The notes under the pieces: model-generated
Seen by the model: the letters and a program-made list of their open reading frames with translations, nothing else
The model's database searches: none
What the model was told of the DNA's origin: nothing
Part shown: positions 1 to 64,000 of the stretch, in pieces
Position numbering within the stretch: position 1 is the stretch's first letter
Layout of the letters: every line of letters begins with the position of its first letter
Source of the DNA: a virus
Lineage: Duplodnaviria; Heunggongvirae; Uroviricota; Caudoviricetes
IMG/VR virus record: IMGVR_UViG_2681813421_000002
Span: 22,586-86,585 of that record
Direction: 5' to 3' (one strand)
Length of the DNA stretch: 64,000 bases
Program-made: the position numbers and the translations under genes

Positions 1-775
1 CGTACAATTCGTCGCTGAACGACAAAGCCTTGATACTCATATCGTCATTCAGTCTGAAAAATGCACGGTCTTGCCAGTTAACCGCAACTGTGGTTGCAAC
101 CTTACCAGCTTCTATATGACTCATGATCTCGTCGGATAGCAGGTCCACTTTTTTGCAGCGGACCGCGCCGCCATCATCAAGCAATGCTTTTAAGGTCGCT
201 TCCTCACCGGCACGGAAACCGTTCGGGAAGCCATTTTTAATCCAGCCAGTGATGGTCAGTTCTAATGGGTCTTTCGGAGAGAAGGGGACAACGGGCAAGC
301 TGCCAAGCGATTTCCGTAACAAAGCCAGCTGATCCTCTGCTTTTTTAGCACTGCTGGCCTCGACAAAAACCAGATGATTGCTTCGGTCTATCAGGATTTT
401 AGCTACTGATTTTCTCGTGAAAGCGCGAGGAAGAAGAGAGTGAAGCACTTCATCCTTCAGCGAATCTTTTTCGGTCTTCTTCAGCTTTCTGTCTTGCTCT
501 TCTTCAAGTTTCAGGATTTTTTTCTGTAACTCTTCTTTGAGTACTTGAGAAGGTAGGATTTTTTCCTCTCGTTTATGCTGCATCAGAAGAAAACCCTGGT
601 ATTCATGGGTGAGGTTGTCGCCAAGAACGGGGGTCCAACCAGCTTTAGCCATATCCTGAGAACCGCATGGGGTAAACACAAACTTGCTAAGGGCTGCATT
701 TACTTCTGCAGTATCCCAGCTAACTTCGCGTGAAAGACGATAGATGAAGATATTTTTGAAAGCGACTGATCTCAT
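1..775 (-). CDS. rdgC: RdgC-like recombination-associated protein (partial; C-terminus lies beyond window start)
   Basis: Minus-strand frame open from ATG at 773-775 to position 2; translation [19 protein letters not shown]...[14 protein letters not shown]...REEKILPS closely matches the E. coli RdgC N-terminal region as I recall it. Confidence 0.75.
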
Positions 776-786
776 GTCTCACCATA

Positions 787-824
787 TGTGTTAGAAAATA
801 CATATTAATTATCTAACACAAATG
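787..824. promoter_or_regulatory. Operator-like dyad (TGTGTTAGA ... TCTAACACA) just upstream of rdgC-like start
   Basis: Two copies of the dispersed TTTCTAACA core in inverted orientation, 12 bp upstream of the start codon. Confidence 0.5.
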
Positions 825-834
825 GGTGCATTTT

Positions 835-1488
835 CTATCCTTTCTTGAAATCGAAGTTGCTAGCAGTGGCCTGAAAGGTTCCTCCTGCCTTGAAAGCTAT
901 GTCTCCGTTAGCGGTGACAGCAATATTTTCCCCTTTAACATTGATGTTGTTGGCTGATTTGACGTTAACACTCCCTCCTGCATTCACGATTACATCAGCC
1001 GGACCAATGATATATATCTGCCCGGACTCATTCATGCCAATCCTTGAGCCTGCAGCCGTATTGGCAATTTCATAGCCGCCACCAGCAGTTCGTACTTCAA
1101 GAATATTGTTGCGGTGAATAACGAAGTCTTTCGTTGCTGAGATTTGGGGGCGGGGAGGCGCTCCATCTACTTCCGGCGGCGTCCAGCCGTTGCCTTTGCC
1201 AGATGCTTCTGGTGCAACGTTTGGAATTCCTCCCGGTGCATCCTGAGCGGCACCAACTATCATTGGGCGTCTGGTGTCTATTCGACCGTTAACATCTAAA
1301 TAAGGAAACTCTACCCAGACCAGGTCACCTTTGACTGTGGGTACAAAAGCGTTTCCGATGGGTAACAGGTATTCCGCCCAGGGTAGATCGTCATCAGGAA
1401 CGCCATTCCAGTCAGGTAAAACACGGACTTGAGCACGCATAAGCCCTGCCGGGTGCACAGTTCCAACAATTTGCGCTCTACGCTTCAT
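835..1488 (-). CDS. Baseplate spike/hub-like protein (gpV/gp5-like)
   Basis: 217 aa; N-terminal motif GDLVWVEF...P.IVGAA typical of phage baseplate spike OB-fold, C-terminal short beta-strand repeats (VNVKSANNINVKGENIAVTANGDIAF). Confidence 0.45.
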   Translation of the reverse strand: MKRRAQIVGTVHPAGLMRAQVRVLPDWNGVPDDDLPWAEYLLPIGNAFVPTVKGDLVWVEFPYLDVNGRIDTRRPMIVGAAQDAPGGIPNVAPEASGKGNGWTPPEVDGAPPRPQISATKDFVIHRNNILEVRTAGGGYEIANTAAGSRIGMNESGQIYIIGPADVIVNAGGSVNVKSANNINVKGENIAVTANGDIAFKAGGTFQATASNFDFKKG

Positions 1489-2465
1489 TTGTTCGGCACT
1501 CCCAATATCATTCGTGTTGTGTAGCCTACGCGGTCTTCAAAGTGCGCAACATTTTTTACTATCAGCTTACGGGGCATTGATTCATCAATGCGGTTTTCCT
1601 GGTCATAGCGGTATACGATAATCTCTATCACCATCCCCGGTTTTATATCAGGATTGCCTGCGACTTCTATATCCATTTTGGGGACGAGAGACAGCTGCAT
1701 ATTGCGAAGAGTTTCCATATCAGAGTCGGATATATAACGCACTGGGAGTGAGCTATCGCCATATTCGACGTAGCCATCGGTCATGGAATACCCAACAAAA
1801 CGATATTGATTCTTTGCTGTTGTCGCATGTTCCTGTTGGAGTAGGCGCATTTTGGACAAAGTGTATTCTGCTTTAGGGTTATTCCCCTCGTAGGTAAATG
1901 ATGGCGTTTGCTTCATCAGATCAGCCAGGGTGTAAAAGTTAAATTCCCCCCGGCATACCCAACATAATGCACCTTTGTCTCGCGCTATCTCCGAAAGCAT
2001 TTTTGACGGTTTGTCACCGGCATTCAGATGATATGTAACTGCGCGTTTTAGCACGCTGCTGGTAATTTTAAGCTTGCCGGAATATGCCTTGAATATAGCG
2101 TCTGGTGTTTTGTTGGTATGTAAATTTGTGCGCGGGGAGGGGATCTTAAACCTGCGCACGTCTTCACTGACAGCAATAACGGTAACAACATCACCAGCCA
2201 GCATTGCAGACGTAACAAAGAAATCTGTTTTAAAAGTGCCTGCATTACCGTTTGGATCGCCCATTTCAGCCACCAGCGATGCACCGTATTTGGCTTTCCA
2301 GTCATCAATTACGGTGCCGGTAGCGTCATGAATTTCCAGTTTTAGCAAAGGGGCTTTGAGGCTGGTTTTTTCTACATATACTGCGGTAAAAATCCAGTCT
2401 CGTGGCACTTTGTTATCGTTAATGAGCACTGACTGTAGAAAATATTGTTGTAACTCCTGGGCCAC
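1485..2465 (-). CDS. Hypothetical phage protein, co-oriented with spike-like gene (possible virion/baseplate module)
   Basis: 326 aa ORF with 4-bp start/stop overlap with neighbours, typical of structural operons. Confidence 0.45.
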   Translation of the reverse strand: MAQELQQYFLQSVLINDNKVPRDWIFTAVYVEKTSLKAPLLKLEIHDATGTVIDDWKAKYGASLVAEMGDPNGNAGTFKTDFFVTSAMLAGDVVTVIAVSEDVRRFKIPSPRTNLHTNKTPDAIFKAYSGKLKITSSVLKRAVTYHLNAGDKPSKMLSEIARDKGALCWVCRGEFNFYTLADLMKQTPSFTYEGNNPKAEYTLSKMRLLQQEHATTAKNQYRFVGYSMTDGYVEYGDSSLPVRYISDSDMETLRNMQLSLVPKMDIEVAGNPDIKPGMVIEIIVYRYDQENRIDESMPRKLIVKNVAHFEDRVGYTTRMILGVPNK

Positions 2466-2468
2466 TTA

Positions 2469-3236
2469 TCACCCCATAGATATCGAGGTTTCGGTAATAA
2501 TACGTTTTGCGTCCAACTCCCATGCTGTGATCACGTCTGTAATCACACTTATCGGCGCTTGTGTGGCATAAATACGCTCTTCTCCAATTGGTGCTGAAAC
2601 ATCCGTAAAGCCGACTTCTTTGGCATCCTGTATCGAGCAAATCAGCGGGACCGGGACACGAACAAGGTGAGTGGTTGCTTCAAATTGTGTACCTGTCATC
2701 AGGCGAAGCCGTGCGCCCAGCGAATTACACATCAGACTCATGGTCGCTTTATCAGTTGCCATTAACGTAACGTCATACGTCAGAATGGCCTGGGTGTATT
2801 CCAGTTCTGCTAAAGGCATTCCGGTATCTGGTTCGCAAAAACTGGCTACTTTTTTGCGGTCAATCTGCTGATCATCGTTGATATAATTGATATCCATAGT
2901 GCGTGAGATATTGACCAGGGGGAGAGCATCCCGGTTAATGTTCTGGTTTTCAGGTTTTCTCCCTTGCCCGGCATTTGCGCGACGAACTGCTTTAAGAAAC
3001 TCGATCGCATTGTCGAAACGGGCCATATAGACACGCTCTGCTGGTGGACGATTCAGGAATGACGCAAAGCGTTTTTCTTCCGGCGCGGGGGCCACCAGTA
3101 AGATATCAGAAAAAATGTTGCTGATTAGCGTCGCAAACGCGTTATCCACGTTTTCAAAGCCCGTGGTCTGGAATTTTCCTGTGCGTAAGGTTTGCCATTC
3201 ACCGGTTCGCGCCAGGAGGGTTTTATTTGAAGTCAT
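2469..3236 (-). CDS. Hypothetical phage protein
   Basis: 255 aa ORF, tightly packed with flanking genes. Confidence 0.45.
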   Translation of the reverse strand: MTSNKTLLARTGEWQTLRTGKFQTTGFENVDNAFATLISNIFSDILLVAPAPEEKRFASFLNRPPAERVYMARFDNAIEFLKAVRRANAGQGRKPENQNINRDALPLVNISRTMDINYINDDQQIDRKKVASFCEPDTGMPLAELEYTQAILTYDVTLMATDKATMSLMCNSLGARLRLMTGTQFEATTHLVRVPVPLICSIQDAKEVGFTDVSAPIGEERIYATQAPISVITDVITAWELDAKRIITETSISMG

Positions 3237-4036
3237 TCGATCACTCCGTTTTGAGTCGTATCAAAATTTCTGGCAGGTATGCAGTAGTAAAGCGAACCAA
3301 CATGCTGTGTGCCGTAGCTAAAAATACGGTGCACGTACCACCAGCGGCGGGCTACGCCGTTTACCATCTCTTCATTCCATTCAAGAATTGAGCCGACGGG
3401 GACGTTATTTGCTGCAATACGCAGAATCAGAACATCATCGGTTAAGCCATCCTGCTCACCGTCTGCGTCAATCGCATGGAAAGAGTCACGCCCGTCAGGG
3501 TTATCCAGCACATAAACGATTTCAGGTTCCTGGTAAGTCAGTTCGCGTTGGTTGTTATCCAGTTCAGTGAATGACTCTTCTCCTGTTTCGTCGCTGACTA
3601 CCCCATATGTGCCAACATCTGGTCGATATAAGAGAGCCTGAAACGCGTCTGGGCTGGATTCAATAATCAGCATCCAGTCTGCGCGGATTTGGTCGTTAAA
3701 GGCTTTATGCCCGTTATAGCGTGCTTTTAACTGTGGAGTCGGTTCTCTCCCAGCCAGGGAAGATGGAAGTATGGCTATATCTGATTCGCCAGCATCCGAA
3801 GTAAGGCCACCGTTGCTATCAGCAAAATTATCATGGCTATCAGCTTTGGCGGCGGGTTGCTCTTCCAGAATGCTGAATGAATCCGAACCGGTATTGCCAT
3901 GTTCCGGCGCGCCTCCTGCATTCGCTTCAATCGGTGCTGGCGTTTCTCTCTGCGTGCTGTCATGTTCTGACTCCTTACTTGCCAGGTTTGCATCGTCAGC
4001 AAACCATTCGTCAAAACGGCCCATAAGCATCCTCAA
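3233..4036 (-). CDS. Hypothetical phage protein with acidic, low-complexity N-terminal half
   Basis: 267 aa ORF; N-terminal D/E/S/G-rich region. Confidence 0.45.
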   Translation of the reverse strand: MRMLMGRFDEWFADDANLASKESEHDSTQRETPAPIEANAGGAPEHGNTGSDSFSILEEQPAAKADSHDNFADSNGGLTSDAGESDIAILPSSLAGREPTPQLKARYNGHKAFNDQIRADWMLIIESSPDAFQALLYRPDVGTYGVVSDETGEESFTELDNNQRELTYQEPEIVYVLDNPDGRDSFHAIDADGEQDGLTDDVLILRIAANNVPVGSILEWNEEMVNGVARRWWYVHRIFSYGTQHVGSLYYCIPARNFDTTQNGVIE

Positions 4037-4186
4037 AGGTCGATCTGTCAGGTATCGAAAGGAAGATTTTCGGGAGATTGTGATTTTGGATGAAGGAGGG
4101 GGAATTCATAAAATGCACTTGCGCACAGTGCAACAGTGCGCTATAGTTATGGCATTCGGTAATCATCACGGAGGATCAAATGACTA

Positions 4187-4489
4187 ATGACCAAAAAAAT
4201 TAACATAAAGGATTTCAGGGATGCGTGGCTTGATGATTTTTTTGAATTTTCAACACCACATAGAAAGATACCTCCTGATATTCATATGACATTGTCACGG
4301 AAGTTGGACATTATCAATGCCGCAACTACCTGTAAGGATTTAAGATCACCACCAGGTAATCGGTATGAGGAACTGTCAGGGAAGCTAAATGGCTATTCAT
4401 CAGTAAGGGTGAATAAGCAATATAGGTTAATTTTTAAGTGGGTTAACGGAAAGGCCGAGGACTTGTATCTCGACCCTCACAAATACTAA
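4187..4489 (+). CDS. higB: HigB toxin (plasmid-maintenance killer family, Vibrio/Rts1 type)
   Basis: 100 aa; motifs RKL.I..AA....DLR.PPGNR.E.L.G.L.G..S.RVNKQYRLIF.WV.G...YLDPHKY match HigB-type RelE-fold toxins. Confidence 0.8.
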   Translation: MTKKINIKDFRDAWLDDFFEFSTPHRKIPPDIHMTLSRKLDIINAATTCKDLRSPPGNRYEELSGKLNGYSSVRVNKQYRLIFKWVNGKAEDLYLDPHKY

Positions 4490-4559
4490 AACAGATACCC
4501 GGTTACGGACCGGGTTCTGACCAGAGTCCACTTAATACGCACGCTAGTAAGGGCAAAAA

Positions 4560-4898
4560 ATGAAACAGGCAACCAGAAAACCGACGACCGTAGGTGATAT
4601 CCTGCTGTACGAATACCTGGAGCCGTTAGAGCTGAAGATCAACGAGTTAGCAGAAATACTTCATGTTCATCGTAACACCGTAAGTGCTCTTGTTAATAAT
4701 AATCGTAAGCTAACGATGGATATGGCATATCGCCTGGCAAAAGCATTCGATACTTCTGTAGATTTTTGGATTAATCTCCAGACCGCAGTAGACCTGTGGG
4801 AAGTCGAAAATGACATGCGCGTTCAGGAAGAGTTAAGTCGTATCAATACTGCTGAAAAATTTATTTCTCAGCGGAACCTGAATAAAAAAGCAGCCTGA
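4560..4898 (+). CDS. higA: HigA antitoxin (XRE-type HTH)
   Basis: 112 aa; VGDILLYEYLEPLEL...HVHRNTVSALVNN HTH region, toxin-first gene order characteristic of higBA. Confidence 0.8.
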   Translation: MKQATRKPTTVGDILLYEYLEPLELKINELAEILHVHRNTVSALVNNNRKLTMDMAYRLAKAFDTSVDFWINLQTAVDLWEVENDMRVQEELSRINTAEKFISQRNLNKKAA

Positions 4899-4918
4899 TA
4901 TAGTAAAACACATACAAA

Positions 4919-4948
4919 AAGCCCACTTAACAAGTGGGCTTTCCTTTG
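4919..4948 (+). terminator. Rho-independent terminator after higA
   Basis: Stem AAGCCCACTT/AAGTGGGCTT with 3-nt loop followed by a T-rich tract. Confidence 0.5.
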
Positions 4949-4954
4949 GAATTA

Positions 4955-5314
4955 ATGAACATTAAAACTATCCGTACAGAACAAGATTATGAGGCCGCAC
5001 TGCGTGCGGTAGAACCGATGTTCGATAACGAACCGGAAACGAACACCCCGGAAGGTAATTTCTTGGAGGTTATGTGTCTTCTCATTGAGGAGTACGAGAA
5101 AAAACATTACCCAATTGAGCCGCCATCACCTATTGAAGCCATTAAATCCCGTATGGAATAGCAAGGGTTGACCGTGAAGGATCTGGAACCGGCGATTGGT
5201 AAGTCAAATCGTGTTTACGAAGTGCTAAATGGGACACGAAATTTAACGTTACCTATGATTCGTCGTTTACATTCCCAGTTTGGCATTCCTCTTGAAAGCC
5301 TAGTTGGTGTTTAA
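4955..5314 (+). pseudogene. HigA-family (COG5499-like) antitoxin gene interrupted by in-frame TAG at 5159-5161
   Basis: Upstream part MNIKTIRTEQDYEAALRAVEPMFD...KHYPIEPPSPIEAIKSRME, then TAG, then in the same frame QGLTVKDLEPAIGKSNRVYEVLNGTRNLTLPMIRRLHSQFGIPLESLVGV; the two halves together resemble E. coli K-12 HigA (YgjM)-type antitoxins. Confidence 0.55.
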
Positions 5315-5374
5315 GTTTGGCAGTCTGGAGGGCCGATTTTACATAAAATCAAGGTTTAAATATTTGGTGATTAT

Positions 5375-6115
5375 ATGAGCACTGATTCATCAATAGAAAA
5401 GGAAAATGAAAAATCATCCGCCCAAAATCTGATAGAAGATGCTGTAAAAGATAAGTTGTTTAATAAGGTTTTTGCCTACATTTTTATTTCATTTTTAATT
5501 TCTAACTGGCGAGATATATTTATATTGTTGAAGTCAAAAGATGATGTTATGTATACATTATCTATGGTGTTTGTTGGGGAAAAGATTCCATTATTTGGGA
5601 ATGTTTTTGTACCCTCATTCGTAGCTCATTTTGTCTTGCCTTTTATTTATGGTGTTGTGGCTTCAATATTAGCCCCAATGTTAACTTTACTAATTTCTAT
5701 GGTGACTGGCACAATATACGCTAAATTGAGAGAGATAGATAAAATTGAAGACAAAAAAGAACAAGTAAGAAAAATTAACAGAGACATTAATGATCTTACT
5801 AAGAAACGGAAAGACGTTGAAGAGCGTCTTGAAAAAGAAAAAGAAGAACATGAATCATTAAAAAGAAAGGTAGAAGAAGTTAGGGAACAGATTGAATGTG
5901 TGGATAGCGATATCCGTCATGTTATTAAATTATATAGAGAGAAAGGTGAGAGCTTAAATTCGTTGGATGATTTTTATGAATTTTTTACTGCCGTGAAAAA
6001 CTCATCTTTTCGTTCGGGTGATACAAATGACAGGGAGACACTTGAGGAGATTCTCTCAAAGCTTTCTGATTCACTTGAAAAAATTAAATGCGATGCTAAT
6101 AAAAAGGTGGGATAA
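5375..6115 (+). CDS. Membrane protein with long C-terminal charged coiled-coil (unknown function; AT-rich gene)
   Basis: 246 aa; hydrophobic segments (FAYIFISFLISNW; FVPSFVAHFVLPFIYGVVASILAPMLTLLISMVTGTIY) followed by K/E-rich heptad-like region; visibly AT-rich versus flanks. Confidence 0.6.
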   Translation: MSTDSSIEKENEKSSAQNLIEDAVKDKLFNKVFAYIFISFLISNWRDIFILLKSKDDVMYTLSMVFVGEKIPLFGNVFVPSFVAHFVLPFIYGVVASILAPMLTLLISMVTGTIYAKLREIDKIEDKKEQVRKINRDINDLTKKRKDVEERLEKEKEEHESLKRKVEEVREQIECVDSDIRHVIKLYREKGESLNSLDDFYEFFTAVKNSSFRSGDTNDRETLEEILSKLSDSLEKIKCDANKKVG

Positions 6116-6126
6116 ACCCACCTTTG

Positions 6127-7317
6127 TTAATTTTTTATGTACTCCATGAACATTTTTTCAGCTTGTGCTGGTGGTGTTCCAGCCATGACAAGCGCATCAA
6201 TGAACGCCTGCTTCTTCAGTGCGAACTGATCGGCAAGGCGTTGCTGAAGTTCCTTATTTTTCTGTTTCTCACGTTGCAAGGCCGCTTCTTTTGCAGCCGC
6301 CCGTTTTTTCTGTGCGTCTGACAACTTTCTGGCCCTGGTCAATTGGTCACGTAGCTTGTCGATATTGCCGTTGTCCTTTGCCAGTTTTGTACTTAAAGCT
6401 GCCTGGCGCTTCTGATAGAGCCTCCATTCGCGTTTGGCGGCTTCAACGTTTGTTTTACTGCTTCGATTGCGATTAAACTCCTTCTCGTCTTCTTTTGAGA
6501 AGTGTTTGGTTGTACGGCGGCGATCGTCACCAAATGCAATTTGCGTTGCAGCCTTTTGTAGCGCACGAGCAATACTCATTTGCCAACTGGCGGACTGTAA
6601 CCGCGTCATTGAGTGGATCACGTGTTTACAGGCGACGCCTTGCAGCTTCGGGTTGCGAACTTTTGGATAGGCGTATTCTTTTGGCGGGGCCAGGGCAAAG
6701 TTACCCGCAGTAGCGATGTAACGATACCAGTATTGATGACGACCACAGTCACAATCGAAAGACACTCGCCCGGCGCACAGTGATTTAGTGATTTTGAGAG
6801 CTGATTTATCGTCTTCTGCGATGTCATCGACCATCTGATCCCATTCTTCAAAGCGTATCCGGACGATATGGTGCTGGTGGACGGATATATCCGATGCTTC
6901 TACGCGGATATTAATCACGTTGTGGCGAAGAGATACGGGGGTAGCTCTTTTGATACCAGATCCGTCATCCACGGCGTTATTTGCACGCTTAATATCGATT
7001 GCCTGGCTGGATGCCACCAGCTGGGCGTATGTGATGCCAGCCGTCTTGCTGTCATATTTTTCGCGTGTTTTACTCCGTAGCTTTTCGAAACCTTTCAGGT
7101 CGTCTCGCGTGAAGAACGTGCCGCCTTTTTTCTTCCCTAACTTGAGAATATCTTCGGCGGATTTGTTCCTCAGTCCACCTGGCGTCAGCGTCCGGTGAGC
7201 TTGTCGGCGCTTACGGGTTTGTTCTTTCCTGATAATCTCGAATATACGCGTGAAGTCCTTAGAGGACAGACCGTCAGTGATATAGCGCCCGTCCTGGTTT
7301 TTCAGGAAATCAGGCAT
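6127..7317 (-). CDS. Hypothetical protein with SWIM-like zinc-finger motif and C-terminal basic coiled-coil
   Basis: 396 aa; CDCGRHQYWY...CKHVIHSM (CxC-x-C-x-H pattern), K/R/A/Q-rich C-terminus. Confidence 0.5.
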   Translation of the reverse strand: MPDFLKNQDGRYITDGLSSKDFTRIFEIIRKEQTRKRRQAHRTLTPGGLRNKSAEDILKLGKKKGGTFFTRDDLKGFEKLRSKTREKYDSKTAGITYAQLVASSQAIDIKRANNAVDDGSGIKRATPVSLRHNVINIRVEASDISVHQHHIVRIRFEEWDQMVDDIAEDDKSALKITKSLCAGRVSFDCDCGRHQYWYRYIATAGNFALAPPKEYAYPKVRNPKLQGVACKHVIHSMTRLQSASWQMSIARALQKAATQIAFGDDRRRTTKHFSKEDEKEFNRNRSSKTNVEAAKREWRLYQKRQAALSTKLAKDNGNIDKLRDQLTRARKLSDAQKKRAAAKEAALQREKQKNKELQQRLADQFALKKQAFIDALVMAGTPPAQAEKMFMEYIKN

Positions 7318-7639
7318 TTTCTATCTCCGGTTCCGCGCTTGCGTAATCACGGATCTTGTTCCTCAGCCATGCCACATCAGGAAGAGTTAACGTGGTCCCT
7401 GCGGGCATTTCTTCCATTTCTGACTCATGGCCCACCAGCACCCGGAATACCCAGCGCAAATCTGCATTGCCATACGCCCTGTAGGCTGCAAGGTCTGAAC
7501 GATATACTTCATCAATCTTTATCGTGTACTGGAAATTATCAGAGTGATACTCCGATACCCGCTTAATCATTTCCTGGTGAAACAGCGCACGAAAAATATC
7601 GTCTTCAATGTACCTATCGTCGAGTCTGCTATAGCCCAT
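7310..7639 (-). CDS. Hypothetical protein
   Basis: 109 aa ORF overlapping start of downstream gene by 8 bp. Confidence 0.4.
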   Translation of the reverse strand: MGYSRLDDRYIEDDIFRALFHQEMIKRVSEYHSDNFQYTIKIDEVYRSDLAAYRAYGNADLRWVFRVLVGHESEMEEMPAGTTLTLPDVAWLRNKIRDYASAEPEIENA

Positions 7640-7822
7640 AACAAAGCCTCTCAGTCATAACCTGGTGGAAACTGTATGCAGGGTGTGAAATGCGAGAAAC
7701 AGACAGGCCACCAGTTCAGGGGGATGTGGTTCATAAATCCCCTCACTGGTGACAAGTGACTTTCATTAATCTTTATGCGGGGGCCAGCTTCATTTGCTGG
7801 CATTAGATTAAAAATTAAACGG

Positions 7823-7957
7823 AGTGAATGACATGGATGTTATCTTCGAATTATTAATGCTAATTGATCTGTTTATGAACGCTTCATTGACCACGCAAAT
7901 ACTGGCGTCAATATTTTTGTTACTCTTCTACCTGGTATTGAGGGAGTTAACAAAGCT
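7823..7957 (+). CDS. Small hydrophobic peptide (44 aa), possible membrane-active small protein
   Basis: ATG preceded by GGAG at about 8 nt; MDVIFELLMLIDLFMNASLTTQILASIFLLLFYLVLRELTKLLM; not in the supplied ORF track (below its size cut-off). Confidence 0.25.
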
Positions 7958-7967
7958 ACTAATGTGA

Positions 7968-8621
7968 TCAAAGTATCACGGTATCTTCATCAACTTCTTT
8001 CCCAGCCAGTGACTTTGGCTGGGAGGTGCCTGCTTTAACTTTTTCATGCCCAATAATGGACAGGAACGAAGCGAGTATGCCTGTTTTTTGCTCTTTCTCG
8101 ACTGTACCGATCATCTGCTCTACGTAATCCGCACTGGCAACGTTGTGGTATACGGTCGCGTAGCAACACAGGACCATCAGAATATGTTCCGGCCTGATAT
8201 CCTGCCAGTTCACCCGGTAGACTTCTTCTCCGTTACCGTTGTATTCGGTGTCAACGATGGAGTCAGGGATTTCGAAAGCACCTTTGTTATTTTGCGGCAG
8301 GGATAATAGCTTCTGGAGTTTTAACTCTCTGTATCTTTCCATCCCGACGATGATTGCTGCTCTGCCATCGGCATGACGGGTCTTGAGAGTCACCTGGCTT
8401 GCTCCGGTGCCAGCGGAGATCGTTGGCGTTATTTCGTCTACCAGTACCTTAAATTTGCTTTTCCGCAGGGCTGCTATAGCTGGAGGAATTTTTTGCTTTT
8501 GCTCCAATGCTGACGCGGGAAGGGGTTTTACTTCGTTAATAATGAGAGCACCGTCTTTCAGTATTGCAGTGAGCATTTGAGGCTTGCTGGTGGTCAGGCT
8601 GAATATTGCGATCTTTTCCAT
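7968..8621 (-). CDS. Hypothetical protein
   Basis: ATG at 8619-8621 preceded by GGAGG; the longer track ORF (to 8663) would start on a GTG inside an upstream terminator hairpin. Confidence 0.5.
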   Translation of the reverse strand: MEKIAIFSLTTSKPQMLTAILKDGALIINEVKPLPASALEQKQKIPPAIAALRKSKFKVLVDEITPTISAGTGASQVTLKTRHADGRAAIIVGMERYRELKLQKLLSLPQNNKGAFEIPDSIVDTEYNGNGEEVYRVNWQDIRPEHILMVLCCYATVYHNVASADYVEQMIGTVEKEQKTGILASFLSIIGHEKVKAGTSQPKSLAGKEVDEDTVIL

Positions 8622-8648
8622 TGTCCTTCCTCCACGGATGACGGATAC

Positions 8649-8672
8649 AAAAAAAGGCCGCACATGGCGGCC
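8649..8672 (-). terminator. Rho-independent terminator (minus strand)
   Basis: GGCCGC-ACAT-GCGGCC hairpin followed on minus strand by a 7-T run. Confidence 0.45.
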
Positions 8673-8889
8673 TGCTTTGGCGTTATGACTCCCTACCGCG
8701 CTTCGGCTGAAAGTTAATCGTCAAAAGAACCTTCAACGGGAGCCGTTAGCGCGATGGATTATGTGCAGTTTGTGATTTCCAAAATAGTGTCAACCACTTT
8801 TTGTGGATTTTATTTTTTGACCGAAATTTGGCCTAAATCATGTTGATGTAGTTGATTGTTTTTGTAACATAAAACTTCATTTTGTTTAC

Positions 8890-9513
8890 ATGAAGGACGG
8901 TGTAGTGAAGTTAAGGGTTTTAGGGACCGCGCTCGCGGCTATGTTGGGATGCGTATCTGTTAATACAGCCAATGCAACTGCGTTACCTGCACAATTCAGG
9001 GCAGGGCAGCAGGTTATGAATAACGCTGGTGGGGATCATTCACAAGCGGCAATTATGGACTTTTGCAAGAGAGAGGGCATTCCATTACGGCCTGTTGGAA
9101 CTCAGTTTATTGGTAAAACTGACTTTTGCGTTTTTGCATATACAGCATATCTGACGGACAAAGCTATAACAAAAACAGGTTATTCAACCAAAGATACTCT
9201 TTCCAGATTAAGTCAGGGATGGCAGCAATTCGAAGTGTATCGCCAGCAAGGATTAGGTGAGTTATTACAACCACTTTTTATGCTTGCGTTGGTGCCCGAG
9301 GGGCAGCAATTTTTGGTTAAAAAGGGAATGCTTCGCCAAAGTGATATTGCCGGGTTCGATAGCATGATGGCTTATGAGCGCAAACTAACCGAGCAGCGAA
9401 ATAAAAAACCATCTGCTTCATGTGTGCAAAGTAAAACAGCAGAATACAGTGCAGTAGCCGGGCCTTTAGCCAAACAAATGGCAGAGCAATGGTGTAAAAA
9501 ATACGGGCAATAA
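8890..9513 (+). CDS. Secreted protein with N-terminal signal peptide
   Basis: 207 aa; LRVLGTALAAMLGCVSVNTANA signal-like N-terminus. Confidence 0.5.
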   Translation: MKDGVVKLRVLGTALAAMLGCVSVNTANATALPAQFRAGQQVMNNAGGDHSQAAIMDFCKREGIPLRPVGTQFIGKTDFCVFAYTAYLTDKAITKTGYSTKDTLSRLSQGWQQFEVYRQQGLGELLQPLFMLALVPEGQQFLVKKGMLRQSDIAGFDSMMAYERKLTEQRNKKPSASCVQSKTAEYSAVAGPLAKQMAEQWCKKYGQ

Positions 9514-9533
9514 GTTACGCAGCGGAGGCAGAA

Positions 9534-9926
9534 TTGAAAAGATTGGCTATTGCTTTACTGGCGTCTTTCCCTTTGATCGCGAGCGCCGGAAATTTACAAG
9601 TTAAGTGCGGTCGGTTTGATATAAAAATCTATCCAGATGCCATATTTCTGAATGGGAATAAGGTTGATAACGCACACCGAAAAACTGAATCTGACGTAAT
9701 GAGCTATGTGTTCCAGGAGTATGCGGAGATGGGGGGAACTTACACGCTGTACTCGCTGGATGTTCCTTCTCGCGGTGATATGACATTATCCCATCAATGG
9801 CAGAACGCCGATGGCGAAGCTCTGCGCGAGGTTAAAACAGAAAAATGTGGCACTTTCCATTCTTTTAAAGGGAAAGCGCCAAATGTTAAATCTGTGCTTG
9901 AAAAACAGCGCGCAGGTGAGCTTTAA
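9534..9926 (+). CDS. Secreted/periplasmic small protein with signal peptide
   Basis: 130 aa; MKRLAIALLASFPLIASAGNLQ signal peptide. Confidence 0.5.
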   Translation: MKRLAIALLASFPLIASAGNLQVKCGRFDIKIYPDAIFLNGNKVDNAHRKTESDVMSYVFQEYAEMGGTYTLYSLDVPSRGDMTLSHQWQNADGEALREVKTEKCGTFHSFKGKAPNVKSVLEKQRAGEL

Positions 9927-10234
9927 ACACCTTTAACCACGGAGATGCCGTTTCCTGCACGATAGCGGCGGGGAACGGAATTCTCCATCAGGTCACGAAT
10001 TACTCCCGCCTCATGTAGTTCCTCTGTTTCCCAGTATCTGTTTGTCACCAGATCGAGGCTGGCTATGACCTTGTGCCGGTCATTCGGCATAGCCAATTTT
10101 TCTGCTATAACCATCAGTGAAAACTCTTCATCCAGTAGGATTTGATACCAGACTTTTGACAGTTCCAACTCTCTAATGAGGGTGAAGCGCCGCTCAAGTG
10201 TGGCGGCAGAATAAGTGAAATCTATTTTTTTCAT
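9923..10234 (-). CDS. Hypothetical protein downstream of antirepressor gene
   Basis: 103 aa ORF co-oriented with the ant-like gene. Confidence 0.4.
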   Translation of the reverse strand: MKKIDFTYSAATLERRFTLIRELELSKVWYQILLDEEFSLMVIAEKLAMPNDRHKVIASLDLVTNRYWETEELHEAGVIRDLMENSVPRRYRAGNGISVVKGV

Positions 10235-10293
10235 CGTGCGGATAATCCGATTATTTGGCAGTTAAATCCCCGGCGTCGCCGGGGATGCAGCAT

Positions 10294-11235
10294 TTAACTA
10301 ACAATCCAGTCCATAGCAATAACATCCTCTGGAGCTAAATCAATAGCATGGATTTTCCCGTCACGGATGGTGCGCCAGTGCTTTCGTGATCCACCTTCGG
10401 GCCACACCCATATACCTTCAGGCCAGGAAGAACGACGACACACTGTTGCGTATCCAGTCCTGATCTTCTCTCTGACGGTATGTAGTGACAGATTATCCTT
10501 TGGGCTTTCAGGCACAGGATGGTGGATTGCCTGAAACATCCCCATCTTTGGATGATACCAGCGTTTATTGCGTGGTTCTGCCTCCGACATCACCTGCTTA
10601 AAGGCTTTCCGGAAGGGGGCCAGGGCCACAATGGAGCGTCGCGCAAGCAAACCATCTGGAGTTAAAAACTCATGCGTATCGGTGGGAATCCGGAAAGCGT
10701 TAACCAGGTTGCGACATTTGGCTTCAGTCAGGCCACATTTCGCCGCCAGCTGGCGGTAGCCAATGTAGCCTTCCGGAATATTGCCTTTCTTTATTTGCTC
10801 GAGTGTTTCAGCGACCATCGATACTTGTGCTGATACCTCGGCTACCTGGGCATTTACGGCGTTGATCCGGCGTTCATGCTCAAGATGCATTTGCGCCATT
10901 TCAGCCAGGATTTCGGCTTTTGATTTTAACTGTACCCGGGCATTCTCCAGTTCGCGCCAGCGGTCCACCAGCCGGGCGGTGAATTCCGGAGAGAGCTGCG
11001 CGACGACAATGATGCTGTCTCGTTTTCCTTGTTCGCCTTCAAATATGTAAGCCTTGGAAAATCGACGAGGGCCAACTGATTGTTTATTTTCAATTTCCAC
11101 AGATTGTGGAAATTGGATCACACTCTTTTTAGCCAGTGTTTCGATAGTTCTCTTCACACTATCTTGGCGACTTCCTACCAGTTCCGCGATCTCAATGCTG
11201 GTCATTGTCGCTTTTTGAGAGATGGACAGATTCAT
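10294..11235 (-). CDS. ant: Antirepressor-like protein (Rha-type N-terminal domain) with C-terminal DUF2829-like extension
   Basis: 313 aa; N-terminus MTSIEIAELVGSRQDSVKRTIETL (Rha/antirepressor family), paralog of 49975-50682; last ~65 aa (VCRRSSW...WVWPEGG...DVIAMDWIVS) resemble DUF2829. Confidence 0.6.
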   Translation of the reverse strand: MNLSISQKATMTSIEIAELVGSRQDSVKRTIETLAKKSVIQFPQSVEIENKQSVGPRRFSKAYIFEGEQGKRDSIIVVAQLSPEFTARLVDRWRELENARVQLKSKAEILAEMAQMHLEHERRINAVNAQVAEVSAQVSMVAETLEQIKKGNIPEGYIGYRQLAAKCGLTEAKCRNLVNAFRIPTDTHEFLTPDGLLARRSIVALAPFRKAFKQVMSEAEPRNKRWYHPKMGMFQAIHHPVPESPKDNLSLHTVREKIRTGYATVCRRSSWPEGIWVWPEGGSRKHWRTIRDGKIHAIDLAPEDVIAMDWIVS

Positions 11236-11450
11236 CAGTGCACCTCCACGCAGTTCATTGGCAGATTCCAGTAATTGAGGATCTCCATCGCATCAAGAGT
11301 GAAGCGTGCGGCAAAAATGCAGGGTTCTTCAGGAAGGTATGAACGAGCTTCTGCTTCGGTTGCAGCCATGACGCAGATATACAGGTGTTTTTGGCAGGAA
11401 TAGAAACGCCAGATAAATTCAGAATGAGTTGGGGTAGGGATAGTAGCCAT
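11235..11450 (-). CDS. icd: Icd-like (Ash family) small protein
   Basis: 71 aa; EFIWRF...KH...AATEAEAR motif as in P1 Icd-like proteins; sits between c4-like RNA region and ant, as in P1 immI. Confidence 0.5.
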   Translation of the reverse strand: MATIPTPTHSEFIWRFYSCQKHLYICVMAATEAEARSYLPEEPCIFAARFTLDAMEILNYWNLPMNCVEVH

Positions 11451-11454
11451 ATTG

Positions 11455-11700
11455 GCAGCCTCCTTTTGCTAATTTAAGGAGCTACCGCGTGAGGTTCCAA
11501 TCTCAATGGCGGTAGCACTGACTGGGTTGGAACTACCGGCGCAAAAGGGAACCGGCCTGCCTTTCGGCAGCCCAGCCAGCACTACCATTGATCTCTGAGC
11601 TAAACGCTACGTATGGCTGTGCGATGGCATGACACAAGAAAAGACGCTTTCGGCGTCTGTGTCGCCTTTTGCATTATCCGGGGTTCCAATCCCGGCACCC
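11455..11700 (-). ncRNA. c4: c4-like antisense RNA region (immI-type) with repeated target elements
   Basis: Two hairpins whose loops carry GGTTCCAATC (plus-strand reading, near 11490-11520 and 11678-11695) and an intervening complementary element GGTTGGAACTACC; layout matches P1 c4 with a1/b1 and a2/b2 sites ahead of icd. Confidence 0.4.
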
Positions 11701-11763
11701 GTTTTTCTAAGGTGCCGTAGAAATATACCCCACGATAATGCCAGGGCGCAACAGTCAGTATTT

Positions 11764-11930
11764 TATGCTTTGGCGGATTTCTTCCGGGCTTGCTTGCAGG
11801 CGTAGGCCATTGCTTTAGCTTTCACTTCATCCAGCTTCCCGGTAATCACTTCTTTTCCGAGAGTGACAAACCAGTCATAGCAACCGCCAGTAATGTTCTT
11901 GATTTGAAAGTTGAGGTAGCGAACAGTCAT
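11764..11930 (-). CDS. Small ORF (55 aa), translationally coupled to a 29-codon ORF upstream
   Basis: MTVRYLNFQIKNITGGCYDWFVTLGKEVITGK...; upstream ORF stop overlaps its ATG (ATGA). Confidence 0.25.
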
Positions 11931-12249
11931 TTTGACTCCCCCAGCGCGAATAAAGAATGCAGATTATCGCGTGAGTGGTGGACGACGAGTGATGGGAAAA
12001 GACTGTAGTTGTTCATAGTGTAGTGACTCCTTGCTTTCGGAGCCGCCATCGACTGTTCCACGGTCTGGTGGCGGCGCAATAAAGGCTGGAACACCGTGAG
12101 TCAACGGGGGCTTTTCAGCCACCTATATTGCACCGCCATAGGTATGGCGGGGGCAATAATACGAAAAACTAAACAGTTTGTCTCAAAAAGTTGACCGGTG
12201 TGCCAATCGGTAGTGAATGTACATCGGAGAAATTTACAATTCAACTTAA

Positions 12250-12269
12250 AATGTTAGAAAACTAATTTA
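12250..12269 (-). promoter_or_regulatory. Operator-like motif (AATTAGTTTTCTAACAT on minus strand)
   Basis: Member of dispersed operator family; lies at 3-prime end of ref-like gene, upstream of the small-ORF/c4-like region. Confidence 0.45.
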
Positions 12270-12840
12270 TTAATTCAATCGCCATCTGATACAACGCCAT
12301 TTCATCGGCATTGTGCCGTATGAAATCTGCTTTTCCGCCTATTTTTCCATCAGCATGAACAGGGACCAGCCAGGGATATTGTTCTCGGACCTCGGCTGGC
12401 GCTGCGTACTGGTGGTGCCATTTACACAAAGGGAGGACATATTTATGTGCGTTCTCTGCCGTTCTCCCGAAGATATGGTGCAGGGATACCACTGGGCTAT
12501 GTTGCCCGTGAATATGGCAGGCAATGCAGGGGAGAGTACCGATAGCGGTCTGTATCCGGCGTTCATCGGCTGTGAGTGATCTGCCCTTCAGGCCGCGTGA
12601 CGTGCGTGTTTTTTTGGGCGGAGCGGATACAGCTTTATCTTTTCTCCGCTGTTCATATTGCTTTGCTTTTTCAATTTTCTTTTGCCGATATTCAGGCGAT
12701 GCGGCTTTTTCTCTCGCTCGCTGCTGCTGGCGTTGAGCTTGTTGAAGGCGCTTTGCCCTTTGTTCCTCTCGCCAGGCTGGGTCAGCCAATTTTTGCATGG
12801 CTTTTTGTCTCTGTTTCTCCCAATAGCTCTGTTTCTGCAT
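12262..12840 (-). CDS. ref: Ref-like HNH-type endonuclease (recombination enhancement function)
   Basis: 192 aa; basic K/R/Q-rich N-terminus, RGLKGR, Cys/His cluster (CIACHIHGQHSPVVSLHHI...CKWHH) consistent with P1 Ref architecture. Confidence 0.55.
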   Translation of the reverse strand: MQKQSYWEKQRQKAMQKLADPAWREEQRAKRLQQAQRQQQRAREKAASPEYRQKKIEKAKQYEQRRKDKAVSAPPKKTRTSRGLKGRSLTADERRIQTAIGTLPCIACHIHGQHSPVVSLHHIFGRTAENAHKYVLPLCKWHHQYAAPAEVREQYPWLVPVHADGKIGGKADFIRHNADEMALYQMAIELIN

Positions 12841-12904
12841 GATGGCTGCCTCTTACTTTTCAGCTATTTTTCTATGATTGATCAAAACAGTTAGATATTC
12901 AAAA

Positions 12905-12922
12905 TTGATTTTCTAACACAAA
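12905..12922 (+). promoter_or_regulatory. Operator-like motif (TTGATTTTCTAACACAAA) in divergent promoter region
   Basis: Between ref-like start (12840) and plus-strand operon start (13113). Confidence 0.5.
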
Positions 12923-13112
12923 ACATTAATATCATTCCTGATAACTGTTTGGAGGACATGATGCTTATAGCTTTAAGTGCGATCCACCAGCCATCTGTGA
13001 ATGAGATTGGCCTGTTCTATGTGTTGTTTTTCGGGGCGTTGGCGCTACTTGAACTTGGTATTGAGCTTTTCGCAGTGCTTATGTTTTGCGTCACGATTTT
13101 GGGGAAATTTTG

Positions 13113-13724
13113 ATGGTGAAACGTGTTTTGAAAATTTACATCGCGGGGCCGATGACTGGTTATCCAGATTACAACCGTGCGGCGTTTAATGCGAAAGCGA
13201 GCGAGCTGATGGCTGAAGGGCATATCGTTCTGAATCCAGCGGTGTTACCTGGTGGCCTTTGCCAGAGTGAATACATGGATATTTGCCTGGCAATGGTGCG
13301 TTCTGCTGATGCGATTTATTTGCTCAATCGATGGGAAGAATCGGTTGGTGCTCGTGCAGAGCACGCGCTGGCTGAAAAGCTGGGGCTGACTGTAATTTAT
13401 GAGTCACCAACCAACATTGAATGCCAGGTTGCTCCGCATATTTACCGGGAACTGGTCAATGCACTGCGTGATATCGCTGCTGTATATCACGGCACAGAAC
13501 AGCTTCGTGAGCGTTTAGCCCATACCATTTCCTATTACCTTTCTTTATCTCATGAGCACAAGCTCCGCCAGAAGGTAATGATCAAATTTATCATGAGGTT
13601 ATCGAAATCCCTGGCAAACGCCGATCCAAAGAATCCATTACCGAAAGAGGCAATGAATTACCTGAAGTCCTGCAACGTTGTTTCTGAAGATGGCGTTCTT
13701 TTGGTTAGAAGGAGTTCTGCGTGA
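13113..13724 (+). CDS. Nucleoside 2-deoxyribosyltransferase-like/DUF4406-like protein
   Basis: Start chosen at MVKRVLKIYIAGPMTGYPDYNRAAFN (IYIAGPM.G motif); C-terminal region shares YRELVN.L.D.A....GT.QLRER motif with 21255-22661. Confidence 0.45.
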   Translation: MVKRVLKIYIAGPMTGYPDYNRAAFNAKASELMAEGHIVLNPAVLPGGLCQSEYMDICLAMVRSADAIYLLNRWEESVGARAEHALAEKLGLTVIYESPTNIECQVAPHIYRELVNALRDIAAVYHGTEQLRERLAHTISYYLSLSHEHKLRQKVMIKFIMRLSKSLANADPKNPLPKEAMNYLKSCNVVSEDGVLLVRRSSA

Positions 13725-14038
13725 GCTGGCGGGGATGGGGAAGGGCAGAAATCATGATACTCCGCCAGTGCGCCGGAACTATGACGGTCGAGAGTATTGG
13801 GAAGCTGATCGGTCGTACCGGTGATGCCGTCAGGACTAAAGCGCGGGAGTTGGGGATCAGCATGATTCTGAAAGGAGACTTTCATCCGTCAGTCAAATAC
13901 CGGCAGAGCGATATAGAACTGGCACGGCAGCTTCATCAGTGTGGTGTTCCCCGCCGTGAGATCGCGGAAAAACTCGAAATGCCCCTGGGCATGATTAATC
14001 AGTACGTTTATTTCGAAAGGAGAGTGTATGAAGTCTGA
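13721..14038 (+). CDS. Hypothetical protein
   Basis: 105 aa ORF overlapping neighbours. Confidence 0.4.
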   Translation: MSWRGWGRAEIMILRQCAGTMTVESIGKLIGRTGDAVRTKARELGISMILKGDFHPSVKYRQSDIELARQLHQCGVPRREIAEKLEMPLGMINQYVYFERRVYEV

Positions 14039-14531
14039 AGGTTTAACGCCCGCACAACTGGCAGAGCGTAACGCTGAGTATGTAACGGAAATTTCCCGAC
14101 TTGAGAAAGCGTGTGCTGCGCTGGCGGCGGAGAATGCACTTGCTCGTAAAGCAGTTCAGGCATTCTGCGATGTTGTTGGCGACAACACCGAGGTTATCTG
14201 CGAGGTGGCAGGGAGAGATGGCGTTCTGGTTATTTTGGAGGCCATGAAGGCAACAGGAAATATGCCAGTCACCGATGCTTTCCTGGCTGAAATTCGTGCG
14301 GAGGCTCGCAACGAGGGGATTAACTATACCGCAAGCCGTCTTGCTGCTGCTTTCAACCACGGATTTATCAATAAGTCTTTACGTGAAGTTTTCGACGTTA
14401 CGCGCATGATTCTGTCAGCGAAAGAAGAGTTGGCTAATGAACCGCACCCGATTGATGGCCTGTCCGGTGAATATGCGGAGAAATCCCTTGAAGAATGGGC
14501 GGAACAGATTCGCAAAGGAGCTGACAAGTGA
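14028..14531 (+). CDS. Ead/Ea22-like protein
   Basis: 167 aa; paralogous to 18811-19449 over a near-identical ~180 bp DNA block. Confidence 0.5.
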   Translation: MKSEGLTPAQLAERNAEYVTEISRLEKACAALAAENALARKAVQAFCDVVGDNTEVICEVAGRDGVLVILEAMKATGNMPVTDAFLAEIRAEARNEGINYTASRLAAAFNHGFINKSLREVFDVTRMILSAKEELANEPHPIDGLSGEYAEKSLEEWAEQIRKGADK

Positions 14532-14938
14532 AGAGGATGATTTTTGTGGCGGCATTGCTGACCATTACCCAACAGGCGCAGGCTTCAGCAGTTATTGTGG
14601 CATCTACCGCCGCGACCACGGCTGCTGTAGCTGCTGCGAACTCTGCGAATATCGCAAACCAACAGTCACAGCGTGCTGCCAATGCATCAGCTAGTGTTCA
14701 CCCAATCGCCATTAAGACCGGCAAGAAAAATATAGGTTTCATAACATGCGGCAAACGTTCTGACGAGGCTGTAGGTTCACTTGGATGTACGGTATATGGG
14801 GATAGTGAGAGTAGAGAAATTCCATGGAAAACGTGGCCCGGATACGTTCTCGGCTCGAAGCTTCCTGCCAGCTATGAAGTAAACGCCGTATCGTTTGATC
14901 ACTATAACGGTGTGGCAACTGTCTATTTTGCATATTGA
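14528..14938 (+). CDS. Secreted protein with signal peptide
   Basis: 136 aa; MKRMIFVAALLTITQQAQA signal peptide, Ala/Thr-rich linker. Confidence 0.45.
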   Translation: MKRMIFVAALLTITQQAQASAVIVASTAATTAAVAAANSANIANQQSQRAANASASVHPIAIKTGKKNIGFITCGKRSDEAVGSLGCTVYGDSESREIPWKTWPGYVLGSKLPASYEVNAVSFDHYNGVATVYFAY

Positions 14939-15699
14939 GGCTCCGCATGAAATTCTCCAAATTTTCTGAGTTGGTGAATCGTATTTTGTCCAATAACCAC
15001 AGCCATCGTCGCGATATGGATGTAACGATCGTTGTTCATTCGCCTGGCAGCATTGGTTCAACACCCTCAGTTGAGGTTCAGTCAATTCACGCTGGTTTTG
15101 ATTGGGATTCCGGGAAAGTGCTGATTTTCCCAGCACAGCCACTGACCACGCTAACACCAGAACAGATTACTGATATTACTGATAGTGTGCGCAAAGGTCA
15201 GTCCTGGCACGCATATCAGGAATACAAGAAGCATAAAGAGCAGTTGGAAAAATTATCGATTGAACTTGATGCCGCAAAACAGCGCATTGCAGAGCTGGAG
15301 GGTAATCGCGCGGCGCTGGCGGCGGAGAATGCAGGGCTGAATAAATTTATCGCACAGAGTTGCTACGTGTTTGATGGCGAGCAGGATGAAATATCTGATG
15401 CGTATATCTGCGCAACAGATGGAGGGATGCCGCAAACACCAGCCACCGATGCTTTTCTGGCTGAAGTGAAGACTGAAGCACGCAAGGAGGGCGCTTACTT
15501 TGTGGCGAACAGAATGCTGGCTGCCTGGGAAGCTGGTTTTATTGATGATACTGCGAAGAACGCCGCGGATATTGCCCGGATGATTCTTACCTCTACTGAG
15601 TTTATGGCTAATGCGCCGGAAGGCGATTTTGACCGCTCATTCTCTGATGGCGTTCTCGAAGATATCGCCGCCCAGCTTGGAAAAGGAGGCAAACAGTGA
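14935..15699 (+). CDS. Ead/Ea22-like protein
   Basis: 254 aa; coiled-coil centre and C-terminus ending QLGKGGKQ, as in 18811-19449. Confidence 0.5.
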   Translation: MRLRMKFSKFSELVNRILSNNHSHRRDMDVTIVVHSPGSIGSTPSVEVQSIHAGFDWDSGKVLIFPAQPLTTLTPEQITDITDSVRKGQSWHAYQEYKKHKEQLEKLSIELDAAKQRIAELEGNRAALAAENAGLNKFIAQSCYVFDGEQDEISDAYICATDGGMPQTPATDAFLAEVKTEARKEGAYFVANRMLAAWEAGFIDDTAKNAADIARMILTSTEFMANAPEGDFDRSFSDGVLEDIAAQLGKGGKQ

Positions 15700-15944
15700 G
15701 CAATTCAGCACGACTACAGCTTGGTTTTTCACCGCTATCAAAAACAATCGTGTTGGCAAAAATGCGTGACTTAGGGGATGGAACAAAACGTCGTGTCGGC
15801 AATGATCGCGGTCGCGATGTAACCAACGAGGCCGCACAACTCGTTTGGCATCTAGTCATGGCTGAAGGCGGTGAAATTAATTGGGAGCTGGATGATGGTT
15901 CTCGCATGGTATTAAAGGCAGAAAAGCAGGAGCCACCACAGTGA
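15696..15944 (+). CDS. Hypothetical protein
   Basis: 82 aa ORF in overlapping series. Confidence 0.35.
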   Translation: MSNSARLQLGFSPLSKTIVLAKMRDLGDGTKRRVGNDRGRDVTNEAAQLVWHLVMAEGGEINWELDDGSRMVLKAEKQEPPQ

Positions 15945-16234
15945 ATATCGACACCACGATAACGATTGATACGGCCCTAAATACCGGTCTGGCACTTCTC
16001 GGTTGGCTTTACATCATGTCCAGTACATGGCGATGGCTGGGTTCCATTTTCCTGAAACAGTGGAAAAAACGGCGCAAACAGGAATTACGCCAGAAGGCAT
16101 TAGAAGCGTTCTATGACGCATTTGAACTTAGCCGCATTGAACCAGGCACAACAGCCAGGATAGCGACAAAAGGCGACCTGATGATAGTGATGTTCCGACA
16201 GGAGAAAGCAAATGGCAGCAAAGCGAATGACTAA
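15941..16234 (+). CDS. Hypothetical small membrane protein
   Basis: 97 aa; hydrophobic stretch LALLGWLYIMSS. Confidence 0.35.
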   Translation: MNIDTTITIDTALNTGLALLGWLYIMSSTWRWLGSIFLKQWKKRRKQELRQKALEAFYDAFELSRIEPGTTARIATKGDLMIVMFRQEKANGSKAND

Positions 16235-16436
16235 TCGCGAACTTGTTGATGCCGCGATTGAACTTGCTGGCGATTTTTATTCCATGATGGGGTACACGCA
16301 TCGCCCAGGCTTCAAATATTGGGAGTCTCCGCACCCGCAAGAGCAACGGGTATTTCAAATGGCCTGTCGCGCTTTTGAAGTTATTCGCGGTTCTGATGTG
16401 ATGGACGCGGTTGCTGATTTGGAGGATGAAGAGTGA
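16212..16436 (+). CDS. Hypothetical protein
   Basis: 74 aa ORF. Confidence 0.35.
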   Translation: MAAKRMTNRELVDAAIELAGDFYSMMGYTHRPGFKYWESPHPQEQRVFQMACRAFEVIRGSDVMDAVADLEDEE

Positions 16437-16744
16437 ACACAATTAAAGAAATGCCGGTAGAACGTGATGAATATGGCTGCTGGACACATCCGGAGTATGA
16501 AAAGTTTTGCGCAGGTCGTGAATATATATCCACTGAGGAATTTGACGCCTGGATGAAGGAAAATAATCTTCAGTGGACTATTCGCAGTATGGATGAAGAT
16601 GATTTTGGTCTGGACGCAGCTGGTCCCGATATTGCCGCCTGGGAACCGGAGCGACCAGAGGGTGAAGGCTGGTTTGTTGGCTCTATTCATGACACTGAAG
16701 ATGGTCCAGTTTGTATCTGGCTGCGGGAGAAGGTTGCCGCATGA
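16433..16744 (+). CDS. Hypothetical protein
   Basis: 103 aa acidic protein. Confidence 0.4.
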
Positions 16745-17433
16745 TCCAGGCTATGCATGAAATGAATTTATATAGCCGTATTGATGGTTCTGGCTACAGA
16801 AACATATGGGTTGTTGGTGATCTGCATGGTTGCTACACCAGACTGATGTCCGAACTCCATCGTGTGGATTTTGACCCGACGCAGGATTTACTGATATCGG
16901 TTGGCGACCTTATCGATCGCGGTACTGAAAATGTCGAATGTCTGGAACTATTGCAGATGCCCTGGTTCAGGGCAGTAATGGGGAACCATGAGCGGTTGAT
17001 GCTTGATGCGTTAAGTCCTGATGGCAACGTGAATAACTGGCTAATGAATGGCGGACAATGGTTCTTCATGCTGGACACTGATCAGGAAATATTAGCCAAG
17101 GCGCTGGTGGAGCTGGTAAAGCGTCTGCCATATATCATTGAGTTGAACACCGGGCATGAAACTATCGTTATAGCCCATGCCGACTATCCAGGTGGAGAGT
17201 ACCAGTTCGGTAAGGATGTGTCGCTTTTTGATGTTGTCTGGTCGCGCAGTCGCGTCGGTGATTCGATAGATGGCATTGGTGGAGAAATCACAGGCGCAGA
17301 TCGCTTTATCTTTGGGCACACACCGGTACGAAGACCAAAAGCATACTGGAATCAGCACTACATAGACACGGGCGCGGTTTTTTGCGGAAATCTGACGCTA
17401 ATGCAGGTGAAGGGAGGGCAGCTTAAAGTCTGA
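16741..17433 (+). CDS. Ser/Thr protein phosphatase (metallophosphoesterase, lambda-phosphatase type)
   Basis: Motifs GDLHG, GDLIDRG, GNHE and downstream His residues; start taken at MIQAMHEM. Confidence 0.75.
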
Positions 17434-17473
17434 TCAAATCATTTACGCACTCAAAATCACATTAGAACATTGA

Positions 17474-17493
17474 TTTTAGTTTTCTAACATATT
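17474..17493 (+). promoter_or_regulatory. Operator-like motif (TTTTAGTTTTCTAACATATT)
   Basis: About 40 bp upstream of 17532 start. Confidence 0.5.
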
Positions 17494-17531
17494 ATTTTAC
17501 CGATCGGAACAAAACAGAGTCGGTATGCATT

Positions 17532-18527
17532 ATGAGTGCAATAATCACCCCATATGTCGTAAATGAAACTGGTGTGGCTGTCTTTCCTGTAGATAAGCCC
17601 ACCAGCAATTACATCGGCGCAGGACGCCGTTTTCTTATATCCCCATTGCCGCGTGAACAGGCTGAAAACACCCCTGATGGTGTCGTTGACCTGAATTATT
17701 CACTGGTTGCCAACCAGTCACTGGCACCCTTTTTTCAAAGTGAGCGCGTATTTAACGCGTTAGGTGGTGAGGATTCTCTCGTTCACTGGGTTAGCACCAA
17801 CATTCACGATTGCCAGGCGCATGATAAGCGCGATTGCAGCCACCAGCTAACCACCCATTTCTATAACGGTTCTGCCGTTCGCCTGTGCTGGAAGCATGAT
17901 GCGGAATACATGATGAAGGGATACGGCAAGCTGGAAGACCAACTGTCACTGAATCGCGCCAACTGGATTATGAACTGGGCTGCCAGCGAGTTAAAACTTC
18001 CGCCAGATCGCGATCTGAGCATGGTTGAACTCACCTTTTGGGCCATTCGCCGGAATCTTAAAGACGAACTGCCTGATGAAGCTGGTCGCATTGCATTTTG
18101 TCAGCCAAAAACTGAAATCCCTACCGGTACGCTGAAAGAATCAGATATCACTTGGGAGCACAGTACCCGCGAGCTGGTGGACATAACCGCAGAGCAGATC
18201 GTCAACCTGTCTGTAGATGAGGATTCCGGCCTGCTTTATATGCGCCGACCAAAAGCGGTCCTCGGTAAAAGCCCGGCTTATCTCCGGTTTGTGGTTTCTC
18301 GTCCGTGCATCGGATGCGGTGGCAAAGTTAACCACCCGTTCATGTACCGCGCCCGCTCGTTAAACGAACACGACCGCTGGGCTGTTCCTCTTTGCGATGA
18401 CTGCGCCAGAAGCGCAGAAAACGATGTCCGGGCATGGGAAAAAGCACATGGCATACGCCTTTACGTAGCCGCTAACCAGCTTTTTGACTTCGCCATCGAG
18501 CGCGGAGTAATCACGTTTAATAACTGA
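17532..18527 (+). CDS. Hypothetical protein with C-terminal Cys cluster (possible zinc ribbon)
   Basis: 331 aa; CIGCGG...CDDC near C-terminus; operator-like motif in its promoter. Confidence 0.5.
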   Translation: MSAIITPYVVNETGVAVFPVDKPTSNYIGAGRRFLISPLPREQAENTPDGVVDLNYSLVANQSLAPFFQSERVFNALGGEDSLVHWVSTNIHDCQAHDKRDCSHQLTTHFYNGSAVRLCWKHDAEYMMKGYGKLEDQLSLNRANWIMNWAASELKLPPDRDLSMVELTFWAIRRNLKDELPDEAGRIAFCQPKTEIPTGTLKESDITWEHSTRELVDITAEQIVNLSVDEDSGLLYMRRPKAVLGKSPAYLRFVVSRPCIGCGGKVNHPFMYRARSLNEHDRWAVPLCDDCARSAENDVRAWEKAHGIRLYVAANQLFDFAIERGVITFNN

Positions 18528-18623
18528 TTGGGATAAAGGCATGAGCATGGAGCCAGGCAGCACCATCCGCATTACTACAAAGGGAGGCCTGATAATCATG
18601 ATGTATCGGAAGGAGGAAGCCAA

Positions 18624-18818
18624 ATGAATAAAGCCTCACCAGCAGAGTTAAGAGCAAGTCTAGAGATGGCGCATAGCCTTGCTCAAATTGGAGTCAGGTT
18701 TGTACCAATTCCAGTTGAAACAGATGAAGAATTTCAAATGTTAGCGGCATCAGCAGCACAAAAGCTGGAAATCATGGCGAATAAAGCAGAGAAAGCGGAA
18801 GGAGCAGATAGTGAGTGA
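18624..18818 (+). CDS. Hypothetical protein
   Basis: 64 aa ORF. Confidence 0.35.
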   Translation: MNKASPAELRASLEMAHSLAQIGVRFVPIPVETDEEFQMLAASAAQKLEIMANKAEKAEGADSE

Positions 18819-19449
18819 AACTAACTATCAGGAGTTGCGCGAGGCAGCGGAGCAGGCAACGCAAGATGAATGGGTAGCATATATTTTGCCGGGTCATAAC
18901 GGCATTTATCCTGCGCGCACGTCTGAGGGTAGGCATTGCGGATACTTTATTGACTGGCCTGGCGTCTGTCAGGGGCGGGAGAGCATCAGCATCAGAACCT
19001 ACGCAGTGAATTGCAATGACGCATGGCTAAACACCGAAGGTGATGACATCTCCGGCTCATACGTTAAGTACAAAGACCATCAGGAAGTGGTTGCCGCTCT
19101 TGAGGCCAAGTGCGCGGCGCTGGCAGTGGAGAATGAGCTGGCTCGTAAGGCAGTTCAGGCATTCTGCGATGTTGTTGGCGACAACACTGAGGTTATCGCT
19201 GAGGTGGTTGGGCGAGATGGCGTTCTGGTTATTTTGAAGGCCATGAAGGCAACAGGAAATATGTCAGCCACCGACGCTTTCCTGTCTGAAGTACGGGCGC
19301 AGGGTGTGGAGATGTTTGCACAGTGGTGTAGAGGTGAGCGCGATTTTACTCTCATTGATGAGGATGTTGCTGATGCAGCGGCTTATGAAGAATGCGTAAA
19401 AAGAGCTGAATATTTCGCCGCCCAGCTTCGCAAAGGAGGCAAACAGTGA
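18811..19449 (+). CDS. Ead/Ea22-like protein
   Basis: 212 aa; shares near-identical block with 14028-14531. Confidence 0.5.
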   Translation: MSETNYQELREAAEQATQDEWVAYILPGHNGIYPARTSEGRHCGYFIDWPGVCQGRESISIRTYAVNCNDAWLNTEGDDISGSYVKYKDHQEVVAALEAKCAALAVENELARKAVQAFCDVVGDNTEVIAEVVGRDGVLVILKAMKATGNMSATDAFLSEVRAQGVEMFAQWCRGERDFTLIDEDVADAAAYEECVKRAEYFAAQLRKGGKQ

Positions 19450-20207
19450 GCAAGATTGACTATCAGGCACTGCGTGAGGCGGCAGAGAAGGCTACGAAAG
19501 GTAAGTGGGCTGTTGAATTCGACGATGAGATTTACTCCACTGACGGCATAAACCATGAGCAAATAGCTATGGTGTTCAGTGAAAACGAATCTCGTGATGC
19601 TGAATTCATCGCCGCAGCCAATCCGGCTACCGTCTTGGCGCTTCTGGATGAACGGGAAAGAAACCAGCAATACATAAAACGCCGCGATCAGGAGAACGAG
19701 GATATTGCGCTAACGGTAGGGAAGCTGAGAGTTGAGCTTGAGGAAGTAAAACAACACGCTGAAGAATTATCCGAAACCAAGGCTGTTCGTAACCAATGGC
19801 GGCCAGATATTTGCCCAATAACCGGACGTGCATTTTTCATGTGGATTGAGCATCCAACATTGGGAAATGTGCCGACATATGGTGGCCCATTAGATAGTTA
19901 CACCATTCCAACAAAGGACGGTGACGGTGAGTTTTCATGTGAGCGTTACGATCATGATTTTGGCGGTTGGGTAGAAAGCGAATGTCTTGGGTTATATCTG
20001 ATTGATGATAGAGAACAATGCAGGGTCTACGAACTGGAGGAACGCGTTAAGGAACTGGATGCTCGGGAAATATCGCTCCCGGAACGTAGCAGCATGCTTC
20101 ATCGAACAGATTTTCACGATGATTACCAAACGGTAATGGCATACAAAGTTTCTGAAGTCATCGCTGCAATCCGCGCCGCAGGCATTCGCATCAAAGGAGG
20201 TGAGTAA
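19446..20207 (+). CDS. Ea22-like N-terminal paralog with distinct C-terminal domain
   Basis: 253 aa; N-terminus YQALREAAEKAT parallels 18811-19449 N-terminus. Confidence 0.45.
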   Translation: MSKIDYQALREAAEKATKGKWAVEFDDEIYSTDGINHEQIAMVFSENESRDAEFIAAANPATVLALLDERERNQQYIKRRDQENEDIALTVGKLRVELEEVKQHAEELSETKAVRNQWRPDICPITGRAFFMWIEHPTLGNVPTYGGPLDSYTIPTKDGDGEFSCERYDHDFGGWVESECLGLYLIDDREQCRVYELEERVKELDAREISLPERSSMLHRTDFHDDYQTVMAYKVSEVIAAIRAAGIRIKGGE

Positions 20208-20382
20208 TGCGTGTGGCATGTATCGGCTTGTTACCGTACCCGACTCGTTTTTGGGCTTCTGCGCTAATTGCAAAGCCGTATGTCCTGATGGCTGACAACA
20301 TCATCCCGGCACCAAAGCGCCGCCATACCGGTATTGCAGCGGCACGACGAGCAGCAAAGAGACGCAGGAGAGCAAAGCGATG

Positions 20383-20559
20383 AAAAACCGTAAGGCAAAA
20401 CGACTTTTTTTACAGCGACCTGTGCGTGTGGTGGAGCTGGTTATTAGCAACCATAAGATAGCGGTACTCCATCCATTTGGTCAGGTGGCTTTTGCCGCAA
20501 AGCGTAAGCCTACTGCGTCACAGAACAGGCGGAAGAAAGGGAACGCTGTAAGATGAAAA
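20383..20559 (+). CDS. Small basic protein (tandem paralog 1)
   Basis: MKNRKAK... 58 aa; stop overlaps next ATG. Confidence 0.3.
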
Positions 20560-20741
20560 ACCGTAAAGCAAAGATTCTGTTAGTTCGTAGAAACGCTCCT
20601 GGCGTCTGGCAGTGGGTGAGACTCAGCAACCGACGGATGGGGTTGATGAAATATTACGGGATGATGGATTGTGGTTTTTGCAAAAAGCCCAGCGCGGCGC
20701 AAAACCGCTGGAAAAACCACTTGCGCACTAAAGGAGAGTGA
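20553..20741 (+). CDS. Small basic protein (tandem paralog 2)
   Basis: MKNRKAK... 62 aa with Cys pair. Confidence 0.35.
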   Translation: MKNRKAKILLVRRNAPGVWQWVRLSNRRMGLMKYYGMMDCGFCKKPSAAQNRWKNHLRTKGE

Positions 20742-20742
20742 T

Positions 20743-21258
20743 ATGGCGTTAACACACCGCGAACTCTGTCAGATTGCGTATAAGTTCCTTAAGCGCAACG
20801 GGTTCAAGGTTTGTTTTCATGACCGCTTTATAGCTGTAACCAGTACCGGAGAACAGCCAGATGCTATGGGATTCAGAAATTCAGCATCATGCCTGATAGA
20901 GGCGAAGTGTTCTCGTGCTGACTTGTTGGCAGATAGAAAAAAGCGTTTTCGTAAAAATCCATCTCTTGGAATGGGCGACTGGCGATTCTTTATTAGTGAG
21001 CCGGGAATTATTTCAGTTGAGGATTTACCACCTGGCTGGGGATTACTTCACGTTGTTAACGGAAGAGTACGGAAAGTACATGGGTGGCCCAAGGGTAATT
21101 GCTGTTGGGGTAATCCTGACGATAAGCCATTTACTGGAAATAAGCAGGTTGAATGCGATTACATGTTATCTGCATTAAGGCGCATGGAGTTGAGAGGGCA
21201 CCTTAATGAAATATATGACGGTGTAATTGTTAATAAGAAAGAAGGAAACGCAGCATGA
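20743..21258 (+). CDS. Hypothetical protein (possible PD-(D/E)XK-type nuclease fold)
   Basis: Start taken at MALTHREL; D...IEAK arrangement is suggestive only. Confidence 0.4.
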   Translation: MALTHRELCQIAYKFLKRNGFKVCFHDRFIAVTSTGEQPDAMGFRNSASCLIEAKCSRADLLADRKKRFRKNPSLGMGDWRFFISEPGIISVEDLPPGWGLLHVVNGRVRKVHGWPKGNCCWGNPDDKPFTGNKQVECDYMLSALRRMELRGHLNEIYDGVIVNKKEGNAA

Positions 21259-22661
21259 TCACTATTACCAAAGAACGCCTGCTGACAATCCAGCAGTGGC
21301 GCGAAACATACGGACCTGGTAGCAACGTTGTACTGCCAGCAGAAGAAGCGGAAGAACTGGCACGAATTGCTCTGGCATCGCTGGAAGCAAAACCAGTTGC
21401 TTATATTTTCAAACATCCGGCCGGGAAATTATTCTGGGCTTTAACGGATGAAAGCAATAAAGAGCAAGCGGACGTTATTCCTGTTTATGCTGCCGCGCCT
21501 GCGTCGGTTGTGCCGGATAATGCATCAGAGCCTCTTGCTTATGCTTACAAAGAGCTTACGCCTGAGATTATGCGCAACCATTTAGCTGTATTCGAGCGAT
21601 ATGGAATAGCCCCAAACGATAGCTCTACCACAATTCAGGCACTGCGAATCGCGCTGGATGGTATAGAGCGGAGCGACGCCATGCTTCAGTCCGGAAACTT
21701 TCGGGAAAACAAGAATTCGTCAACCAATAATTTTCGGGAAATCGCGGAAACGTCAACCAACTATCCGGTAATTCCTAGTGAGCTGTTGTCCGCAATCCTG
21801 AAGGTTGCCAAGATTCGTGCCGATTTCGATGATTTTGACGGTGACAGGCGAGGTATCGATGATTGTCTGGATGAGGCTGAGCAAGAGCTTATCGTTACCA
21901 TTAACAAATATGCCAGTCAGTTGGCAGCAGAACCGATAGCGACTAATGACGTTCGAGAGCAAACAGCCGTTCCGCCAGTTCCGGTAATGCAGGCTGATGT
22001 CGCGCAGGCAATTGAAAAACTCAAACGGAAATTAGTGGAATGCAATCGCTATAACTACTGTGCAGATGCAGTTAAAGGCGTAGAGGATGCCTGCCGTGCT
22101 GTTAGCTATAGCCAAGCCGACAATCAGCCAGCATCTGGCAACCAGGCTGCCGAATCCAATCGCGGTAATGAGTGGACCGGCAATCCTGATATTGATAACG
22201 CCATCATCATGCTCGATCGCATAGATACGCTGGAAAGTTGCGATGATGACCGTATTGAGGCTGTTAAGGCTGTTTTGCGTAGACTGGCTGGCAACTATCC
22301 GGATATTCCGGATAGTTCGGTGCCAGCGCCAGGAAAGGGCGTCACCGGTGAACGTATCCGCATTAAGCCGCATGTTTATCGCGAACTGGTTAACCGTCTC
22401 CACGATACAGCGATCAAGTGTGCTGGCACCCAGCAATTACGAGAAAGAATTAGCCGTGTTTTGGGCGACGTTATTACACCAGATCATCATAAACAAGCCG
22501 AGAAAAGTGACCTGGAAAGGTGTCACCTTGAGGCGGCATTAAACATTAAGCCGGGGCATACGCTTGGCATTATTGATGCACTATTGGTTCATAAGATGGC
22601 CAGGGCTTTATTGCCGCTGGTGGCTGAAAAGCATGAGGTGGACCATGCCAACGAAAGCTGA
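21255..22661 (+). CDS. Hypothetical protein with internal tandem repeat and C-terminal motif shared with 13113-13724
   Basis: 468 aa; repeated FRENK/FREIAE segment; YRELVNRLHD...GTQQLRER. Confidence 0.5.
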   Translation: MITITKERLLTIQQWRETYGPGSNVVLPAEEAEELARIALASLEAKPVAYIFKHPAGKLFWALTDESNKEQADVIPVYAAAPASVVPDNASEPLAYAYKELTPEIMRNHLAVFERYGIAPNDSSTTIQALRIALDGIERSDAMLQSGNFRENKNSSTNNFREIAETSTNYPVIPSELLSAILKVAKIRADFDDFDGDRRGIDDCLDEAEQELIVTINKYASQLAAEPIATNDVREQTAVPPVPVMQADVAQAIEKLKRKLVECNRYNYCADAVKGVEDACRAVSYSQADNQPASGNQAAESNRGNEWTGNPDIDNAIIMLDRIDTLESCDDDRIEAVKAVLRRLAGNYPDIPDSSVPAPGKGVTGERIRIKPHVYRELVNRLHDTAIKCAGTQQLRERISRVLGDVITPDHHKQAEKSDLERCHLEAALNIKPGHTLGIIDALLVHKMARALLPLVAEKHEVDHANES

Positions 22662-22929
22662 ATTACAGGTGCGCGTAGATGAGCTTGAAAAAGAGAACGC
22701 GAGCCTCAAAAAAATGCTGTCGCGGGCGGAAAGGGAATTATCAGGCAAATTATTGCCTGAAGAACTGCCACCAGCAGATATACCTGATCGAGTGTCCTGG
22801 TGGATGAAGTATTTCCGTGCACCGTGGGAGGCGTTTTGGTGCTACGACCATCGCAGATGGTGTGATGAACTTGATAGCAATTTTCCCTACTTTGCGGAAG
22901 GGAACACCTGCCCTCAATGCAGGGGATAG
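22645..22929 (+). CDS. Hypothetical protein with C-terminal zinc-ribbon-like motif
   Basis: Start MPTKAELQ; C-terminus CYDHRRWC...CPQC. Confidence 0.4.
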   Translation: MPTKAELQVRVDELEKENASLKKMLSRAERELSGKLLPEELPPADIPDRVSWWMKYFRAPWEAFWCYDHRRWCDELDSNFPYFAEGNTCPQCRG

Positions 22930-23252
22930 CATTTGACGAAATCGATCACCCTATCCTGAACTTCAGAAAGAAGGTCTTTTTCACGCGCCAGGACGTCAGG
23001 ATATTGACGTTCTGGCCTTACCAGATGCCGGAGCAGAATGGCCTCAGAAAACACTTTTACGCTGTGCTTTATCCCCTCTGTTTCACTTTTCAGCGTCAAA
23101 ATAAAGCGCAATTGCTTATTAGCCTGATTCGGATTCAATACACGAATTTGCAGTTCGTCTATGCTGTTCCGCAATGGGATTGATGCCACCACACTGGTGC
23201 AGTCTCTGATTGTCTGAATTGAACGGCTAACATTGAGAACGTTATTGTGCAT
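22914..23252 (-). CDS. Hypothetical protein
   Basis: 112 aa ORF divergent from hot. Confidence 0.4.
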   Translation of the reverse strand: MHNNVLNVSRSIQTIRDCTSVVASIPLRNSIDELQIRVLNPNQANKQLRFILTLKSETEGIKHSVKVFSEAILLRHLVRPERQYPDVLAREKDLLSEVQDRVIDFVKCYPLH

Positions 23253-23284
23253 GTGCCTGATCCACTAACTCCTGGAGGTTTCTT

Positions 23285-23536
23285 GTGTCAGATCGAAATA
23301 TAGCAGCTAAAAGCCAGGAAGAGCGAGACAAGGTGAACGTAGACCTTGCCGCCAGCGGCGTTGCTTACAAAGAACGGCTGAATATACCTGTGATTGCAGA
23401 GCAGGTGGCCCGTGAGCAACCGGAAAACCTGCGCGCCTATTTCATGGAACGGCTACGGCACTACCGGCAGTTAAGCCTCCAGTTGCCAAAAGGGAGCGAT
23501 CCGGTGTATCAGAACGAGGATGCACCAAAAAAATAA
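23285..23536 (+). CDS. hot: Hot, homolog of DNA polymerase III theta subunit (HolE)
   Basis: 83 aa; [43 protein letters not shown] closely parallels E. coli theta. Confidence 0.75.
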
Positions 23537-23623
23537 CGGCAAGATGGGGGAGAAATGTGATTAGCCCCCAGCGTGGCGCGCCTACAAACCCCGCTTTCAC
23601 AAACTATGCCTTTTCAATGTATA

Positions 23624-23639
23624 CTGTATGAATAAACAG
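23624..23639 (+). promoter_or_regulatory. LexA (SOS) box CTGT-N8-ACAG upstream of humD
   Basis: CTGTATGAATAAACAG, 20 bp upstream of the humD start codon. Confidence 0.6.
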
Positions 23640-23659
23640 CATTATTGAGGTAAAACGCT

Positions 23660-24049
23660 ATGGGCTTCCCTTCTCCTGCGGCGGATTATGTTGAAAGCCG
23701 AATTTCTCTTGATCAGCAGATAATTAGACATCCTTCAGCGACCTACTTCATGCGGGCAGCTGATAGCCATCACCGTGAGGGAATATTGCAGGGAGCTTTG
23801 CTGGTGGTTGATTCCTCGCTTACTCCGGTTGATGGTTCTCTGCTTGTGTGCGCTATGGAGGGTGAATATTGCATAAAGAGATACAGGAAGTATCCGCGCC
23901 AGCACCTGGAGGACTTAAGCACCGGGAAGAAAGAGGCGTTACCAGTAGATGACGATGGATACACGGGCAGTAATGCTGTTTTTGGTGTGATCACTCATGT
24001 CATCAATGATGCCCGAAGTGGGGAATTTGATGATTGTCCGGTTATTTAA
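23660..24049 (+). CDS. humD: HumD, UmuD-prime homolog (S24 LexA-like peptidase fold)
   Basis: 129 aa; FPSPAADYVE.RI.L.Q..I.HPSATYF motif of UmuD, lacking the N-terminal pro-segment. Confidence 0.8.
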   Translation: MGFPSPAADYVESRISLDQQIIRHPSATYFMRAADSHHREGILQGALLVVDSSLTPVDGSLLVCAMEGEYCIKRYRKYPRQHLEDLSTGKKEALPVDDDGYTGSNAVFGVITHVINDARSGEFDDCPVI

Positions 24050-24121
24050 GCTGCAAAGTGCTGGTGCTTTATGCCTGTGAAGTTTATAATTGTGTACACA
24101 TAACGAGTACACGAGGTGTTT

Positions 24122-24343
24122 ATGCAATCCATTAACTTCCGTACCGCGCGTGGCAACCTTTCTGAAGTGCTCAACAATGTTGAAGCCGGGGAAGAGGTTG
24201 AAATCACCCGCAGAGGCCGTGAGCCAGCAGTAATTGTCAGCAAGGCTACTTTTGAAGCCTACAAAAAAGCGGCGCTGGATGCCGAATTTGCATCCCTGTT
24301 TGACACCCTGGACTCCACCAACAAGGAACTGGTTAACCGATAA
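24122..24343 (+). CDS. phd: Phd antitoxin
   Basis: [73 protein letters not shown] matches P1 Phd as I recall it. Confidence 0.9.
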
Positions 24344-24723
24344 TGAGGCATATATCACCGGAAGAACTTATTGCGCTTCATGATGCGAATATAAGCCGCT
24401 ACGGCGGCCTGCCGGGAATGTCAGATCCGGGCAGGGCAGAGGCCATTATCGGGAGAGTTCAGGCCAGAGTTGCCTACGAAGAGATCACCGACCTTTTCGA
24501 AGTCTCCGCCACCTACCTGGTGGCTACGGCGAGAGGGCATATATTCAATGATGCCAATAAGCGTACCGCGCTAAACAGTGCGCTGCTATTTCTACGCCGT
24601 AACGGTATACAGGTATATGATGATCCCGTGCTGGTGGAGCTTGCAGTGGGGGCTGCAACTGGTGAAATCCCCGTATCTTCAGTAGCGAAAAAACTACGTG
24701 AACTATATGGTTCCAATATTTGA
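24343..24723 (+). CDS. doc: Doc toxin (Fic-fold kinase)
   Basis: 126 aa, start overlaps phd stop; matches P1 Doc in sequence, length and gene arrangement. Confidence 0.9.
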
Positions 24724-24755
24724 AAAGAAGCCCGCTCAACCAGGCGGGCTTCTTA
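24724..24755. terminator. Hairpin between convergent doc and terminase-like genes (weak bidirectional terminator)
   Basis: GAAGCCCGC...GCGGGCTTC stem; flanking A/T runs are short. Confidence 0.35.
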
Positions 24756-24758
24756 CTA

Positions 24759-25853
24759 TCACTCAATGATTTTTTCTGCTGTCAGCCAGCTAATTTCTTG
24801 CCTGTCTTTCGGCGGTTTTAGCATGTGGGCGTATTCAGCGACATTCTCCCACGGAATTGTTTTTGCCCACTCAACGATAGCATTGTGATCTGCAGTGAAG
24901 AGTGGAATGGTGTGCGATTTCAACCATTCTAATGTCGTGACGCCATGTTTTTTGGCGTGGTGCTGCGCATGATGCCGGGCTATCACTCGTAATGGTATTG
25001 TCCATTCACTACCATCAGGCATCGAAAAGCGCATTGTCTTCGGCATATCTGATTCAAGAACAGCCTCCCTAATACCAGGGAACTCACCAAGAATCATACG
25101 ACGATAGTCATCACTATTTCGCCCGCCATACCTTTCGGCAAAATGATCAAGATATTCTTGGGTAATAAATGGTGAATCCTCCGCACTCAGCTTAATGGCT
25201 TTATATACACCACTCGGATTATCTTCAGCTAAAGCACGTCCATGATGTGAATCATAAAAAAAGCCTATTTCCTCTGGTGACGGAATTGAAGTGAGCAATA
25301 TGCGTGAATCACCACTAGTCATGCTTGCCCACACAATGCTGTATGCCCGATCGCTGATATGTGCGGAATCCACAATAATGAATAAAAGATGGTCGGCGTA
25401 GTGACCTGCAATGCTATCTTCATAGTTAAGGCGGAAGTTACAAAAGCACATTCCCCAAAATTCATTGAACATCAGACCGCTATCACCGACCTTAAAATAC
25501 TCAATGATAAAAGGTTGTTTTTTCAGCAATGCCTCCCAACATTGCCACACATATGCAACAATTCCTCTTTTGCAAACATTTGATTTTGGATAAACAATTA
25601 CTGTCCGGGAATCAGGATACATAATCGTATAAAGGGTACTAATAACAGCAAGCACTTGCGGTCGTCCGATCCCATACGGAGTGGTGACAGTAGCTTTTGC
25701 ATTATTGGGCTGTATAGCTTCAACAATTTGTTGTTGCTGGTGGCTTAAATCAATATCAAACAATTCTTTTGCTGCCAGTACCCAATTGTCTTTATATTTC
25801 TCCACCAGCGACAGCCAGCGCGGATCTTTATAAATATTGCTCTTAGTCGCCAT
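24759..25853 (-). CDS. Terminase large-subunit-like ATPase paralog with degenerate Walker A/B motifs
   Basis: Aligns with PacB-like N-terminal domain (SHQQQQI..., FYDSHH..., NPxG) but Walker A GHGTGKS is replaced by PYGIGRP and Walker B ILDEASGIS by IIVDSAHIS; start taken at MATKSNIYKD. Confidence 0.6.
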   Translation of the reverse strand: MATKSNIYKDPRWLSLVEKYKDNWVLAAKELFDIDLSHQQQQIVEAIQPNNAKATVTTPYGIGRPQVLAVISTLYTIMYPDSRTVIVYPKSNVCKRGIVAYVWQCWEALLKKQPFIIEYFKVGDSGLMFNEFWGMCFCNFRLNYEDSIAGHYADHLLFIIVDSAHISDRAYSIVWASMTSGDSRILLTSIPSPEEIGFFYDSHHGRALAEDNPSGVYKAIKLSAEDSPFITQEYLDHFAERYGGRNSDDYRRMILGEFPGIREAVLESDMPKTMRFSMPDGSEWTIPLRVIARHHAQHHAKKHGVTTLEWLKSHTIPLFTADHNAIVEWAKTIPWENVAEYAHMLKPPKDRQEISWLTAEKIIE

Positions 25854-26610
25854 CTGCCACTTCCTTAACTTCTTCTTTGGCCTGTTCTGCAATCGCCGCA
25901 CGGCATTTCGCCCTGGCTGTAGCGATTGCTTCAGCTCGCACATCGTCTGGAATCGTTGACGTGATATACATATCCAGTTCTTCGGCACGGAATACTGTTT
26001 GGTCCAGATATTCGCGTAGCATCCAGGTAAATTCGAAATCACACGCGATAATCTCTGCGCCACCTTCTGCACCATTTGGGAAATGAATAAATGCCTGTTT
26101 AGCCAAACCGATAACACGACATGCGGTTGCCAAAACAGCGACAACCAGGTTTACATTTTCACACGCTACGGGCTGGTTAACGCCGGAGATTACTCCATTT
26201 AACTGTCGGTTATATGGAAGGTAGTTTGAGATGCGTTCTACGCGCCATGTGCCAGTCAGGCTGCCATTTTTAAATATAATTGGTGTAACGGATAGCCCAA
26301 GCTCGCGTATAAGTCGTTGCGCTATAGCAGGATCATTAAACAGGTCTAATGCTACACATTCGAAAGACTGCGCAAGGGCAAACAGTTCTTCCAGAGAGTA
26401 GTCTTTGCCCCTGGCGGTGATGTAACGACGAACGCCGCTGTCTGCATCACTCCATATAGCTACGCCATGCTCTTCATTCAGCTCTTCATTAAAGCCGAGA
26501 TACGTCATGATAGTGCGTTCAATCGTGTCAAACGGCAGTGACATGTCGGCGTTAACAGCCACCAGCAGGCCATTACGCAAGCGGTATTGAATTGTTTTAG
26601 TGCTTTCCAT
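25843..26610 (-). CDS. Hypothetical protein
   Basis: 255 aa; stop overlaps start of the terminase-like paralog. Confidence 0.45.
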   Translation of the reverse strand: MESTKTIQYRLRNGLLVAVNADMSLPFDTIERTIMTYLGFNEELNEEHGVAIWSDADSGVRRYITARGKDYSLEELFALAQSFECVALDLFNDPAIAQRLIRELGLSVTPIIFKNGSLTGTWRVERISNYLPYNRQLNGVISGVNQPVACENVNLVVAVLATACRVIGLAKQAFIHFPNGAEGGAEIIACDFEFTWMLREYLDQTVFRAEELDMYITSTIPDDVRAEAIATARAKCRAAIAEQAKEEVKEVADGD

Positions 26611-26616
26611 GTCAAA

Positions 26617-27057
26617 TCACTCCACAACAAACCAGTCACAGGCCAGCAGGTCGCCAACTGAAGGCACCCACGGAACAACTACACCTTGTGCATTTTTTAA
26701 GGCGAAATAAGCACCATACGGAACGAGGTCGCCGGGGAAATATCCCTTAATGGCTTCCATTCGTGCCGGGTACTGTCCTTCAGGAACCAGCCAGCAGAAT
26801 TGGTTTTCGCCGTTCCACCCGCGTCGAGCAACTTTCTTGCCTTCCTTCAGCCACATCAGCGCGTCTGAAAAGTCGGCTGCTTCAAGGTCGATTTCTTCTT
26901 GCTGGGTGGTGATGCCACCAGCAGAAATAGTTACGCTCCCGGTAAGATTAATCATCACGCCGTTGTCATCCGTAATGATGACCGTGGTTCCATTTTTTTT
27001 GTGAGCTTTGTATTTGGGACGGAACTTAAAAAGCTCTTTCGTTGCCATGTTATTCAT
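26617..27057 (-). CDS. DUF2829-family protein (Tad2-like fold) with N-terminal extension
   Basis: 146 aa; FSDALMWLKEGKKVARRGWNG ... VGDLLACDWFVVE signature. Confidence 0.55.
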   Translation of the reverse strand: MNNMATKELFKFRPKYKAHKKNGTTVIITDDNGVMINLTGSVTISAGGITTQQEEIDLEAADFSDALMWLKEGKKVARRGWNGENQFCWLVPEGQYPARMEAIKGYFPGDLVPYGAYFALKNAQGVVVPWVPSVGDLLACDWFVVE

Positions 27058-27071
27058 AGTCTTTTCTCTGC

Positions 27072-27566
27072 TTATAACTTTTCGTACTGAAGCGGTGAAC
27101 GCTTAATTTCAAAGTGGCCTTCCGATGTGCTACCAAAGCCACCAGCACCACGCTCCGTTTCGTTGAGTTCCTCAACCTCGACTAGTGAGACTTGTTCAAC
27201 ACGCTCAAAAATTCCTTGCATGACAGCCATTCCAGGCTTGAGACAAACGCCTTCCCCGCCGGGATCAGTAATCAGTTTTGCCATGATTTCGCCGCGATAA
27301 TCGGAGTCGATAATTCCTACGCAGTTAGCCAGGCGAGTATGTTTTTTGCAGCCCAATCCTGATCGCGGATAGAGTTTCAGACACCAGCCGGGCGGGATCT
27401 CCATAGCCAGTCCGGTATACACCCACCAGCTTGAGGAAATTGCACCATTGCTATCGACGCATGGTTTTATTTCAACAGCCTCAAAATCCATCGCCGCCGA
27501 TCCGGAGGTGGCATAAGCTGGAAGTTTTGCTGCCGGATGTAGGCGTTTCACTTTTACGTAAATCAT
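27072..27566 (-). CDS. dut: dUTP diphosphatase (dUTPase)
   Basis: 164 aa; motifs PRSGLG, GIIDSDYRGEI, RGAGGFGSTS. Confidence 0.8.
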   Translation of the reverse strand: MIYVKVKRLHPAAKLPAYATSGSAAMDFEAVEIKPCVDSNGAISSSWWVYTGLAMEIPPGWCLKLYPRSGLGCKKHTRLANCVGIIDSDYRGEIMAKLITDPGGEGVCLKPGMAVMQGIFERVEQVSLVEVEELNETERGAGGFGSTSEGHFEIKRSPLQYEKL

Positions 27567-28039
27567 TGTTTTTTAGCTCTCTGCGTGAAGGTGTAAACCC
27601 GACGTTTGATATGTGGAACGGTAGGAACAGGAAGACAGGAACTTTCAATAACTCCTTGCTCATCCAGCGATCGCACCGCCCGCAAGAACTGCGACGTGTC
27701 GCCGCCAAACTGGCGGGCATAGGTGCTGCCGTTATGAAGTATTTGAGCTATTACCCGAGTTTTTGTCTGGCTGTCACGATATGCGAATAGCCGCACGGCC
27801 TCTTCTGGCGCAATCGCTAACTGATAGCCTTTCCCGGCACGGTGTCGAATGAATCCATGCGCCAGTAGGTTTTTGAGTTCGTTACGAGTGCGAACAGATC
27901 CGTAACCCAGGAAGTGTGGATTGATAACGACTGGCTTAAACCATTCCGTAGGTGCTTTAGCTAATAGAGCTAACAGCTTCCCGGATAATTCTGGATAGGA
28001 AGACGGGTAACAATTCAGAGATGGGTAATAAGTTTTCAC
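27563..28039 (-). CDS. Hypothetical protein
   Basis: 158 aa ORF in operon. Confidence 0.45.
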   Translation of the reverse strand: MKTYYPSLNCYPSSYPELSGKLLALLAKAPTEWFKPVVINPHFLGYGSVRTRNELKNLLAHGFIRHRAGKGYQLAIAPEEAVRLFAYRDSQTKTRVIAQILHNGSTYARQFGGDTSQFLRAVRSLDEQGVIESSCLPVPTVPHIKRRVYTFTQRAKKQ

Positions 28040-28380
28040 CGACGCCCCCTTGCAGGATATCGACCTGCATTAGTATCCGGTGCAATAAAGCCGGTAGTGG
28101 GGCGAGTGAAAGCGAGATTAATCTTCTCGACCATAGTGCGATAATTTTCCTGATAGTGGGCCAGGAGTTTTTCGGCGGCAATGATGGTTACTTTCCGGAC
28201 GTAGCTTTCTGCTTCCTCCAGATTTCGCCAGTTTTTTTCGAGGGTAAACACAGGGACGGCCTCAAGCCCGGTCATGATGCCGAACACAACGACAGCATGA
28301 CTGTTCTTAACACCAGCGGCGAAGGTTACGGTGTAACCATCCACCTTGAAGCGTCTTGATTCCGTGATTTGACTCTGCAA
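28036..28380 (-). CDS. Hypothetical protein (first gene of operon downstream of cre)
   Basis: 114 aa ORF immediately downstream of operator-like motif. Confidence 0.45.
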   Translation of the reverse strand: MQSQITESRRFKVDGYTVTFAAGVKNSHAVVVFGIMTGLEAVPVFTLEKNWRNLEEAESYVRKVTIIAAEKLLAHYQENYRTMVEKINLAFTRPTTGFIAPDTNAGRYPARGRR

Positions 28381-28435
28381 AGCACCCTCCTAAATAGGCG
28401 AGGGTACTTTACAGCAAAGATGTTAATCTAAAAAG

Positions 28436-28455
28436 ATGTGTTAGAAATTTAATTT
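28436..28455 (-). promoter_or_regulatory. Operator-like motif (AATTAAATTTCTAACACATC on minus strand)
   Basis: Between cre stop and start of the 114-aa gene. Confidence 0.5.
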
Positions 28456-29482
28456 ATAAATCCATCAGGCGGCTATTAGCCCCCACAGACACGCCGCCAC
28501 GGCGCAGATACCGCATAAGTGTTTCCGGTTTCTTCCAGGTTCCTTCCTGCATAATCTCCACCATAGAGACCTGCTTTTCAGCCATATCGATAGCGGCCCC
28601 GACGCGTGCACTATGCCCGGTCCACGTCCGGTATCTTCCTTTGTTTGGCGTAGCATCTCCTTTATTCAGCAACACCCAGGCGTCGCTGAATATTTTCTCC
28701 ATTGCAGGTGCAGTAAGGGGCGTTATCGTGATCCTGGCCTTATTGCTACGGTGTATCGGCGGGAACAGCACTGCGTCAGGATGTTCGCGAAGCCCGGAAA
28801 CATCCAGCCAGTCATTCAGCACAGCGGTAGTGCGACGGGAAAGCACCTTATCAAGCCCGGCGGCGGTCGTTATTGTCTTCGTGTGTGAAATATGTAGCGT
28901 GACAGTGTCACCTGTTTGGTCCAGATCTCCTACACGAATACGCGAGATTTCCGACATACGCATCAGCGTATTGTATGCAACAAAGAGAAAAGCCCGGTTG
29001 CGCAGGTCCACCAGCCGTTCAGACCTGGACAACAGGACGTCGAGCAGTTTCAGATCGTCCCACCGCAGCGGTATAGCCTGGCCTGTTCGTTCGCCTTTTT
29101 CAGTTGCCGCTTCGCGCCGGATGCGCCGCATAGCCAGAGAAACACTTTTATCATCCGAAAGTGGTGGAAGGCCACAATGCGAAAGCAGCATGTTCAGCAT
29201 GGCGTAGTGCTTATCAATGGTGGTCGAAGCCAGATCGGCATCATGCAGCTGAAGAAAATACTCGCGGGCCATTTCTGGTGAGATCGGAAACCAGGCAAGC
29301 TGGCGAGCGTGACACCAGCGCGCCCAGGAATGAAACACCAAACGGAGGTCGCGCAGAGTATTCGGCGCATAAGCTCCCTGGTCATTCATGAACCGCATAA
29401 AGTTTTCTGCGGCTTCCTGGTACTCTTTGCCAATGTTGCGCAGAAAACCACCGGAACTGCCAGAGATAATTAATTCACCCAT
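28454..29482 (-). CDS. cre: Cre-family tyrosine recombinase (diverged from P1 Cre)
   Basis: 342 aa; colinear with P1 Cre including catalytic-region motifs (AYNTLMRMSEISRIRVGDL; WTGHSARVGAA; GTW; MRYLR) but many substitutions. Confidence 0.85.
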   Translation of the reverse strand: MGELIISGSSGGFLRNIGKEYQEAAENFMRFMNDQGAYAPNTLRDLRLVFHSWARWCHARQLAWFPISPEMAREYFLQLHDADLASTTIDKHYAMLNMLLSHCGLPPLSDDKSVSLAMRRIRREAATEKGERTGQAIPLRWDDLKLLDVLLSRSERLVDLRNRAFLFVAYNTLMRMSEISRIRVGDLDQTGDTVTLHISHTKTITTAAGLDKVLSRRTTAVLNDWLDVSGLREHPDAVLFPPIHRSNKARITITPLTAPAMEKIFSDAWVLLNKGDATPNKGRYRTWTGHSARVGAAIDMAEKQVSMVEIMQEGTWKKPETLMRYLRRGGVSVGANSRLMDL

Positions 29483-29633
29483 GAAACTATTTGACCTCTA
29501 TATACAGATGACGCTACGCGAAAAATATAAAAATGACAGGGTAGCTATAAGTTAATTTTCAAAATACAAGCCTTTGATTCGAGGCACGTATTTTCAGTGA
29601 TGTCAACACTGTTCATCTACACATGATTATAGC

Positions 29634-29667
29634 CTAACTTTAAATAATGCCAATTATTTAAAGTTAT
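29634..29667. other. lox-like recombination site (13-bp inverted arms, 8-bp spacer)
   Basis: CTAACTTTAAATA-ATGCCAAT-TATTTAAAGTTAT; same architecture and partial identity with loxP, located about 150 bp upstream of cre. Confidence 0.65.
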
Positions 29668-29762
29668 AAAATGCCGATTTTTTTTAATCCATCATAGATT
29701 GATGATGACCAGTAACACGTTGCCTTCATGGTCTTTAATTTGCGAAGTGTGGTTTCTACGGT

Positions 29763-29779
29763 TGGTTTTCTAAAATTGA
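29763..29779 (+). promoter_or_regulatory. Operator-like motif (TTGGTTTTCTAAAATTG)
   Basis: Variant core TTTCTAAAA upstream of repressor-candidate gene. Confidence 0.35.
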
Positions 29780-29845
29780 TGACAAAAAATCACAGTTCGA
29801 TCCTTTACTCACCCTGTTATTCGACATAAATTTGTCATAGTAATT

Positions 29846-29864
29846 TTATGTTAGAAAACTAAAT
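29846..29864 (-). promoter_or_regulatory. Operator-like motif (ATTTAGTTTTCTAACATAAA on minus strand)
   Basis: 13 bp upstream of the start codon of 29877-30914. Confidence 0.5.
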
Positions 29865-29876
29865 CGAGTAGGAATA

Positions 29877-30914
29877 ATGAGTAAGAAGTCGATCGAGAAA
29901 GAGTACAAACGGTTCCTGCAAACCGCTGAACGGTGGAAAGAGCTGGTGGTCGCAAACTCTGTTTTCCATGATACCAGTTATGCTGGCGAGGAATTCCGCC
30001 ATGTTGCATTAACGCATGACCAAAACATATTAGAAGAAGCTGAAAAATGTCTTGCTGAATGGAAAGCCTTCGTTGACATGTGCCGCGATGCCGACGGCAA
30101 AGCGTCGAACATTGTTGAGTCTGTATATTCTCCGATCCCATTCATCATTGAGGACACCAATCAAAGCACGCATGTCGTTGTGCAAAGCGCTACAACAACA
30201 CGTACATTTACACGTGAACAATTGCTAAAAAAATACGACAAAATCATAAAGAAAAGCCTGAAAAATAGGGTTTTTTCTCAAATCGTAGGTGCTCTTGAAG
30301 AAGAACAGCGCTTCTTTGAAGCTGAGCCTGAAGGCGAGATCTACCGGGCGCGTAAAGAGGCATATACAGATGTTGTGCTGACAACAAACATCGAAGGCAG
30401 CAATGCCCTTTCTCGCTTTAGAGTTGGCGCACATGGCGCATTGGTTTTCGCAAGACTACCGAAGACAACGATCCCCGTTGTCAATAATGTTGGTGAACGC
30501 CGGAGCATTACAATTTATTCTGGCGTCGAATCGGTACCATGCAGCCTTCTCGGCGATTTTAACTTATATCGTGTTCGTGACCTGGAAAAACACCAGCCAA
30601 GCTACGTTGCGAAGTCGTACATCTTAAGGAACATCGATATTCGCAATGAAAGCCTTAAGCAGAAATCCGCTAAGATGCTGGAGGATGCCGATCCGGCTAT
30701 TCGCCATATCATTGAACGTAAGATACGTACATCACGTGAAGCAATGGCAAGGTTGGATAAAATGGATCTGGAATTGTTAGACGTAATGATGGCCTCTGGA
30801 GACGACCTGACCGGCATTAAACTGAATGAAGCTCGTAAAAAATACGGCAAAGCAATCGAAGAACGTTACGGATACACATTCCCCCAAACGCAGTACGCCG
30901 CGAAGCTCTGGTAA
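29877..30914 (+). CDS. Candidate C1-type immunity repressor (positional analog of P1 c1)
   Basis: 345 aa; lies between lox/cre and pacB, convergent with pacB, flanked upstream by two operator-like motifs; I do not recognise the protein sequence itself. Confidence 0.4.
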   Translation: MSKKSIEKEYKRFLQTAERWKELVVANSVFHDTSYAGEEFRHVALTHDQNILEEAEKCLAEWKAFVDMCRDADGKASNIVESVYSPIPFIIEDTNQSTHVVVQSATTTRTFTREQLLKKYDKIIKKSLKNRVFSQIVGALEEEQRFFEAEPEGEIYRARKEAYTDVVLTTNIEGSNALSRFRVGAHGALVFARLPKTTIPVVNNVGERRSITIYSGVESVPCSLLGDFNLYRVRDLEKHQPSYVAKSYILRNIDIRNESLKQKSAKMLEDADPAIRHIIERKIRTSREAMARLDKMDLELLDVMMASGDDLTGIKLNEARKKYGKAIEERYGYTFPQTQYAAKLW

Positions 30915-30923
30915 TCACAACCG

Positions 30924-30946
30924 GCCCCGCATCGCGGGGCTTTTAT
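30924..30946 (+). terminator. Rho-independent terminator
   Basis: GCCCCGC-ATC-GCGGGGC followed by TTTTAT. Confidence 0.55.
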
Positions 30947-32451
30947 ATATCCAGATCCGGCATTTCGATATCCGCCAGAACCTGATCTCGGAAAGTTGCC
31001 ATTTCGGCACCAATATCTTCATTAGCAGGCACATAGTCCACCAGCATAGTGAAGCAGTAGGTATCCCATCGGTCAGGCGATTTGATGTTTAGCTTTTGCC
31101 GCATGTGCTCTTTGCGCATCATCGCCATTTTCCCTTCCTCATTCAGTAAAAAGGGGATTTTTGACGCTTGCTCTGCCGTTTTAGGGTCACTGTCTATCCG
31201 CATACGCCCTGACTTTATGGCATCACGCGCCATAATATTTGCGTAGGCACGCTGATTAACAAATCGCTCCCTGTCTTTGTTCGCAAACATGGGTTTTCCC
31301 CACCGAATACGTACCGGGTTCGCACCACGACGTACCAACTGCGCACACGTATCAGAACCAAAACCATCGGCATCAACCGCGATTGTTATATTCGGGTATT
31401 TTTCCGGCGTACATTCGTTATATATAAAGTCAGCAAAGGCCAATGGGTCCATAGTGCCAGGCATCTCCATTACCTTAAAGTTAACAACGCGCCGCTTATC
31501 CCTGTGACCAGATACCTTGCAGATGTTGAGGACCGACTTATCTCGCCCATTACCAACGTCAGCCGTTGCCACCCATCCCCAGTTTTTCTCCAACAACACC
31601 TTGCGGCGAGCAGCGCGATCGCATTCATCACGACCAAGCAAATAGCCGTTAATTTCTCGTGGGAACTGACCAAGCACCTTGACCATATACTCAATAGAAT
31701 CGCGCCCACCATATTCCAGAAGCTTCTGCCTGATGAATTGTGGTGTGACGAACGGTGATTCTTCCGAGTTAAGAACAATTGCTGTCCAGATCCCTTTCGG
31801 GTTGTCTGGGGTTTTTGCTTGAGAATGGTGCGAATCGTAGAAATAACCACTTGGCCTTGTTGGCTGGGATAGCATCAACATCCGGTTATCTTCTTCAGTA
31901 AGAGCACCGGTCATTACGCCGATCGCCTTATCAGATATACCAGATGCTTCATCCAGAATTAGAAGCAAATGTGCCGCATGTTCCCCCGCCAGCGCTTCTT
32001 CGTTGCCGAGTCGATAACCTTTGCAGAGAACTTCCCAAATCCCCTTACGGGAGCGCTCATAAAACATGGTGTCAGAGAGGACAAAATAGGTCTGCAACCA
32101 CCCATGACGCTTAACTGCATTCGCCCAATACTGTTTAACGTATTTGAATACGCCTGTTTTTACCTGGCCTATCTTGTTAGCAACAATGATGACACGGGCA
32201 TCGGGGAACAGGATCATAAAAATCAACAGCAACATCGCGGTAAGGGACGACTTCCCAGTTCCGTGTCCGGACGTGACGGTCGTCCTACTCCCCGTTTCCT
32301 GCACGGACTGAATGATCTGCTGCTGCTGGTGGGAGGGGAACATCCCAAAAATATCGACAACAGCCTGGGTAAAGTTGTAGCGGTATTTGATTACCATATC
32401 GCGCCAGCGTGGATCGCTGGTGACGCATTTAATCTTGCGCCCTCCAGCCAT
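30943..32451 (-). CDS. pacB: Terminase large subunit (PacB-like)
   Basis: 502 aa; Walker A GHGTGKSS, Walker B LLLILDEA, C-terminal nuclease-type acidic residues. Confidence 0.85.
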   Translation of the reverse strand: MAGGRKIKCVTSDPRWRDMVIKYRYNFTQAVVDIFGMFPSHQQQQIIQSVQETGSRTTVTSGHGTGKSSLTAMLLLIFMILFPDARVIIVANKIGQVKTGVFKYVKQYWANAVKRHGWLQTYFVLSDTMFYERSRKGIWEVLCKGYRLGNEEALAGEHAAHLLLILDEASGISDKAIGVMTGALTEEDNRMLMLSQPTRPSGYFYDSHHSQAKTPDNPKGIWTAIVLNSEESPFVTPQFIRQKLLEYGGRDSIEYMVKVLGQFPREINGYLLGRDECDRAARRKVLLEKNWGWVATADVGNGRDKSVLNICKVSGHRDKRRVVNFKVMEMPGTMDPLAFADFIYNECTPEKYPNITIAVDADGFGSDTCAQLVRRGANPVRIRWGKPMFANKDRERFVNQRAYANIMARDAIKSGRMRIDSDPKTAEQASKIPFLLNEEGKMAMMRKEHMRQKLNIKSPDRWDTYCFTMLVDYVPANEDIGAEMATFRDQVLADIEMPDLDI

Positions 32452-33815
32452 TAATCATCCTCCGGCGGTTCTATCGCGATATCTTCATCTCCGGCGTCAT
32501 ACCCTGCATCAGATGCATCATAATCACCGTAAATTTCAGCCGTTGCCGAAGGGTCAATATCCAGCTCTTCGTCGTTGGCCTCGAATTCTCCAGCTTTACG
32601 CTCGCCATTGCGGTCGTAATCTCCGCACCCCAATTCTTCAACAATGGTTGCCACATCCGCCCGGCGCTCTGCCAGCCATTGCGGATGGTTAGCCTGAAGC
32701 GTCGCAAACTCCCTTGCCTCTTTGTCCAGCTGTTCATCATCAACATCATTGACGTCAGAAACAGGTGGTTCGAGAAGAGTGATAGCTTTCGCCGCGCGCG
32801 CCGCGAGGATAGCCGGGACGCTGACCCCCTGGCGCTCGATGTATTCAGCAACACCGATATCATCCAGTTCCTCGCGCTCACGCATACGTATAGCGGCGGC
32901 GATAACTCTGGCTGCGCGTGCGTCAGCGCCAATGCGATATTCAATCTCTTTGCCACGCTGTTCGGCCTGTAGGCGTGCTAATTCGAGTTTTTCTCTGGCC
33001 TCAGCCTCTTTGAATGCTTGCTGGCGAGCGCTCTGACGAAGCTTTTCATCCCCCTGTCGCAGCTTTTGTTCGGACTGATATATAGCTGCCAACCTACTGA
33101 TAAAATCATTCATGTAGTAGGCAGCGTCACTGATTAGACCGAGAAGGCGCTGCCCAGGGTGCATTCCTTCTGGCTCTTTATCGCCCAAGGCGTCTATTTC
33201 CGCCTGTAGACGTTCGGCCTCCTGATCAACAATGCTTTGATACTGAAGTGCGCGCTCTTGCGCCATTTGAATTGCTAACCGCAGGTGTTCTTCTGCGCCG
33301 TTCTTCATCATATCGCGAGCCACATTCGTAGTGGGCAATGTGGCACGCTGCACAGCACCGCCAGGGATCATTGCTGAAGATCCCTCAATTTTTGGGGCGC
33401 TTTTATCTTCTTCGGGGATCATTTTCGCCATTTTTTCGCGCAATGATCTCCTGACAGATTCTTTTATCTCATTGTTATTATTTGCATTATTTTCATGATC
33501 CGAAGTTTTCTTTCTCGGCATACTTCGGAAAGAACCTGCGCCCTGCGAATTGTCAATTTCTGTAAATTTTGTTTTTTCTGCACCCTCTTCCAGCTTTTTT
33601 GTTGCTCTTCCCGCCCGTTTTTTTTCAGGTGATTTGGTGCTTTTTTTTGTTGTCTTTACCTGCGACCGCACCTCATTTTTTTTCATATTGAGATGCTTTC
33701 TGGCTGTATTGAAGCTAAGGCCATGCTCCTCACAGTATTCCTTTACAGTGATCCCTTTTTCTTCACGCAACGCTATAAAGCGGGCGCGGTGCTCCTCCCA
33801 ATTAACCAGACTCAT
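32451..33815 (-). CDS. pacA: Terminase small subunit/pac-recognition protein (PacA-like)
   Basis: 454 aa; N-terminal HTH-like region, acidic C-terminus, 1-bp stop/start overlap with pacB, internal GATC cluster. Confidence 0.7.
   Translation of the reverse strand: MSLVNWEEHRARFIALREEKGITVKEYCEEHGLSFNTARKHLNMKKNEVRSQVKTTKKSTKSPEKKRAGRATKKLEEGAEKTKFTEIDNSQGAGSFRSMPRKKTSDHENNANNNNEIKESVRRSLREKMAKMIPEEDKSAPKIEGSSAMIPGGAVQRATLPTTNVARDMMKNGAEEHLRLAIQMAQERALQYQSIVDQEAERLQAEIDALGDKEPEGMHPGQRLLGLISDAAYYMNDFISRLAAIYQSEQKLRQGDEKLRQSARQQAFKEAEAREKLELARLQAEQRGKEIEYRIGADARAARVIAAAIRMREREELDDIGVAEYIERQGVSVPAILAARAAKAITLLEPPVSDVNDVDDEQLDKEAREFATLQANHPQWLAERRADVATIVEELGCGDYDRNGERKAGEFEANDEELDIDPSATAEIYGDYDASDAGYDAGDEDIAIEPPEDD
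33360..33505. other. pac-like packaging site: cluster of five GATC-containing elements within pacA
   Basis: GATC at 33366, 33379, 33417, 33445 and 33497, several as TGATC(C/T) in both orientations; reminiscent of the P1 pac hexamer repeats. Confidence 0.4.
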
Positions 33816-34204
33816 AAAGCAACACCACGCTTTTTAACGGCGGCATTCCACAGCTTATTCGCCATGTCCACCAGCTCTCGTTGCTCTTTTCGCGCCTGTT
33901 CGACTGATTTCCTGCTACAGTTTTTAACCAGTAAGCTACCGTATTCAGGCGTGCGCCCGCGCACCTTGAACTGATATCCGTTCAGGCCATGCAACCAGTA
34001 TTTCCGTGGGTAAACACGATCATCAAGCTCACAAATAGCTCGGCTTGACCGCACAAAATGCCGAATGATGTTGGTTACACTTACGCGTGAAACATGAAGG
34101 TGAGGATATTTTTCTTTAGCTAGAGTGGTGATTTCGGTGACTGTCAGATAGCAGTCAGCCCTAATCATGATATCCGCAATTTCTGCGCTGCTGATATGCT
34201 CCAT
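33812..34204 (-). CDS. Lpa-like late promoter activator (positional call)
   Basis: 130 aa gene immediately upstream of pacA with an operator-like motif in its promoter, as for P1 lpa. Confidence 0.4.
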   Translation of the reverse strand: MEHISSAEIADIMIRADCYLTVTEITTLAKEKYPHLHVSRVSVTNIIRHFVRSSRAICELDDRVYPRKYWLHGLNGYQFKVRGRTPEYGSLLVKNCSRKSVEQARKEQRELVDMANKLWNAAVKKRGVAL

Positions 34205-34280
34205 TAATCCCCCAGGCAGGAAATGACCGAGGGGATGATAATGAGAATGTTATTTCTGTATAGACTGGCAAAAAGTTGGT

Positions 34281-34315
34281 TATATTAGAAAATTAATTCC
34301 ATTCATCTAACACTA
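34281..34315. promoter_or_regulatory. Operator-like dyad (TATTAGAAAATTAATT ... TCATCTAACACTA)
   Basis: Two core motifs in inverted orientation upstream of the lpa-like gene. Confidence 0.5.
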
Positions 34316-34705
34316 CCAGCGAGATAAGCGAACGACGTGTTTTACCTTAGCGATCCACTTACCACGTGAGTTATTAATTACGGCCTGCGCCACCTTTAAG
34401 CTGACTTCAAAATCAGCCTTACGACCATCAGAATCCACCAGCGTTGCACCGTCTATTTCCGGCAGGCTTAAATAATCCTGTTCTACCTCTAATGGCATTG
34501 ACGGCTCTCTGAATGGTGTCAATTGCCGAGCTTTCCAGATAAAGCGAACTCTCAATCCCCTATAAGCCATTACCATGTAGCCTGTTATCGTGCTCTTATG
34601 GCCTGCATCAGTACGCGCAGCATTACACGATACAATCTTACAGGTGACGATATTCCACTCCACATTGGATACTTCGTGAATGCTTAATTTTGTGGTCTCG
34701 TACAT
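34313..34705 (-). CDS. Hypothetical protein
   Basis: 130 aa ORF. Confidence 0.4.
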   Translation of the reverse strand: MYETTKLSIHEVSNVEWNIVTCKIVSCNAARTDAGHKSTITGYMVMAYRGLRVRFIWKARQLTPFREPSMPLEVEQDYLSLPEIDGATLVDSDGRKADFEVSLKVAQAVINNSRGKWIAKVKHVVRLSRW

Positions 34706-35280
34706 CAGAATGCCTCCCAGTCAGTCGCGATAATATCCACGCCAGTGGCGAACCAGTCTGTCTGTGCCTGTAAGTCTCCATTCATCATTACCAGCCGAGG
34801 CATAACCATCACATCGCACCCTTCCACAATATCGAATGCTTCTTCCGGCAGGAATTCGACGAGCTTTTCTTTGCTGCCTATACTGCCACGGAACATCGAC
34901 ATATAGCTCCCTTTAGGCCATGATGCCCGGCGGGCGTCAAGCCCCTTCATCATCCAGAACACGGCGGCAGAAAAATTGATGTTCTTTTTGGCGATGAAAA
35001 CATTATTGGCTTCTGTTTGCTTCAGAAACTTAATTAGCCTTGCCATCGACTCTGATAACGCTACGTATGGCTCATGATTGGCTGCGGACACGCTCACACC
35101 ATGTAATCCAACACTGACTACCGTCATATCGCCGCTTTGAGCGGTTTCAATGTTGACACCTTTGCGAACTAACGAGGCATAAAGTTCCTCTCGCTTTTGT
35201 GTCCAGCGTTCCCGCTGACCGATGAAGTCACTCAATATGAGATCTGCTTCTGCATACGCGTTATCGTTCGCCGTTAACAT
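34705..35280 (-). CDS. Hypothetical protein
   Basis: 191 aa ORF, 1-bp overlap with downstream gene. Confidence 0.45.
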   Translation of the reverse strand: MLTANDNAYAEADLILSDFIGQRERWTQKREELYASLVRKGVNIETAQSGDMTVVSVGLHGVSVSAANHEPYVALSESMARLIKFLKQTEANNVFIAKKNINFSAAVFWMMKGLDARRASWPKGSYMSMFRGSIGSKEKLVEFLPEEAFDIVEGCDVMVMPRLVMMNGDLQAQTDWFATGVDIIATDWEAF

Positions 35281-35733
35281 AACGTCTCCTTTTTACACGC
35301 GCGACCATCCCTCGGTTAAACCGATAGAGATGTCGAAACTTCGTATTAATTAAGGGTTACAGCCTGAGCGGCTATATGATGAATTGAAAGGAGTTGTGGC
35401 GGTGGTGCCTCCACCTGCCAGGTTAGCCACTCCTGGCGACGTCACTTATCAGAACGTAGTGAATGAAAATGGCTTCGTCACGAGCGCATAGCCGCAATTA
35501 CCACAACGGAAACGGCGCTCACGCTAATTAAACGCCTTTTCCTGTTGTGCGCCGTACTCTTCCGGCTGTCACACCGAATCGCCAGGATGGTGAGTCCTCG
35601 GTCCGACGATATGAACGGGGCTTGCACATTCCGGCTACCTGGTTTGTTGCCTGAGCTAGGGGAAAAGGTAACCCCTTTAACGTCACCAGACCGCTAACGA
35701 CGCATGTGCCAGACGCCGTGTTACAACCAAATA

Positions 35734-35809
35734 TGGTGGCCCCTACCGGACTTGAACCGGTGACCGTGCGATTATGAGTCGCCAGCTCTAACCACTGAGC
35801 TAAAGGGCC
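35734..35809 (-). tRNA. tRNA with CAU anticodon, Ile2 (lysidine) type
   Basis: 76 nt with encoded CCA; near-identical in acceptor, D and anticodon arms to E. coli ileX-type tRNA as I recall it. Confidence 0.75.
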
Positions 35810-35836
35810 GGATTACTGCCAATTTTGCTTACGCTT

Positions 35837-36664
35837 TTATTTCACCGGAACAAACGGAACAGCGGCATTACTGGTCATATACTGCGGTAATGTACCGTTC
35901 CATTTGTTGATCGCTTCCAACTCCATAACACCGGGGTTCTGGCGCAGAGCTTCACCACGTAAACGAATGGCATCAGCTTCGGCCTGGGCTTTTGTGCGAA
36001 TAGCATCAGCCTGTCCGGCAGCTTCCGCGCGCAGCATGTTGGCCTCTGCTTCACGTTGTTTGACCTCTTGCTCGCGTTGCAGGGTTTTTTGGTTTGCCGT
36101 AACTTTGGCGTTAATACTGTCAATAACTGTTGGCGGATATTCTGGCTTACCTACATAAGAGAGGCTCATCACCTGAATGCCGATTGGCGTCATTTCTTCC
36201 TGAATGTCTTTAAGGGCTGCATCAAGCAATTCAGATTTGCCACCGTCGATAAATTTGTCGGTGGTCATTTTGCTGGCTAACCGGTTCAGAGCATCTGCAA
36301 CCTTCTGGCGTAGATCGGTATCAGTAATATCATCTACACCTTTGCGATAGGTCTGAAATACCGTTGTGACTTTTGCTGGATCAACCTTGTAGGCTACGCC
36401 GATGTGGTAACCAATGGTTGTTCCGTCGCTCATCTGGAAGCTGAACGGCTCATCGTATGTCTTCATTTGCTTAAAGGTCGGGAAGATATAAACTTCAGTA
36501 TTCAAGCCTGTCCAGTAGCGACCAACACCAACTACTTCACCGATACCTTTATCATCCCCCAGCTTATTTACTTTGATCCCTACGTTACCTGGCTCTACCC
36601 GATCGCATCCGGTCAGACATAAAGAACCCAAAATAATCGCTGCACTAATCAACGTTTTTTTCAT
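35837..36664 (-). CDS. plp: Prohibitin-like SPFH/band-7 lipoprotein (Plp)
   Basis: 275 aa; lipoprotein signal LISAAIILGSLCLTGC, SPFH-like core and Ala/Glu-rich coiled-coil tail. Confidence 0.75.
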   Translation of the reverse strand: MKKTLISAAIILGSLCLTGCDRVEPGNVGIKVNKLGDDKGIGEVVGVGRYWTGLNTEVYIFPTFKQMKTYDEPFSFQMSDGTTIGYHIGVAYKVDPAKVTTVFQTYRKGVDDITDTDLRQKVADALNRLASKMTTDKFIDGGKSELLDAALKDIQEEMTPIGIQVMSLSYVGKPEYPPTVIDSINAKVTANQKTLQREQEVKQREAEANMLRAEAAGQADAIRTKAQAEADAIRLRGEALRQNPGVMELEAINKWNGTLPQYMTSNAAVPFVPVK

Positions 36665-36881
36665 TAATTAATTTCCTGGTTTTTTCACGAAAAAAGACTA
36701 CTGCGAAAGCCGGGTAAATGAGCGCGAGAAGGACTCCCAACAATACAAGTATTGTGCTGTTAGATGAGATCATATTTGGCAAAAGCCAAACATACAGAAC
36801 CAGTGACACAATCAAACAGAGGACGGCATAAATATATAACCGCACCCATAGCGTTCGACATTTGTTCGGATTGTTCTGCAT
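36645..36881 (-). CDS. upl: Small membrane protein upstream of plp (Upl-like)
   Basis: 78 aa with two hydrophobic helices; overlaps plp start. Confidence 0.5.
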   Translation of the reverse strand: MQNNPNKCRTLWVRLYIYAVLCLIVSLVLYVWLLPNMISSNSTILVLLGVLLALIYPAFAVVFFREKTRKLINEKNVD

Positions 36882-37144
36882 CCTCTCACTCCATTATTTA
36901 ACGAATAAAAAAGCTGCGGTGCCGGGTACCTCCCGGTGTCCTTTGGCTGGTTATCCACCGTGGACGGGGAAACAAGGAGAAATGAATGGACTGATATAAC
37001 CATTTCCCCGCGTGCGCTTAGCCGCATTCACCGCAATGGTAAGAGCACTTGGCTGGCTGGGCGGCGATGACGCCTGTACGCATTTGGTGATCCGGTTCTG
37101 CTTCCGGCATTCGCTTAATTAGCCAAATACTCTTAACGTTGCAC

Positions 37145-37231
37145 TGGCGGAGAGTAATGGAATCGAACCATCATCGCTTGCGCAATGGGACGGTTTTCAA
37201 GACCGCTTGAGCACCATGCTCCCTACTCTCC
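37145..37231 (-). tRNA. Type II tRNA with long variable arm, anticodon UGA (Ser-like)
   Basis: 87 nt; acceptor GGAGAGT/ACTCTCC, anticodon stem GCGGT/ACCGT with loop CUUGAAA, T-arm GATGG-TTCGATT-CCATT, G73 and CCA. Confidence 0.5.
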
Positions 37232-37365
37232 CGTTATTGTGGCGACCGGTGCTGATCTCCGGCTTGCGGTTATTTCAGACTCTCACGGGCGTTTAATTGC
37301 CCCGCCGAACAGCTCTTTTCCGCAATAGCTGCAATGTCTTTCGCGCATCAGCCTGCGCATTCACC

Positions 37366-37457
37366 ACAATGTTGAGAACACTGGTTGTCACGCTGCAACG
37401 CAACATTTATTCATAGATTGGGATATGACCCCGTTACGCCAGTGTTCTCAACGTTGT
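37366..37457. repeat. 19-bp inverted repeat (18/19 match) separated by 54 bp
   Basis: ACAATGTTGAGAACACTGG ... CCAGTGTTCTCAACGTTGT in the tRNA-cluster intergenic region. Confidence 0.55.
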
Positions 37458-37603
37458 AGTGCCGGTTACGGTTCCGGCCAGGCCTCTTCCTCAACGGGGT
37501 GTTCTCCATACGGACTACCGTTTATTGGTCGTTCCTGCGGTTTATGTTGTGAAGCCAGATGCTTATCTTCTGGTTGCTTCAAAGAGCTGCACTTCATCAC
37601 AAC

Positions 37604-37677
37604 GGTAAGGGTACTTCGTAGGGATTCGAACCCTCTGCCAAGCACGGCGATCTCCGACGTCGCAAAATACCCTTACC
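37604..37677 (-). other. tRNA-like element with T-arm motif but non-canonical secondary structure
   Basis: Contains AGGGTTCGAATCCCT and a 10-bp terminal pairing (GGTAAGGGTA/TACCCTTACC) but I could not fit a standard cloverleaf; directly abuts tRNA-Thr. Confidence 0.25.
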
Positions 37678-37685
37678 TGTTGTGT

Positions 37686-37761
37686 TGGTGCCGGTTAACG
37701 GACTCGAACCGCTGACATCCTGCTTACAAGGCAGGCGCTCTACCAACTGAGCTAAACCGGC
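37686..37761 (-). tRNA. tRNA-Thr (anticodon UGU)
   Basis: 76 nt; GCCGGTT acceptor, GCTCAGTTGGTAGAGC D-arm, loop CUUGUAA, T-arm GGTTCGAGTCC, CCA. Confidence 0.8.
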
Positions 37762-37763
37762 AT

Positions 37764-37840
37764 TGGCGATGGTGGGTGGATTCGAACCACCGACCGACAG
37801 CTTAGAAGGCTGCTGCTCTATCCTACTGAGCTACACCATC
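37764..37840 (-). tRNA. tRNA-Arg (anticodon UCU)
   Basis: 77 nt; loop CUUCUAA, T-arm GGTGGTTCGAATCCACC, CCA end. Confidence 0.75.
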
Positions 37841-38300
37841 ACTTGCCGGGTACGTCTCCGGCGAGGGCTTCCACCTCCGTATGCTTTTCGGCGCACCGCG
37901 CCCTGGCTGCAATTCGGTAACAGGGGATGCACAACCCTGGCTTCCAGCGTGATTAGCGCCTTCAGCATGACGGGATATACCCGTAGTAGGATGTTATCCC
38001 AGAAAGCCATTAATCAATGGCTGTTACGCGGGAGGGACGTAACAGGTAAGGGCGCTGACCAGAAAGACCTGACCCTTCTCATTCATCTGGTTAATCACAC
38101 CAGCACCCTTGCCTGTTATGCCTCCCCGTTCCCTAATACACAGACGGGGACACTCTGCGGTCGATTTTTTGACGGGGGACGACTCATACCCCGTGGCGTC
38201 AGGCTTCTTAGGCCGCTACCATCATCAGATCATCGTTTGCATTTACTTTAATGGTCGGGTTCTAAACCGCCGCAAAGTCGCTAACCATGACGAAAACCCT

Positions 38301-38324
38301 AAAAAAGCCCACCCGAAGATGGGC
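38301..38324 (-). terminator. Rho-independent terminator (minus strand)
   Basis: GCCCA-loop-TGGGC followed on minus strand by TTTTTT. Confidence 0.45.
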
Positions 38325-38344
38325 AAATACGCTACATCTCACAC

Positions 38345-38422
38345 AAGAAAGAAGCCGACTGCCTGAGCTGGATTCACTTTCAAATGCCCGCTGAAAGGGA
38401 TCACAAGTCGGCTTCTTTCTTG
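38345..38422. repeat. Perfect 17-bp inverted repeat with 45-nt spacer
   Basis: CAAGAAAGAAGCCGACT ... AGTCGGCTTCTTTCTTG. Confidence 0.55.
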
Positions 38423-38638
38423 ATGCGGCACTCTCTCCGCCCGTCACCGCTCTGTCTCGGTTGTCGCGTTTGCCACGCCAGCCGTAACGAGGTTTAAAGT
38501 CTTTGCACGTTTCCATCACTCGACTGCCGTCTGTGGCTGTTCGTTGCAGCGGGGGTGCCTCCCCCTGGGGATATCCCCGGCCTTACCCCATTCTTTCAAG
38601 ACACAATGCAAGGCCACATCCGCATAGGTGCATTACTG

Positions 38639-38703
38639 CAACATTAAGGAGACTCAGGGCAAAAGGTAACCGCCACAAAAATCCCTATGCCTCCTTAATG
38701 TTG
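38639..38703. repeat. Perfect 13-bp inverted repeat with 39-nt spacer containing an inner stem
   Basis: CAACATTAAGGAG ... CTCCTTAATGTTG. Confidence 0.55.
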
Positions 38704-38905
38704 AAGACGTGCATTGATGATTAGATGCAGCATGTACCGTTACTCTCTGCCGGACCATCATCAATGAACACCTTAAAAAGACCTTCCGTGGCTCAACATG
38801 TATTGTCGTTTACTCCGCAAAGTGCTCTCTCTGAAACCACTTTCCGCACTAAACCTGCTGAACTTTGGCCTGCACGGTGCCAAAGCGTGCTCTTGCGTTA
38901 CTACA

Positions 38906-38921
38906 CTTTTCTAACACTTTA
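38906..38921 (+). promoter_or_regulatory. Operator-like motif (TTTTCTAACACTTTAA)
   Basis: Core TTTCTAACAC inside the structured noncoding region. Confidence 0.4.
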
Positions 38922-39055
38922 ATTTGTTAAATGCTGGTGGGCAAACAATAACCAATAAGTGACTATCAAGCCCAGCAAGCGAAACGTGGGTACCGCCCAC
39001 CAGCAAGGAAAATTCTATGTTAAGTTACCTTCACAATCAATACATTCGAATTGTG

Positions 39056-39076
39056 AATTTAGTTTTCTAACATATT
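39056..39076 (+). promoter_or_regulatory. Operator-like motif (AATTTAGTTTTCTAACATATT)
   Basis: Overlaps the 3-prime end of gene 39075-40283; placed to control minus-strand transcription into the 38.3-39.0 kb noncoding region. Confidence 0.45.
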
Positions 39077-40283
39077 ATTTCCCGTAAAGATCTTCTACAC
39101 CCCCATTCTTCTTATCCCATTCGTTCGCCCATACCCGGCAAGCGTCAATGATTTCCTGACGACGATCTCCTTGCATGAACGGAATGCTTTCATGGAAACA
39201 GCTTGGAATGCAGGCCACACTGAATACAGTATCAAACTCCGTCTGCTTGATTGCCTCCAGCGTCTCCGGACGCATTTTTAATTCATCGATTGGCGCATCC
39301 TTAGAGTCCATAATCCGGCGATATAAGCGCGGAAAATCCGTCTCCAGGTACGCCATAATTTTATCTGCGAGACATTCGTCTATGTCGGTATTCCAGTCCT
39401 TTTCGAAGCCCGGCAGGCGATAGTAAAGCGGCGTTCCCCATACCGATGGGATCACATCCATCGTTAACAGGCGATTAGTTCTGATTTGTTGATGGTAATT
39501 AGCCGTCAGCAGTGCTTCGCCACGCTGCCCAGTTTCCGCAACCAGGCCGTGCGGATACTCATGGATGTAGGCAATGGCATCCCTTCCATCATACATAAGT
39601 GGAAATGTCTCTGGTCTTTGTCCCATGCCACAAGCACGGTTCAGATCGTGACCAAGCTGTGAGCACTCTCGCTTTAATGTTTCGATAATGCTCTGCGCTG
39701 TAGCCAACTTTTTACGCAGTGTGACGCCTTCGCCTTGATAATCAATGCATTGCTGATTGAGCTTGGTTAAACGCTCTTTTAGTTCCCGGCGCTCTCTTTT
39801 CAGCGTGCGGTTATCCTTCTCCGCAACATCCAGCCGCTTTGTCAGGCTTGGCGGATAGTCTTTTTTGTAACGGTTCAAATCGGCTTCGGCAGATTTACGC
39901 AGTGTATTTGCCTGTTCAAGACGCGCTTCCAGATTGCCGATCTCATTACGCATATTCGCGGCAAATTGATTAACTGCATCACCCAGGCTTTCAACTGTCG
40001 CTGATACGCCTGTGACTTGTGAAAAACGGATCAAGCCATCATTAACGGCTTGTTGGTATTCCTCAAACTGATCCACCAGCTTATTGTAATCAACTGCCCC
40101 ATCATCAAGCAGCTTGTTGATTTCCGCCACCAGGTTATCTGTAGTGGCAATGACACTCTCGTGCAGTCGCTTTGACAGGTCATCACCCGGATTCCGTTTC
40201 TGTATAAGAGCGATTTGTGTGCGCAGCGTTTCAATTGCTGTCGAGATAATTTCCAGATTAGAAGTATCAGTGTGTTGACTCAT
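39075..40283 (-). CDS. Hypothetical protein with N-terminal coiled-coil, operator-flanked
   Basis: 402 aa; long heptad-like N-terminal half, globular C-terminal half. Confidence 0.5.
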   Translation of the reverse strand: MSQHTDTSNLEIISTAIETLRTQIALIQKRNPGDDLSKRLHESVIATTDNLVAEINKLLDDGAVDYNKLVDQFEEYQQAVNDGLIRFSQVTGVSATVESLGDAVNQFAANMRNEIGNLEARLEQANTLRKSAEADLNRYKKDYPPSLTKRLDVAEKDNRTLKRERRELKERLTKLNQQCIDYQGEGVTLRKKLATAQSIIETLKRECSQLGHDLNRACGMGQRPETFPLMYDGRDAIAYIHEYPHGLVAETGQRGEALLTANYHQQIRTNRLLTMDVIPSVWGTPLYYRLPGFEKDWNTDIDECLADKIMAYLETDFPRLYRRIMDSKDAPIDELKMRPETLEAIKQTEFDTVFSVACIPSCFHESIPFMQGDRRQEIIDACRVWANEWDKKNGGVEDLYGK

Positions 40284-40304
40284 TGCTGTTCCCGTTACCT
40301 TGTT

Positions 40305-40325
40305 AAATTAGTTTTCTAACATATT
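40305..40325 (+). promoter_or_regulatory. Operator-like motif (AAATTAGTTTTCTAACATATT)
   Basis: 22 bp upstream of the start codon of 39075-40283. Confidence 0.5.
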
Positions 40326-40363
40326 TTATTAGTTTGATGACGGTATCGGAAGATGCAATAAAC

Positions 40364-40390
40364 AAAAAACCCGCTAATTGGCGGGTTTTT
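40364..40390. terminator. Bidirectional rho-independent terminator
   Basis: CCCGC-TAATTG-GCGGG with A-run before and T-run after. Confidence 0.55.
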
Positions 40391-40396
40391 ATGCAA

Positions 40397-40711
40397 TTAC
40401 TGTGTTGCAGCCTGATAAATAAGATACGCGATAAATACAGGTACGATGGCCCATTGCAGCAATGAAAGTAGCCTCATTACTGTTATTGGGGTAACTCCAT
40501 CCACGTATTGTTTCTCTGACATTTTCCCTAACCAACTAACCGACAACAGTGCCGAGTTTTCACCCAATTCCAGCTCTCTGAGAGCTTCACGGATTAACGG
40601 CGCTGTCACAGCCTTAACCGGTGTGCTCAACGTGATACTCCGCGTCCTCCCCGCATCGTCAGCGAACGCCAGACTCACATAATATTTTTTGCTCAATGTA
40701 CAAACTCCCAA
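40397..40711 (-). CDS. Hypothetical small membrane protein (possibly shorter than the track ORF)
   Basis: C-terminal hydrophobic helix LLSLLQWAIVPVFIAYLIY. Confidence 0.3.
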   Translation of the reverse strand: MGVCTLSKKYYVSLAFADDAGRTRSITLSTPVKAVTAPLIREALRELELGENSALLSVSWLGKMSEKQYVDGVTPITVMRLLSLLQWAIVPVFIAYLIYQAATQ

Positions 40712-40893
40712 TCATCAGCGCTTGCACTTTCCGGGGTTATGTGAACCTTATCGCCAGTAACAATATTGCGAGCTTCAAAACTTCCATTGATACGTTTCGA
40801 GATCTCAATACATAGAGCCTGCTGCCATGAGCGACGACGAGCGATAGCATTAGTTCCTGCAGGGATAAGTTCTGCCACGTTAAGTAAACGCAA
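40693..40893 (-). CDS. Hypothetical protein
   Basis: 66 aa ORF. Confidence 0.3.
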   Translation of the reverse strand: MRLLNVAELIPAGTNAIARRRSWQQALCIEISKRINGSFEARNIVTGDKVHITPESASADDWEFVH

Positions 40894-40907
40894 AACGATT
40901 TCTCCGT

Positions 40908-41402
40908 TTAATCAAGACAAACATACTCCGTGATAGCTTTTATGGCTTCAGCGGCACTGCGCGCCTCAAAGCAGTAGTAACCGGCTTCAGTGAGGCGAGT
41001 CATCCAGACGAGTTGTTCGGGAGTCAGGCGATTTCTCCCATGTTTCATCTCAATGCGCATTCCGTGGTATCCCCCACAAGCAAGGTCTATAGAAAGATCG
41101 GGGTATCCCTTCTTTTGGCCCTCTGCCACCATTTTTATTGCCGTCCTTATGCCTCGCAGGCCACCGTTTGGAGTGGCGTGAGTATGCTCATACACATAAC
41201 GCATATTGCGATACAACCAGTCCAGGACGCGAACCTGCTCGTAATGCTCATGGTTCCTTTTGATTAGATCTGGGTTTTTCTCCAGTTCTCTAAGAGCTGC
41301 GGCATGTGGGGATGTTTCAGAATATTCACTGCGACGCCTTCTCTTTTGCGCTATTTTTCTAACACACTCATTGATAGTAAATATGCGAAATAATAACAAC
41401 AA
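40908..41402 (-). CDS. VRR-NUC domain nuclease
   Basis: 164 aa; HATPNGG...GYPDLSIDLACGGYHGMRIEMKHG (PD-(D/E)XK core). Confidence 0.6.
   Translation of the reverse strand: MLLLFRIFTINECVRKIAQKRRRRSEYSETSPHAAALRELEKNPDLIKRNHEHYEQVRVLDWLYRNMRYVYEHTHATPNGGLRGIRTAIKMVAEGQKKGYPDLSIDLACGGYHGMRIEMKHGRNRLTPEQLVWMTRLTEAGYYCFEARSAAEAIKAITEYVCLD
41351..41368 (+). promoter_or_regulatory. Operator-like motif (CTATTTTTCTAACACACT) within 5-prime region of VRR-NUC ORF
   Basis: Exact core TTTCTAACAC; position inside the annotated ORF is unusual. Confidence 0.35.
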
Positions 41403-41538
41403 CGTTAGATTTGTAAAACAAGAGAGATACTACTCAAGGATGGTCTATATGCAACAGGTCGGATTTGCTTTTAGAGTAAAGAGTGACCTTAATCAACAAG
41501 GAGGGTAAATCGCATGGCATTTACCCAACCTGTTATTT

Positions 41539-41799
41539 TTAAAGGGTTATTTTATCCTGTTCGGATAATTCTTTGATTGTCTTGTCGATTGCGATCAACC
41601 AACCTTCATAGGTTAAATCATCAACAAGTTCTACCAACTTATCATCGGTGTGAGGAAAGTATATCCAGCTCCAGTTCGCAGGGTTTTCTGCTTTTCGCAG
41701 CGTAAAAACCTTCTTGTATCGGTGGAACTCAAGGATATACCCCTTCGATATGGAATATTCCTTTAGGTCTTCGACCGTAAACCTACGATTCTTTCGCAT
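41539..41799 (-). CDS. Hypothetical protein
   Basis: 86 aa ORF. Confidence 0.4.
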   Translation of the reverse strand: MRKNRRFTVEDLKEYSISKGYILEFHRYKKVFTLRKAENPANWSWIYFPHTDDKLVELVDDLTYEGWLIAIDKTIKELSEQDKITL

Positions 41800-41801
41800 G
41801 G

Positions 41802-42236
41802 CTACCCCATAATTCGATATTTCTCTATAGACTCGTCGTAACTTGTGTACACGTATGGCTCTGTATCATCGGCATAAGGTGCGACTTCCAGAGCATGAAC
41901 AGGATTGTATACCGCGTCATTTTCCAGGCGATCGCTCGAATACAGATGCCCAGCCAAAACCGTAAGCGCCGGGCGACTCATTTTGTAGATCTCTGCCACA
42001 TCACTATCTACAACTTGTCCAAATGATATGTCGCCGCGCTCCAGCAATAACGTTTTAAGCGCAGGCCACCACGGCCCATAAAGGTGATAAAGCTGTGGAT
42101 CTCGTTTCAGCCTTTCCACCATGCCATTCAGATATGCATCCAGAAACGCCTCTTCACTCCTGCCATTGAGCGCCTGCGGCAAAATGTCCTCAAGGTAGGA
42201 TTCCGTCGGTTTTACAGTGTCAATTAATGTCGTCAT
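41802..42236 (-). CDS. Hypothetical protein
   Basis: 144 aa ORF immediately downstream of darB-like gene. Confidence 0.4.
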   Translation of the reverse strand: MTTLIDTVKPTESYLEDILPQALNGRSEEAFLDAYLNGMVERLKRDPQLYHLYGPWWPALKTLLLERGDISFGQVVDSDVAEIYKMSRPALTVLAGHLYSSDRLENDAVYNPVHALEVAPYADDTEPYVYTSYDESIEKYRIMG

Positions 42237-42272
42237 TCAAATTCGGCCCCAGTTGGGGCCGCTCCTTATCTG

Positions 42273-45200
42273 TTAGGCCGCATCGGCGATTATTTTACGC
42301 AGTTCATCTACCGAGTAACGCGTAGATACCATCCATGCAGGACGGTCAAAGTTCACATCAGCAACCGGGTTTGCTTCAAAATTCCAGAAACGCCCGCCAA
42401 TCTTCTTAATCGCGTCTTTGGCGTTCCGTATTGTCGAGGAACCTGGTTGGTCGGCAATGAGATAAACCGCGCCAACGTCCTCGCTGACGCTCCACCAGCG
42501 CCCGCGAACACGCGCCTTAGCGCGAATCGGCTTATCATTAACCACAATGATATAGTCATCATTCGCCGCTTCATCAGCTCTGGCTTCAGCCACTGCCGCC
42601 TGCTCTTCTCTTTTGCTTTCAGCCTGCTCAAGCCTTTCCGCGATCTCTGATTCAGTGGCCCCGCCGTTTTTCAGCGATACATAGTCCTGCCACGTTGCCG
42701 ATTTGAGCGTATCCGGCAACTCATTCACATAGTCGCCGTCTTTCAACTCACGGGCGCGGCGGGTAGCCATTTCTACCAGGCGATTAACAGAAACAGCATC
42801 AGCAAAATCGTCCTTACTAATGTGTTTTTCATCAAATGCATTGATGACAGCCCCCACCTTAATCCACTGTGCTGCCGGTGATTCCAGGGGGTTATCAGCC
42901 TGAACAATGGCGAGTTTAGCTCCATCTACCCCATTATTCGCCAGCTGTTCCAATGCCGCCCATCCATCTGCATCACTGAGTGATTTATATTGCTCAAACA
43001 ATGCATCGCGCCAGGCCACCAGCGCAGAACGTGTTTTTTCGATCTTCGCCTTAATTTTCGCGATCTTGACCTGATTAAACATCCGTTCAATATCATCGAT
43101 ATTGCTAAAGGCTTTCATCCTGCCCTGGAATAAACGGTATGCCAGCACGGTCCTCCAGAATGATTCCAGACCTTCTCCGGACGGTTTGCGGAACAAGCTA
43201 AGAATATCTTCAGAAGTGACTTTATTAAGCGAACGACCTGACAGACCACGCCCAGCCATCCAGTTTTCGAACTCCTGGGCAACATCATCCATCGTTGCCT
43301 GTGCGCCCCATGCCTGCATTCCCTGGATGTAATCATACCCATACAATGCCTGGAGGAATCCCTCGCCGTCCACGATATTCAGCGGGTTATCACTGGCTTG
43401 TATTTTTGCTACTTCACGCTTCAGCGCCTCGTCGTTGCCATCAGGATATATCCATCGCTCAGGTGCTATATCCGATGCTCGCCCGATTTTTTGGCCTATC
43501 ACGCCATCATAGGCCGATGACAGCGCGATCTGACCATCATCTGTGCGATATGCCCAGTATTTAATAGCTGACCCACCGCCCCATGCATTACCAGGTTTAC
43601 CAGCAATAACATTCATTACCCCATTGCGAATAGCATCATAGAACTGATCGCGAGTAAGTATTGTTGATAGCTGGTGGCACTGAACACCTCGCGCAGCCGT
43701 TGCGCGCGATTCAGCTACCCCCTCTTCAAAAGTTACCGCTTCAATCACAGAGTCAAACGGCAATGTAACGATTGACCCCGGTGCTCGAGCGTAACGACTT
43801 GCTCTATCCAGCCAGGCGATACGGCAGAGGTATTGTGCTTTTTCACCGTCAATTTTTTCCACCCGGACAATCGCTGTTGTTTCGCGATCATCAATGACTG
43901 CACGGTAATAACTACCTTTATGCAACAGGATATTCTTGTCAGTGCGCATATATTCCTGTGGGTTCTGAATAACATCGATACTGATATCCAGCACACCAGA
44001 CTTAATAGCGCGCTCCACATCACCACGAGAGCGTTTCATTATGGTATCCGCGTCTTTTGCCCTGGTGATCGCAAACCGCAGCACCCGCGCACGTTTTCTG
44101 TAGCTACTCAACTGCTCAAGTGCGTATTTTTGCCCATTCCTGTTCGTACCCGCTTTTATCAGGTCGTCAAGATTTCGCTGGTAATACTCTATCTGTTCCA
44201 TCGCGCTTTTCAGTTCTGTCTCCATCATGCCGATATCTTTTCCGGCGGCGTTTGCCGCTTTCAGGTAGATATCGAGAGCATTGTTGGCCTCGCGCTGTGC
44301 TTTCAGTTTCAGACGTTCTTCACGCTCTTGCGCCTGGCGAGCCATGATTGCGCGGCGTTCTTCCGGGTTTGCCGCCAGCATAATGGCGCGTTCATCAGCA
44401 TCATCCGCATCACCATTGGCGATCTCTGACATGTCGGAGGTCATCACCATCTTGATCCAGTCTTTCTTACGTTTCAGCGTATCCAGACGGAAGTCATCGA
44501 ATGTGCCTTTGCCACAATAGTAGTGAACATTGACCTTCTCTTGCGGTGACCCTACGCGCGCACCGCGCCCATTTCGTTGGTCGATACTGGCTGGTGTCCA
44601 GGGTAGTGTCAGGTGGTGGATATCGGTTGTCCCGATGTGCAGGTTAATACCTACTTCAGCCTTCTTGTTACAGATTATGATGCGCGTGCGACCTTCGTTA
44701 TAGTCGGCGGCAATACCTTCCATGCCCTCAAGGCCAGCATCATTTTTAGCTGAGAGATAATCCTCATATTGGGCAAGTTTGCTGTAGTAGGTTTCCCATG
44801 CCCCTTCTTTGTATTCACCGTTTTTATTCGGAGTAGGTTCAGTCGGTTTATTCACCTTCTTCAGCTTGATGCCGCCAGCTTGGCTAACGGTCGTCGCATT
44901 GATAATGCCTATCTCCTGCTCCGGCATTTGCAGTGCACTGGCGATAATACGGCGCAGCTTCTGGTGCTGGGCTTTTTCATCAATGAAGACAATTTGTTTA
45001 CCGTTCTTCAGACCTTCACGAAGGTTTTCGATCAGCGCGGCATACTTCGGTGGGATGGGGTGTGATACCTGCTGCAGATCAATCCCGGCGGCAGCAATGG
45101 CCTTCAGTATTTCAGCTTCCAGTTCAATGCTGGCGCGTATTTCAACATGCGCCGGATGTTCACTAAAGGTGGTCTTCACTACCTTGCTGGTACGCGTACT

Positions 45201-48200
45201 GACCAGTCCACCAGCGCCGTCTTCTTCGGCCTCGTCTGCATCATCTGCCACTTTACCGCCTGCGACTTTTGGCAGGGCATCAGCAATAGCTTTTACCTTG
45301 TCTGCAAGCTCAACGGGGAACTGGAATGTAATCGCACTGGCATACAGATCCGGATCTATAGCAACCTTATCCATGTCGCGGATGATGGAGAAGATGAAAT
45401 CATCCGGTTTGTCGTTAGTGATATGCCCGTTTTCATCGACTGTCAGCTCATCATTGCGACTTAACTCCTGAGCACGCTTACGAAGCTCTTCATAAGCAGC
45501 CTCCTGCTCCCCTGTCATCGGGATCTGCAAGGTGTTCTCGATGATATCGGGAATTTTAACCGTCGCTCCGACATCTGCGGCAGTCTTCAGAGTGGTCCAA
45601 CGGTGGAAAATACCACGCAGACCATCAAGGTTCTGGAAGCCCACCAGCCCCTGCTTCTCTTCCACCTCACCGGAAATTTTCTGAACCTGAACTGTGGCTG
45701 TTTTGCCGAACACGCGAACGAAATCATCCGGCGTAACAATACCCATGCGCATCCACTCTTCCTGCGGAATGACAGTAGACAGCATGTTGAAGGCATCAAT
45801 CGGACTGTTCACCAGCGGAGTTGCCGTCAGCATGACTACACCACGCCCGTTGTTGCGTTTCATCATGTACGCAGCTTTTACAGCCATGTCGCGGGCCATC
45901 TTGGATACTGCCGGGTTAGGCAAATATGCCAGTTGTCCCGCTTCACGCCCGGCATTAAAGGAGTTGCGGTAATTATGCCCCTCGTCGGCAATCACGCTAT
46001 CGAAGTTCATATCCTCAAAGTACGGGATATTCTGCTTCTTCGTTGTACCGGTATTCGCGGCCTGATCCTTAATCTTGTTCTTCTTCTGCGCATCACGGTG
46101 TTTACCGGACGCCAGGTCAAGACGCCCCATTTCCACAGCATTAAAGACAGCTTGCTGTGAGTTCTCCTCGATGGTTTTTTCTCGTAGCGGGATAGACGCG
46201 AATTGTTCTTTTGTCATGATGACCGTTCGCCAATTTGACGACGGGATCATGTTCATACGCTGAACGATAACGGCGCTGGCGGACTCTTTCACAACATTTC
46301 TGGTAAGAGGCTGCCCGTTACTGTCGAGGCGTGGTTCGCCATTTTCATCAAGCACCGGCGCGGTCAGAATATTTCCGCTGTCATCACGAACTTCATCCAA
46401 ACCGATAAACATCATATTGGCGAAGGCATCAGCACTGTAGAAACTCTGTGCCTCGTGATACCAGTTCTGATAAACCGCCTTCGGAACAACAATACACGTG
46501 CGTTTAGTGCGACCTGTTTCGAAGTTATACGCCTCAAGCGCAAGCGCGGTCGTGGTTTTACCCAGCCCGGTACCAAATCCCATGATGCCGCGCCCATCTT
46601 CTGACAAGCGCCGAACTTCTTCATTCTGATAAGTAAGAGGAATGCGCTTTCCACTAAGCCCTTCCAGGCCAAGCGGTGCGTCAGAATGTGTGAACGGAAT
46701 GAAACCATTGAATGCGTCGTTATAGTCACGGGCTATCTGATCCGCCTGCGGGTGGGTGCGTAACCAGTCGTTAAAGCTAACTTCCAGTTGAGCAATTTTA
46801 TCCAGGTACTCGTTAGCGTTCTGCCCACGCGGTTTAACACCGTTCAGGTAGTTTTCTAACTGGTTCAGGAAGCCGTCTTTATTGTTGGCCTTCTTGAACT
46901 CATTCCCGTTTTTGCCGTTTACGGTTCGTAGCTGATAGCCGGTAAATACCCCGTCCTTACCTTCGTAATCGTCCGGAGATACCAGAATGCCATCGACGAC
47001 CTTCAGATCAGGTTCAGTGTACTTAAACTCGTCATAGCCCTGCTCTGCCAGGAACTCTTTTATCAAGCGGCGATCCAGCCAGCGGGCATTCAGATTAACG
47101 GTGACTTTATTTAGTGGCGTGAAAATGCGTTTCTCTTCGATTTTCGCCAACTGACGCTCAAAGTTCGCTTTCTGCTCACCTGTTGACGCATCACGCCAGC
47201 CCACCAGCAGTGCTGTTTTGGTTGCAACATCGCCGCTGGTGGCGCGGTCCATCGGCAGCAGACAGCCATACCCATCAATAGCGATATCATCAAATTTCGC
47301 CAGGTATTCAAGGGCCGCGTCGTCGTCCTCTGGCAGTTCACCAGCAAACGCCTCACGAAAGTCGCCCAGCGTTATAGGATTAAGGGCTACATCACTAAAA
47401 AGATGTGCTATCACTTGTTCAGGACGCGTAAAGTCAATACCGGCAGCGCCATCCGTTACATCAAGTCGCCCTGCCAGAAGGTCAGAAGTGGAACCATCCT
47501 GTTTCACATTGCCAGTGAACGTCATCCAGTTTTTAGCGCCAGCTTCAGCAAGCCCATTCAGCTTAATCGCGTGCGGTGGTCCATACTTCGCAACTTCTGC
47601 TGCCGCCAGGCGGGATGCATCTGCCAGTTTGTCATCAACGTTCACCCCCAGGTTACGCAAATCAAGTGCCTTGTTGATCAACTGACCTATCAGTGCACCG
47701 CGCATAACGCGCTCCCTGTCTTTTTCTCGCTGCTTGCCAGCAAAGCGAATCATTGCTGCCACTTCATCACTGACAACCGATGGATAGTCAGACGCGATCG
47801 CCGATATCTGGTCCCATGACAAAGCCAGAATGCCATTTGTTGACTGAAACGCGATCTGCAGATCGCCAAACGTCGAAACACCATATCGACTTACATCAAG
47901 CGCGGAGGATTTGGTTGTCGTGTCCTTAACCCATTTCAGACCATCAAACTCATGCCAGATACCGCCTACAAGGCGTTTATCGCCCACTTTCGCGCCCTGC
48001 CATGCCTGAGTAGTTACGCCGAGCAAATCCCAATTGATGCGACTATCAAAGCGACGAGATAGCGCGGTTTTCATCGACTCATTGGATACACGACCGTCTT
48101 TTTTCACCACCAGGGTATTGCGGAAGCTGGTACGTTCCATGTCGCCGTAAACAAATCGCTTCCCTTCGGTTGTAAACCATTTTCCTTTGAGGAAGGTATC

Positions 48201-49184
48201 CCAAAGGACGTTTGCCGATTTGAGTGTTGAATCATCCGTGTCGGGGATCATCTCCAGGAAGGTTTCCGGGTGTTTACGCAATACCCATACGTCCACCACG
48301 GTATCTGTACCGGATTCGCTGAACGTACCGGAAGGCATACGATGTGCGCCCAAAAATTCCGCTTTACGGCTGACTTTATCGCGCAATTTTTTATATTTCG
48401 TACCATCGGTCATGCCATTTGGCACCACCAATACGATAAGCCCACCAGGCTTAACCTTGTCGATCGTGCGCAGCACAAAGTAATTGCCAACGTTCTTCTC
48501 GTTTGCATATGCCGGATCAAGCCCGGCAACGCCGGAACGCCCTTCACCAAACGGTACGTTACCAACAGCGTGGTCATACATTGCATCTTTCGCCGCCAGC
48601 GCCTCAAACGCCCCGATATTCACATCGTCTTCCGGGTGCAAAAGCTGGTTTATTCGACCGGAAATCGGAGACAGTTCGGCGCTGGTCATTATCATGCCCT
48701 GTCGTTTTGTCTCCTGGAAAATACCTGTGCCCGCTGATGGTTCCAGTACGTGCCCGCCATCAATACCGTAGTCAGCAAACAGATCCCATATACCTTCAGC
48801 CATAAACTGTGGCGTGTAGTATTCGTATTGGCTGCCCTCTCCATCTGTCAGGCCGCCTTCACCGGTATACCCAGCAAGAATCTGACGTTGTTCGTCAGTT
48901 AATTTCGCCCCATCGAAGCCGGGCGGAAGGGAATTAAGAAGATTTACTGCGGCATTGTTTGCTGCCCGGCGTGTTTTCTGAATACTGACGCCATCGGCTT
49001 TCCTGACGCCAAAGGTCGCAACAGCTCGTAATTTATGCAACCGACTAACAATTTCAATCAGTTCGCCTAAGCTGGAGGCTTCACTGATTGAATGAAGTAG
49101 TTTGTCCAAAGGATTTCCCCCTCTAAACCGTAAAAATTCCGCTATGCGGTACGGTTGAGAGGGTATGGAGAATGTTATTTTCAC
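42273..49184 (-). CDS. darB: DarB-like antirestriction protein (N6-adenine methyltransferase domain plus SF2 helicase)
   Basis: 2303 aa; VLEPSAGTGIF (SAM-binding) and NVPFG near N-terminus; helicase motifs GTGLGKT, DEGHNYRN, TATP further on; size matches P1 DarB. Confidence 0.8.
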   Translation of the reverse strand: MKITFSIPSQPYRIAEFLRFRGGNPLDKLLHSISEASSLGELIEIVSRLHKLRAVATFGVRKADGVSIQKTRRAANNAAVNLLNSLPPGFDGAKLTDEQRQILAGYTGEGGLTDGEGSQYEYYTPQFMAEGIWDLFADYGIDGGHVLEPSAGTGIFQETKRQGMIMTSAELSPISGRINQLLHPEDDVNIGAFEALAAKDAMYDHAVGNVPFGEGRSGVAGLDPAYANEKNVGNYFVLRTIDKVKPGGLIVLVVPNGMTDGTKYKKLRDKVSRKAEFLGAHRMPSGTFSESGTDTVVDVWVLRKHPETFLEMIPDTDDSTLKSANVLWDTFLKGKWFTTEGKRFVYGDMERTSFRNTLVVKKDGRVSNESMKTALSRRFDSRINWDLLGVTTQAWQGAKVGDKRLVGGIWHEFDGLKWVKDTTTKSSALDVSRYGVSTFGDLQIAFQSTNGILALSWDQISAIASDYPSVVSDEVAAMIRFAGKQREKDRERVMRGALIGQLINKALDLRNLGVNVDDKLADASRLAAAEVAKYGPPHAIKLNGLAEAGAKNWMTFTGNVKQDGSTSDLLAGRLDVTDGAAGIDFTRPEQVIAHLFSDVALNPITLGDFREAFAGELPEDDDAALEYLAKFDDIAIDGYGCLLPMDRATSGDVATKTALLVGWRDASTGEQKANFERQLAKIEEKRIFTPLNKVTVNLNARWLDRRLIKEFLAEQGYDEFKYTEPDLKVVDGILVSPDDYEGKDGVFTGYQLRTVNGKNGNEFKKANNKDGFLNQLENYLNGVKPRGQNANEYLDKIAQLEVSFNDWLRTHPQADQIARDYNDAFNGFIPFTHSDAPLGLEGLSGKRIPLTYQNEEVRRLSEDGRGIMGFGTGLGKTTTALALEAYNFETGRTKRTCIVVPKAVYQNWYHEAQSFYSADAFANMMFIGLDEVRDDSGNILTAPVLDENGEPRLDSNGQPLTRNVVKESASAVIVQRMNMIPSSNWRTVIMTKEQFASIPLREKTIEENSQQAVFNAVEMGRLDLASGKHRDAQKKNKIKDQAANTGTTKKQNIPYFEDMNFDSVIADEGHNYRNSFNAGREAGQLAYLPNPAVSKMARDMAVKAAYMMKRNNGRGVVMLTATPLVNSPIDAFNMLSTVIPQEEWMRMGIVTPDDFVRVFGKTATVQVQKISGEVEEKQGLVGFQNLDGLRGIFHRWTTLKTAADVGATVKIPDIIENTLQIPMTGEQEAAYEELRKRAQELSRNDELTVDENGHITNDKPDDFIFSIIRDMDKVAIDPDLYASAITFQFPVELADKVKAIADALPKVAGGKVADDADEAEEDGAGGLVSTRTSKVVKTTFSEHPAHVEIRASIELEAEILKAIAAAGIDLQQVSHPIPPKYAALIENLREGLKNGKQIVFIDEKAQHQKLRRIIASALQMPEQEIGIINATTVSQAGGIKLKKVNKPTEPTPNKNGEYKEGAWETYYSKLAQYEDYLSAKNDAGLEGMEGIAADYNEGRTRIIICNKKAEVGINLHIGTTDIHHLTLPWTPASIDQRNGRGARVGSPQEKVNVHYYCGKGTFDDFRLDTLKRKKDWIKMVMTSDMSEIANGDADDADERAIMLAANPEERRAIMARQAQEREERLKLKAQREANNALDIYLKAANAAGKDIGMMETELKSAMEQIEYYQRNLDDLIKAGTNRNGQKYALEQLSSYRKRARVLRFAITRAKDADTIMKRSRGDVERAIKSGVLDISIDVIQNPQEYMRTDKNILLHKGSYYRAVIDDRETTAIVRVEKIDGEKAQYLCRIAWLDRASRYARAPGSIVTLPFDSVIEAVTFEEGVAESRATAARGVQCHQLSTILTRDQFYDAIRNGVMNVIAGKPGNAWGGGSAIKYWAYRTDDGQIALSSAYDGVIGQKIGRASDIAPERWIYPDGNDEALKREVAKIQASDNPLNIVDGEGFLQALYGYDYIQGMQAWGAQATMDDVAQEFENWMAGRGLSGRSLNKVTSEDILSLFRKPSGEGLESFWRTVLAYRLFQGRMKAFSNIDDIERMFNQVKIAKIKAKIEKTRSALVAWRDALFEQYKSLSDADGWAALEQLANNGVDGAKLAIVQADNPLESPAAQWIKVGAVINAFDEKHISKDDFADAVSVNRLVEMATRRARELKDGDYVNELPDTLKSATWQDYVSLKNGGATESEIAERLEQAESKREEQAAVAEARADEAANDDYIIVVNDKPIRAKARVRGRWWSVSEDVGAVYLIADQPGSSTIRNAKDAIKKIGGRFWNFEANPVADVNFDRPAWMVSTRYSVDELRKIIADAA

Positions 49185-49259
49185 GGGGACGATACTACCG
49201 TCAAAATCACATACTCCCCATAGTTTGCCTACTTATTAACCCATGACCGGGAGAAAAAT

Positions 49260-49745
49260 ATGGCAAACATTGAACCTCGCTGGCTAATTGAAGCCCGTAA
49301 GCACATTGGCCTGACTGAAATAAAAGGCGCTAAACACAACCCTGAAATCGTTCAGTTCTGGCGCGACATCAAGCGCGGCGGAATTAAAGACGATGAAACG
49401 CCGTGGTGCGCAGCATTTGTCGGTGCAATGCTGGAACGTGTAGGCATCCGCTCAACAAGATTTGAGTCGGCAAAATCCTATCTGGATTGGGGCGAGAAAT
49501 TAGATACACCGGCATACGGATGTATCGTTGTATTTACCCGCGTAGGCGGTGGGCACGTAGGCTTCGTTGTCGGACGCCGCGCCAATGGCGATCTGCTTGT
49601 CCTGGGTGGGAACCAGGGGGATGCGGTTAATATTCGCGCATTCCCAACATCAAGAGTGTCTGGCTATCGCTGGCCTGCTGGCGAACCACGCAATACCGCT
49701 TTGTTACCAGTCGGAGACGCAGCAACCTCAACTAATGAGGCATGA
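49260..49745 (+). CDS. Conserved phage protein with Cys/His pair (possible CHAP/NlpC-P60-like hydrolase; TIGR02594-like)
   Basis: 161 aa; ETPWCAAFV ... GGGHVGFVVG. Confidence 0.4.
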   Translation: MANIEPRWLIEARKHIGLTEIKGAKHNPEIVQFWRDIKRGGIKDDETPWCAAFVGAMLERVGIRSTRFESAKSYLDWGEKLDTPAYGCIVVFTRVGGGHVGFVVGRRANGDLLVLGGNQGDAVNIRAFPTSRVSGYRWPAGEPRNTALLPVGDAATSTNEA

Positions 49746-49769
49746 AAAAAGCCCCGGCCAGGCCGGGGC
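49745..49769 (-). terminator. Rho-independent terminator (minus strand)
   Basis: GCCCCGGCC-A-GGCCGGGGC followed on minus strand by a T-run. Confidence 0.5.
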
Positions 49770-49777
49770 ATCACGCT

Positions 49778-49978
49778 TCAAGTCACGATCCAATCATTAC
49801 CGACTATATCAGCCGTCGATAAATAAACTTCCCGGATCTTGAGTCCATTAATACAAAACCATCCGGTAGTAGAGTAATTATCAGGCCAGGCCCATACATC
49901 AATACTCCATGCTTTACGGCGGCACACTTCAGCCTGTCCTTCCCTGATTTTTTTTACCGCCTGCATGATGTCCATCAC
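49778..49978 (-). CDS. DUF2829-like small protein (free-standing counterpart of the ant C-terminal extension at 10294-10490)
   Basis: 66 aa; KIREGQAEVCRRKAWSIDVWAWPDN...DIVGNDWIVT aligns with C-terminus of the 313-aa antirepressor. Confidence 0.5.
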   Translation of the reverse strand: MMDIMQAVKKIREGQAEVCRRKAWSIDVWAWPDNYSTTGWFCINGLKIREVYLSTADIVGNDWIVT

Positions 49979-50682
49979 TCACCTCCCCAACCGATCACCT
50001 GGAATTGCCCCATTTTGGGGTGATACCAGCGTTTTCCTCGGTGTTCAGCCTCCGACATCATCCGGTTAAAAGCATTCATGAAGGGAGATAAGGCCACGAT
50101 GGAACGACGCGACAATACCCCCTCTGGAGTTAAAAACTCATGCGTATCGGTGGGAATCCGGTAAGCGTTGACAAGGTTGCGGCATTTGGCTTCGGTCAGG
50201 CCACATTTCGCAGCCAGCTGGCGGTAGCCAATGTAGCCATCTGGCATATTGCCTTTCTTGATTTGCTCAACGGTTTCAGCGACCTGGCTAACCTTTGACT
50301 CAACAGCATGAAGCCGCTTTTGCTGCTGAACTGCATTTGCAGCCATTGCGGCGATCATCTCTATTTCGGTCAACGGCTGGCGTACTTGTTCTTCCAGTTC
50401 GCGCCAGCGGTCCACCAGCCGGGCGGTGAATTCCGGAGAGAGCTGCGCAACGACAATAATGCTGTCTCGTTTGCCTTGCTCGCCTTCGAAGACGTAGTGT
50501 GAATTTTTAACTTTAAATCCTAAGTTATTGATATTTTCGGAAACCTCCATTGGAGGAAGTGGAATAACACCTGATTTACTCAAGCGTTCAATAGTGCGTT
50601 TAACGTTATCCGGGCGACTTCCCACCAGCTCCGCGATCTCAATGCTGGTCATTGATGGCTTTTCAAGAATGCAGATTTCCAT
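49975..50682 (-). CDS. ant: Antirepressor-like protein (Rha-type), paralog of 10294-11235
   Basis: 235 aa; shares N-terminal (MTSIEIAELVGSR...) and central (YIGYRQLAAKCGLTEAKCRNLVNA) blocks with the other copy. Confidence 0.6.
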   Translation of the reverse strand: MEICILEKPSMTSIEIAELVGSRPDNVKRTIERLSKSGVIPLPPMEVSENINNLGFKVKNSHYVFEGEQGKRDSIIVVAQLSPEFTARLVDRWRELEEQVRQPLTEIEMIAAMAANAVQQQKRLHAVESKVSQVAETVEQIKKGNMPDGYIGYRQLAAKCGLTEAKCRNLVNAYRIPTDTHEFLTPEGVLSRRSIVALSPFMNAFNRMMSEAEHRGKRWYHPKMGQFQVIGWGGE

Positions 50683-50906
50683 CAGTGTGCCTCCGCAATT
50701 CCGGGATTGGTAATATTGCGATACCAGGGATTAGTGTTTGGTTGTGGGGAAGTAGAGAAACGACCAGTAAGAACACCATACTGATCAGGGATCAGAGAAC
50801 GGGCTTCTTTTTCGGTTGCGGCAATTGCGAAGTGATCGCAGTGTTTTTGCAGGGAGTGGAAACGCCAGATAAATTCCGGGCGCGAGCAAGGATTGGCATT
50901 AACCAT
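50682..50906 (-). CDS. icd: Icd-like (Ash family) small protein, second copy
   Basis: EFIWRFHSLQKH...AATEKEAR; the track ORF extends further 5-prime into what I read as noncoding RNA sequence. Confidence 0.45.
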   Translation of the reverse strand: MVNANPCSRPEFIWRFHSLQKHCDHFAIAATEKEARSLIPDQYGVLTGRFSTSPQPNTNPWYRNITNPGIAEAH

Positions 50907-50929
50907 AGTTACGGCCTCATTCGTAGGTT

Positions 50930-51200
50930 TAACAACCTGCGCCCCGCTGCTAAACGGGTGGCAGGACGTGACGGGGTTAGCAGACTGGCACGAATGAAAC
51001 CAGCAGGCCGAAGCCTCCCCATCACGCCCCACCATAATTCGGGCGTAACGTGGTTTTACGGACACAAAAAACCGCAATATCGGATATCTGCGGTTGTCCG
51101 CATTCGTATTCAGGCTGCTAAACCCGGTCGCAGAATTTGCTACGACGACATGAATATAAGCCTGAAAACATGGAAGATCAACTAAAAATTTCAGCAATGG
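50930..51200 (-). ncRNA. Second c4-like antisense RNA region with a different target motif
   Basis: Repeated GCTGCTAAAC elements (near 50935 and 51113) and a partly complementary GGTTAGCAG element between them. Confidence 0.35.
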
Positions 51201-51248
51201 ATGACTTCAGTCGATGATGCAGATCATACATTCCGATTTAGAAACAGC

Positions 51249-51270
51249 AAATTAATTTTCTAACACAAAT
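51249..51270 (+). promoter_or_regulatory. Operator-like motif (AAATTAATTTTCTAACACAAAT)
   Basis: Upstream of the second c4/icd/ant-like module. Confidence 0.5.
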
Positions 51271-51319
51271 TATTGAGCGAGCATTTTCCGATCATTGGGA
51301 TGTTTTGTAGACGCACAGG

Positions 51320-52282
51320 TCATCCCCTAAAGCCAGCCGGGATTGACCAATCCTCACGGTCAAATTCAGACCGATAGCCACGCTGTTTCATCAGGTCAAA
51401 GGCTTCACCAATGGTTGCACACCCCTGGGAGCCAGAATAATCCATTGAGAAATCCAGGGCTCTGGATTGTTTAGGCTTATTCACTGCGGTAGCTGCACTA
51501 CGTATCCATGCAAATTTTTTTGCCAGCTTTTCAGCGGTACGATACAGAGCCTGCCGTTTTGCGTGCCCCTCGTCTGAACGACGCTTTGCAGCTCTCGCTT
51601 TTGCCGCCGCCAGGCAGTGGTTGGTATGTTCTTCCCTGATTACTGGTTTTTTATCCAGTACCCCATTATCCGCTTGAGAACTATCTGCTGGTGAAGCCTT
51701 TGGCTGAACCGCGCATGATCTTTCTCTTCTTTTGGCTATAGAGTGACTCTTATTTTCTATTGGCTGTTCATTTTGAACATGGGGGGACTTGTTCAATTTG
51801 AACAGGGGGGTCCCAGTTTCAAAAAAATAACGAACCTTTGAAATCAACTGCTTAACCAGTTTTGTGGCGTTGGCAAATTTGATGCCCTGCTTACCCCCTA
51901 TCTCCATTGCTACATGAATGAAGTGGAGAAATTGTGTCGTAAACCGATATACGTTACACACCTGGGCATTGTTATTCGCTACCTGATGTTGCTTAACAAG
52001 CATTCCGCACTTCGTCGCTTCAGCAAATGCCCGGCGCACAGTAGAAATACTGCGTCCTGTAATCTCGGACATATCAGCATATGAGCGACGGATCATGTAT
52101 TCATCGGTAGACCCTGCCAGGTTGGCGAACTCGGCAATAATGGCGCTATGTGAAGGGGAAAGAAGACCGCTATGACGAGCAAAAAAACTCAACTGATGAC
52201 CTTTGATTTTTTTGTGGTATTCAGTGTTGTTTTTATACTCAGAAGTGTTGAAAGTTACTGAAACTGAATTTAAAATACTCAC
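51320..52282 (-). CDS. RepL-like replication protein (HTH; tentative)
   Basis: 320 aa; HTH-like segment MSEITGRSISTVRRAFAEATKCGMLV; operator-controlled and adjacent to immI-like module, as for P1 repL. Confidence 0.4.
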   Translation of the reverse strand: MSILNSVSVTFNTSEYKNNTEYHKKIKGHQLSFFARHSGLLSPSHSAIIAEFANLAGSTDEYMIRRSYADMSEITGRSISTVRRAFAEATKCGMLVKQHQVANNNAQVCNVYRFTTQFLHFIHVAMEIGGKQGIKFANATKLVKQLISKVRYFFETGTPLFKLNKSPHVQNEQPIENKSHSIAKRRERSCAVQPKASPADSSQADNGVLDKKPVIREEHTNHCLAAAKARAAKRRSDEGHAKRQALYRTAEKLAKKFAWIRSAATAVNKPKQSRALDFSMDYSGSQGCATIGEAFDLMKQRGYRSEFDREDWSIPAGFRG

Positions 52283-52453
52283 CAGATAGTTCCGTGAAAA
52301 AATCTATCTACCGTATAAATCTATGGCAGTGGATTTATACACCCAAAAAGCCGCTTCTCAGCGGCTTTTGCTTTTTTGGCAGTCGCTACCGGAGCAGTGA
52401 CCGCGATCCTACTCGATCCCATCCACCAGGATCAACAGTGTATATAAATACAC

Positions 52454-52473
52454 TATGTTAGAAATTTAACTTA
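52454..52473 (-). promoter_or_regulatory. Operator-like motif (AGTTAAATTTCTAACATAG on minus strand)
   Basis: Overlaps a candidate promoter upstream of the RepL-like gene. Confidence 0.5.
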
Positions 52474-52482
52474 ACAAGGCGA

Positions 52483-53481
52483 TTACCCCCTTCTGGAAAC
52501 GAAGAGTAACGGGGTAGTGTTTTTGTTCTCCTTCGGTGATAACTCTGGTTCTTTCTTGCCTGATACCGGTAAGCCATAAGTAGCATTTGCCCCAAGAGAT
52601 TCAAGCATCGCAGCCACTATGCGGGCATCATCTTCAGACTGCATACGGCAGAGCGCCCGGCGCTGTTCTGCGCTGATAAAAACAGGCATTTCCTGGATAG
52701 CTTCACGCAAAATCCGGCGGCATTGCTTTGCATTTTCCCCCTGGCTTTCCATCATCGCTGTTTGAGCGCGCAGCTTATCTCGAAGCTGTATGTTTTCCAC
52801 TTCAAGGAGCATCAATTCTGATTCCAGGGCTTCACGATGTGCAGATTCGAGCATGGCTTGCTGATTTTTCATTGCTGAAAAGTGGTGAACCAGATCCGTA
52901 GCAGCGTTATCGGTAAAACCTTGTTCGATAAGTGCTGCATGAATAGCCGCATCGCGCTCTTCTGCTGATTCAAGCATCAGGCTTTTCTTGTCGAGGCTGA
53001 TATAGTTAGGCACAGTTACGTAATCAAAGCCGTGGAAAGACTTTACCAGGGATACCGATGAATCTGGACCAGATGTAGCCCACGACCAACCACCAGCACC
53101 AGAATTAATCATGCCCTGAACAATACGCCCGGTGTCTGTATCCAGTATTTCCTGCGTATGAGTAACAATGCCGTTGTCGTCAATCGAAATGTCGATAGTC
53201 CTGTTTGACGGCACGTTCTCCAATACAACAGGCTTCCCATCTACCATCACAACAGAGACTTCCGGCAAGTTCAGGCTTTTCGTTTTGTTATAGTGCATCG
53301 CCCGGCGACCATGACCGTAATAACCATACATCTCACCCAGCGCGATACGCTCTTTTGTTTCTGGCGAGTTGAATGTGTCTCGTACCGACTGAATGACGTA
53401 ATTTCGGTTGTTCTGCGGTGTGTGTTTGCGGATTTTCTCTACCAGGGAGAAGCGATCCGTAACAGTATTCAGTGATTGCAT
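52483..53481 (-). CDS. Head morphogenesis/prohead protease-like protein (positional call)
   Basis: 332 aa directly downstream of portal-like gene. Confidence 0.35.
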   Translation of the reverse strand: MQSLNTVTDRFSLVEKIRKHTPQNNRNYVIQSVRDTFNSPETKERIALGEMYGYYGHGRRAMHYNKTKSLNLPEVSVVMVDGKPVVLENVPSNRTIDISIDDNGIVTHTQEILDTDTGRIVQGMINSGAGGWSWATSGPDSSVSLVKSFHGFDYVTVPNYISLDKKSLMLESAEERDAAIHAALIEQGFTDNAATDLVHHFSAMKNQQAMLESAHREALESELMLLEVENIQLRDKLRAQTAMMESQGENAKQCRRILREAIQEMPVFISAEQRRALCRMQSEDDARIVAAMLESLGANATYGLPVSGKKEPELSPKENKNTTPLLFVSRRG

Positions 53482-53494
53482 TATTTCCCTCCGG

Positions 53495-55177
53495 TTAATT
53501 GCTCATCACAAATTTTGCAAAGTTTATTAACTGTTCTGGCGTCCAGTTTTCCGGATCGTCACCGGACGACAACGGCGCGGATTCGTACATACCATGCTCG
53601 TTGTTTTGCTCTGATTCATTCGCCTTAAACTCTTTGATCATGGTGTTGAGAGTGTCATCGTCGATGTGCAACTGCTCAGTGAACAGATAACGCATAAACG
53701 CGTCGCTACCAGCCAGTTTCGGGTTGTTCTGGATCTGGTCCATAATTTGGGAGATGACAGCAACAAAGTTGGCGCGTGCATCCAGTTCTCGGTTTTCCTC
53801 TTCCTGGATAGCTGTGTTCATTGAGTTGAATTGCACGTCATAAGGGCGATTTGTTTCGGTGTAAACCTTGCCGTATTTATAAGCGAGGTGAATGTCCAGA
53901 AGCCGATAAATAGTTCGCTGGGCGGCCTGTCTGATCCAGTTCGCACGCAATGCAGCCTGGATAGCAGTTTGCTGCCAGCCGCCTTCTCCAAGCCCTCCGC
54001 TCATCTGATCAGCCCAGCCAAGCATTGTTGCGTCAATGCCGAGGCTTGCAGCAAGCTGCCGGAGGTGAAACATAACGTCTTCGATACCACTGATATCTGC
54101 GGGTATGGATTGCGTATCAATGGTGATGCCGTTCTTCCCGTCTCCCATAACAGGTATCAGATGGTTAAGCACAGTCGGAATAGCGTTGGCATTAATCGAC
54201 CTTTGCGCCACCAGGTCACTATGACGCTTCAATGCCTGGCTGACGCCACGCGTATAGTTCGCCGCATTAACCGGGTCCAGTGTGTTCGTCGTAAGAGCAA
54301 TCAGGCGGTCAATTTTGGCTGCATTATTTCGCGTTGATTTCAGCGCGGCGAGCGAAGCACATAAATTAAGGTAAGGTTCATAGCTGTATTCCAGGAATGA
54401 AGTTCCGTAATTCTGCGTCTCCATTAACGGCTTATCAGCCTGATCACTTAACAGTGAGTACCCTTTTGTGCCGTAGCTAACCGGAATAACTTTATGCTGT
54501 GGCGTCCAATAGGGATTTTTCATGGAAACCAGATTCCACGGTTCGGTTATTACTCTGCGCAAACTATGCGTATCCAGAATGTAATCACCACTGAAACCTA
54601 CCAGCTGGCTACCACGATAAAACTCCTGGACGAAGTGTGGCAGAGTGTAATAACTGGACTCAATGCCTGTTATCCCCCTGCCCTGTTCAGCATAAGGTCG
54701 GACATAAGACACCCCAAAGATCGCCATAATCATGGCCCATGAAGGAAGTCCGTCATTAATCATCGTCCCCAAATCAGCGGTTAACTCTTCACATCTACTT
54801 ACTGCCTCGGCATCGGAACCATCCTTTGGCGAAAGGATGAATGCTTGTCCGGTTTTTTTTGAAGGCGCAAGCGCATGTGCAATGTGAATATTTAAAGCCG
54901 TCGAGATAGTCGGGCTTTTAGCCATCGTTTCCAGGATGTTGTACTTTTGCAGGCGGTCGCCGGGCAGTTCTGCCGAAATTGATACTGTATCTGCCGCGCT
55001 TGTCATGCCATCGCTATTGCCACCCAGTATCCCCGGACGTAAAGCGGACAGACCAGAACGCGCAACGACACTATGACCGCTCGTAAAAACGACCGGATCG
55101 GCAGGCGTGACATCGCCACTGTTGAAGGCTTTCTTCAATGCCGACAGAAAGCCTTTGTTTTTGTCTTTCGTTGCCAT
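53495..55177 (-). CDS. Portal-like protein (positional/size call)
   Basis: 560 aa in morphogenetic block downstream of the Dar operon. Confidence 0.45.
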   Translation of the reverse strand: MATKDKNKGFLSALKKAFNSGDVTPADPVVFTSGHSVVARSGLSALRPGILGGNSDGMTSAADTVSISAELPGDRLQKYNILETMAKSPTISTALNIHIAHALAPSKKTGQAFILSPKDGSDAEAVSRCEELTADLGTMINDGLPSWAMIMAIFGVSYVRPYAEQGRGITGIESSYYTLPHFVQEFYRGSQLVGFSGDYILDTHSLRRVITEPWNLVSMKNPYWTPQHKVIPVSYGTKGYSLLSDQADKPLMETQNYGTSFLEYSYEPYLNLCASLAALKSTRNNAAKIDRLIALTTNTLDPVNAANYTRGVSQALKRHSDLVAQRSINANAIPTVLNHLIPVMGDGKNGITIDTQSIPADISGIEDVMFHLRQLAASLGIDATMLGWADQMSGGLGEGGWQQTAIQAALRANWIRQAAQRTIYRLLDIHLAYKYGKVYTETNRPYDVQFNSMNTAIQEEENRELDARANFVAVISQIMDQIQNNPKLAGSDAFMRYLFTEQLHIDDDTLNTMIKEFKANESEQNNEHGMYESAPLSSGDDPENWTPEQLINFAKFVMSN

Positions 55178-55358
55178 GAGTCACCGCGAAATGTTTTCAG
55201 TTTGCGGCAGCATAATCAGTATGTGATTTTTGATGATGGATCTTTTCAACTAGAAATATTGGCTGGCCCCTCTCGTAACAAAGTGAAGAATAAAACTTGA
55301 ATATGCACATTGTGCGCATTAAGATTGAAAAAGTTGACCACTTTGCTGCGGAGAAATC

Positions 55359-55663
55359 CCATGAAAAGCTCTTTAATTAATTCCAAATTACACCAACTTG
55401 CTATCAAAAATCGAGTTCCTGCATGGTCGGTTTACATGCATATCAGCCGCGCATGTCTGAGCAATGAAAACATTTACAATCTGCAAATTCTAAGCCGGGA
55501 AGGCAGGACTTTGTTTAGCGTTGCAGAGGATTCCTATAAGGCCTGGGATATGCTGGATGACGCGTTAAGCCAATACGCGCAAACAGAAGAATGCCAAAAA
55601 GAATGGGCCAGGTACTGTGATGAAGGGATGCCATGCTGCGGTCTATTCGGCGCAGCTCTGTGA
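55359..55663 (+). CDS. Hypothetical protein (first gene of two-gene plus-strand cassette)
   Basis: Start taken at MKSSLINSK; Cys-rich C-terminus. Confidence 0.4.
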
Positions 55664-55675
55664 ATCGATTCAACG

Positions 55676-55939
55676 ATGATATACTTCGTTGCGAATCACA
55701 GCATTGGCAAAGGGCATATTGTGAAACAACTCCCACCAAACACCCCGGAAACTATAATTGAAATCCGCCAGCGAATGGGGCTAACGCAAACGGAGTTAGC
55801 CCACAAAATGGGGTATCAACTCCGGGCTTGGCAATTCAAAGAAGATAGAAATAAACCGAGACGCCTTATGGCTGGTGAATTTGAGTACCTGTTATTGCTT
55901 GCTGGAGAGCATCCTGAATTTATTCTTACACCACGCTAA
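55676..55939 (+). CDS. XRE-type HTH DNA-binding protein
   Basis: 87 aa; IRQRMGLTQTELAHKMG HTH. Confidence 0.5.
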   Translation: MIYFVANHSIGKGHIVKQLPPNTPETIIEIRQRMGLTQTELAHKMGYQLRAWQFKEDRNKPRRLMAGEFEYLLLLAGEHPEFILTPR

Positions 55940-55960
55940 AAAAACCCGCCTGACGGCGGG
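55938..55960 (-). terminator. Rho-independent terminator (strong on minus strand, weaker on plus)
   Basis: CCCGCC-TGAC-GGCGGG with a 7-T run on minus strand. Confidence 0.55.
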
Positions 55961-55973
55961 ATTATCAATCATA

Positions 55974-56267
55974 TCAATTCACATCAATGTCTTGATATGA
56001 TTCGCCAGTATCGTCTTCGTCGTCAGGATCTCCTTCCACCTCTGGCCACTCAACCTCCCAGCCAACAGTTTCCAGGCTCCGCAGAACAAACACCCCATCG
56101 GCATGAATGGTATTCACGATCCCCATTGCGGAATTTGTGTTGATAAAGCGTAAATCTTGCGCAATATTTTCTTCCGAAATATCGCCTTCAAATATACGCA
56201 ATGTGCCGTCATCAGAGCATTCAACAATCCCTCTAATCCCAGCGGGACTCACAATGCTATACTTCAT
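55974..56267 (-). CDS. Small acidic protein at distal end of Dar operon
   Basis: 97 aa, D/E-rich C-terminus. Confidence 0.35.
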   Translation of the reverse strand: MKYSIVSPAGIRGIVECSDDGTLRIFEGDISEENIAQDLRFINTNSAMGIVNTIHADGVFVLRSLETVGWEVEWPEVEGDPDDEDDTGESYQDIDVN

Positions 56268-59200
56268 TTTGCAACTCCTTCATACATCCCAAGAAAAATT
56301 CCAGCACGCCGTCATTGTTTAATACAGAGTTAGTCGCCTGCTCCGGATCGGCATACATCTGCAAGGCCATAGAAAAAATCTCAGTCGCCCTGCAATTGCT
56401 TAATGCAGGTGGCTTTGATATAAATCTGCCGCTGACAGAACTTACCGTATTTTCCATATAAATTTTAGACATATATCCATGACTTAGGTCGGTTCGCACC
56501 AAATACTCAGCACTGCCACGGCTACCAATATTATGATAAGAAACTTTACCGTTAGTTTTTGATTTAATGAAGGCTTTGGCCCTCTCCAATAGATGGGGAT
56601 TTGAATGTTCTATATGGTGACCTATTTCATGCCATAATACACGCTCGTGATCACTATTAGCATCAATTGTTATATTCCCATTTCGACTTGCAAAAGCACG
56701 AACATTGTTCTTGTGGTTAATATTTTTTAATGTAGATAAAGTCCCTCCTGAAATAATATAGGCTTTTTCAATCGTCTCGCGAATACTGTATGCTTTACGG
56801 GAGAAAGTTTCATTATCGTGACCACTTAACTGCTCTGCTTCATCAGAAATAGCAATCCCACGACTCCATTCCTTAGACTGGTCATGTGACACATTTGACG
56901 ATTCAAGAATCATGTCAAATGCGGCTCTGACTTTTTTATGTACTACATTTTCAAGCGCATTAGGATAGGCTTTTTGTCCACGTGTTAATGAAGCTATTTC
57001 ATATAGTTCTGCTTGCAAGTCTTCCGGTATGTCCAGATTAAAAACAAGCATTTTTTTCAGATCATATCCAATCCCATGATCATTCTGGTGCAAAACCTCA
57101 GCAAGGTAGTCAGTGAGTTTTTCCTTATTTGACCTAACTTTATTGATTTGTTCTATAGTAAAGTCAACACGCTCCTTGATTCCGTAATATGAGGAATGCT
57201 CTGCTAATTCCACTATCTCCTTAAGCCTGACAAGTGTCTCAATATACGCATCAGCGATCTCCTCTGCCGTTAGTTCAGAGCTAACTCCGACACTGGCTGT
57301 TATTTTCCTACCAGCCGCCATAATATCGTCGATATTATGCAAGCTCTTTTTGAATAACTTCAAAGTATTTTGGATTATGCACACCATCTCTTCTGCGCTT
57401 CCAGCTTTATTCATTTCCTTTCTAAATCTTAAAGCTGTTTTCTCTGCAATAGACGCTGGAGATTTTAAATAGTTACCTAACCAAACAAGACAACCATTGC
57501 GCAATTCATCAATACTAAAGTCATCAGGAATATGTTTTGCTGCATTATGTAAAACACGTATAAATTGTTCAGCGGGCACGCCTTCTTCTGATATGTTGCA
57601 AAACGTTTCAATATCACAATCAATATTTCTTTCATCTGCGAGCGAAGGAGCTTCATCTCCTTTTTCAATCGCGTCACGCAGTGCGTTAGCATAAAAATTG
57701 CTGCGTTGATAAGACAATAACATCGTTGTTAACACAGCGTCGCTGTATCCATAACGTTTAGCCCACTCCTTAATCTCATTAACGGTGACATTGCGAATAT
57801 AAAAACCAAGTTCCAAAAATACATTGCGCTTTATTTTTTTTGCGGACTCCTTAATTTTTTCTGACACCTTCACGATTCGGATCAAGTCCTCCACGCTGGT
57901 CGCATCAGCAATTAGCTTTGAAATGTATGGTTCGACATCTCCTGAAACCGATTCAAACATGGCGAAATTAAGCCCTTTACCTTCGCCATACTCAGCCTCA
58001 ATTTCATCAGAAACGGCAGATAAAATGCTACGCAGATCGACATCTCCGCCGCCGAACATATCGCCTAACGCTTGTTGCTGGTGAATAAGTTCATCGTTAA
58101 TTTTTTGCGCCAGTTTCTTGAAAGCTGCCCCCATTCGCTTAGCGCTTCGGTTGTTGGCAACAATAAACAGAGCAAGCGCTTCTGCTTCCGGAGTGCTATC
58201 TCCAAACAATCCACGCTGTGCGATCACCTCTTCTACTGCCTGACCGTTATCTTTTGCTTCACGAACAAGGTTAATTGCTTCCTGTAGCGCGGCAATAGCC
58301 TGTTTATCCAGACCATTCAATTGCTCTATACCGTCTACCAGTCCGGTTACCGTGTCATGGTGAACATCACCTGAAAGCGACTGCATTTGCGCAAAATCGC
58401 TGGCTGCCGTATTTAATGCGGTAAGAATGTTACGCATTTCCGGATCTGGCTCTTCCGCCACCAGCCGAACAAGCCTTTCATCCTTGTACGCTTTGGCAAA
58501 AATTGCATTCTGGATGCGGTCGATAAGTTGTTTCGTTGGACGCCCATCGGCAGTAAGCAAACCTGCCGTCGCCGTATCACCTATTTCGCGCAAAAACGCA
58601 CGAATAAACGCATCATTGGACCGCGCCAGTAGATTTCCATCATCTGAAGGATTAAATAGCGCCATGACGCTCTCAGTGAGAAATTGCGCATCCGCATACG
58701 CTTTTTCACTTGCAGCCATCTCTTGCAGATCGCTGATGTTTGAATCACGGGCAAATTGTGCGCGGTCTACATCTGTGAGTCTTTCTCGCACCAATACGGG
58801 CATAGACATTTGTGAAATGTCGTCAGGATTCAGACCAAACTCTTTTGCATGATCGATCAGGTACTGGCGATATTCATCCGCCTGCCCTTGCTCATAGGCA
58901 CGCCAGATACCCATGCTCCTTCCGTTGCCGGATTCAACAACGTTGTCCGGACCAACTATCGGCGCTCCGTGGCTGCTCATGCCGGAATCCGTTAATTGTG
59001 CCGGGCGTAAATTGGAGGCAATACGGTTAACCTGGAGTTTGCTTGATAGCCGTGTACGGTCACGTGGCTGGAGTTCTTCCGGGAAGGCCGGATTAATCGT
59101 ACCGTCAAGGTTGTTCGAAATGATCAGACTGCTGGCATCAACGACCTTAAAAGCCGTCTTTACCTCTGCCCCTTTACTGGTGACTACGTAACTACTGCGC

Positions 59201-59298
59201 CCCTGGCGTGTTTCTCGCCTCTCTAATGAAGAAACCAGCGCAATAACACTGTTAATGTCTGCTGCTTCGGATAGCGCGGAAGTAACTGACTTGTTCAA
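56257..59298 (-). CDS. ddrB: DdrB-like large virion-associated antirestriction component with C-terminal HExxH motif
   Basis: 1013 aa; position and size match P1 ddrB; WHEIGHHIEH near C-terminus. Confidence 0.5.
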   Translation of the reverse strand: MNKSVTSALSEAADINSVIALVSSLERRETRQGRSSYVVTSKGAEVKTAFKVVDASSLIISNNLDGTINPAFPEELQPRDRTRLSSKLQVNRIASNLRPAQLTDSGMSSHGAPIVGPDNVVESGNGRSMGIWRAYEQGQADEYRQYLIDHAKEFGLNPDDISQMSMPVLVRERLTDVDRAQFARDSNISDLQEMAASEKAYADAQFLTESVMALFNPSDDGNLLARSNDAFIRAFLREIGDTATAGLLTADGRPTKQLIDRIQNAIFAKAYKDERLVRLVAEEPDPEMRNILTALNTAASDFAQMQSLSGDVHHDTVTGLVDGIEQLNGLDKQAIAALQEAINLVREAKDNGQAVEEVIAQRGLFGDSTPEAEALALFIVANNRSAKRMGAAFKKLAQKINDELIHQQQALGDMFGGGDVDLRSILSAVSDEIEAEYGEGKGLNFAMFESVSGDVEPYISKLIADATSVEDLIRIVKVSEKIKESAKKIKRNVFLELGFYIRNVTVNEIKEWAKRYGYSDAVLTTMLLSYQRSNFYANALRDAIEKGDEAPSLADERNIDCDIETFCNISEEGVPAEQFIRVLHNAAKHIPDDFSIDELRNGCLVWLGNYLKSPASIAEKTALRFRKEMNKAGSAEEMVCIIQNTLKLFKKSLHNIDDIMAAGRKITASVGVSSELTAEEIADAYIETLVRLKEIVELAEHSSYYGIKERVDFTIEQINKVRSNKEKLTDYLAEVLHQNDHGIGYDLKKMLVFNLDIPEDLQAELYEIASLTRGQKAYPNALENVVHKKVRAAFDMILESSNVSHDQSKEWSRGIAISDEAEQLSGHDNETFSRKAYSIRETIEKAYIISGGTLSTLKNINHKNNVRAFASRNGNITIDANSDHERVLWHEIGHHIEHSNPHLLERAKAFIKSKTNGKVSYHNIGSRGSAEYLVRTDLSHGYMSKIYMENTVSSVSGRFISKPPALSNCRATEIFSMALQMYADPEQATNSVLNNDGVLEFFLGCMKELQNEV

Positions 59299-59391
59299 AA
59301 TACACTCCCCTTACATAGAAAGCAGGAAGTGTAAAAAGTGTGTGATTTATGGACTTACAGGAAAGTGAAAGGGGCATTTCAGCCCCTTTGA

Positions 59392-59766
59392 TTACCCTGC
59401 ATAACCGTTGGCTTTCACCCAGCTTATGGTCTGCTCTTTAGCCTGTTCCAACGTAAGGAACTCGCCAACATAGTTTGAGATCCCACGCAGCGCATCAATA
59501 AATTCCATTTGTGTGGACTTTGTGAACACACCGCCCAGGAAGTCAGTCACTATCTTAGGAACTTCATCTGCAACAGGATCAGACTGTGGGTGCGGTTGCG
59601 GTTCCGATATCGGTTGAGCGGCAGCACCCAGCCCCAGCTTAAGCATCAGATCAACAATCTGCTTACCAATTGCGACGCGTTGTAATACTGGCGCGGTTTT
59701 CTGCGCCTGCATTAAATCTGATAGCTCTTTACCCAATTTCAGACGGTCTAAAACAGAGATAGTCAT
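59392..59766 (-). CDS. ddrA: DdrA-like protein (positional call)
   Basis: 124 aa between darA-like and ddrB-like genes. Confidence 0.4.
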   Translation of the reverse strand: MTISVLDRLKLGKELSDLMQAQKTAPVLQRVAIGKQIVDLMLKLGLGAAAQPISEPQPHPQSDPVADEVPKIVTDFLGGVFTKSTQMEFIDALRGISNYVGEFLTLEQAKEQTISWVKANGYAG

Positions 59767-61709
59767 TAAGCACCTCCCTGCTGAATTTCAGCCAGGATGT
59801 TGATCAGGTAGTCAACTGCTGCGCCAACCGTTGATTCGTTCTCGTCGTATCGACCAGCACTGATAAGAGCGTTTGCAGCTTCCTGCACATGGTCAAGTTC
59901 GGCACTGATTACCGTCAGATCGCGGGATGTAAACTGCACCGGGACGGATTTAAGGTACTCCAACGCTTTATCTGCTTCCTGATCAGCTTCAGTTGCCGCT
60001 TCTCCAGCGTCTTCCGGCGTTGGCTGTTGCTCTGGTTCTGTTTGTGGGTGGGATTCTGGCTCAACTACAGGTGCTAATTCAGGCTCTGGCGTTGCTTCGT
60101 TTGAATGATTTTGAAGGGCGTTATATACGTCCATAATGAAAAGGTTCTCCCCATCACCAAGCGGATAAGCCACGTTTGGAAACGCTTTGCGGAAAAGAAT
60201 TTTCACTTGCGCCTTGAATGTTTTCAGGTCACTGCCAAACAGGTCTACATAGCCATCAATATGTTTCGACATGCTGGACACAACCAATTGGCCTGCAAAA
60301 TCTTTCAGCTCATCTTCATCAGGAAGATAGAGCAACTCGTACTGGCTGACTTCTTCATCTGTCAGTTTACGGTCATACGTAATGATACCGTGACGAGCAT
60401 ATTCATAATACTGATCAGCCTGGTCAGGACGATCAAGCACGGCTTTATTTCCATCCGGAACAGCACCAACACCAGCCGGACGAGATTGAAGTGCATAGTG
60501 GTATTTACCTACATCCTGGCTCTCTGGTTGTGATACTGGGTTCGTCTCGGGGTCTGTCTGTGGTGGTTCGGGGTCTTCCTGCTGGCCTGGTAACACATCA
60601 ACTTTATATTTATCTGCGTTATGCTCTCGGTAGGCTTTAAGTAATTTGGTTGCAGCATCTGCCAAACTGCCTCCTTTGACAGCACTGGCATCAATACTGA
60701 ATTTACCTTCAGGTGCTACTATCGTAACGAAATTATCACTGCCGGACGTGACATAATTAACTTCAGCGCCATTATCCAGCACTGTTTTTCCGTCAATGGC
60801 AAGATTATGTTTTACATGTCGCAGCTGGTCACTAAACGCTCGTTCTTTCGTTTTTTCACCTTTAGCAGACAACAATTTATCGCGTTTTGCTTGTAATTCC
60901 TCGTTGATGGCTTTCTGGGCATCAAGTTTTTTTTGCATCTCCGTAAGAGCAGCACGCTTTTCAGTCAGCCCACGTTGCGCAACTTCCACCTGATCAATCA
61001 TTATTGACCGTTCTTCTGCCAGTTTATCTGCTTCATTGAGATAACTCTCAATATCTGCCTTCATTTTGTCCTGGCGCTCTTTTGCTTTCTTAAATTTTTC
61101 GCTGTTACGCTCAATCAAATTAGATAGCGCCTGGCATACCTGGCTTAAAGAAACATCTCTCCCACCAATCGGGGCGACAACGTGAGTTACGTTACGTTTA
61201 TTAAGTAAAAACTGAAATGCAACAAGCTCGTCGTTACTCTTTATTTTTGCCCCGTCAGCTGTTGGAGAGTGGAAAATTATGCTTGTACTCTGCCCGTCAG
61301 TAAGCGGTATCTGCGCGGTCAAAACAGGGATATTAGCTACCCGACGTACACGACCGATAATCGCACCTCCAATACAATTACGTCCATTTTCATCGGTCCC
61401 AGCTTCATCAGTCCCTGCCATAATATTCGTACCATTCAGGCCACGATTCAGCGCACGGACGAAAGCTCGCATTGTTTGAGCTAACCGAATTCTGGTTGTA
61501 GTTATGGACTCAAACATAGCTTCGTCAGACACAACCAGAATTTCATTGCCCATATAGGCAAGCTCAATATCTTCTAAGGTCGCCGCCTCAAAAATCAGGT
61601 CATCTTCGCTTAATTCTTCTGAAGACCAGCGACTTGGCATATAGCCGGGGATCGTATCAGCAAAAGTAGACTGAATATTAATTCGTAAAGGATTGTTAAT
61701 CATGCTCAT
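59766..61709 (-). CDS. darA: DarA-like antirestriction/head protein
   Basis: About 647 aa; internal coiled-coil and Pro/Glu-rich linkers; operon position hdf-darA-ddrA-ddrB. Confidence 0.5.
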   Translation of the reverse strand: MSMINNPLRINIQSTFADTIPGYMPSRWSSEELSEDDLIFEAATLEDIELAYMGNEILVVSDEAMFESITTTRIRLAQTMRAFVRALNRGLNGTNIMAGTDEAGTDENGRNCIGGAIIGRVRRVANIPVLTAQIPLTDGQSTSIIFHSPTADGAKIKSNDELVAFQFLLNKRNVTHVVAPIGGRDVSLSQVCQALSNLIERNSEKFKKAKERQDKMKADIESYLNEADKLAEERSIMIDQVEVAQRGLTEKRAALTEMQKKLDAQKAINEELQAKRDKLLSAKGEKTKERAFSDQLRHVKHNLAIDGKTVLDNGAEVNYVTSGSDNFVTIVAPEGKFSIDASAVKGGSLADAATKLLKAYREHNADKYKVDVLPGQQEDPEPPQTDPETNPVSQPESQDVGKYHYALQSRPAGVGAVPDGNKAVLDRPDQADQYYEYARHGIITYDRKLTDEEVSQYELLYLPDEDELKDFAGQLVVSSMSKHIDGYVDLFGSDLKTFKAQVKILFRKAFPNVAYPLGDGENLFIMDVYNALQNHSNEATPEPELAPVVEPESHPQTEPEQQPTPEDAGEAATEADQEADKALEYLKSVPVQFTSRDLTVISAELDHVQEAANALISAGRYDENESTVGAAVDYLINILAEIQQGGA

Positions 61710-62316
61710 CCTCCAGGCGCGCGATTTCTTCTTTAAGAGCACGTGTCTTAGCTACTTCCTGAGACAAGGCAGCTTTAACGTTACCCGTATCTTGTATTAC
61801 TTTGTCTGACTTGCTCTGGAGTTTAGACAGTTTGTCGTTAGCATTAGCGATATCTTCACGGAGTGCATCACGTGATTCTTTCGCTTCAGCTAATTTCTGA
61901 GCGTTAGATTTAACTCCCTGCCGCTTCTTATTTCCGTCATCAATATTTTTTGCTGCACGAGCAAGTTTTCGAGCTAATGACTTCTGGAAAGAAGTTGCTC
62001 CGCGATTAAATAAAGCCGCAAGAGATTGCCCCAAAGCCGACATTGTTTTTACTGGCTTGAACGGTACTGTTTTACCATTCAGTTTGATCCCAGATATATC
62101 ACCGGTATCGTTAACCTGAACTTCCATTGTCTGTTCATCAATACCAATAAGGGTAAACGTGCGCGTCATGATCCCATCTTTCTTCCTGCCATTACTTGCA
62201 GGGATCACCCTCGCTATCTTGTAACCACCTTTGCTGATTTCTTTGACGAGTTTTGCCAGCCCCTTTTCGTTTAACTCATCATAATTAAGAAGAACATAAT
62301 TATTCTTATTTGACAT
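61696..62316 (-). CDS. hdf: Hdf-like protein (positional call)
   Basis: 206 aa between lydB-like and darA-like genes. Confidence 0.4.
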   Translation of the reverse strand: MSNKNNYVLLNYDELNEKGLAKLVKEISKGGYKIARVIPASNGRKKDGIMTRTFTLIGIDEQTMEVQVNDTGDISGIKLNGKTVPFKPVKTMSALGQSLAALFNRGATSFQKSLARKLARAAKNIDDGNKKRQGVKSNAQKLAEAKESRDALREDIANANDKLSKLQSKSDKVIQDTGNVKAALSQEVAKTRALKEEIARLEDEHD

Positions 62317-62752
62317 CCCAGTCTCCTTTACGCTTTTCGATCGTAAACTGGCGCTCTATGCAGTCATTGATAGGGAAAATGCGATAAAGCGGATTCAGTC
62401 GGCAGTTACCGTTAGTCAATGTGACTTTCAGATCCCACTTCGTTGGCTCAAGATATTTCGTATCGATGAGCAAATACTCTTCTCTCTCACCGCGTTTTGA
62501 GGCGTCAACTGGTCGCGTTTTCCCTGAAATAACCACAGATGGATTTTTCAGGTCTTGCAACCAATATTCGATTTGAGCATTGCTGACCCAGCTTCGCTTA
62601 ACACGTAGCGAAACAGGAAATGCTATAGCGGATTCTTTCACTACAGCGTCACCAATACTCAAAATCTCAACACTCTTGCGACGAAAAATGAAACGGTCAA
62701 TGATGGCAACAAATGCCATGATAAAAATGAAATAATTTCCAAAGTTACCCAT
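62306..62752 (-). CDS. lydB: LydB-like antiholin (positional call)
   Basis: 148 aa with N-terminal hydrophobic segment, downstream of holin-like gene. Confidence 0.45.
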   Translation of the reverse strand: MGNFGNYFIFIMAFVAIIDRFIFRRKSVEILSIGDAVVKESAIAFPVSLRVKRSWVSNAQIEYWLQDLKNPSVVISGKTRPVDASKRGEREEYLLIDTKYLEPTKWDLKVTLTNGNCRLNPLYRIFPINDCIERQFTIEKRKGDWDVK

Positions 62753-63078
62753 TATTTCTCTCCACCTTTTCCCCCATTCGCTATTACGCTTAAGAGATTC
62801 AAGACGTTACTAGCTCTGGACTTCAAGCCCTGTAAAATTTCACTACCGTTGTTACTGGCAATCAGAACAACGCAGAAAATGATACCTTCAGGCCATTCTT
62901 GGCTAACCGCCACCCCATACCCCGCAAGCCCGGCTGTTACCGCAGTAAACAATTCACTCGCAAGATTGAGCAGGGACGCAGAAATGCGCCCGTCTCTAAC
63001 TCCGAGAAGGAATACGCCGGTTCCACTTAGTAGGGATGTTATGACTACTACAGCCAGATTTTCATAATCTGCAAACAT
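62752..63078 (-). CDS. lydA: Holin-like membrane protein (LydA-like)
   Basis: 108 aa with three hydrophobic helices and charged C-terminus. Confidence 0.5.
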   Translation of the reverse strand: MFADYENLAVVVITSLLSGTGVFLLGVRDGRISASLLNLASELFTAVTAGLAGYGVAVSQEWPEGIIFCVVLIASNNGSEILQGLKSRASNVLNLLSVIANGGKGGEK

Positions 63079-63181
63079 ACCCCTCCAGAAATAACATCTA
63101 ATGCGCCACTAACTTAGTCAGTTTGTTATTTCCTTACAGGACATCTTCTAGGATCGTATCCTTAGCATACAAGGGAGACAT

Positions 63182-63220
63182 ATGCTTATTGGATACATTC
63201 GCATATCAACAAATGATGAT
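63182..63220 (+). pseudogene. Remnant 5-prime end of a second serine recombinase gene
   Basis: Encodes MLIGYIRISTND with its own AAGGGAG ribosome-binding site, then loses homology; the frame runs antisense into cin. Confidence 0.4.
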
Positions 63221-63294
63221 GCGCCGCGCGATAAATGCACTCTATCTTGTGCGATAAATGGCATCCACGCGGCGTTTCATTATTTGAAAAAGAA

Positions 63295-63867
63295 TTACAT
63301 TTCAGGTTGCGTTATGACAGTCCCAACAGGGTGATAGCGGTAGATCGTTGACAGTCCAATATCATAGATAATTGCCAGCCGCTTTCTGTCATACCCTTTC
63401 TGGAGCAATCTTGCGATCTGCTCATGCTGCTCCTTCGTCAGTTTCGGGCGACGTCCTCCAACTCTTCCTTGTGATCGCGCAGCAGCCAGTCCTGCCAGCG
63501 TGCGCTCAACTATCAGTTCACGCTCCATTTCTGCCAGTGCACCCATCATATGAAAAAAGAACCTTCCCATCGGAGTGCTGGTATCGATTGAATCCGTCAG
63601 ACTGCGAAAATTGACACCTTTTGCGCGTAGCTCTTCTGTGAGAGCAATGAGGTGTTTCATTCTTCTACCCAACCGATCCAGCTTCCAGACCACCAATGTA
63701 TCCCCTCTTTTAAGGCACTTTAAAGCGCGTTTCAGGCCTGGTCGTTCCGACTTGGTTCCGCTCATTTTGTCCTCAAAAATCTGTTCACATCCTGCGCACA
63801 TTAATGCATTGCGTTGCAAATCTGTGTTTTGGTCATTTGTTGACACACGTATGTAGCCAATCAGCAT
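63295..63867 (-). CDS. cin: Cin-type DNA invertase (serine recombinase)
   Basis: 190 aa; MLIGYIRVSTNDQNTDLQRNAL...GDTLVVWKLDRLGR...C-terminal HTH; closely matches P1 Cin/Gin/Hin family. Confidence 0.85.
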   Translation of the reverse strand: MLIGYIRVSTNDQNTDLQRNALMCAGCEQIFEDKMSGTKSERPGLKRALKCLKRGDTLVVWKLDRLGRRMKHLIALTEELRAKGVNFRSLTDSIDTSTPMGRFFFHMMGALAEMERELIVERTLAGLAAARSQGRVGGRRPKLTKEQHEQIARLLQKGYDRKRLAIIYDIGLSTIYRYHPVGTVITQPEM

Positions 63868-64000
63868 TAAAAATACTCCCTTTTGAGTGGTTAAAGTACT
63901 GAGATAATGTGGGGAGGATTTGAGAGATAAACGTTGGTTTGGGGGAAGGCTCGGCGCTGCCCGTTGGTGTACCGGTTCCATGGCCCACCGCCACACCGCC

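What the first reader, a model, noticed from the sequence alone, without database searches (positions are those of the whole stretch)
37604..37677. tRNA-like element that does not fold as a canonical cloverleaf
The segment has a near-perfect T-arm motif (AGGGTTCGAATCCCT) and a 10-bp pairing between its ends, and it directly abuts tRNA-Thr. However, I could not place D and anticodon arms at canonical distances. It may be a degenerate tRNA (P1 carries an Asn tRNA next to Thr), a tRNA-like processing signal, or a non-standard tRNA.
Basis: seen in the sequence. Interest (0 to 1): 0.45.

Follow-up and report, generated by a model that had tools for sequence, protein, structure and literature searches.

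The report
tRNA mimic lacking an anticodon arm
Next to the tRNA genes of this P1-like phage lies a conserved, unannotated 74-base RNA hairpin that is built like a tRNA with its anticodon arm removed, so it cannot decode; it is one of many interchangeable RNA cassettes that enterobacterial phages carry in the same constant stem, and its function has not been tested.

Summary
On the minus strand, 37604-37677 holds a unique, perfect T arm. Its ends pair over 15 bp, or 21 bp with an outer extension, and it starts 8 nt after tRNA-Thr.

It is not a tRNA: ARAGORN and the Rfam tRNA model both reject it. It has a canonical D arm and T arm, but only a 5-9 nt variable linker where the anticodon arm should be. 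Grafting a 17-nt anticodon arm into that linker, with no other change, makes ARAGORN call a tRNA.

It is not a decaying pseudogene. The same interior occurs in P1 (inside the annotated 'plp' ORF), D6, SJ46, 488 plasmids, a Uetakevirus and lambdoid prophage contigs that have no tRNAs nearby. In 22 variants, 13 of 21 closing-stem pairs show compensatory changes, and the G·U pairs fit only this strand. A longer relative (swi2 type) has compensatory changes in the D and T stems and the same loops.

The closing stem is a reusable scaffold. More than 120 phage contigs carry it with at least 50 unrelated interiors, and P7 has a different interior at this position.

Best reading: a non-decoding tRNA 'top-half' mimic made from a polycistronic tRNA/sRNA array. 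Its mechanism (decoy or processing signal) is inferred, and expression is untested.

The parts
37604..37677 (-). 74-nt tRNA-like cassette core: closing helix, D arm, short linker, T arm. RNA: GGUAAGGGUAUUUUG CGACGUCGGAGAUCGCC GUGCUUGGCA GAGGGUUCGAAUCCCUA CGAAGUACCCUUACC
   Evidence: Covariance model R1 scores 109 bits, E 1e-26, on the minus strand against 22.7 bits on the plus strand. Fold z = -4.1. Sequence read.
37663..37677 (-). 5' strand of the 15-bp closing helix (element nt 1-15); it pairs with 37604-37618
   Evidence: In 22 variants, 13 of the 21 pairs of the full helix change on both sides. 91% of cells are paired, against 32-55% when the partner is slid.
37604..37618 (-). 3' strand of the closing helix (element nt 60-74)
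   Evidence: U11.G64 is a U.G wobble in 20 of 22 variants.
37678..37684 (-). Outer extension of the helix, 5' side: CACAAC (37684-37679) plus bulged A (37678). It starts 2 nt after the CCA of tRNA-Thr.
   Evidence: It pairs with GUUGUG at 37598-37603. In L115 and L009 it is replaced by CCCAC/GUGGG, which still pairs.
37598..37603 (-). Outer extension, 3' side: GUUGUG. It can alternatively pair with CUUCACAAC at 37546-37554 to close the next hairpin.
37647..37663 (-). D-arm-like hairpin: GCGA / CGUCGGAGA / UCGC. It matches tRNA G10, Y11:R24, G18 G19 and A21.
   Evidence: Invariant in the 74-nt type except for two loop sites. The stem becomes CUGG/CUAG in the swi2 type, with 3 of 4 pairs changed on both sides. 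ARAGORN uses it as the D arm in the graft test.
37636..37646 (-). Linker standing in place of the anticodon arm plus variable loop. C32, then a variable 5-9 nt stretch (here GUGCUU, 37640-37645), then conserved GG-Y-A.
   Evidence: Linker sequence and length vary among the variants (5, 6, 7 or 9 nt) while the flanks do not. Replacing nt 33-37 with a 17-nt anticodon arm yields an ARAGORN tRNA call.
37619..37635 (-). T arm: G.A, then A-U G-C G-C G-C stem and loop UUCGAAU. It matches tRNA G53, T54, Psi55, C56, R57, A58 and C61.
   Evidence: Unique in the window, with 0 expected by chance. Invariant in the 74-nt type. The stem covaries with the swi2 type (AGGG/CCCU against GCGG/CCGC) while the loop is kept.
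37686..37761 (-). tRNA-Thr(tgt), with encoded CCA, immediately 5' of the cassette (context)
   Evidence: ARAGORN; Rfam tRNA model 74.9 bits.
37764..37840 (-). tRNA-Arg(tct), in the slot held by tRNA-Asn(gtt) in P1, P7 and D6 (context)
37546..37603 (-). Next hairpin of the array, closed by GUUGUGAUGAAG / CUUCACAAC. This stretch is identical in P1, P7, D6 and the window.
38037..38121 (-). Sibling cassette with the same scaffold stem (GGCAAGGGUGCUGG.../...CCAGCGCCCUUACC) and an unrelated interior, upstream of the tRNAs
   Evidence: Model R1 matches through the stem only, 16.8 bits. The same cassette occurs in P1 and 57 other loci.
37030..37145 (-). Sibling cassette directly 3' of tRNA-Ser(tga), with scaffold GUUAAGAGUAUUUGG.../...CCAAGUGCUCUUACC. 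A partial STnc100-like domain follows it.
   Evidence: R1 scores 17.2 bits. STnc100 scores 35.1 bits at 36915-37035, below the gathering score of 47.

Best explanation
The element is a structured RNA cassette encoded on the minus strand. It presents the 'top half' of a tRNA, a T arm and a D arm able to form the tRNA elbow, on a 15-21 bp closing stem. It has no anticodon arm, so it cannot decode. It is transcribed with the phage tRNAs and sRNA-like domains as part of the long untranslated array of the ban operon. In lambdoid relatives the equivalent array is the late-operon leader. The closing stem is a generic scaffold shared by many cassettes with other interiors; it most likely insulates the fold and serves as the site where the cassette is cut out and stabilised. 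The conserved tRNA elbow is the functional payload. Most likely it acts in trans as a non-decoding tRNA mimic that occupies a factor recognising tRNA shape: tRNA-processing or modification enzymes, or a tRNA-targeting defence nuclease. Shown here: the sequence anatomy, the strand, the RNA-level selection, the modularity and the distribution. Inferred: transcription and excision, formation of the elbow in vivo, and the trans-acting decoy role, which on its own I put at about 0.25-0.3.
For: Anatomy. The T arm carries every universal T-arm nucleotide. The D arm has G10, Y11:R24, G18G19 and A21. Only a 5-9 nt variable linker separates them. ARAGORN calls a 74-base tRNA once a 17-nt anticodon arm replaces linker nt 33-37, with nothing else changed; the native sequence is never called.

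RNA-level selection on this strand. 13 of 21 closing-helix pairs show compensatory changes, one pair shows five pair types, and 91% of cells are paired against 32-55% in slid controls. The G.U pairs would be A.C on the other strand. D and T stems covary between the 74-nt and swi2-type relatives while the loops nGnCGGAGA and UUCGAnU stay constant.

Autonomy. The same interior lies in P1-like phage-plasmids next to tRNA-Thr. It also lies in Enterobacter phage BUCT554 (Uetakevirus) and in lambdoid-type contigs with no tRNA within several kb. It always has the orientation of the surrounding transcription unit: a downstream holin gene, or a promoter-like site and a terminator.

Cassette logic. The scaffold recurs three times in the window and five times in one Escherichia contig. 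More than 120 IMG/VR contigs carry the scaffold, with 87 unique interiors in at least 50 clusters. T-loop hairpins are present in 31 of 134 unique cassettes against 0.04 expected after shuffling, although part of that sample was collected with T-arm patterns.

Context. The neighbouring phage tRNAs, Thr(UGU) here and Asn(GUU) in P1, are of the kinds shown to rescue from the Toprim tRNases PARIS AriB and P2 OLD. OLD acts by cutting off the anticodon arm (PMC12409363, PMC12445682). The authors of the AriB study themselves raise the possibility that viral tRNAs act as competing inhibitors.
Against: There is no expression, processing or modification evidence for this element; all of that is inferred from context.

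The interior stems never vary within the 74-nt type. That is partly by ascertainment, because the search patterns were anchored on the D or T arm. Support for the D and T stems therefore rests on one comparison between two lineages.

Thermodynamic folding does not prefer the T hairpin. The MFE (-31.6 kcal/mol) pairs the D loop with the T loop. The best fold with the T hairpin enforced is -30.5, and the explicit cloverleaf-like folds score -24.5 to -25.9.

The decoy idea has no direct support. The specificity determinants described for AriB and OLD lie in the anticodon stem, which the element lacks.

The element has no free NCCA end unless it is processed. A terminator-like hairpin lies upstream in the operon at 38307-38324, so transcription into the array needs read-through or an internal promoter, and the scan predicted no promoter.
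Confidence: 0.45

Rival explanations
1. The element is a cis-acting punctuation and stability element. The tRNA-like fold recruits RNase P, and/or the 21-bp stem recruits RNase III, to cut the polycistronic transcript. That releases tRNA-Thr upstream and the sRNA-like domains and tciABC-ban mRNA downstream. The element has no trans function.
For: It lies exactly between separately functional RNAs in a polycistronic array, 2 nt after the CCA of tRNA-Thr. The T arm stacks directly on the closing helix with one nucleotide between them, as in an RNase P substrate. The stem is about two helical turns long, as in RNase III sites. From my own knowledge: DicF is released from a prophage operon by RNase III and RNase E, and the P1 C4 RNA precursor is an RNase P substrate. 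tRNA-like punctuation is known from mascRNA; Rfam gives only a weak 14.2-bit resemblance.
Against: P7 and 37 other loci have a non-tRNA-like 55-nt interior at the same place, in the same scaffold and with identical flanks, so the tRNA-like interior is not needed to process the neighbours. In lambdoid contigs the upstream neighbour is a terminator hairpin, not an RNA that needs release. There is no NCCA after the 7th pair, and the helix continues through the expected RNase P site. Processing alone does not explain the near-invariance of both loops across phage families.
Confidence: 0.25
2. The element is an architectural module of a larger multi-domain leader RNA. The T-loop and the D-like loop would be ordinary tertiary-structure motifs that help a long ncRNA or sRNA precursor (STnc100/Pas type) fold. 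They would not be a mimic of tRNA aimed at tRNA-binding factors.
For: The cassette is always followed by further conserved structured domains (GUUGUGRUGAAUGCGC...CCACCACAA), and by STnc100 itself in L084. BUCT554 appears to make one RNA of about 700 nt, from a promoter-like site to a terminator, that contains it. T-loop hairpins also occur at the 5' side of other cassette interiors, in a non-tRNA order. Related leader regions yield Hfq-bound sRNAs in EPEC (bioRxiv 10.64898/2026.05.13.724894).
Against: The cassette moves independently of its neighbours. The same interior sits beside different downstream domains: two classes in P1-like contigs and others in lambdoid contigs. The match to tRNA covers both arms, their order and their spacing, not only a T-loop.
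Confidence: 0.12
3. The element is a decaying tRNA pseudogene: a former tRNA of the array that lost its anticodon arm and has no function.
For: It lies in a tRNA array whose content varies between relatives (Asn, Thr, Tyr, Arg, Ser, Met/Ile). It has D and T arms.
Against: The interior is conserved at about 99% in 488 plasmids and at 86% overall in an unrelated podovirus. There the differences are concentrated in the stem, as compensatory pairs, and in the linker. It occurs without any tRNA nearby. The acceptor-side helix is the shared cassette scaffold, not a tRNA acceptor stem.
Confidence: 0.05
4. The element is a DNA-level feature: an imperfect palindrome acting as a recombination or insertion site, or a MITE-like repeat, with the interior as passenger sequence.
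For: Constant inverted repeats flank hypervariable interiors. Cassettes are gained and lost between relatives, which suggests recombination at the repeated scaffold.
Against: G.U pairs at many stem positions (for example U.G in 20 of 22 variants at one pair) are tolerated only on the transcribed strand, and orientation relative to transcription is constant. No recombinase is consistently adjacent. Exchange at the DNA level and function at the RNA level are not mutually exclusive.
Confidence: 0.06
5. The region is protein-coding on the plus strand (P1 'plp', annotated as a putative lipoprotein), and the RNA features are incidental.
For: P1 annotation places plp (125 aa) over this sequence. The window has a 96-aa plus-strand ORF at 37425-37715.
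Against: There is no Pfam match. The ORF runs antisense into tRNA-Thr and has a TTG start in P1. It is not annotated in D6, P7 or RefSeq E. coli records. Linker length differences of 1-2 nt and the 19-nt shorter P7 interior break any frame. The substitutions are compensatory stem changes, not codon-wise changes.
Confidence: 0.02

Closest known systems
Canonical bacterial/phage tRNA (Rfam RF00005)
   Same: The T arm has all universal nucleotides, and the D arm has G18G19. The order is closing helix, D, (middle), T, closing helix, and the T stem abuts the closing helix.
   Different: There is no anticodon arm; a 5-9 nt variable linker takes its place. There is no 8-9 spacer. The acceptor-side helix is 15-21 bp and continuous, with no free 5' end or NCCA. 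ARAGORN and the Rfam model both reject it.
Bacterial Y RNAs with tRNA-like domains (YrlA, RF02553; D. radiodurans Yrn1)
   Same: These are non-decoding RNAs in which a long closing stem carries D-like and T arms. Yrn1 has the same order of arms relative to the 5' end. YrlA occurs in some phages and is modified by TruB and DusA (PMC4201824).
   Different: YrlA is circularly permuted (T, acceptor-like hairpin, D). It carries a Ro60/Rsr-binding helix motif (GNCGAAN0-1G) and is encoded next to rsr. Here the only YrlA-model hit is a sub-threshold 24-bit match across the two real tRNAs, not the element. The ACGAAG in the P1 type is not conserved in other variants.
tRNA-like domain of tmRNA
   Same: It has a T arm and a D-loop analogue without an anticodon arm.
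   Different: tmRNA has a free acceptor end with G3.U70 alanine identity and CCA, an mRNA-like ORF and pseudoknots. ARAGORN finds no tmRNA here. The conserved wobble here is U.G in the reverse orientation.
tRNA-like processing elements (mascRNA/menRNA type; RNase P/RNase Z punctuation)
   Same: These are small cloverleaf-like modules with a reduced anticodon arm, embedded in a longer transcript.
   Different: They are eukaryotic. The Rfam score here is 14.2 bits against a gathering score of 42.5. They have a 7-bp acceptor stem with single-stranded flanks, whereas this helix continues.
Prophage leader sRNAs STnc100 / PasD / DicF
   Same: They share the genomic niche: the untranslated leader before the lysis genes, or the P1 ban leader. 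STnc100 lies immediately 3' of the element in L084, and a partial STnc100-like domain lies 3' of a sibling cassette in the window.
   Different: Those are Hfq-type, terminator-ended base-pairing sRNAs. None of their models covers the element.
Products of P2 OLD cleavage (tRNA with the anticodon arm amputated)
   Same: The shape is the same: a tRNA body without an anticodon stem-loop. There is also an association with tRNA-Thr(UGU) (PMC12445682).
   Different: That is a two-piece degradation product of a host tRNA. This is a genetically encoded single chain closed by a linker and extended by a long stem. Any functional link is speculation.

Membership tests
tRNA (RF00005) | Score at or above the family's gathering threshold (29 bits), or a call by a tRNA finder | tested here: not met
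   No tRNA-model match on 37604-37677 even at E <= 10. Not called by ARAGORN at default settings or when given alone.
tRNA (RF00005) | Anticodon stem (5 bp) with a 7-nt loop | tested here: not met
   Only 5-9 variable nucleotides lie between position 26 and the GG of the variable-loop region. Grafting an anticodon arm restores a tRNA call.
tRNA (RF00005) | 7-bp acceptor stem with free ends and a 3' NCCA (encoded or added) | tested here: not met
   The helix is 15 bp and continues for 6 more after a bulge. The residues after the 7th pair are CCCU in the P1 type and CUCU in others.
tRNA (RF00005) | T arm with G53 T54 Psi55 C56 R57 A58 C61 | tested here: met
   GGG UUCGAAU CCC at 37621-37633 (-). 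The modifications themselves are not testable here.
tRNA (RF00005) | D arm with a 3-4 bp stem and G18 G19 | tested here: met
   GCGA CGUCGGAGA UCGC. The stem covaries with the swi2-type relative.
tRNA pseudogene | Neutral decay: substitutions not constrained by structure; confined to a tRNA array | tested here: not met
   Compensatory stem changes with invariant loops. Present in loci without tRNAs.
YrlA / Y RNA (RF02553) | Covariance-model match; arm order T, acceptor-like hairpin, D | tested here: not met
   The only YrlA hit (24.4 bits, gathering score 69) spans the junction of tRNA-Arg and tRNA-Thr. The arm order here is D then T (PMC4201824).
YrlA / Y RNA (RF02553) | Encoded next to, and bound by, Ro60/Rsr | not tested
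   No search for a TROVE-domain gene was made in the window. Binding is not testable with these tools.
tmRNA | tRNA-like domain with an alanine-identity acceptor end plus a tag ORF | tested here: not met
   ARAGORN reports no tmRNA. Weak tmRNA-model hits lie elsewhere, at 38156-38313, below threshold.
mascRNA-type tRNA-like processing element (RF01684) | Model match; cleavage by RNase P / RNase Z | tested here: not met
   14.2 bits against a gathering score of 42.5. Cleavage is not testable here.
Scaffolded phage RNA cassettes (family defined here, model R1) | Closing helix GGUAAGRGYAUU.../...AAURCYCUU(U/A)CC flanked by CACAAC-A / GUUGUG, on the transcribed strand of a phage untranslated array | tested here: met
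   109 bits on the element. Sibling cassettes lie at 38037-38121 and 37030-37145. The scaffold occurs in more than 120 viral contigs.

The most novel reading that the evidence does not exclude
The element is one payload of a previously undescribed, widespread system in temperate enterobacterial phages: P1-like, lambdoid/P22-like, Uetakevirus, and possibly some virulent Klebsiella phages. In this system a constant stem of about 21 bp holds hypervariable structured-RNA cassettes of 38-62 nt inside untranslated tRNA/sRNA arrays. These would be RNA 'morons' exchanged by recombination at the scaffold. The tRNA-like payload would be a genetically encoded 'pre-amputated' tRNA that acts as an uncleavable competitor or product mimic against tRNA-targeting immunity such as OLD, PARIS or Schlafen-type nucleases, complementing the nuclease-resistant tRNAs encoded beside it.
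Probability: 0.15. Interest if true: 0.85.

Novelty: new variant of a known kind. Interest (0 to 1): 0.62.

Why it matters
P1 is a model phage, yet this conserved RNA lies under an ORF ('plp') annotated in 2004. It carries no RNA annotation in any record examined: 488 plasmid records list no feature under it, nor do 622 RefSeq E. coli records, while a few phage records place only plp or hypothetical ORFs there.

If it is made and folds as predicted, it adds a bacterial-virus member to the short list of non-decoding tRNA mimics (tmRNA, YrlA, viral TLS, mascRNA). It would do so in the part of phage genomes now known to carry counter-defence tRNAs.

The scaffold-with-variable-interior organisation suggests a large unexplored pool of phage structured RNAs. 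It also offers a practical handle, the constant stem, for finding them. The questions are directly testable with P1 genetics and standard RNA methods.

Tried and rejected
1. Canonical or unusual tRNA: rejected by ARAGORN and by the Rfam tRNA model at the gathering threshold and at E <= 10.

2. Other Rfam families over the element and its surroundings gave only chance-level hits: plastid UTR fragments matching the T arm, mascRNA 14 bits, ALIL 10 bits, and miRNA models on a nearby long hairpin.

3. YrlA/Y RNA: the topology and the model do not fit.

4. The plus-strand 'plp' ORF has no family match, and its frame is broken by indels in relatives.

5. The genome-contig scan used a pattern that was too loose (CGGAGATCGC...GGTTCRANTCC). 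Most of the 94 loci were unrelated, and model R1 confirmed only one, an Escherichia P1-like contig.

6. A relaxed viral scan (CGGARA...GGTTCRANTCC...GCYCTT) returned mostly real tRNAs of unrelated phages. It added only more swi2-type copies and one hybrid.

7. The P1 genome paper (PMC523184) is not held. One literature search on PARIS returned irrelevant mitochondrial-genome papers. No paper describing this element or the scaffold was found.

8. Thermodynamic folding alone cannot decide the interior fold. The MFE pairs the D loop with the T loop, and the T-hairpin fold is 1.1 kcal/mol higher.

9. I considered RNase P cleavage with an NCCA-like 3' side. 'ACCC' follows the 7th pair in the P1 type only and is not conserved.
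Full report
**What the window is**

The 64-kb window is a P1-like phage-plasmid. It carries two C4 antisense RNA loci. Around the finding it is 95.6% identical to phage D6 and about 91-93% identical to P7 and P1. In annotated relatives this region is the untranslated part of the C1-controlled ban operon. On the window's minus strand the order is: operator/promoter Pban, a 'dicF-like' region, tRNA genes, then tciA-tciB-tciC, another tRNA and ban. All relevant features therefore read on the minus strand.

**Check of the observation**

- The motif AGGGTTCGAATCCCT occurs once in the window, at 37620-37634 (-). None is expected by chance, even with one mismatch allowed.
- The ends of 37604-37677 form an inverted repeat of 13 nt at 92% complementarity.
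- As minus-strand RNA this is a 15-bp helix with two U.G pairs.
- The 74-mer folds at -31.6 kcal/mol (z = -4.1; none of 200 shuffles is as stable). The plus-strand RNA folds less well, at -26.2 (z = -3.1).
- A second inverted repeat, CACAAC/GTTGTG, extends the helix by 6 bp across one bulged A.
- tRNA-Thr(tgt) lies at 37686-37761 (-) and tRNA-Arg(tct) at 37764-37840 (-). The CCA of tRNA-Thr ends 2 nt before the outer helix.
- ARAGORN and the Rfam tRNA model do not call the element, even at E <= 10.

**Anatomy of the minus-strand RNA**

| Element nt | Feature |
|---|---|
| 1-15 and 60-74 | Closing helix |
| 15-31 | GCGA-CGUCGGAGA-UCGC, which matches a tRNA D arm position by position (G10, Y11:R24, R15, G18 G19, A21) |
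| 32-42 | C, then six variable bases, then GGCA |
| 43-59 | G.A plus AGGG-UUCGAAU-CCCU, a T arm with all universal residues |

One nucleotide separates the T stem from the closing helix, as in tRNA. What is missing is the 17-nt anticodon arm, the two-base 8-9 spacer and a free acceptor end.

A direct test makes the point. When a 17-nt anticodon arm (taken from the window's own tRNA-Thr) replaces linker nt 33-37 and nothing else is changed, ARAGORN calls a 74-base tRNA. The native sequence, full-length or trimmed to a 7-bp stem with ACCA added, is never called.

Energy models do not settle the interior. The MFE pairs the D loop (UCGGA) with the T loop (UUCGA), the same contact that forms the tRNA elbow but drawn as a helix. 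The best fold with the T hairpin enforced is only 1.1 kcal/mol higher. RNAalifold reproduces the MFE-type interior.

**Conservation and RNA-level selection**

The element is about 99% identical in P1, D6, SJ46, RCS47 and other P1-like phages, and in 488 PLSDB plasmids of Escherichia, Salmonella, Shigella and Klebsiella. In P1 it lies inside the plus-strand ORF 'plp'.

An 86%-identical copy lies in Enterobacter phage BUCT554, a 40-kb Uetakevirus. There it sits in an untranslated stretch of about 700 nt bounded by a promoter-like site and an intrinsic terminator, with no tRNA in the 5-kb stretch of that phage that was examined.

Pattern scans of IMG/VR recovered further copies in lambdoid-type contigs. 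In these the element lies between a terminator hairpin and the holin/lysis genes, again with no tRNAs nearby.

From 22 distinct variants I counted pairs for an explicit structure:

- In the 21-bp closing helix, 13 pairs change on both sides.
- One pair shows five pair types (UG, AU, GC, CG, GU).
- 91% of cells are paired, against 32-55% when the 3' partner is slid by 1-3 columns.
- None of 500 shuffles reaches the observed covariation score.
- The many G.U pairs, including U11.G64 in 20 of 22 variants, would be A.C mismatches on the other strand. Selection therefore acts on the minus-strand transcript.
- Linker length varies (5, 6, 7 or 9 nt), which also breaks any reading frame.

The D and T arms are invariant within this type. 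Part of that is ascertainment, since two of the three patterns were anchored on them. However, the T-arm-only pattern found just two variable D-loop sites, and the D-arm-only pattern found no T-arm variant.

Independent support comes from a longer relative (92-108 nt) in E. coli phage swi2 and several contigs. It has the same scaffold, a two-base spacer, D stem CUGG/CUAG with loop UGACGGAGA, a longer middle with its own hairpin, then G.A plus GCGG-UUCGACU-CCGC. Klebsiella phages KP591P1 and Magnus carry cassettes of similar length with the same scaffold and a T arm next to the 3' strand of the closing stem, but different middles; I could not place their D arms with confidence. Aligning the arms of the two types gives compensatory changes in 3 of 4 D-stem pairs and 2 of 4 paired T-stem positions, with conserved loops. 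This amounts to two lineages, so it is suggestive rather than statistical.

**The stem is a scaffold**

P7 keeps the closing helix, with compensatory changes, at the same position after tRNA-Thr. It encloses a different 55-nt interior without a T arm, and the 130 nt that follow are identical in all four phages.

A regular-expression survey of the fetched loci showed several such hairpins in P1 itself and in the window. Model R1, built from the 22 variants, finds sibling cassettes in the window at 38037-38121 and 37030-37145 (-). It finds five cassettes within 1.2 kb of one Escherichia contig.

Over all loci held, that scaffold encloses 87 unique interiors in at least 50 unrelated clusters.

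T-loop hairpins (a stem of at least 4 bp closed by G-C, with loop UUCRANN) are present in 31 of 134 unique cassettes, against 0.04 expected after shuffling the interiors. They come in at least eight distinct kinds. They lie either next to the 3' strand of the closing stem (the tRNA order) or next to its 5' strand. Part of this sample was collected with T-arm patterns, so the fraction is inflated, though the diversity is not.

The window's array is homologous to lambdoid late-operon leaders. It runs from a terminator-ended DicF-like RNA (terminator at 38307-38324) through conserved leader sequence, cassettes, tRNAs and STnc100-like domains. [quoted passage not shown] Hfq-bound sRNAs (PasA/C/D, STnc100) map next to holin genes in prophages (bioRxiv 10.64898/2026.05.13.724894). 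Neither paper describes this element or the scaffold, and RefSeq annotates nothing under it in 622 E. coli records.

**Interpretation**

Shown here: a strand-specific, structurally selected RNA cassette whose interior is a tRNA minus its anticodon arm. It is autonomous of tRNA genes, conserved across three phage groups, and is one of many alternative payloads of a constant stem.

Inferred:

- It is transcribed with the array.
- The long stem insulates the fold and is the site of excision. It is about two helical turns, RNase III-like. From my own knowledge, DicF is processed from a prophage operon by RNase III and RNase E.
- The elbow formed by the D and T loops is the working surface.

I favour a trans-acting, non-decoding tRNA mimic for two reasons. 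The interior is under much stronger constraint than processing of the neighbours needs, and P7 does without it. High payload diversity at a fixed site is also typical of accessory and counter-defence loci.

The neighbouring phage tRNAs are of the kinds that rescue from Toprim tRNases. AriB cleaves Lys(UUU), Thr(UGU) and Asn(GUU). P2 OLD cuts off the anticodon arm of tRNA-Thr(UGU), and phage tRNA-Thr rescues. An encoded tRNA body without the cleavable arm could compete for such enzymes or mimic their product. The known specificity determinants lie in the anticodon stem, so this step is speculative, at about 0.15-0.3.

The main rival is a cis-acting punctuation and stability element read by RNase P and/or RNase III. 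Others are an architectural module of a longer leader RNA, a pseudogene, a DNA-level repeat, and the plp ORF. The evidence for and against each is given in the rival list.

**Comparison with known families**

The element fails the membership tests for tRNA (model score, anticodon arm, acceptor end) while meeting the T-arm and D-arm features.

- It is not YrlA. The arm order is permuted relative to YrlA, there is no model hit and no conserved Rsr motif. It does share its overall plan, a long closing stem carrying D then T, with D. radiodurans Yrn1 as described in PMC4201824.
- It is not tmRNA.
- It does not reach the mascRNA model.

It works like the known non-decoding tRNA mimics but belongs to none of them, and it is absent from Rfam 15. 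I therefore rate it a new variant of a known kind. The scaffold-and-payload organisation is a possibly new feature that deserves its own study.

**Limits**

- There are no expression data.
- The E-values of R1 are rough.
- The interior stems are supported by one inter-lineage comparison.
- The literature search covers only the held library.

Noticed in passing
window 38037-38121 (-), 37030-37145 (-); L002 (P1), L173, and more than 120 IMG/VR loci (L212-L326): A constant stem of about 21 bp (CACAAC-A-GGTAAGRGYATT... / ...AATRCYCTT(T/A)CC-GTTGTG) encloses hypervariable interiors of 38-62 nt. There are 87 unique interiors in at least 50 unrelated clusters, and several cassettes occur per phage leader. 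The family is not in Rfam and is not described in any paper found.
   Followed up: partly
window 37764-37840 (-) compared with L001/L002/L003 tRNA-Asn: The window's tRNA-Arg(tct) and the tRNA-Asn(gtt) of P1, D6 and P7 occupy the same slot. They share acceptor stem, D stem and flanks, but differ in the anticodon arm and part of the T stem. This looks like an anticodon-arm swap within one tRNA body.
   Followed up: no
window 37425-37715 (+); L002 1575-2144 (+): The P1 genes 'upl' and 'plp' (annotated as unknown function and putative lipoprotein) lie antisense to structured-RNA cassettes and to tRNA-Thr. They have no significant Pfam match (upl only 13 bits, below the 27-bit cut-off) and are not annotated in D6 or P7. 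They are probably not genes.
   Followed up: partly
window 37145-37231 (-): The tRNA-Ser(tga) has a long variable arm. Its best Rfam match is the tRNA-Sec model, at 43.5 bits, below the gathering score of 47. The D6 record notes that tRNAscan-SE did not call the amino acid.
   Followed up: no
window 38307-38324 (-) and about 38160-38420 (-): An intrinsic-terminator hairpin (GCCCATCTTCGGGTGGGC followed by a T run) ends the 'dicF-like' part of the ban leader, upstream of the tRNAs. The following 150 nt are homologous to lambdoid late-operon leaders. The tRNA/cassette array therefore lies behind a terminator, as in PR'-tR' systems, which raises the question of read-through or antitermination in P1.
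   Followed up: partly
window 36915-37035 (-); L084 4677-4888 (-): STnc100 (RF02076) lies immediately 3' of the tRNA-like cassette in L084, at 109.7 bits. A partial STnc100-like domain (35 bits, below threshold), ending in a terminator-like T run, lies 3' of a sibling cassette in the window. Cassette and STnc100/PasD-like domain seem to form a repeated two-part unit.
   Followed up: partly
window 37353-37472 (both strands): A long, nearly perfect hairpin of about 100 nt (GTTGAGAACACTGG...CCAGTGTTCTCAAC) draws weak miRNA-precursor model hits. It is another cassette with a different stem sequence. Its interior contains ACGGGGTCATATCCCAATC, related to the T-loop-like interior of a P1 cassette.
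   Followed up: no
window 11505-11715 (-) and 50954-51159 (-): There are two separate C4 antisense RNA loci. One has an adjacent isrK-like RNA and the other a c4-a1b1 target motif, which suggests two immI-type immunity regions in one P1-like genome.
   Followed up: no
L007 (Enterobacter phage BUCT554) 2217-2935 (+): An untranslated unit of about 700 nt has a promoter-like TTGACA site and a strong terminator. It contains the tRNA-like cassette, a GTGAATGCGC...CCACCACAA domain and a weak DicF-like match (22 bits, E 0.02). An annotated 'hypothetical protein' lies on the opposite strand.
   Followed up: partly
element nt 11:64 and 43:59 (window 37667/37614 and 37635/37619): A U.G wobble is conserved in 20 of 22 variants. 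It falls at the position that would be 3:70 if the seven pairs next to the T arm were an acceptor stem. A conserved G.A mismatch closes the T stem and is also present in the swi2-type relative. Neither is explained.
   Followed up: no

Follow-up and report, generated by a model that had tools for sequence, protein, structure and literature searches.

A probable structured leader of a C1-type-repressed early unit in a D6-like phage-plasmid

Genomic setting and control elements

The window, i.e., the whole stretch of 64,000 nucleotides that was analyzed, is 98% identical to phage D6, and by this comparison it is a D6-like phage-plasmid (prophage) of the P1 family. Searches located elements of the D6 type in about 120 plasmids of PLSDB, and 101 of the 5426 complete E. 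coli genomes also carry them. The interval studied here covers 776 bp (38301-39076) downstream of a pmgS-like gene, and its features lie mainly on the minus strand (Table 1). The D6 annotation lists tci genes, two ORFs, lpa and pacA downstream, and the corresponding ORFs of the window encode a Band 7 protein, small ORFs and Lpa. In the P1 annotation, the syntenic place reads Pban/Oban(Op72ab), dicF-like region, two tRNA genes, tci genes and ban, on the corresponding strand throughout. A literature text search on the ban operon, Op72 or dicF in P1 returned nothing relevant.

The similarity between the P1-group phages and the window stops within this interval, at 38327. Positions 37815-38327, terminator and tRNA genes included, are 90% identical to P1, and P1 and the window have in common the terminator plus 460 nt past it. 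P1, P7 and SJ46 have no segment corresponding to 38328-39010, and about 640 nt of the leader are specific to the D6 lineage. Absence from related genomes had been named in the sequence-only reading as a finding that would count against a functional element. Such absence is seen on one side of the family (P1, P7 and SJ46), whereas the D6 lineage keeps the segment. Since the segment is missing in these three phages, it is an accessory of the D6 lineage and not an essential part of the P1 family.

A sigma-70 promoter was found on the minus strand, from which transcription is expected to start near 39005. All eight relatives in the alignment keep both hexamers; the S. dysenteriae plasmid reads TAAAAT. 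The promoter is bracketed by the C1-type operators O1 and O3, and a minus-strand scan of 37700-39000 found no further promoter. The two operator-like motifs noticed in the sequence-only reading were confirmed as copies of TTTTCTAACA at 38907-38924 and 39063-39080. The window holds 12 copies of their core, TGTTAGAAA, where 0.67 would be expected, and none of 100 shuffles had as many. O1 directly follows the stop codon of the pmgS-like gene about 16 nt upstream of the -35 hexamer, and 11 of its 17 positions agree with the consensus of P1 C1 operators (compared by eye against the Oban sequence). O2 scores below the PSSM threshold of 12 in the window. In the relatives L003, L004 and L007, however, the alignment shows it intact and inverted, the same two-operator layout as P1 Oban. 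The TGTTAGAAA core of O3 is invariant in every relative aligned.

Operators of the same type precede the C1-like gene (29843-29865), c4-a1b1/C4 (51249-51271) and lpa (34277-34299). Together with the operator of the leader, we take these four places to be those of P1 Op99, Op51, Op86 and Op72. The motif thus appears to occupy the C1 operator places of P1, before c1, c4, lpa and the ban leader, and the copies are regarded as putative C1 sites. With O1 placed ahead of the -35 hexamer instead of covering the promoter, and with O2 degenerate in the window, the extent of C1 repression is uncertain.

An intrinsic terminator lies about 700 nt downstream of the promoter on the same strand. The terminator noticed in the sequence-only reading is real but lies on the minus strand, and it is more than the simple end of a unit. 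Alignment with P1 and with relatives that carry the dicF-like body, together with the P1 annotation, places it at the 3' end of the P1 'dicF-like region', and according to this alignment it is the sole remnant of the P1 dicF-like RNA in the window. Genes for tRNA-Arg(UCU), tRNA-Thr and tRNA-Ser follow the terminator, and the scan detected no promoter in between. In P1, the same terminator sits between the ban promoter and ban. Because the downstream tRNA genes have no promoter of their own and P1 carries the terminator ahead of ban, read-through is probably part of the design.

Table 1. Positions of control elements, hairpins and candidate ORF in the window
Feature	Position	Strand	Description
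Operator O1	39056..39078	-	C1-type; PSSM score 33.2, joint best of 14 window sites
Operator O2, degenerate	39041..39053	+	abuts the -35 hexamer; 5/9 core positions retained
Sigma-70 promoter	39012..39040	-	-35 TTGATT 39040-39035; 17-nt spacer; -10 TAGAAT 39017-39012; promoter scan
5'-terminal clamp hairpin	38932..39005	-	11-bp perfect stem, 52-nt variable loop; begins at the predicted first transcribed base
Operator O3	38900..38922	-	PSSM score 20.8; ~85-105 nt downstream of the inferred start
Predicted hairpin	38808..38854	-	GUUUAGUGCGGAAAGUG...CACUUUGCGGAGUAAAC; RNAalifold helices 5 and 6
Hairpin (helix 9)	38701..38777	-	10-bp perfect core 38712-38721/38757-38766, extended to 15 pairs
Shine-Dalgarno (SD) hairpin	38639..38703	-	5' arm CAACAUUAAGGAG(G) has a perfect SD; 3' arm CUCCUUAAUGUUG; 39-nt variable loop
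Candidate small ORF	38583..38678	-	TTG start, 31 codons, MWRLPFALSLLNVAVMHLCGCGLALCLERMG
Nearly invariant core	38536..38650	-	four abutting hairpins: 38579-38615, 38567-38578 (GGGGAUAUCCCC), 38551-38565 (GGGGGAGGCACCCCC), 38536-38550
Module M (93 nt)	38440..38532	-	hairpin S1 38498-38525; single-stranded UUAAACCUCGUUACGG; hairpin B 38466-38478; hairpin C 38447-38460
17-bp-stem hairpin	38344..38422	-	perfect stem, 45-nt loop containing a 6-bp hairpin
Intrinsic terminator	38301..38324	-	stem 38324-38307, T-run 38306-38301; GCCCAUCUUCGGGUGGGC then U6; terminator scan

Hairpin chain, invariant core and module M

All features listed in the sequence-only reading are present within 1 nt of the positions it gave. 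The 17-bp perfect repeat (38344-38360/38406-38422, loop 45) and the 13-bp perfect repeat (38639-38651/38691-38703, loop 39) were found as described, and so were the adjacent small hairpins, GGGGG..CCCCC at 38551-38565 and GGGGATATCCCC at 38567-38578. The repeat described as 10 bp exists but is really 11 bp long (38932-38942/38995-39005, loop 52), and a fourth perfect repeat of 10 bp had gone unlisted (38712-38721/38757-38766, loop 35). Counting perfect inverted repeats with arms of 10 bp or more and loops of at most 80 nt, the interval has four, and 1000 dinucleotide shuffles of the 776 bp have 0.037 on average; none of the shuffles reached four repeats, and none had an arm of at least 13 bp. 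Along the 64-kb sequence, 2 of 633 sliding windows held four such repeats. The minus strand folds at -268 kcal/mol (z = -5.2). The plus strand also folds better than its shuffles (z = -6.3), and the z-scores therefore do not separate the strands.

The hairpins form a chain from the promoter to the terminator that is conserved in the roughly 120 plasmids. In the clamp hairpin, 10 stem pairs are invariant while the loop varies (21 distinct sequences). One-sided changes in the hairpin at 38808-38854 retain pairing through G-U, and in helix 9, 12 of the 15 pairs are invariant and the remaining three vary one-sidedly with pairing retained. The 3' arm of the SD hairpin copies the anti-SD at the 16S 3' end. 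Its stem carries a compensatory change from A-U to G-C in six sequences, and its loop is inverted in three relatives (L009, L046 and L097). Three pairs of the 17-bp stem show compensatory double changes, among them A-U to U-A and G-C to A-U in six sequences each.

Across 21 distinct leaders, 97.9% of the cells in the helices are paired. Both sides changed in 15 pairs. Shuffles gave 7.7 ± 1.3 such pairs, with none of the 500 as high as 15, and slid controls gave 2-8. Sequence relatedness weakens this test, however, as there is little diversity within the D6 lineage and what there is clusters by descent. For the same reason, most helices never vary. In the two small G/C palindromes, single substitutions give G-U pairs on the minus strand, while they would give A-C on the plus strand. 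A strand-neutral test on stems counted as Watson-Crick only gave 14 G-U versus 11 A-C states (p = 0.69), and hence a minus-strand RNA is unproven against maintenance of the palindromes at the DNA level. The loop inversions in the relatives indicate that DNA-level events do act on these repeats.

A core of about 110 nt is nearly invariant. Its per-column variability is 0-0.035, compared to 0.05-0.19 in the flanks (25 distinct leaders), and it is identical even in the S. dysenteriae plasmid, where the leader as a whole is 65% identical. The core was found in D6-like contigs only, and a scan of species-representative genome contigs gave 0 matches. The covariance search (Rfam 15) proposed in the sequence-only reading recognized no RNA family in 38250-39100 at E up to 10, DicF (RF00039) included. 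The best sub-threshold scores, STnc240 with 25 bits (gathering 55) and MicA with 22 bits (41), are due to the hairpin and the terminator. Searches of the interval at permissive thresholds, extended to the 6 kb around it, to six related loci and to the lambda-like leader, returned only tRNAs and sub-threshold chance matches.

Next to the core lies module M, the sole copy in the window, which scores 86.5 bits with its covariance model; no second copy was found in the window or in 50 loci. The module is common to D6-like elements, lambda-like prophages and a Pantoea phage-plasmid, and it keeps about 80% identity across phage families in noncoding DNA. Its core was detected in 66 viral contigs, 24 of which also have the D6 core block tested, and by sequence context 77 loci of the module divide into 32 D6-like, 35 lambda-like and 10 others. 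In a scan of genome contigs, its 5' half was found in Phytobacter ursingii and Mixta mediterraneensis only. The lambda-like prophages carry it between a cI/LexA-like repressor gene and the early-left genes. In phage mEp390 it lies about 315 nt downstream of a PL-like promoter (TTGACA-N18-TACATT), and in four lambda-like leaders a tRNA-Arg(UCU) gene follows 200-700 nt downstream of the module. Four of the five pairs of hairpin C change on both sides, and the hairpin preceding S1 occurs as four different stems with pairing maintained. In the mEp390-type leaders, hairpins B and C, i.e., the 3' half, are replaced by unrelated sequence. A mini-ORF in the module (MMQTAKVVKTR in the lambda-like copies) was rejected, as the differences between D6-like and lambda-like copies fall at codon positions 1 and 2 and the stop codon is lost.

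Two possible antisense relations were also considered. The C4 antisense RNA was rejected as a partner of the leader because the duplex energies were within background, and whole-molecule duplex folding is unsuited as a test. A search of the rest of the window for complementarity of at least 13 nt gave one 14-nt match, at chance level, in a variable loop.

Noncoding DNA parts of the leader's operon are also common to the tRNA region of the N4-like phage ECBP1. P1-like, lambda-like and N4-like phages have noncoding modules of 60-100 nt in common at 72-95% identity, and these invariably lie in regions that are untranslated or bear tRNA genes.

Proposed role of the leader and alternative explanations

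From the sequence evidence, the interval is probably the promoter-proximal untranslated leader of a C1-type-repressed early unit, the D6-lineage counterpart of the P1 ban leader. The sequence-only reading had suggested a repressor-controlled structured RNA. That description fits the promoter and operator context, the synteny with ban and the compensatory pairing, and its support comes by inference. We read the leader as a mosaic built from mobile RNA modules. One is the D6-specific 110-nt core of four hairpins, and another is the 93-nt module M, which other prophages of Enterobacterales have in the untranslated leader of a PL-type early-left operon. We think that these modules work as RNA, whether in cis, by influencing elongation, termination and stability of the untranslated transcript that carries the tRNAs, or in trans as processed small RNAs.

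Once C1 is inactivated, RNA polymerase would start near 39005, and the first transcribed bases would form the clamp hairpin. The RNA made in this way would be highly structured and untranslated, or at most one ORF of 31 codons would be translated. Part of the transcription would stop at the terminator and yield a leader RNA of about 0.7 kb, while the remaining transcription would continue past it into the tRNA genes. RNase III/E could plausibly process the RNA at the long perfect stems, as for DicF.

The impression that the interval holds no convincing ORF was essentially right. Pfam, NCBIfam and PHROGs gave no match to any ORF of 31-85 codons in the interval, and RefSeq annotates no gene there in 101 E. 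coli genomes. The largest ORF (85 codons, 38262-38519, minus strand), which has an arginine-rich, N-like start, was rejected: many relatives have a TGA at codon 5, the S. dysenteriae plasmids have it deleted and the lambda-like relatives stop after 11 codons. The one caveat is the minus-strand ORF of 31 codons behind a perfect SD, which shows no clear coding constraint.

It is possible, though unlikely, that this ORF is the actual payload, a hydrophobic membrane peptide of 31-33 residues (38678-38583, minus strand) with a TTG start and its SD locked in the 13-bp hairpin. The RNA structure would then serve translational control, in the manner of type I toxin mRNAs or of the lambda N leader with its RNase III control. 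The product would appear only upon induction and play a role of the kil, toxin or holin kind. The SD, UAAGGAGG, is a perfect 8-nt match and invariant in all leaders, and the TTG follows it after 7 nt in the L003 group and 11 nt in the window. Both frame and hydrophobicity are kept in four versions of the loop (WRLPFALSLL, WRVSFALSLL, GFPLILLTLSLL and LAFLLTLSLL), although U-rich loops yield hydrophobic codons anyway. The few substitutions in the ORF comprise four synonymous ones (CGG>CGA, CTG>CTA, GCA>GCG and TGT>TGC) and three conservative ones. However, natural variants disrupt the reading frame repeatedly. In three independent samples (L009, L046 and L097), the loop inversion cuts the ORF to 16 codons with no SD, one of them carrying an added deletion. 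The stop codon is lost in L093, the whole L004 group has a +G frameshift that gives a product of 63 residues, and L026 has no in-frame start other than a GTG, 15 nt away from the SD. The near-invariance also runs about 50 nt past the stop codon, and coding therefore cannot explain it. A codon-degenerate metagenome scan returned nucleotide-identical D6-like copies only, tblastn against plasmids gave nothing outside D6-like plasmids, and the peptide has no Pfam, NCBIfam or PHROG match. A plus-strand scan of 38500-38800 found no promoter for an antitoxin RNA.

A second alternative assigns the role to module M, perhaps together with the invariant core, as a cis-acting processive antitermination element like HK022 put or the nut/rrn boxA. 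The nascent RNA would modify RNA polymerase or assemble Nus factors, and the polymerase would pass the dicF-type terminator and resist Rho along the lengthy untranslated transcript that bears the tRNAs. We regard this as distinctly unlikely. Its appeal lies in the position of the module in untranslated leaders just past repressor-controlled early promoters, in both D6-like and lambda-like elements, with a strong terminator and promoter-less tRNA genes downstream of it here. P1 likewise has the ban promoter parted from ban by the same terminator, but P1 reads through this terminator with no module M. The lambda-like relatives show no N-like protein, and their first downstream ORF has no arginine-rich N-terminus. 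At the sequence level, GACUUUAAACC in the module matches GUCUUUAAACC of putL at 10 of 11 positions (the 3' strand of the stem I duplex plus the triplex strand; putL coordinates were checked against the published numbering), and CUCGUUA followed by a 6-7-nt spacer and a 4-bp hairpin with a 5-nt loop resembles a boxA/boxB layout. These short resemblances are within chance range, however, and the local alignment score of the module with the HK022 PL-nun interval was 22, not significantly above the 19.4 ± 1.9 of shuffles. There is one copy of the module per genome segment, and a PR-side copy is absent in the window and the loci searched. A candidate pseudoknot, GAUGA/UCGUU, is broken in mEp390 and L028, and the whole 3' half of the module is replaced in mEp390-type leaders.

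It is highly unlikely that the segment has no function of its own and is a mosaic assembled by recombination from noncoding fragments that hitch-hike at a tolerant place in the early operon, its palindromes kept perfect by template switching or gene conversion at the DNA level. Such a mosaic would agree with the absence of the segment from P1, P7 and SJ46, with its modular composition and sharp breakpoints (e.g., at both flanks of the GCTGGCGTGGCANACGCGAC core), with the loss of the dicF-like body here at no apparent harm, and with the loop inversions, which reflect palindrome dynamics of DNA. It does not account for a 110-nt core with 0-3.5% variable columns next to flanks with 5-19% in the same genomes, for the unchanged core in the otherwise diverged S. 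dysenteriae leader, for compensatory changes that keep stems of differing sequence (hairpin C, the hairpin before S1 and the 17-bp stem), or for the retention of module M in noncoding DNA across phage families.

The other half of the sequence-only reading, a cis-acting site such as an origin, can hardly be correct, and the same holds for a site of incompatibility or recombination. Dense palindromes can form cruciforms, and transcription from the repressor-controlled promoter might in principle activate an origin. However, the interval has no DnaA-box-like 9-mers at up to one mismatch, and its direct repeats of the iteron type are limited to two-copy matches at chance level. No stretch is AT-rich (GC 43-60%), and the 776 bp contain a single GATC, where the window averages 3.6 per kb. 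The rox site of D6 is annotated elsewhere, at the numbering origin of the record beside genes for a cre-like recombinase and a C1-like repressor, and the G-U-compatible substitutions favor RNA.

Significance and relation to known systems

Phage-plasmids of the D6 type occur commonly in E. coli, Salmonella and Shigella, and their early regulation has hitherto been read by analogy with P1. The leader is the most conserved noncoding stretch of the early unit and falls outside the described RNA families. If its modules control tRNA read-through or yield small RNAs, they would supply a missing piece of the lytic switch or of the action on the host. The shared modules of 60-100 nt point to an uncatalogued pool of exchangeable phage RNA parts. 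Even if none of these readings holds, the region is a clean test case for terminator read-through in a P1-family operon.

A larger claim, which we consider rather improbable, is that module M, possibly with the core, represents an undescribed class of cis-acting leader RNA that makes RNA polymerase resistant to intrinsic and Rho-dependent termination. Such a class may be common to D6-type phage-plasmids and N-less lambda-like prophages of Enterobacterales, and may act on untranslated, tRNA-carrying early transcripts. If true, phages would possess a second solution comparable to put but unrelated to it in sequence, one that moves as a mobile cassette from one phage family to another, unrelated one. 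The likeness to HK022 put and lambda nut consists in the place of the module, in untranslated RNA shortly past a repressor-controlled early promoter, and in the combination of hairpins with a conserved single-stranded run. Unlike put and nut, the module shows no significant sequence similarity, occurs as a single copy rather than two and has no N-type protein near it. Its CUCGUUA differs from the boxA core CUCUUUA, and hairpin B has 4 bp and a loop GGCA(A/U/C), GGCAU in most members, unlike the GNRA-like pentaloop of boxB.

The SD hairpin resembles type I toxin mRNAs (hok, tisB and zorO type) and the lambda N leader in that a short hydrophobic ORF has its SD buried in a long perfect hairpin. 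It differs from the type I toxin-antitoxin systems in that the window has no antisense promoter, the ORF is disrupted or extended in natural variants and homologues are absent. The T4 species 1 and 2 RNAs, examples of stable noncoding RNAs scattered among the genes of phage tRNA clusters, are similar in another respect, as conserved structured non-tRNA segments co-transcribed with phage tRNA genes (a co-transcription that is predicted here). A sequence relationship with them is not expected, and the segment here lies upstream of the tRNA genes, which follow behind a terminator.

The leader of the DicF/dicB operon of the Qin prophage (RF00039) offers another parallel, a small RNA unit in the long leader of a repressor-controlled prophage operon. 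DicF is released by RNase III/E processing. Like the window's leader, the DicF unit ends at an intrinsic terminator, and the terminator of the window was assigned to the 'dicF-like region' by the P1 annotators. The RF00039 model gave no match at E up to 0.01 in P1 and the relatives that bear the dicF-like body, and of the dicF-like unit the window retains the terminator only.

The closest counterpart is the P1 ban leader, which occupies the same slot with the same strand logic. Both have a C1-type operator-controlled sigma-70 promoter, an untranslated leader, a shared intrinsic terminator, the 460-nt segment and then a homologous tRNA pair, all on one strand. In contrast to P1, the window has about 640 nt of extra lineage-specific structured sequence from promoter to terminator, and the dicF-like body (about 105 nt) is deleted in the window and in D6. 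Its operators are of the TGTTAGAAA type, with the 11 of 17 matches to the P1 consensus noted above, and the upstream neighbor is pmgS instead of dmt. P1 has ban, a DnaB-type helicase gene, downstream, whereas the D6 record annotates none in about 5 kb. Relatives of the L003/L004/L007 group and the S. dysenteriae plasmids still have the dicF-like body. Among the close relatives, the L003 group combines it with a pair of inverted operators at the promoter and is like P1 in both respects.

Position in a probable P1-family early operon

Over the 1.6 kb surrounding the 776-bp putative leader (38301-39076), the window shares 98.2% identity with the P1-family plasmid prophage Escherichia phage D6, in whose record nothing is annotated between the tRNA genes and the pmgS-like gene. 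The match to P1, P7, SJ46 and their relatives (~90%) is confined to 37815-38327 and ends there. According to the P1 annotation, the ban operon begins at the syntenic position, where the P1ban promoter and the bivalent C1 operator Oban (formerly Op72ab) are followed by a "dicF-like region" and two tRNA genes, and further on by the tci genes, a third tRNA and ban. All of these parts lie on the strand equivalent to the minus strand of the window, and therefore the leader is to be read from right to left. Compared with P1, the D6 lineage has ~640 nt more between promoter and terminator. The dicF-like body of P1 (~105 nt, before the terminator) is kept in some D6-like relatives and is absent in the window and D6. 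Its loss was precise, as seen by aligning 38328-38343 of the window with P1 (L002 4481-4582) and the relatives L003 (2381-2501) and L005. Neither the version with this body nor the one without it scored as DicF in Rfam.

Two differences in gene content or naming were seen in the same operon. The gene called tRNA-Arg(UCU) by ARAGORN has homologues annotated as tRNA-Asn in the D6 and P1 records. Where D6 has tciA/tciB, the minus strand of the window carries, at 35837-36881, a 275-codon gene of Band 7/SPFH lipoprotein-like type together with an ORF of 78 codons, which is a cargo swap within the same early unit.

Features of the leader, its operon and related control sites
Feature	Coordinates	Strand	Remarks
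Terminator	stem 38324-38307	minus	GCCCATCTTCGGGTGGGC then six T (terminator scan)
Operator site	29843-29865		directly upstream of the C1-homologue repressor gene
Operator site	51249-51271		~90 nt upstream of the c4-a1b1/C4 antisense RNA unit
Operator site	34277-34299		between the Lpa gene and the gene upstream of it
Operator site O1	39056-39078		at the leader; joint best matrix score
c4-a1b1/C4 antisense RNA unit	50954-51159	minus	Rfam
pmgS-like gene	39075-40283	minus	
tRNA-Arg(UCU)	37764-37840	minus	ARAGORN
tRNA-Thr	37686-37761	minus	ARAGORN
tRNA-Ser	37145-37231	minus	ARAGORN
Small ORF	TTG 38678 to TAA 38583	minus	product MWRLPFALSLLNVAVMHLCGCGLALCLERMG

The two operator-like motifs pointed out by the sequence-only reading are copies of a sequence with the core TGTTAGAAA (extended consensus ATRTGTTAGAAAAYTAATTT), of which the window holds 12 copies where 0.67 would be expected. 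A position matrix made from these 12 sites recovered 14 sites in the window. The four listed in the table lie at the positions that Op99, Op51, Op86 and Op72 occupy in P1 (P1 literature); Oban was confirmed in the P1 annotation. The window encodes a D6-type homologue of the P1 C1 repressor (29877-30914), and 11 of the 17 positions of the P1 operator consensus are shared by the motif. From these sequence comparisons, the assignment of the motif copies as putative C1 operators is well supported. Two separate C4 antisense RNA genes were also detected with Rfam (11505-11715 and the minus-strand unit in the table), one adjoined by isrK and the other with a c4-a1b1 target unit, and therefore the window seemingly has two immI-type antisense control regions.

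The promoter scan found only one minus-strand promoter-like site in 37700-39300, TTGATT-N17-TAGAAT at 39040-39012. Eight divergent relatives keep both hexamers, with TAAAAT in place of TAGAAT in the S. dysenteriae plasmid. The -35 hexamer is closely preceded by O1. One group of relatives also has a second operator, inverted and directly adjoining the -35, a two-operator layout like that of P1 Oban; the window's copy of this second site (O2, 39041-39053) is degenerate. A third candidate, O3 (38900-38922), lies ~90 nt downstream of the inferred transcription start. RNA from this promoter would begin at ~39005, exactly where an 11-bp clamp hairpin starts, in which ten stem pairs are invariant and the loop is variable.

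Hairpins, conservation and the small ORF

The 17-bp (38344-38360/38406-38422) and 13-bp (38639-38651/38691-38703) perfect inverted repeats of the sequence-only reading, as well as its two small G/C palindromes at 38551-38578, were all found. Its 10-bp repeat exists at 38932-38942/38995-39005, but the arms are 11 bp; its terminator is likewise present, but belongs to the minus strand. An additional 10-bp perfect repeat was observed at 38712-38721/38757-38766. Dinucleotide shuffles of the 776 bp contained on average 0.037 perfect repeats of at least 10 bp with a loop of at most 80 nt, and four such repeats were reached in 0 of 1000 shuffles and in 2 of 633 sliding windows across the 64 kb. A long perfect inverted repeat similar in style to the leader hairpins (14-bp arms, 54-nt loop) lies at 37371-37452, between tRNA-Ser and tRNA-Thr.

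The leader was found in 120 PLSDB plasmids (97 Escherichia, 16 Salmonella and 6 Shigella) with 82-99.7% identity, and in 101 of 5426 complete E. coli genomes, nearly always plasmid-borne; none of those 101 genomes has an annotated feature in it. Among 25 distinct aligned leaders, 5-19% of the columns are variable along most of the length and 0-3.5% within 38525-38650. This stretch covers the invariant core (38536-38650, four abutting hairpins), which is identical in the S. dysenteriae plasmid even though that leader is only 65% identical overall and lacks 38425-38545. In one metagenome contig (L085) the sequence becomes unrelated halfway through the second G/C hairpin, just past the GGGGGAGGCACCCC hairpin, which suggests an insertion or rearrangement breakpoint.

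RNAalifold on 22 leaders gave a chain of local hairpins, with 97.9% of cells paired when the structure was counted over the leaders. Fifteen pairs were changed on both sides, whereas column shuffles gave 7.7 ± 1.3, with none of the 500 as high as 15, and the control with slid partners gave 2-8. The clearest compensatory changes were observed in the 17-bp stem (A-U to U-A and G-C to A-U), in the 13-bp hairpin (A-U to G-C) and in four of the five pairs of hairpin C of module M, the segment at 38440-38532. One-sided stem changes are overwhelmingly to or from G-U, and where the two invariant G/C palindromes differ between leaders, the substitution is always minus-strand C to U. These changes are consistent with a minus-strand RNA. 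In the strand-neutral count of Watson-Crick-only stems, 14 G-U and 11 A-C changes were found, which is not a significant difference, and the folds of the two strands alike are far better than those of shuffled sequences.

Palindrome dynamics are at work in the DNA as well, because three relatives carry the loop of the 13-bp hairpin in reverse orientation. The reversed 39 nt (38652-38690) occur in the JS316 plasmid (L009), L046 and L097, once with an extra 9-nt deletion, and represent a natural flip between the repeat arms.

The coding potential of the interval was also considered. No ORF in it matched Pfam, NCBIfam or PHROGs, and an 85-codon ORF was rejected, being interrupted in many relatives. 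A rival to an RNA-level role is the small ORF, whose perfect Shine-Dalgarno sequence UAAGGAGG is locked within the 13-bp stem. It stays open and hydrophobic across four variable-loop versions, and its few substitutions lean synonymous. However, the loop inversion destroys its 5' half and truncates it to 16 codons, a frameshift lengthens it in a whole subgroup, the stop codon is lost in another contig, and the spacing from Shine-Dalgarno to start ranges from 7 to 15 nt among variants. The sequence invariance extends beyond its stop codon, and a metagenome scan allowing all synonymous codons, together with tblastn of plasmids, recovered only D6-like copies. We therefore regard a functional small peptide as an unlikely explanation, a rival and not the main reading.

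Module M and other exchanged noncoding pieces

Positions 38432-38541 of the leader match a Pantoea phage-plasmid and a Klebsiella prophage-type phage. Module M lies within this stretch, and its 20-nt core GCTGGCGTGGCANACGCGAC was found in 66 IMG/VR contigs, 24 of which also have the D6 core block. A set of 77 loci was divided by sequence context into 32 D6-like, 35 lambda-like and 10 others. With 14 diverse copies as its basis, a covariance model identified exactly one copy per locus, and in the window it scored 86.5 bits at 38440-38532 with no second match. The most widespread portion is the 5' half, where UUAAAACUCGUUAGG follows a hairpin whose 21-nt loop is conserved; the 3' half is exchangeable. 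The hairpin before the module is constant in position and has four different stems.

In lambda-like prophages, module M occupies part of a 650-850-nt noncoding gap that runs from a cI/LexA-type repressor gene to the early-left genes. In phage mEp390 it is ~315 nt downstream of a TTGACA-N18-TACATT promoter, which comes after the terminator of the repressor gene. Four lambda-like contigs (L022, L027, L044 and L050) have a tRNA-Arg(UCU) gene 200-700 nt beyond the module, the same species as the one at 37764-37840. Window 35538-35639, noncoding between tRNA-Met and the next ORF, is 76-82% like two segments of the mEp390 PL leader, further evidence from sequence likeness that the operon probably gathers the same noncoding modules as lambda-like early leaders.

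A hairpin module of 60-80 nt from the lambda-like leaders directly adjoins a tRNA gene in N4-like Gamaleyavirus phages, and is absent from the window. It consists of CAGACGATATCTGAGTGG...GAGCCGGTGGAAGCCCGGC (L012 3151-3232; phage ECBP1, L079, 2501-2560) and occurs at 88-96% identity in unrelated phages, many of Klebsiella and Escherichia; among them are Shigella phage DS8, Klebsiella phages of ~60 kb and the N4-like Gamaleyavirus, where the ECBP1 copy directly follows a tRNA gene. The N4-like tRNA region (ECBP1, L079 2251-2412) also shares 72% identity with window 38122-38285. This is the P1-shared noncoding segment from the terminator to the tRNAs, and its ECBP1 counterpart lies just upstream of a pseudo-tRNA. 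Both gave weak matches to the permuted-tmRNA model, 23 and 33 bits against a gathering score of 47, a hint of a tRNA-like fold.

A recurrent sub-threshold match to STnc100 of Rfam (30-41 bits; gathering score 47) was observed at 36915-37035 on the minus strand, downstream of tRNA-Ser in the same operon. Similar matches were found in P1 (L002 3174-3293), L003 (1215-1352) and L063 (5127-5254), and in L063 the element directly follows module M. The Rfam search suggested by the sequence-only reading returned no family for the leader, and none for module M or the other travelling leader pieces.

Proposed role of the leader

The sequence features, the conservation and the synteny with P1 are direct observations. 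The interval has the build of a repressor-controlled untranslated leader RNA: promoter and operators, 5' clamp hairpin, conserved hairpin chain, strong terminator and promoter-less tRNA genes, in this order. Of the earlier proposals, the structured RNA was adopted on the basis of the operators, the promoter, the hairpin conservation and the P1 synteny, and we consider it fairly probable that the leader is a structured, C1-controlled RNA of a tRNA-bearing early operon that acts at the RNA level. Transcription would start at ~39005 once C1 is lost, and partial termination at 38301-38324 would produce a leader RNA of ~0.7 kb, possibly processed by RNase III/E at the long perfect stems. The remaining polymerases would continue into the tRNAs.

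A cis role of the conserved modules in elongation or termination is attractive, because they sit behind early promoters in two unrelated phage types and a terminator follows here. By analogy with DicF, they may equally act in trans as processed small RNAs. A specific antitermination function appears quite improbable: similarity to HK022 putL was not significant apart from a 10/11 match to the putL triplex strand, the covariance-model search of the window and the loci gave no second copy of module M, an N-type protein is absent, module M copies do not all maintain a candidate pseudoknot pairing, and P1 passes the same terminator without module M. The replication origin proposed earlier found no support, as the interval has no DnaA boxes, iterons or AT-rich stretch and contains one GATC.

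The leader is real, conserved and testable. The 640-nt insert of the D6 lineage, the invariant core and module M are undescribed in Rfam, in the D6/RefSeq annotations and in the literature searched. The leader itself is of a known kind, namely a P1-family early-operon leader with operators, small-RNA units and tRNAs.

Follow-up and report, generated by a model that had tools for sequence, protein, structure and literature searches.

The closest described systems for the locus considered here are those of phage P1 and of its relative D6. In P1, a pair of operators, OpmgRa and OpmgRb (Op86a/b), is recorded as serving to 'control expression of pmgR and pmgS', and the pmgS gene itself was scored non-essential both by CRISPRi and by deletion (PMC10695390), a result that refers to plaque formation on laboratory hosts only and to a protein 21% identical to the one described below. 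A study of the P1 virion places pmgS outside the five essential pmg genes and leaves it unmentioned in the main text (PMC9024508). In D6 (MF356679 / NC_050154), a close relative in which the flanks are 99.2% identical to those studied here, the same gene is orf9. The D6 record names its product 'putative prohead scaffolding protein', a label that the evidence from the present DNA does not support, and annotates neither operators, promoters nor a terminator, whereas all three are predicted below.

By sequence, the stretch of DNA analysed (the window, 64,000 nucleotides) is assigned to the P1 family of plasmid prophages, or phage-plasmids, as a D6-like member. It shares 99.2% nucleotide identity with D6, from which it is separated by indels and mosaic segments. 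The gene of interest is the following:

39075..40283 (stop included), minus strand: pmgS-type gene with an ATG start, a 402-aa open reading frame equivalent to D6 orf9.

The reading frame, which a sequence-only reading had proposed, is real (39075-40283, minus strand). Its protein is 99.5% identical to that of D6 orf9 and identical to a 402-aa protein of an E. coli entry (P0001). The D6 record puts the start 15 nt further upstream, where the window reads GTA; the ATG at 40283 agrees with all homologues. A profile search did assign the protein to a known family over its full length, PHROG 1660 'PmgS-like' (E 1.4e-146, with residues 1-401 aligned to positions 1-404 of a 405-position profile), although the functional label of that family is itself unproven. 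BLASTP aligned it with P1 PmgS end to end at 21% identity (residues 11-395, E 3e-13), and P1 was not reached by tblastn of the protein against the phage collection at a cut-off of 1e-5. The gene lies directly after pmgR, as in P1, and the order darB-ulx-orf13-pmgM-orf11-pmgR-pmgS is common to the window and six related elements (loci L007, L008, L009, L011, L012 and L014). On these comparisons the reading frame is taken to be the D6-type orthologue of P1 pmgS. The gene had been thought to lie outside the known C1-controlled functions of P1; it proves instead to be the orthologue of one that stands under Op86a/b there. Because P1 pmgR-pmgS is already annotated as C1-controlled via Op86, membership of pmgS in the C1 regulon is expected rather than new.

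The protein divides into three predicted parts:

39633..40268, minus strand, codons 6-217: N-terminal half, four long helices in the AF2 model (6-30, 35-91, 97-142 and 146-217).
39414..39608, minus strand, codons 226-290: small beta domain, with AF2 strands at 226-231, 234-243, 264-269 and 274-280.
39105..39296, minus strand, codons ~330-393: (HhH)2-like domain of the RNAP alpha-CTD / RAD51 N-terminal-domain type.

The model was built from a 68-sequence alignment and has a mean pLDDT of 88.1; an earlier run with 9 close homologues gave 60.7, and less than 50 in the conserved 225-303 region. The description of the product as a coiled-coil protein holds for residues 6-217, with their four long helices, and fails for residues 226-393, a globular stretch of beta and helical structure that is the best conserved in PmgS. 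Profile searches with the single protein (Pfam, NCBIfam, PADLOC) gave only weak matches of the coiled-coil type, far below cut-offs, among them SMC, Rad50, ERM, DivIVA, JetC and LmuB; the helical half would probably mediate oligomerisation. The beta domain bears the family-conserved motifs YI..F..GL, H..IRT and W..P..P, and searches of the PDB and BFVD gave no specific match to its fold. Foldseek against PDB and BFVD returned nothing at E <= 0.001, the PDB E-values all exceeding 0.09, and only the recurring matches to alpha-CTD and RAD51-NTD were considered meaningful. They fall on the C-terminal domain, modelled as a five-helix fold with two helix-hairpin-helix units. HHH_5 was matched by 13/68 family members; the window's PmgS itself has no Pfam HhH match. 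Its hairpin reads PFMQGDRRQEII, a degenerate form (FMQGDRR), whereas KG(I/M/F/L)G stands there in most family members. The G-h-G signature has been lost from the HhH hairpins of the D6 and P1 clades, and classical HhH DNA binding may therefore have been lost with it; the domain could be a protein-protein module.

The upstream operator-like motif and the bidirectional terminator that had been reported ahead of the gene were both recovered, the former as an exact 18-mer 24 bp from the ATG (22 had been claimed, a difference of motif edge only) and the latter at 40365-40390. The control region comprises:

40308..40325, plus strand (reversed relative to the gene): candidate C1-type operator, an exact 18-mer at about -9 to +9 of the predicted promoter.
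40323..40351, minus strand: predicted sigma-70 promoter PpmgS, read from the sequence and aligned with relatives.
40351-40346 and 40328-40323: its elements, -35 TTCCGA and -10 TAAAAT, separated by a 17-bp spacer, with a predicted start at about 40316.
40365..40390, between pmgR and pmgS: bidirectional intrinsic terminator AAAAACCCGCCAATTAGCGGGTTTTT, a hairpin with a 10-bp stem and 5 GC pairs.

PpmgS was not called by the consensus promoter scan because its -35 matches at 3/6 positions only, and both the promoter and its start site are regarded as putative. At the same position the relatives have far better promoters (TTTACA/TTTACT-16-TATAAT and TTTTAA-17-TACAAT), each of them overlapped by a forward operator. 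A reverse-oriented TTAGAAAA operator occupies the same place in L007 and L008; in L009 the copy is degenerate. The geometry of the pmgS operator matches that of the operator 15 bp upstream of c1. The terminator is preceded by an A-run and followed by a T-run and should therefore be able to work both ways; an equivalent hairpin follows pmgR in 4/4 relatives examined (L007, L008, L009, L011). Rfam has no family for the pmgS flanks or the downstream leader, and its leader-peptide-type matches at ~40268-40467, well below gathering scores, were rejected as terminator-hairpin artefacts. In the mechanism proposed, pmgS would have a weak sigma-70 promoter of its own, insulated by the terminator from the upstream darB...pmgR operon. 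The start site of PpmgS would be covered by one 18-bp asymmetric D6-type C1 operator, so that C1 would occlude the promoter in the lysogen. Once C1 is inactivated, host RNA polymerase would transcribe pmgS as an early gene, with no need for the late activator Lpa. That pmgS is an early, non-essential gene repressed by the prophage C1 as in P1, and that it encodes a non-structural accessory protein, is judged probable.

The assignment of the operator depends on the distribution of the motif. The 18-mer, TTAGTTTTCTAACATATT, has two exact copies, 40308-40325 and 39059-39076, both written on the plus strand and hence both reversed relative to the minus-strand gene that they flank; the second, seen already by the sequence-only reading at the 3' end, lies across the stop codon and overlaps the TAA by 2 nt. 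With up to 3 mismatches allowed, the window has 6 matches where 0.03 would be expected, a number reached in 0/100 shuffles; for the core TTTTCTAAYA there are 11 where 0.30 would be expected. When the genes around the sites were assigned by tblastn across the window, 13/14 sites fell outside mapped coding sequence, in both orientations (binomial P ~8e-8, even assuming an inflated non-coding fraction of 24%), the sole exception being a site at 41355-41364 within the annotated 5' end of pmgM. Sites stand upstream of c1, lpa, ref/orf88, orf86-icd-ant, hrdC-dmt (where they form an inverted pair), pdcB and the orf117-dut operon, with further ones upstream of icd-ant, repL, pmgS and the tRNA leader. 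In P1, C1 operators are found at ref, kilA-repL and the c4-icd-ant (immI) region as well as at the annotated loci. The latter, in the P1 record, are c1, lpa, dmt, ban and pmgR-pmgS, and the window has sites at the counterpart loci. In the relatives c1 retains a proximal reverse and a distal forward operator, and the pmgS promoter is operator-covered too. The 18-mer is very probably the D6-type C1 operator, a site that C1 would bind. The claim that the gene belongs to the immunity-repressor regulon is thus borne out by a motif with scattered copies, nearly all of them intergenic, that lie at loci of the c1, lpa, ref, repL, icd-ant and dmt type; given this distribution and the upstream copy over the predicted start, placing pmgS in the C1 regulon is reasonable.

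The presumed repressor and its own operator are encoded elsewhere in the window:

29877..30914, plus strand: c1 repressor gene, the presumed trans-acting factor.
29845-29862: proximal operator of c1, 15 bp upstream of the c1 ATG.

The c1 product is 100% identical to D6 orf1 'prophage repressor' and 21% identical to P1 C1 over 240 aa (E 2e-8); the C1 homologues of the relatives match Pfam Phage_P7_repressor_C1. The D6-type consensus TTAGTTTTCTAACATATT departs from that of P1, ATTGCTCTAATAAATTT; what the two share is limited to the CTAA core and an AT-rich 3' part. D6-type sites are absent from the top 25 matches of a PWM built from 15 P1 operators, and a hand alignment of the two operator types, 11/16 around the CTAA core, is merely suggestive. 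As there is no formal similarity to the P1 operator, the C1 assignment rests on position and not on sequence, and the D6-type C1 would have a repressor specificity different from that of P1 C1.

The exact copy at the end of the gene was taken initially as part of the control of pmgS; instead it heads the next unit, in front of a conserved promoter, TTGATT-17-TAGAAT:

39059..39076, plus strand: candidate C1-type operator on the pmgS stop, an exact 18-mer at about -54 to -71 of the downstream promoter.
39012..39040, minus strand: predicted promoter of the ban-operon-like unit, TTGATT-17-TAGAAT, called by the consensus scan.
38900..38923, plus strand: second operator-like site, in the leader, with its core at 38907-38916 (about +90 to +99), from PWM and core matches.
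37343..38327, minus strand: leader and tRNA segment, whose P1 match runs from the ban-operon leader through trnA and trnT into the start of the plp region.
37764-37840 and 37686-37761, minus strand: tRNAs of the downstream unit.

The leader and tRNA segment has 92.9% identity to P1 by blastn (L003 18856-19845). The downstream promoter is kept as TTGATT-17-TACAAT in L007, L008 and L009; the operator just past the pmgS stop is kept in L007 and L009 and missing in L008, and AATTAAA(A/G)TGTTAGAAAAGT at the leader site is conserved in 4/4 loci. This unit, in which the leader and tRNAs are followed by genes for a small membrane protein and an SPFH lipoprotein, is the counterpart of the P1 ban operon. 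The stop-codon operator would have no part in the control of pmgS; together with the leader operator, ~90 nt in, it would flank the promoter of this unit. An antisense plus-strand promoter, TTGTGA-16-TATTAT (39051-39078), was considered at the same place and rejected, as it is not conserved in relatives.

Two other readings of the motif have to be weighed. The 18-mer contains a short inverted repeat, TTAG-N4-CTAA, followed by a -10-like TATTAT or TATTTT, a layout reminiscent of P1 late promoters, which combine a -10 with a box ~22 bp upstream; nor is its similarity to the P1 C1 operator significant by PWM. It might then be the site of another regulator, either an Lpa-dependent late promoter or the target of an antirepressor- or Bof-like factor. 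In the late-promoter orientation, however, transcription from the copies at pmgS and c1 would lead away from the genes or run antisense to them, and the antisense promoter at 39051-39078 lacks conservation. The sites lie at early and immunity genes (c1, lpa, repL, icd-ant, ref), not before the head, tail and lysis operons, and lpa, whose first expression cannot depend on Lpa, carries a site of its own. There is, moreover, a separate candidate for the late box. The Lpa of the window is well conserved (Pfam BPP1_LPA, E 1.4e-56), and the P1 Lpa boxes, of the AAGTGACTT type, are unrelated to the 18-mer. The P1 late box as GTGACTT or AGT[GT]ACTT was not found upstream of late genes in the window; a P1-like box, AAATCACA(T) (or ATGTGATTT as its reverse complement), is present ahead of the late genes 7, mat, prt, ddrB and darB/orf16, though it was spotted by eye and is modestly enriched, 9 against 3.5 expected. 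Neither the AAGTGACTT-type box nor the D6-type variant AAATCACA is present in 39000-40400, and the pmgS promoter, with no 9-bp box ~22 bp upstream of its start, does not appear to be an Lpa-dependent late promoter. Another regulator's site is therefore a very unlikely reading. The two perfect, same-orientation 18-mers that bracket pmgS also invite the idea that they cooperate, with C1 looping the 1.25-kb gene so that the 3' site aids repression. In P1, looping by C1 from one operator to another has been reported for the c1 region, and c1 and the downstream unit likewise have paired operators, ~95-170 bp apart. Against this, L008 lacks the 3' site while keeping its pmgS promoter operators, the 3' site has an obvious local job beside the conserved downstream promoter, and the upstream operator, already over the start site, needs no helper. 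Such cooperation seems unlikely, if somewhat less so than a different regulator, and occlusion of PpmgS by a single C1 operator is preferred.

The third alternative concerns the protein, which may be a prohead scaffolding or head-morphogenesis protein with its coiled-coil half as the scaffold. The labels say as much ('putative prohead scaffolding protein' in D6, 'PmgS-like head morphogenesis' in RefSeq, and the PHROG name), a long helical N-terminal half is typical for scaffolds, and pmgS follows pmgR, deletion of which in P1 leaves unjoined heads and tails (PMC9024508). Yet a scaffold would be essential, and P1 pmgS is non-essential by two methods (PMC10695390); P1 probably uses the N-terminal 120 residues of its major capsid protein as an internal scaffold (PMC9024508). 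The predicted promoter of pmgS is of the repressor-operated sigma-70 type with no late-promoter box, a terminator lies between pmgR and pmgS in D6-like elements, and the portal and protease genes (52486-55177) are 12 kb away. Family members occur in early or accessory regions: in a lambdoid prophage, adjoining a YqaJ exonuclease and Dam; in a Vibrio phage, adjoining a methyltransferase; and in an ICE-like contig, where no capsid genes are found near the homologue. The C-terminus is, finally, a domain of the alpha-CTD/RAD51-NTD type. Scaffolding is accordingly the least probable of the alternatives, and highly improbable in itself.

The early, non-structural accessory protein that is favoured over a scaffold looks like a DNA- or polymerase-contacting factor. 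Its target early in the lytic cycle would be DNA, or else a partner bound to DNA, for instance the machinery of transcription, replication or recombination. A specific version, in which PmgS carries its alpha-CTD-like (HhH)2 domain on a long helical oligomer and with it mimics or competes with RNAP alpha-CTD, or bridges DNA, and so redirects host transcription or organises replicating phage-plasmid DNA directly after derepression, is speculative and unlikely to hold in that form. If true, it would make PmgS the first of a class of phage proteins aimed at polymerase or DNA, with conservation in P1/D6 phage-plasmids, in some lambdoid prophages and in ICE-like elements.

The finding holds but is for the most part ordinary, its one new point being the DNA- or polymerase-contacting look of the protein as against the scaffold annotation. 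A false lead is removed, in that the gene is the D6-type version of P1's Op86-controlled pmgS and not an unrecognised member of the regulon. A working definition of the D6-type C1 operator (TTAGTTTTCTAACATATT, core TTTTCTAAYA) is provided together with a map of ~14 sites, which should help to annotate D6-like phage-plasmids, of which E. coli and Salmonella have many, the D6 record being without such features. There is no support for the 'prohead scaffolding / head morphogenesis' label that has been passed on for PmgS, and the picture that would replace it is of an early, non-structural protein with a predicted alpha-CTD/RAD51-NTD-like domain.

Set against known systems, the (HhH)2 fold of RNAP alpha-CTD and RAD51 NTD is joined in PmgS to a helical region of 215 residues and to a novel beta domain; it is likened to alpha-CTD by predicted fold, and contact with DNA, an UP element or an activator would be putative. 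The ban control region of P1 (Obanab/Op72, P1ban) has a long non-coding leader and tRNAs like the window unit, and a C1-operated sigma-70 promoter of the kind predicted for it. It differs in that its operators form an overlapping bivalent pair, whereas the D6-type operators of the window unit are split, lying ~20 bp upstream of the -35 and at ~+90. The first tRNA is Arg(tct) in the window and Asn(gtt) in the P1 ban operon, and the ban helicase and tciA/B of P1 are missing from the window unit. At pmgS itself, P1 has a promoter before pmgR and co-transcribes pmgR-pmgS(-pap), whereas the window has a terminator after pmgR and a predicted promoter for pmgS alone; P1 has pap, and in the window, which lacks it, the ban-type tRNA unit comes next. 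In each case the next C1 operator lies just beyond the operon, OpmgT in P1 and the ban-type operator in the window. Common to both are the orthologous protein, its slot after pmgR, and, as predicted for the window, immunity-repressor control via asymmetric operators at a sigma-70 promoter, with one reverse operator between the -10 and the start codon.

Around pmgS the sequence shows 99.2% identity to that of Escherichia phage D6, a plasmid prophage related to P1. Across the full window, identity to D6 is mosaic (75-98%), with indels and replaced segments, which marks the element as D6-like and not D6 itself. The gene in question is the following:

39075..40283, minus strand, pmgS ORF, ATG start, 402 aa

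This ORF is D6 orf9, labelled 'similar to P1 gene pmgS; putative prohead scaffolding protein'. A profile search made as a direct check of the pmgS label showed PHROG 1660 'PmgS-like' covering the 402-aa protein over its full length (E 1.4e-146), and P1 PmgS is 21% identical from residue 11 to 395 (BLASTP, E 3e-13). The gene order darB-ulx-orf13-pmgM-orf11-pmgR-pmgS is common to the window and six related contigs. The sequence-only reading had recognised in it none of the C1-controlled functions of P1; it is, however, a named gene, and the P1 annotation already puts its orthologue under C1, which makes pmgS with C1-type control a further case of a known kind. In the D6 record orf9 starts 15 nt 5' of the ATG (the 40284-40298 stretch), where the window has GTA, not a start codon. 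The ATG at 40283 matches the starts of all homologues (MSQ...), which makes the 402-aa form the correct one.

The same reading had reported operator-like motifs 5' of the gene and at its 3' end, together with a bidirectional terminator upstream. All three are present: the 18-mer TTAGTTTTCTAACATATT has exact copies at 40308-40325, 24 bp 5' of the ATG, and at 39059-39076, where it shares 2 nt with the stop codon, and a hairpin at 40365-40390 stands between an A-run and a T-run. Both exact copies are written on the plus strand and are thus reversed relative to pmgS. Allowing up to 3 mismatches, TTAGTTTTCTAACATATT occurs 6 times in the window against 0.03 expected, and the core TTTTCTAAYA 11 times against 0.30. 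All strong and weak copies of this predicted operator were placed on a gene map derived from tblastn of D6 proteins, as follows:

782-825, inverted, overlapping operator pair 5' of the hrdC-dcm-dmt operon, 14 bp 5' of hrdC
12248-65, operator at the ref stop codon, ahead of orf86-orf85-icd-ant
12902-25, operator in the ref/orf88 divergent region
17476-93, operator 5' of pdcB
28432-55, operator 5' of the orf117-dut operon
29845-62, operator 5' of c1, reversed as at pmgS, 15 bp before the ATG
34276-99, operator 5' of lpa
38900-23 and 39059-76, operators in the leader after pmgS
40308-25, operator 5' of pmgS
41348-71, operator inside the annotated pmgM 5' end
51249-72, operator 5' of the second icd-ant
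52452-69, operator 5' of repL

Thirteen of the 14 sites fall outside mapped coding sequence (binomial P ~8e-8, even with 24% of the window counted as non-coding), and the arrangement of the 782-825 pair is like that of the bivalent P1 operators Obanab and Oc1ab. The operator-like site at 41348-41371, within the pmgM 5' end as annotated (TTG start at 41402), and a possible promoter, TTTACA-17-AAAAAT, overlap. Relatives have pmgM homologues 6-15 residues shorter, which would fit a misplaced start in the D6-type gene or a promoter internal to it.

In the P1 record C1 operators are annotated at c1, lpa, dmt, ban, 26/pmgL, ppp, pmgR-pmgS and pmgT, so that the D6-type sites share the same kinds of control region. 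The C1 homologue encoded by the element equals D6 C1 at 100% identity and shares 21% with P1 C1 (E 2e-8); C1 copies of relatives match Pfam Phage_P7_repressor_C1, and in two relatives c1 likewise has a reversed operator proximal to it and a forward one distal, ~95 bp upstream. P1 and D6-type operators are weakly similar, with a common CTAA core and AT-rich 3' part, and a position weight matrix from 15 P1 operators did not pick out the D6-type sites, which fits a different repressor specificity. It is thus the position and distribution of the sites, and not their sequence, that assign them to C1. The operator reading of the motif is well supported, with C1 predicted to bind these sites.

Late promoters were considered as another identity for the 18-mer and rejected, as the P1 Lpa boxes (AAGTGACTT, ATGTGACTT and similar) are unrelated to it and a separate, candidate P1-like box is present at late genes. 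Lpa is well conserved in the element (Pfam BPP1_LPA, E 1.4e-56), and the box AAATCACA(T), reverse complement ATGTGATTT, equals the P1 LPpac Lpa box at 8/9 positions and is found 5' of late genes 7, mat, prt, ddrB and darB/orf16:

4079-4086, 8771-8778, 17454-17461, 29787-29794, 49204-49211, 55222-55229 and 59341-59348, AAATCACA(T) boxes

Enrichment is modest (9 against 3.5 expected), so the box is treated as a lead, a candidate D6-type late-promoter element; none occurs between 39000 and 40400.

The 3' operator had been read as part of the evidence that places pmgS in the regulon. The features that follow it on the minus strand point to a different attribution:

39040-39012, minus strand, predicted downstream-unit promoter TTGATT-17-TAGAAT, directly 3' of the pmgS stop codon
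37764-37840, minus strand, tRNA Arg(tct), Rfam and ARAGORN
37686-37761, minus strand, tRNA Thr(tgt), Rfam and ARAGORN
37145-37231, minus strand, tRNA Ser(tga), Rfam and ARAGORN

The promoter is kept as TTGATT-17-TACAAT in three relatives. The stop-codon operator, ~20 bp 5' of the -35 of this promoter, is present in the window and at two loci of related elements, L007 and L009, and is missing from a third, L008; a second operator-like site, AATTAAAGTGTTAGAAAAGT (core 38907-16, ~+90), is kept in 4/4 loci. The stretch from 38327 to 37343 aligns at 92.9% identity with the ban-operon leader, trnA and trnT of P1 and with the beginning of its plp region. This identity and the placement of the tRNAs (Rfam scores 75 and 72 bits) identify the unit, by sequence comparison, as the counterpart of the C1-controlled P1 ban operon (Obanab/Op72) and the 3' operator as a control element of this neighbouring operon. 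Cooperation of the two pmgS-flanking operators via looping is possible, but is unnecessary to explain the data. A plus-strand, sigma-70-like TTGTGA-16-TATTAT (39051-39078), overlapped by the operator, would give transcripts antisense to the pmgS 3' end; as relatives do not keep it, it probably arose by chance.

The first tRNA, Arg(tct) here, has Asn(gtt) as its P1 homologue, so either the anticodon differs or the gene was replaced within a segment 93% identical to P1; in the D6 GenBank and RefSeq records the tRNAs at these positions are assigned to the plus strand and named Ser, Thr and Asn. The predicted 5' end of the transcript that follows pmgS coincides with the beginning of a long minus-strand hairpin, TGCTGGTGGGC...GCCCACCAGCA (38932-39005; ~-35 kcal/mol for the leader segment). 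A stem of differing sequence, with possible compensatory changes, holds this position in L007 and L008 and is missing in L009; an Rfam search of the hairpin returned no family match. The Rfam sRNA family STnc100 weakly matches 36915-37035 on the minus strand (35 bits, with the gathering score at 47; E 4e-5), and this segment shares 92% identity with the interval from upl to tciA in P1. On the minus strand at 35837-36881, the place of tciA/tciB in D6 and P1 is taken by a membrane protein of 78 aa and a lipoprotein of 275 aa that carries an SPFH/Band 7 domain (E 1e-30), and tblastn of D6 tciA/tciB against the window gave no match. Between the tRNA unit and lpa, the D6 orf6 homologue (34705-35280, minus, 191 aa, 'hypothetical') matches Pfam Tad2-like, the Thoeris anti-defence 2 domain, over the curated cut-off (E 3e-9). 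A minus-strand protein at 25077-25835 shares 37% identity with the PacB terminase subunit over PacB residues 10-264; as the real pacB is distant (30946-32451), this may be a remnant or a partial paralogue of the terminase.

The PmgS family is small: of 1.84 billion cluster representatives, 87 matched at E <= 0.001. An AF2 model from a 68-sequence alignment (pLDDT 88.1) predicts four long helices across residues 6-217, then a beta domain (226-290), with the C-terminal part (299-393) again helical, so that 'coiled-coil-like' fits the N-terminal half of the protein and not the rest. The beta domain, the most conserved part, has no recognisable analogue. The family profile matches the RAD51 N-terminal domain, the RNAP alpha-CTD and the Brr2 Sec63 HhH unit (E ~1e-5), with Pfam HHH_5 matched by 13/68 members and RNA_pol_A_CTD by 8/68. 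The G-h-G hairpins are degenerate in the window protein and in P1 PmgS, which leaves DNA binding plausible, not assured.

These features bear on the putative prohead scaffolding role given in the D6 record. Against that label, P1 pmgS scored as non-essential by CRISPRi and deletion (PMC10695390), and the P1 virion study argues that the capsid protein's own N-terminal domain serves as scaffold; its main text does not mention pmgS, which is not among the five essential pmg genes (PMC9024508). The gene is nevertheless among the 21 most conserved of P1-like phage-plasmids (PMC9603915). Distant homologues occur in the early region of a lambdoid prophage, flanked by a YqaJ-type exonuclease and Dam, in that of Vibrio phage douglas 12A4, beside a methyltransferase, and on an ICE-like contig with TraG, GmrSD_C and TfoX. 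In light of these neighbourhoods, the non-essentiality in P1 and a predicted operator-covered sigma-70 promoter, the evidence points to an early, non-structural, DNA-associated accessory function. New here are the alpha-CTD-like domain, which undercuts the scaffold annotation, the definition and site map of the D6-type operator, and the separate promoter and terminator architecture of pmgS.

After the pmgR terminator, clear promoters are found in L007 (TTTACA-16-TATAAT) and L008 (TTTACT-16-TATAAT), where spacer and -10 form part of a forward operator, TTTCTAATATAAT, directly followed by a reversed one; L009 has a weaker TTTTAA-17-TACAAT with an overlapping forward operator and a degenerate reversed copy only. 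The aligned segment of the window reads ...TTCCGA-17-TAAAAT-ATGTTAGAAAACTAA..., with the -10 kept at 40328-40323, the forward operator decayed to AAACTAATAAAAT, and the reversed operator (40325-40308) covering ~-9 to +9 of a predicted start near 40316. Repressor on 40325-40308 would occlude RNA polymerase, and pmgS is probably under its own repressor-covered, predicted sigma-70 promoter. This arrangement resembles P1 PpmgR, where OpmgRa lies over the -35 and a reversed OpmgRb between the -10 and the start codon. Unlike in P1, where the promoter precedes pmgR, in D6-like elements pmgR would close the upstream operon at the terminator, leaving pmgS as a separate repressor-controlled unit.
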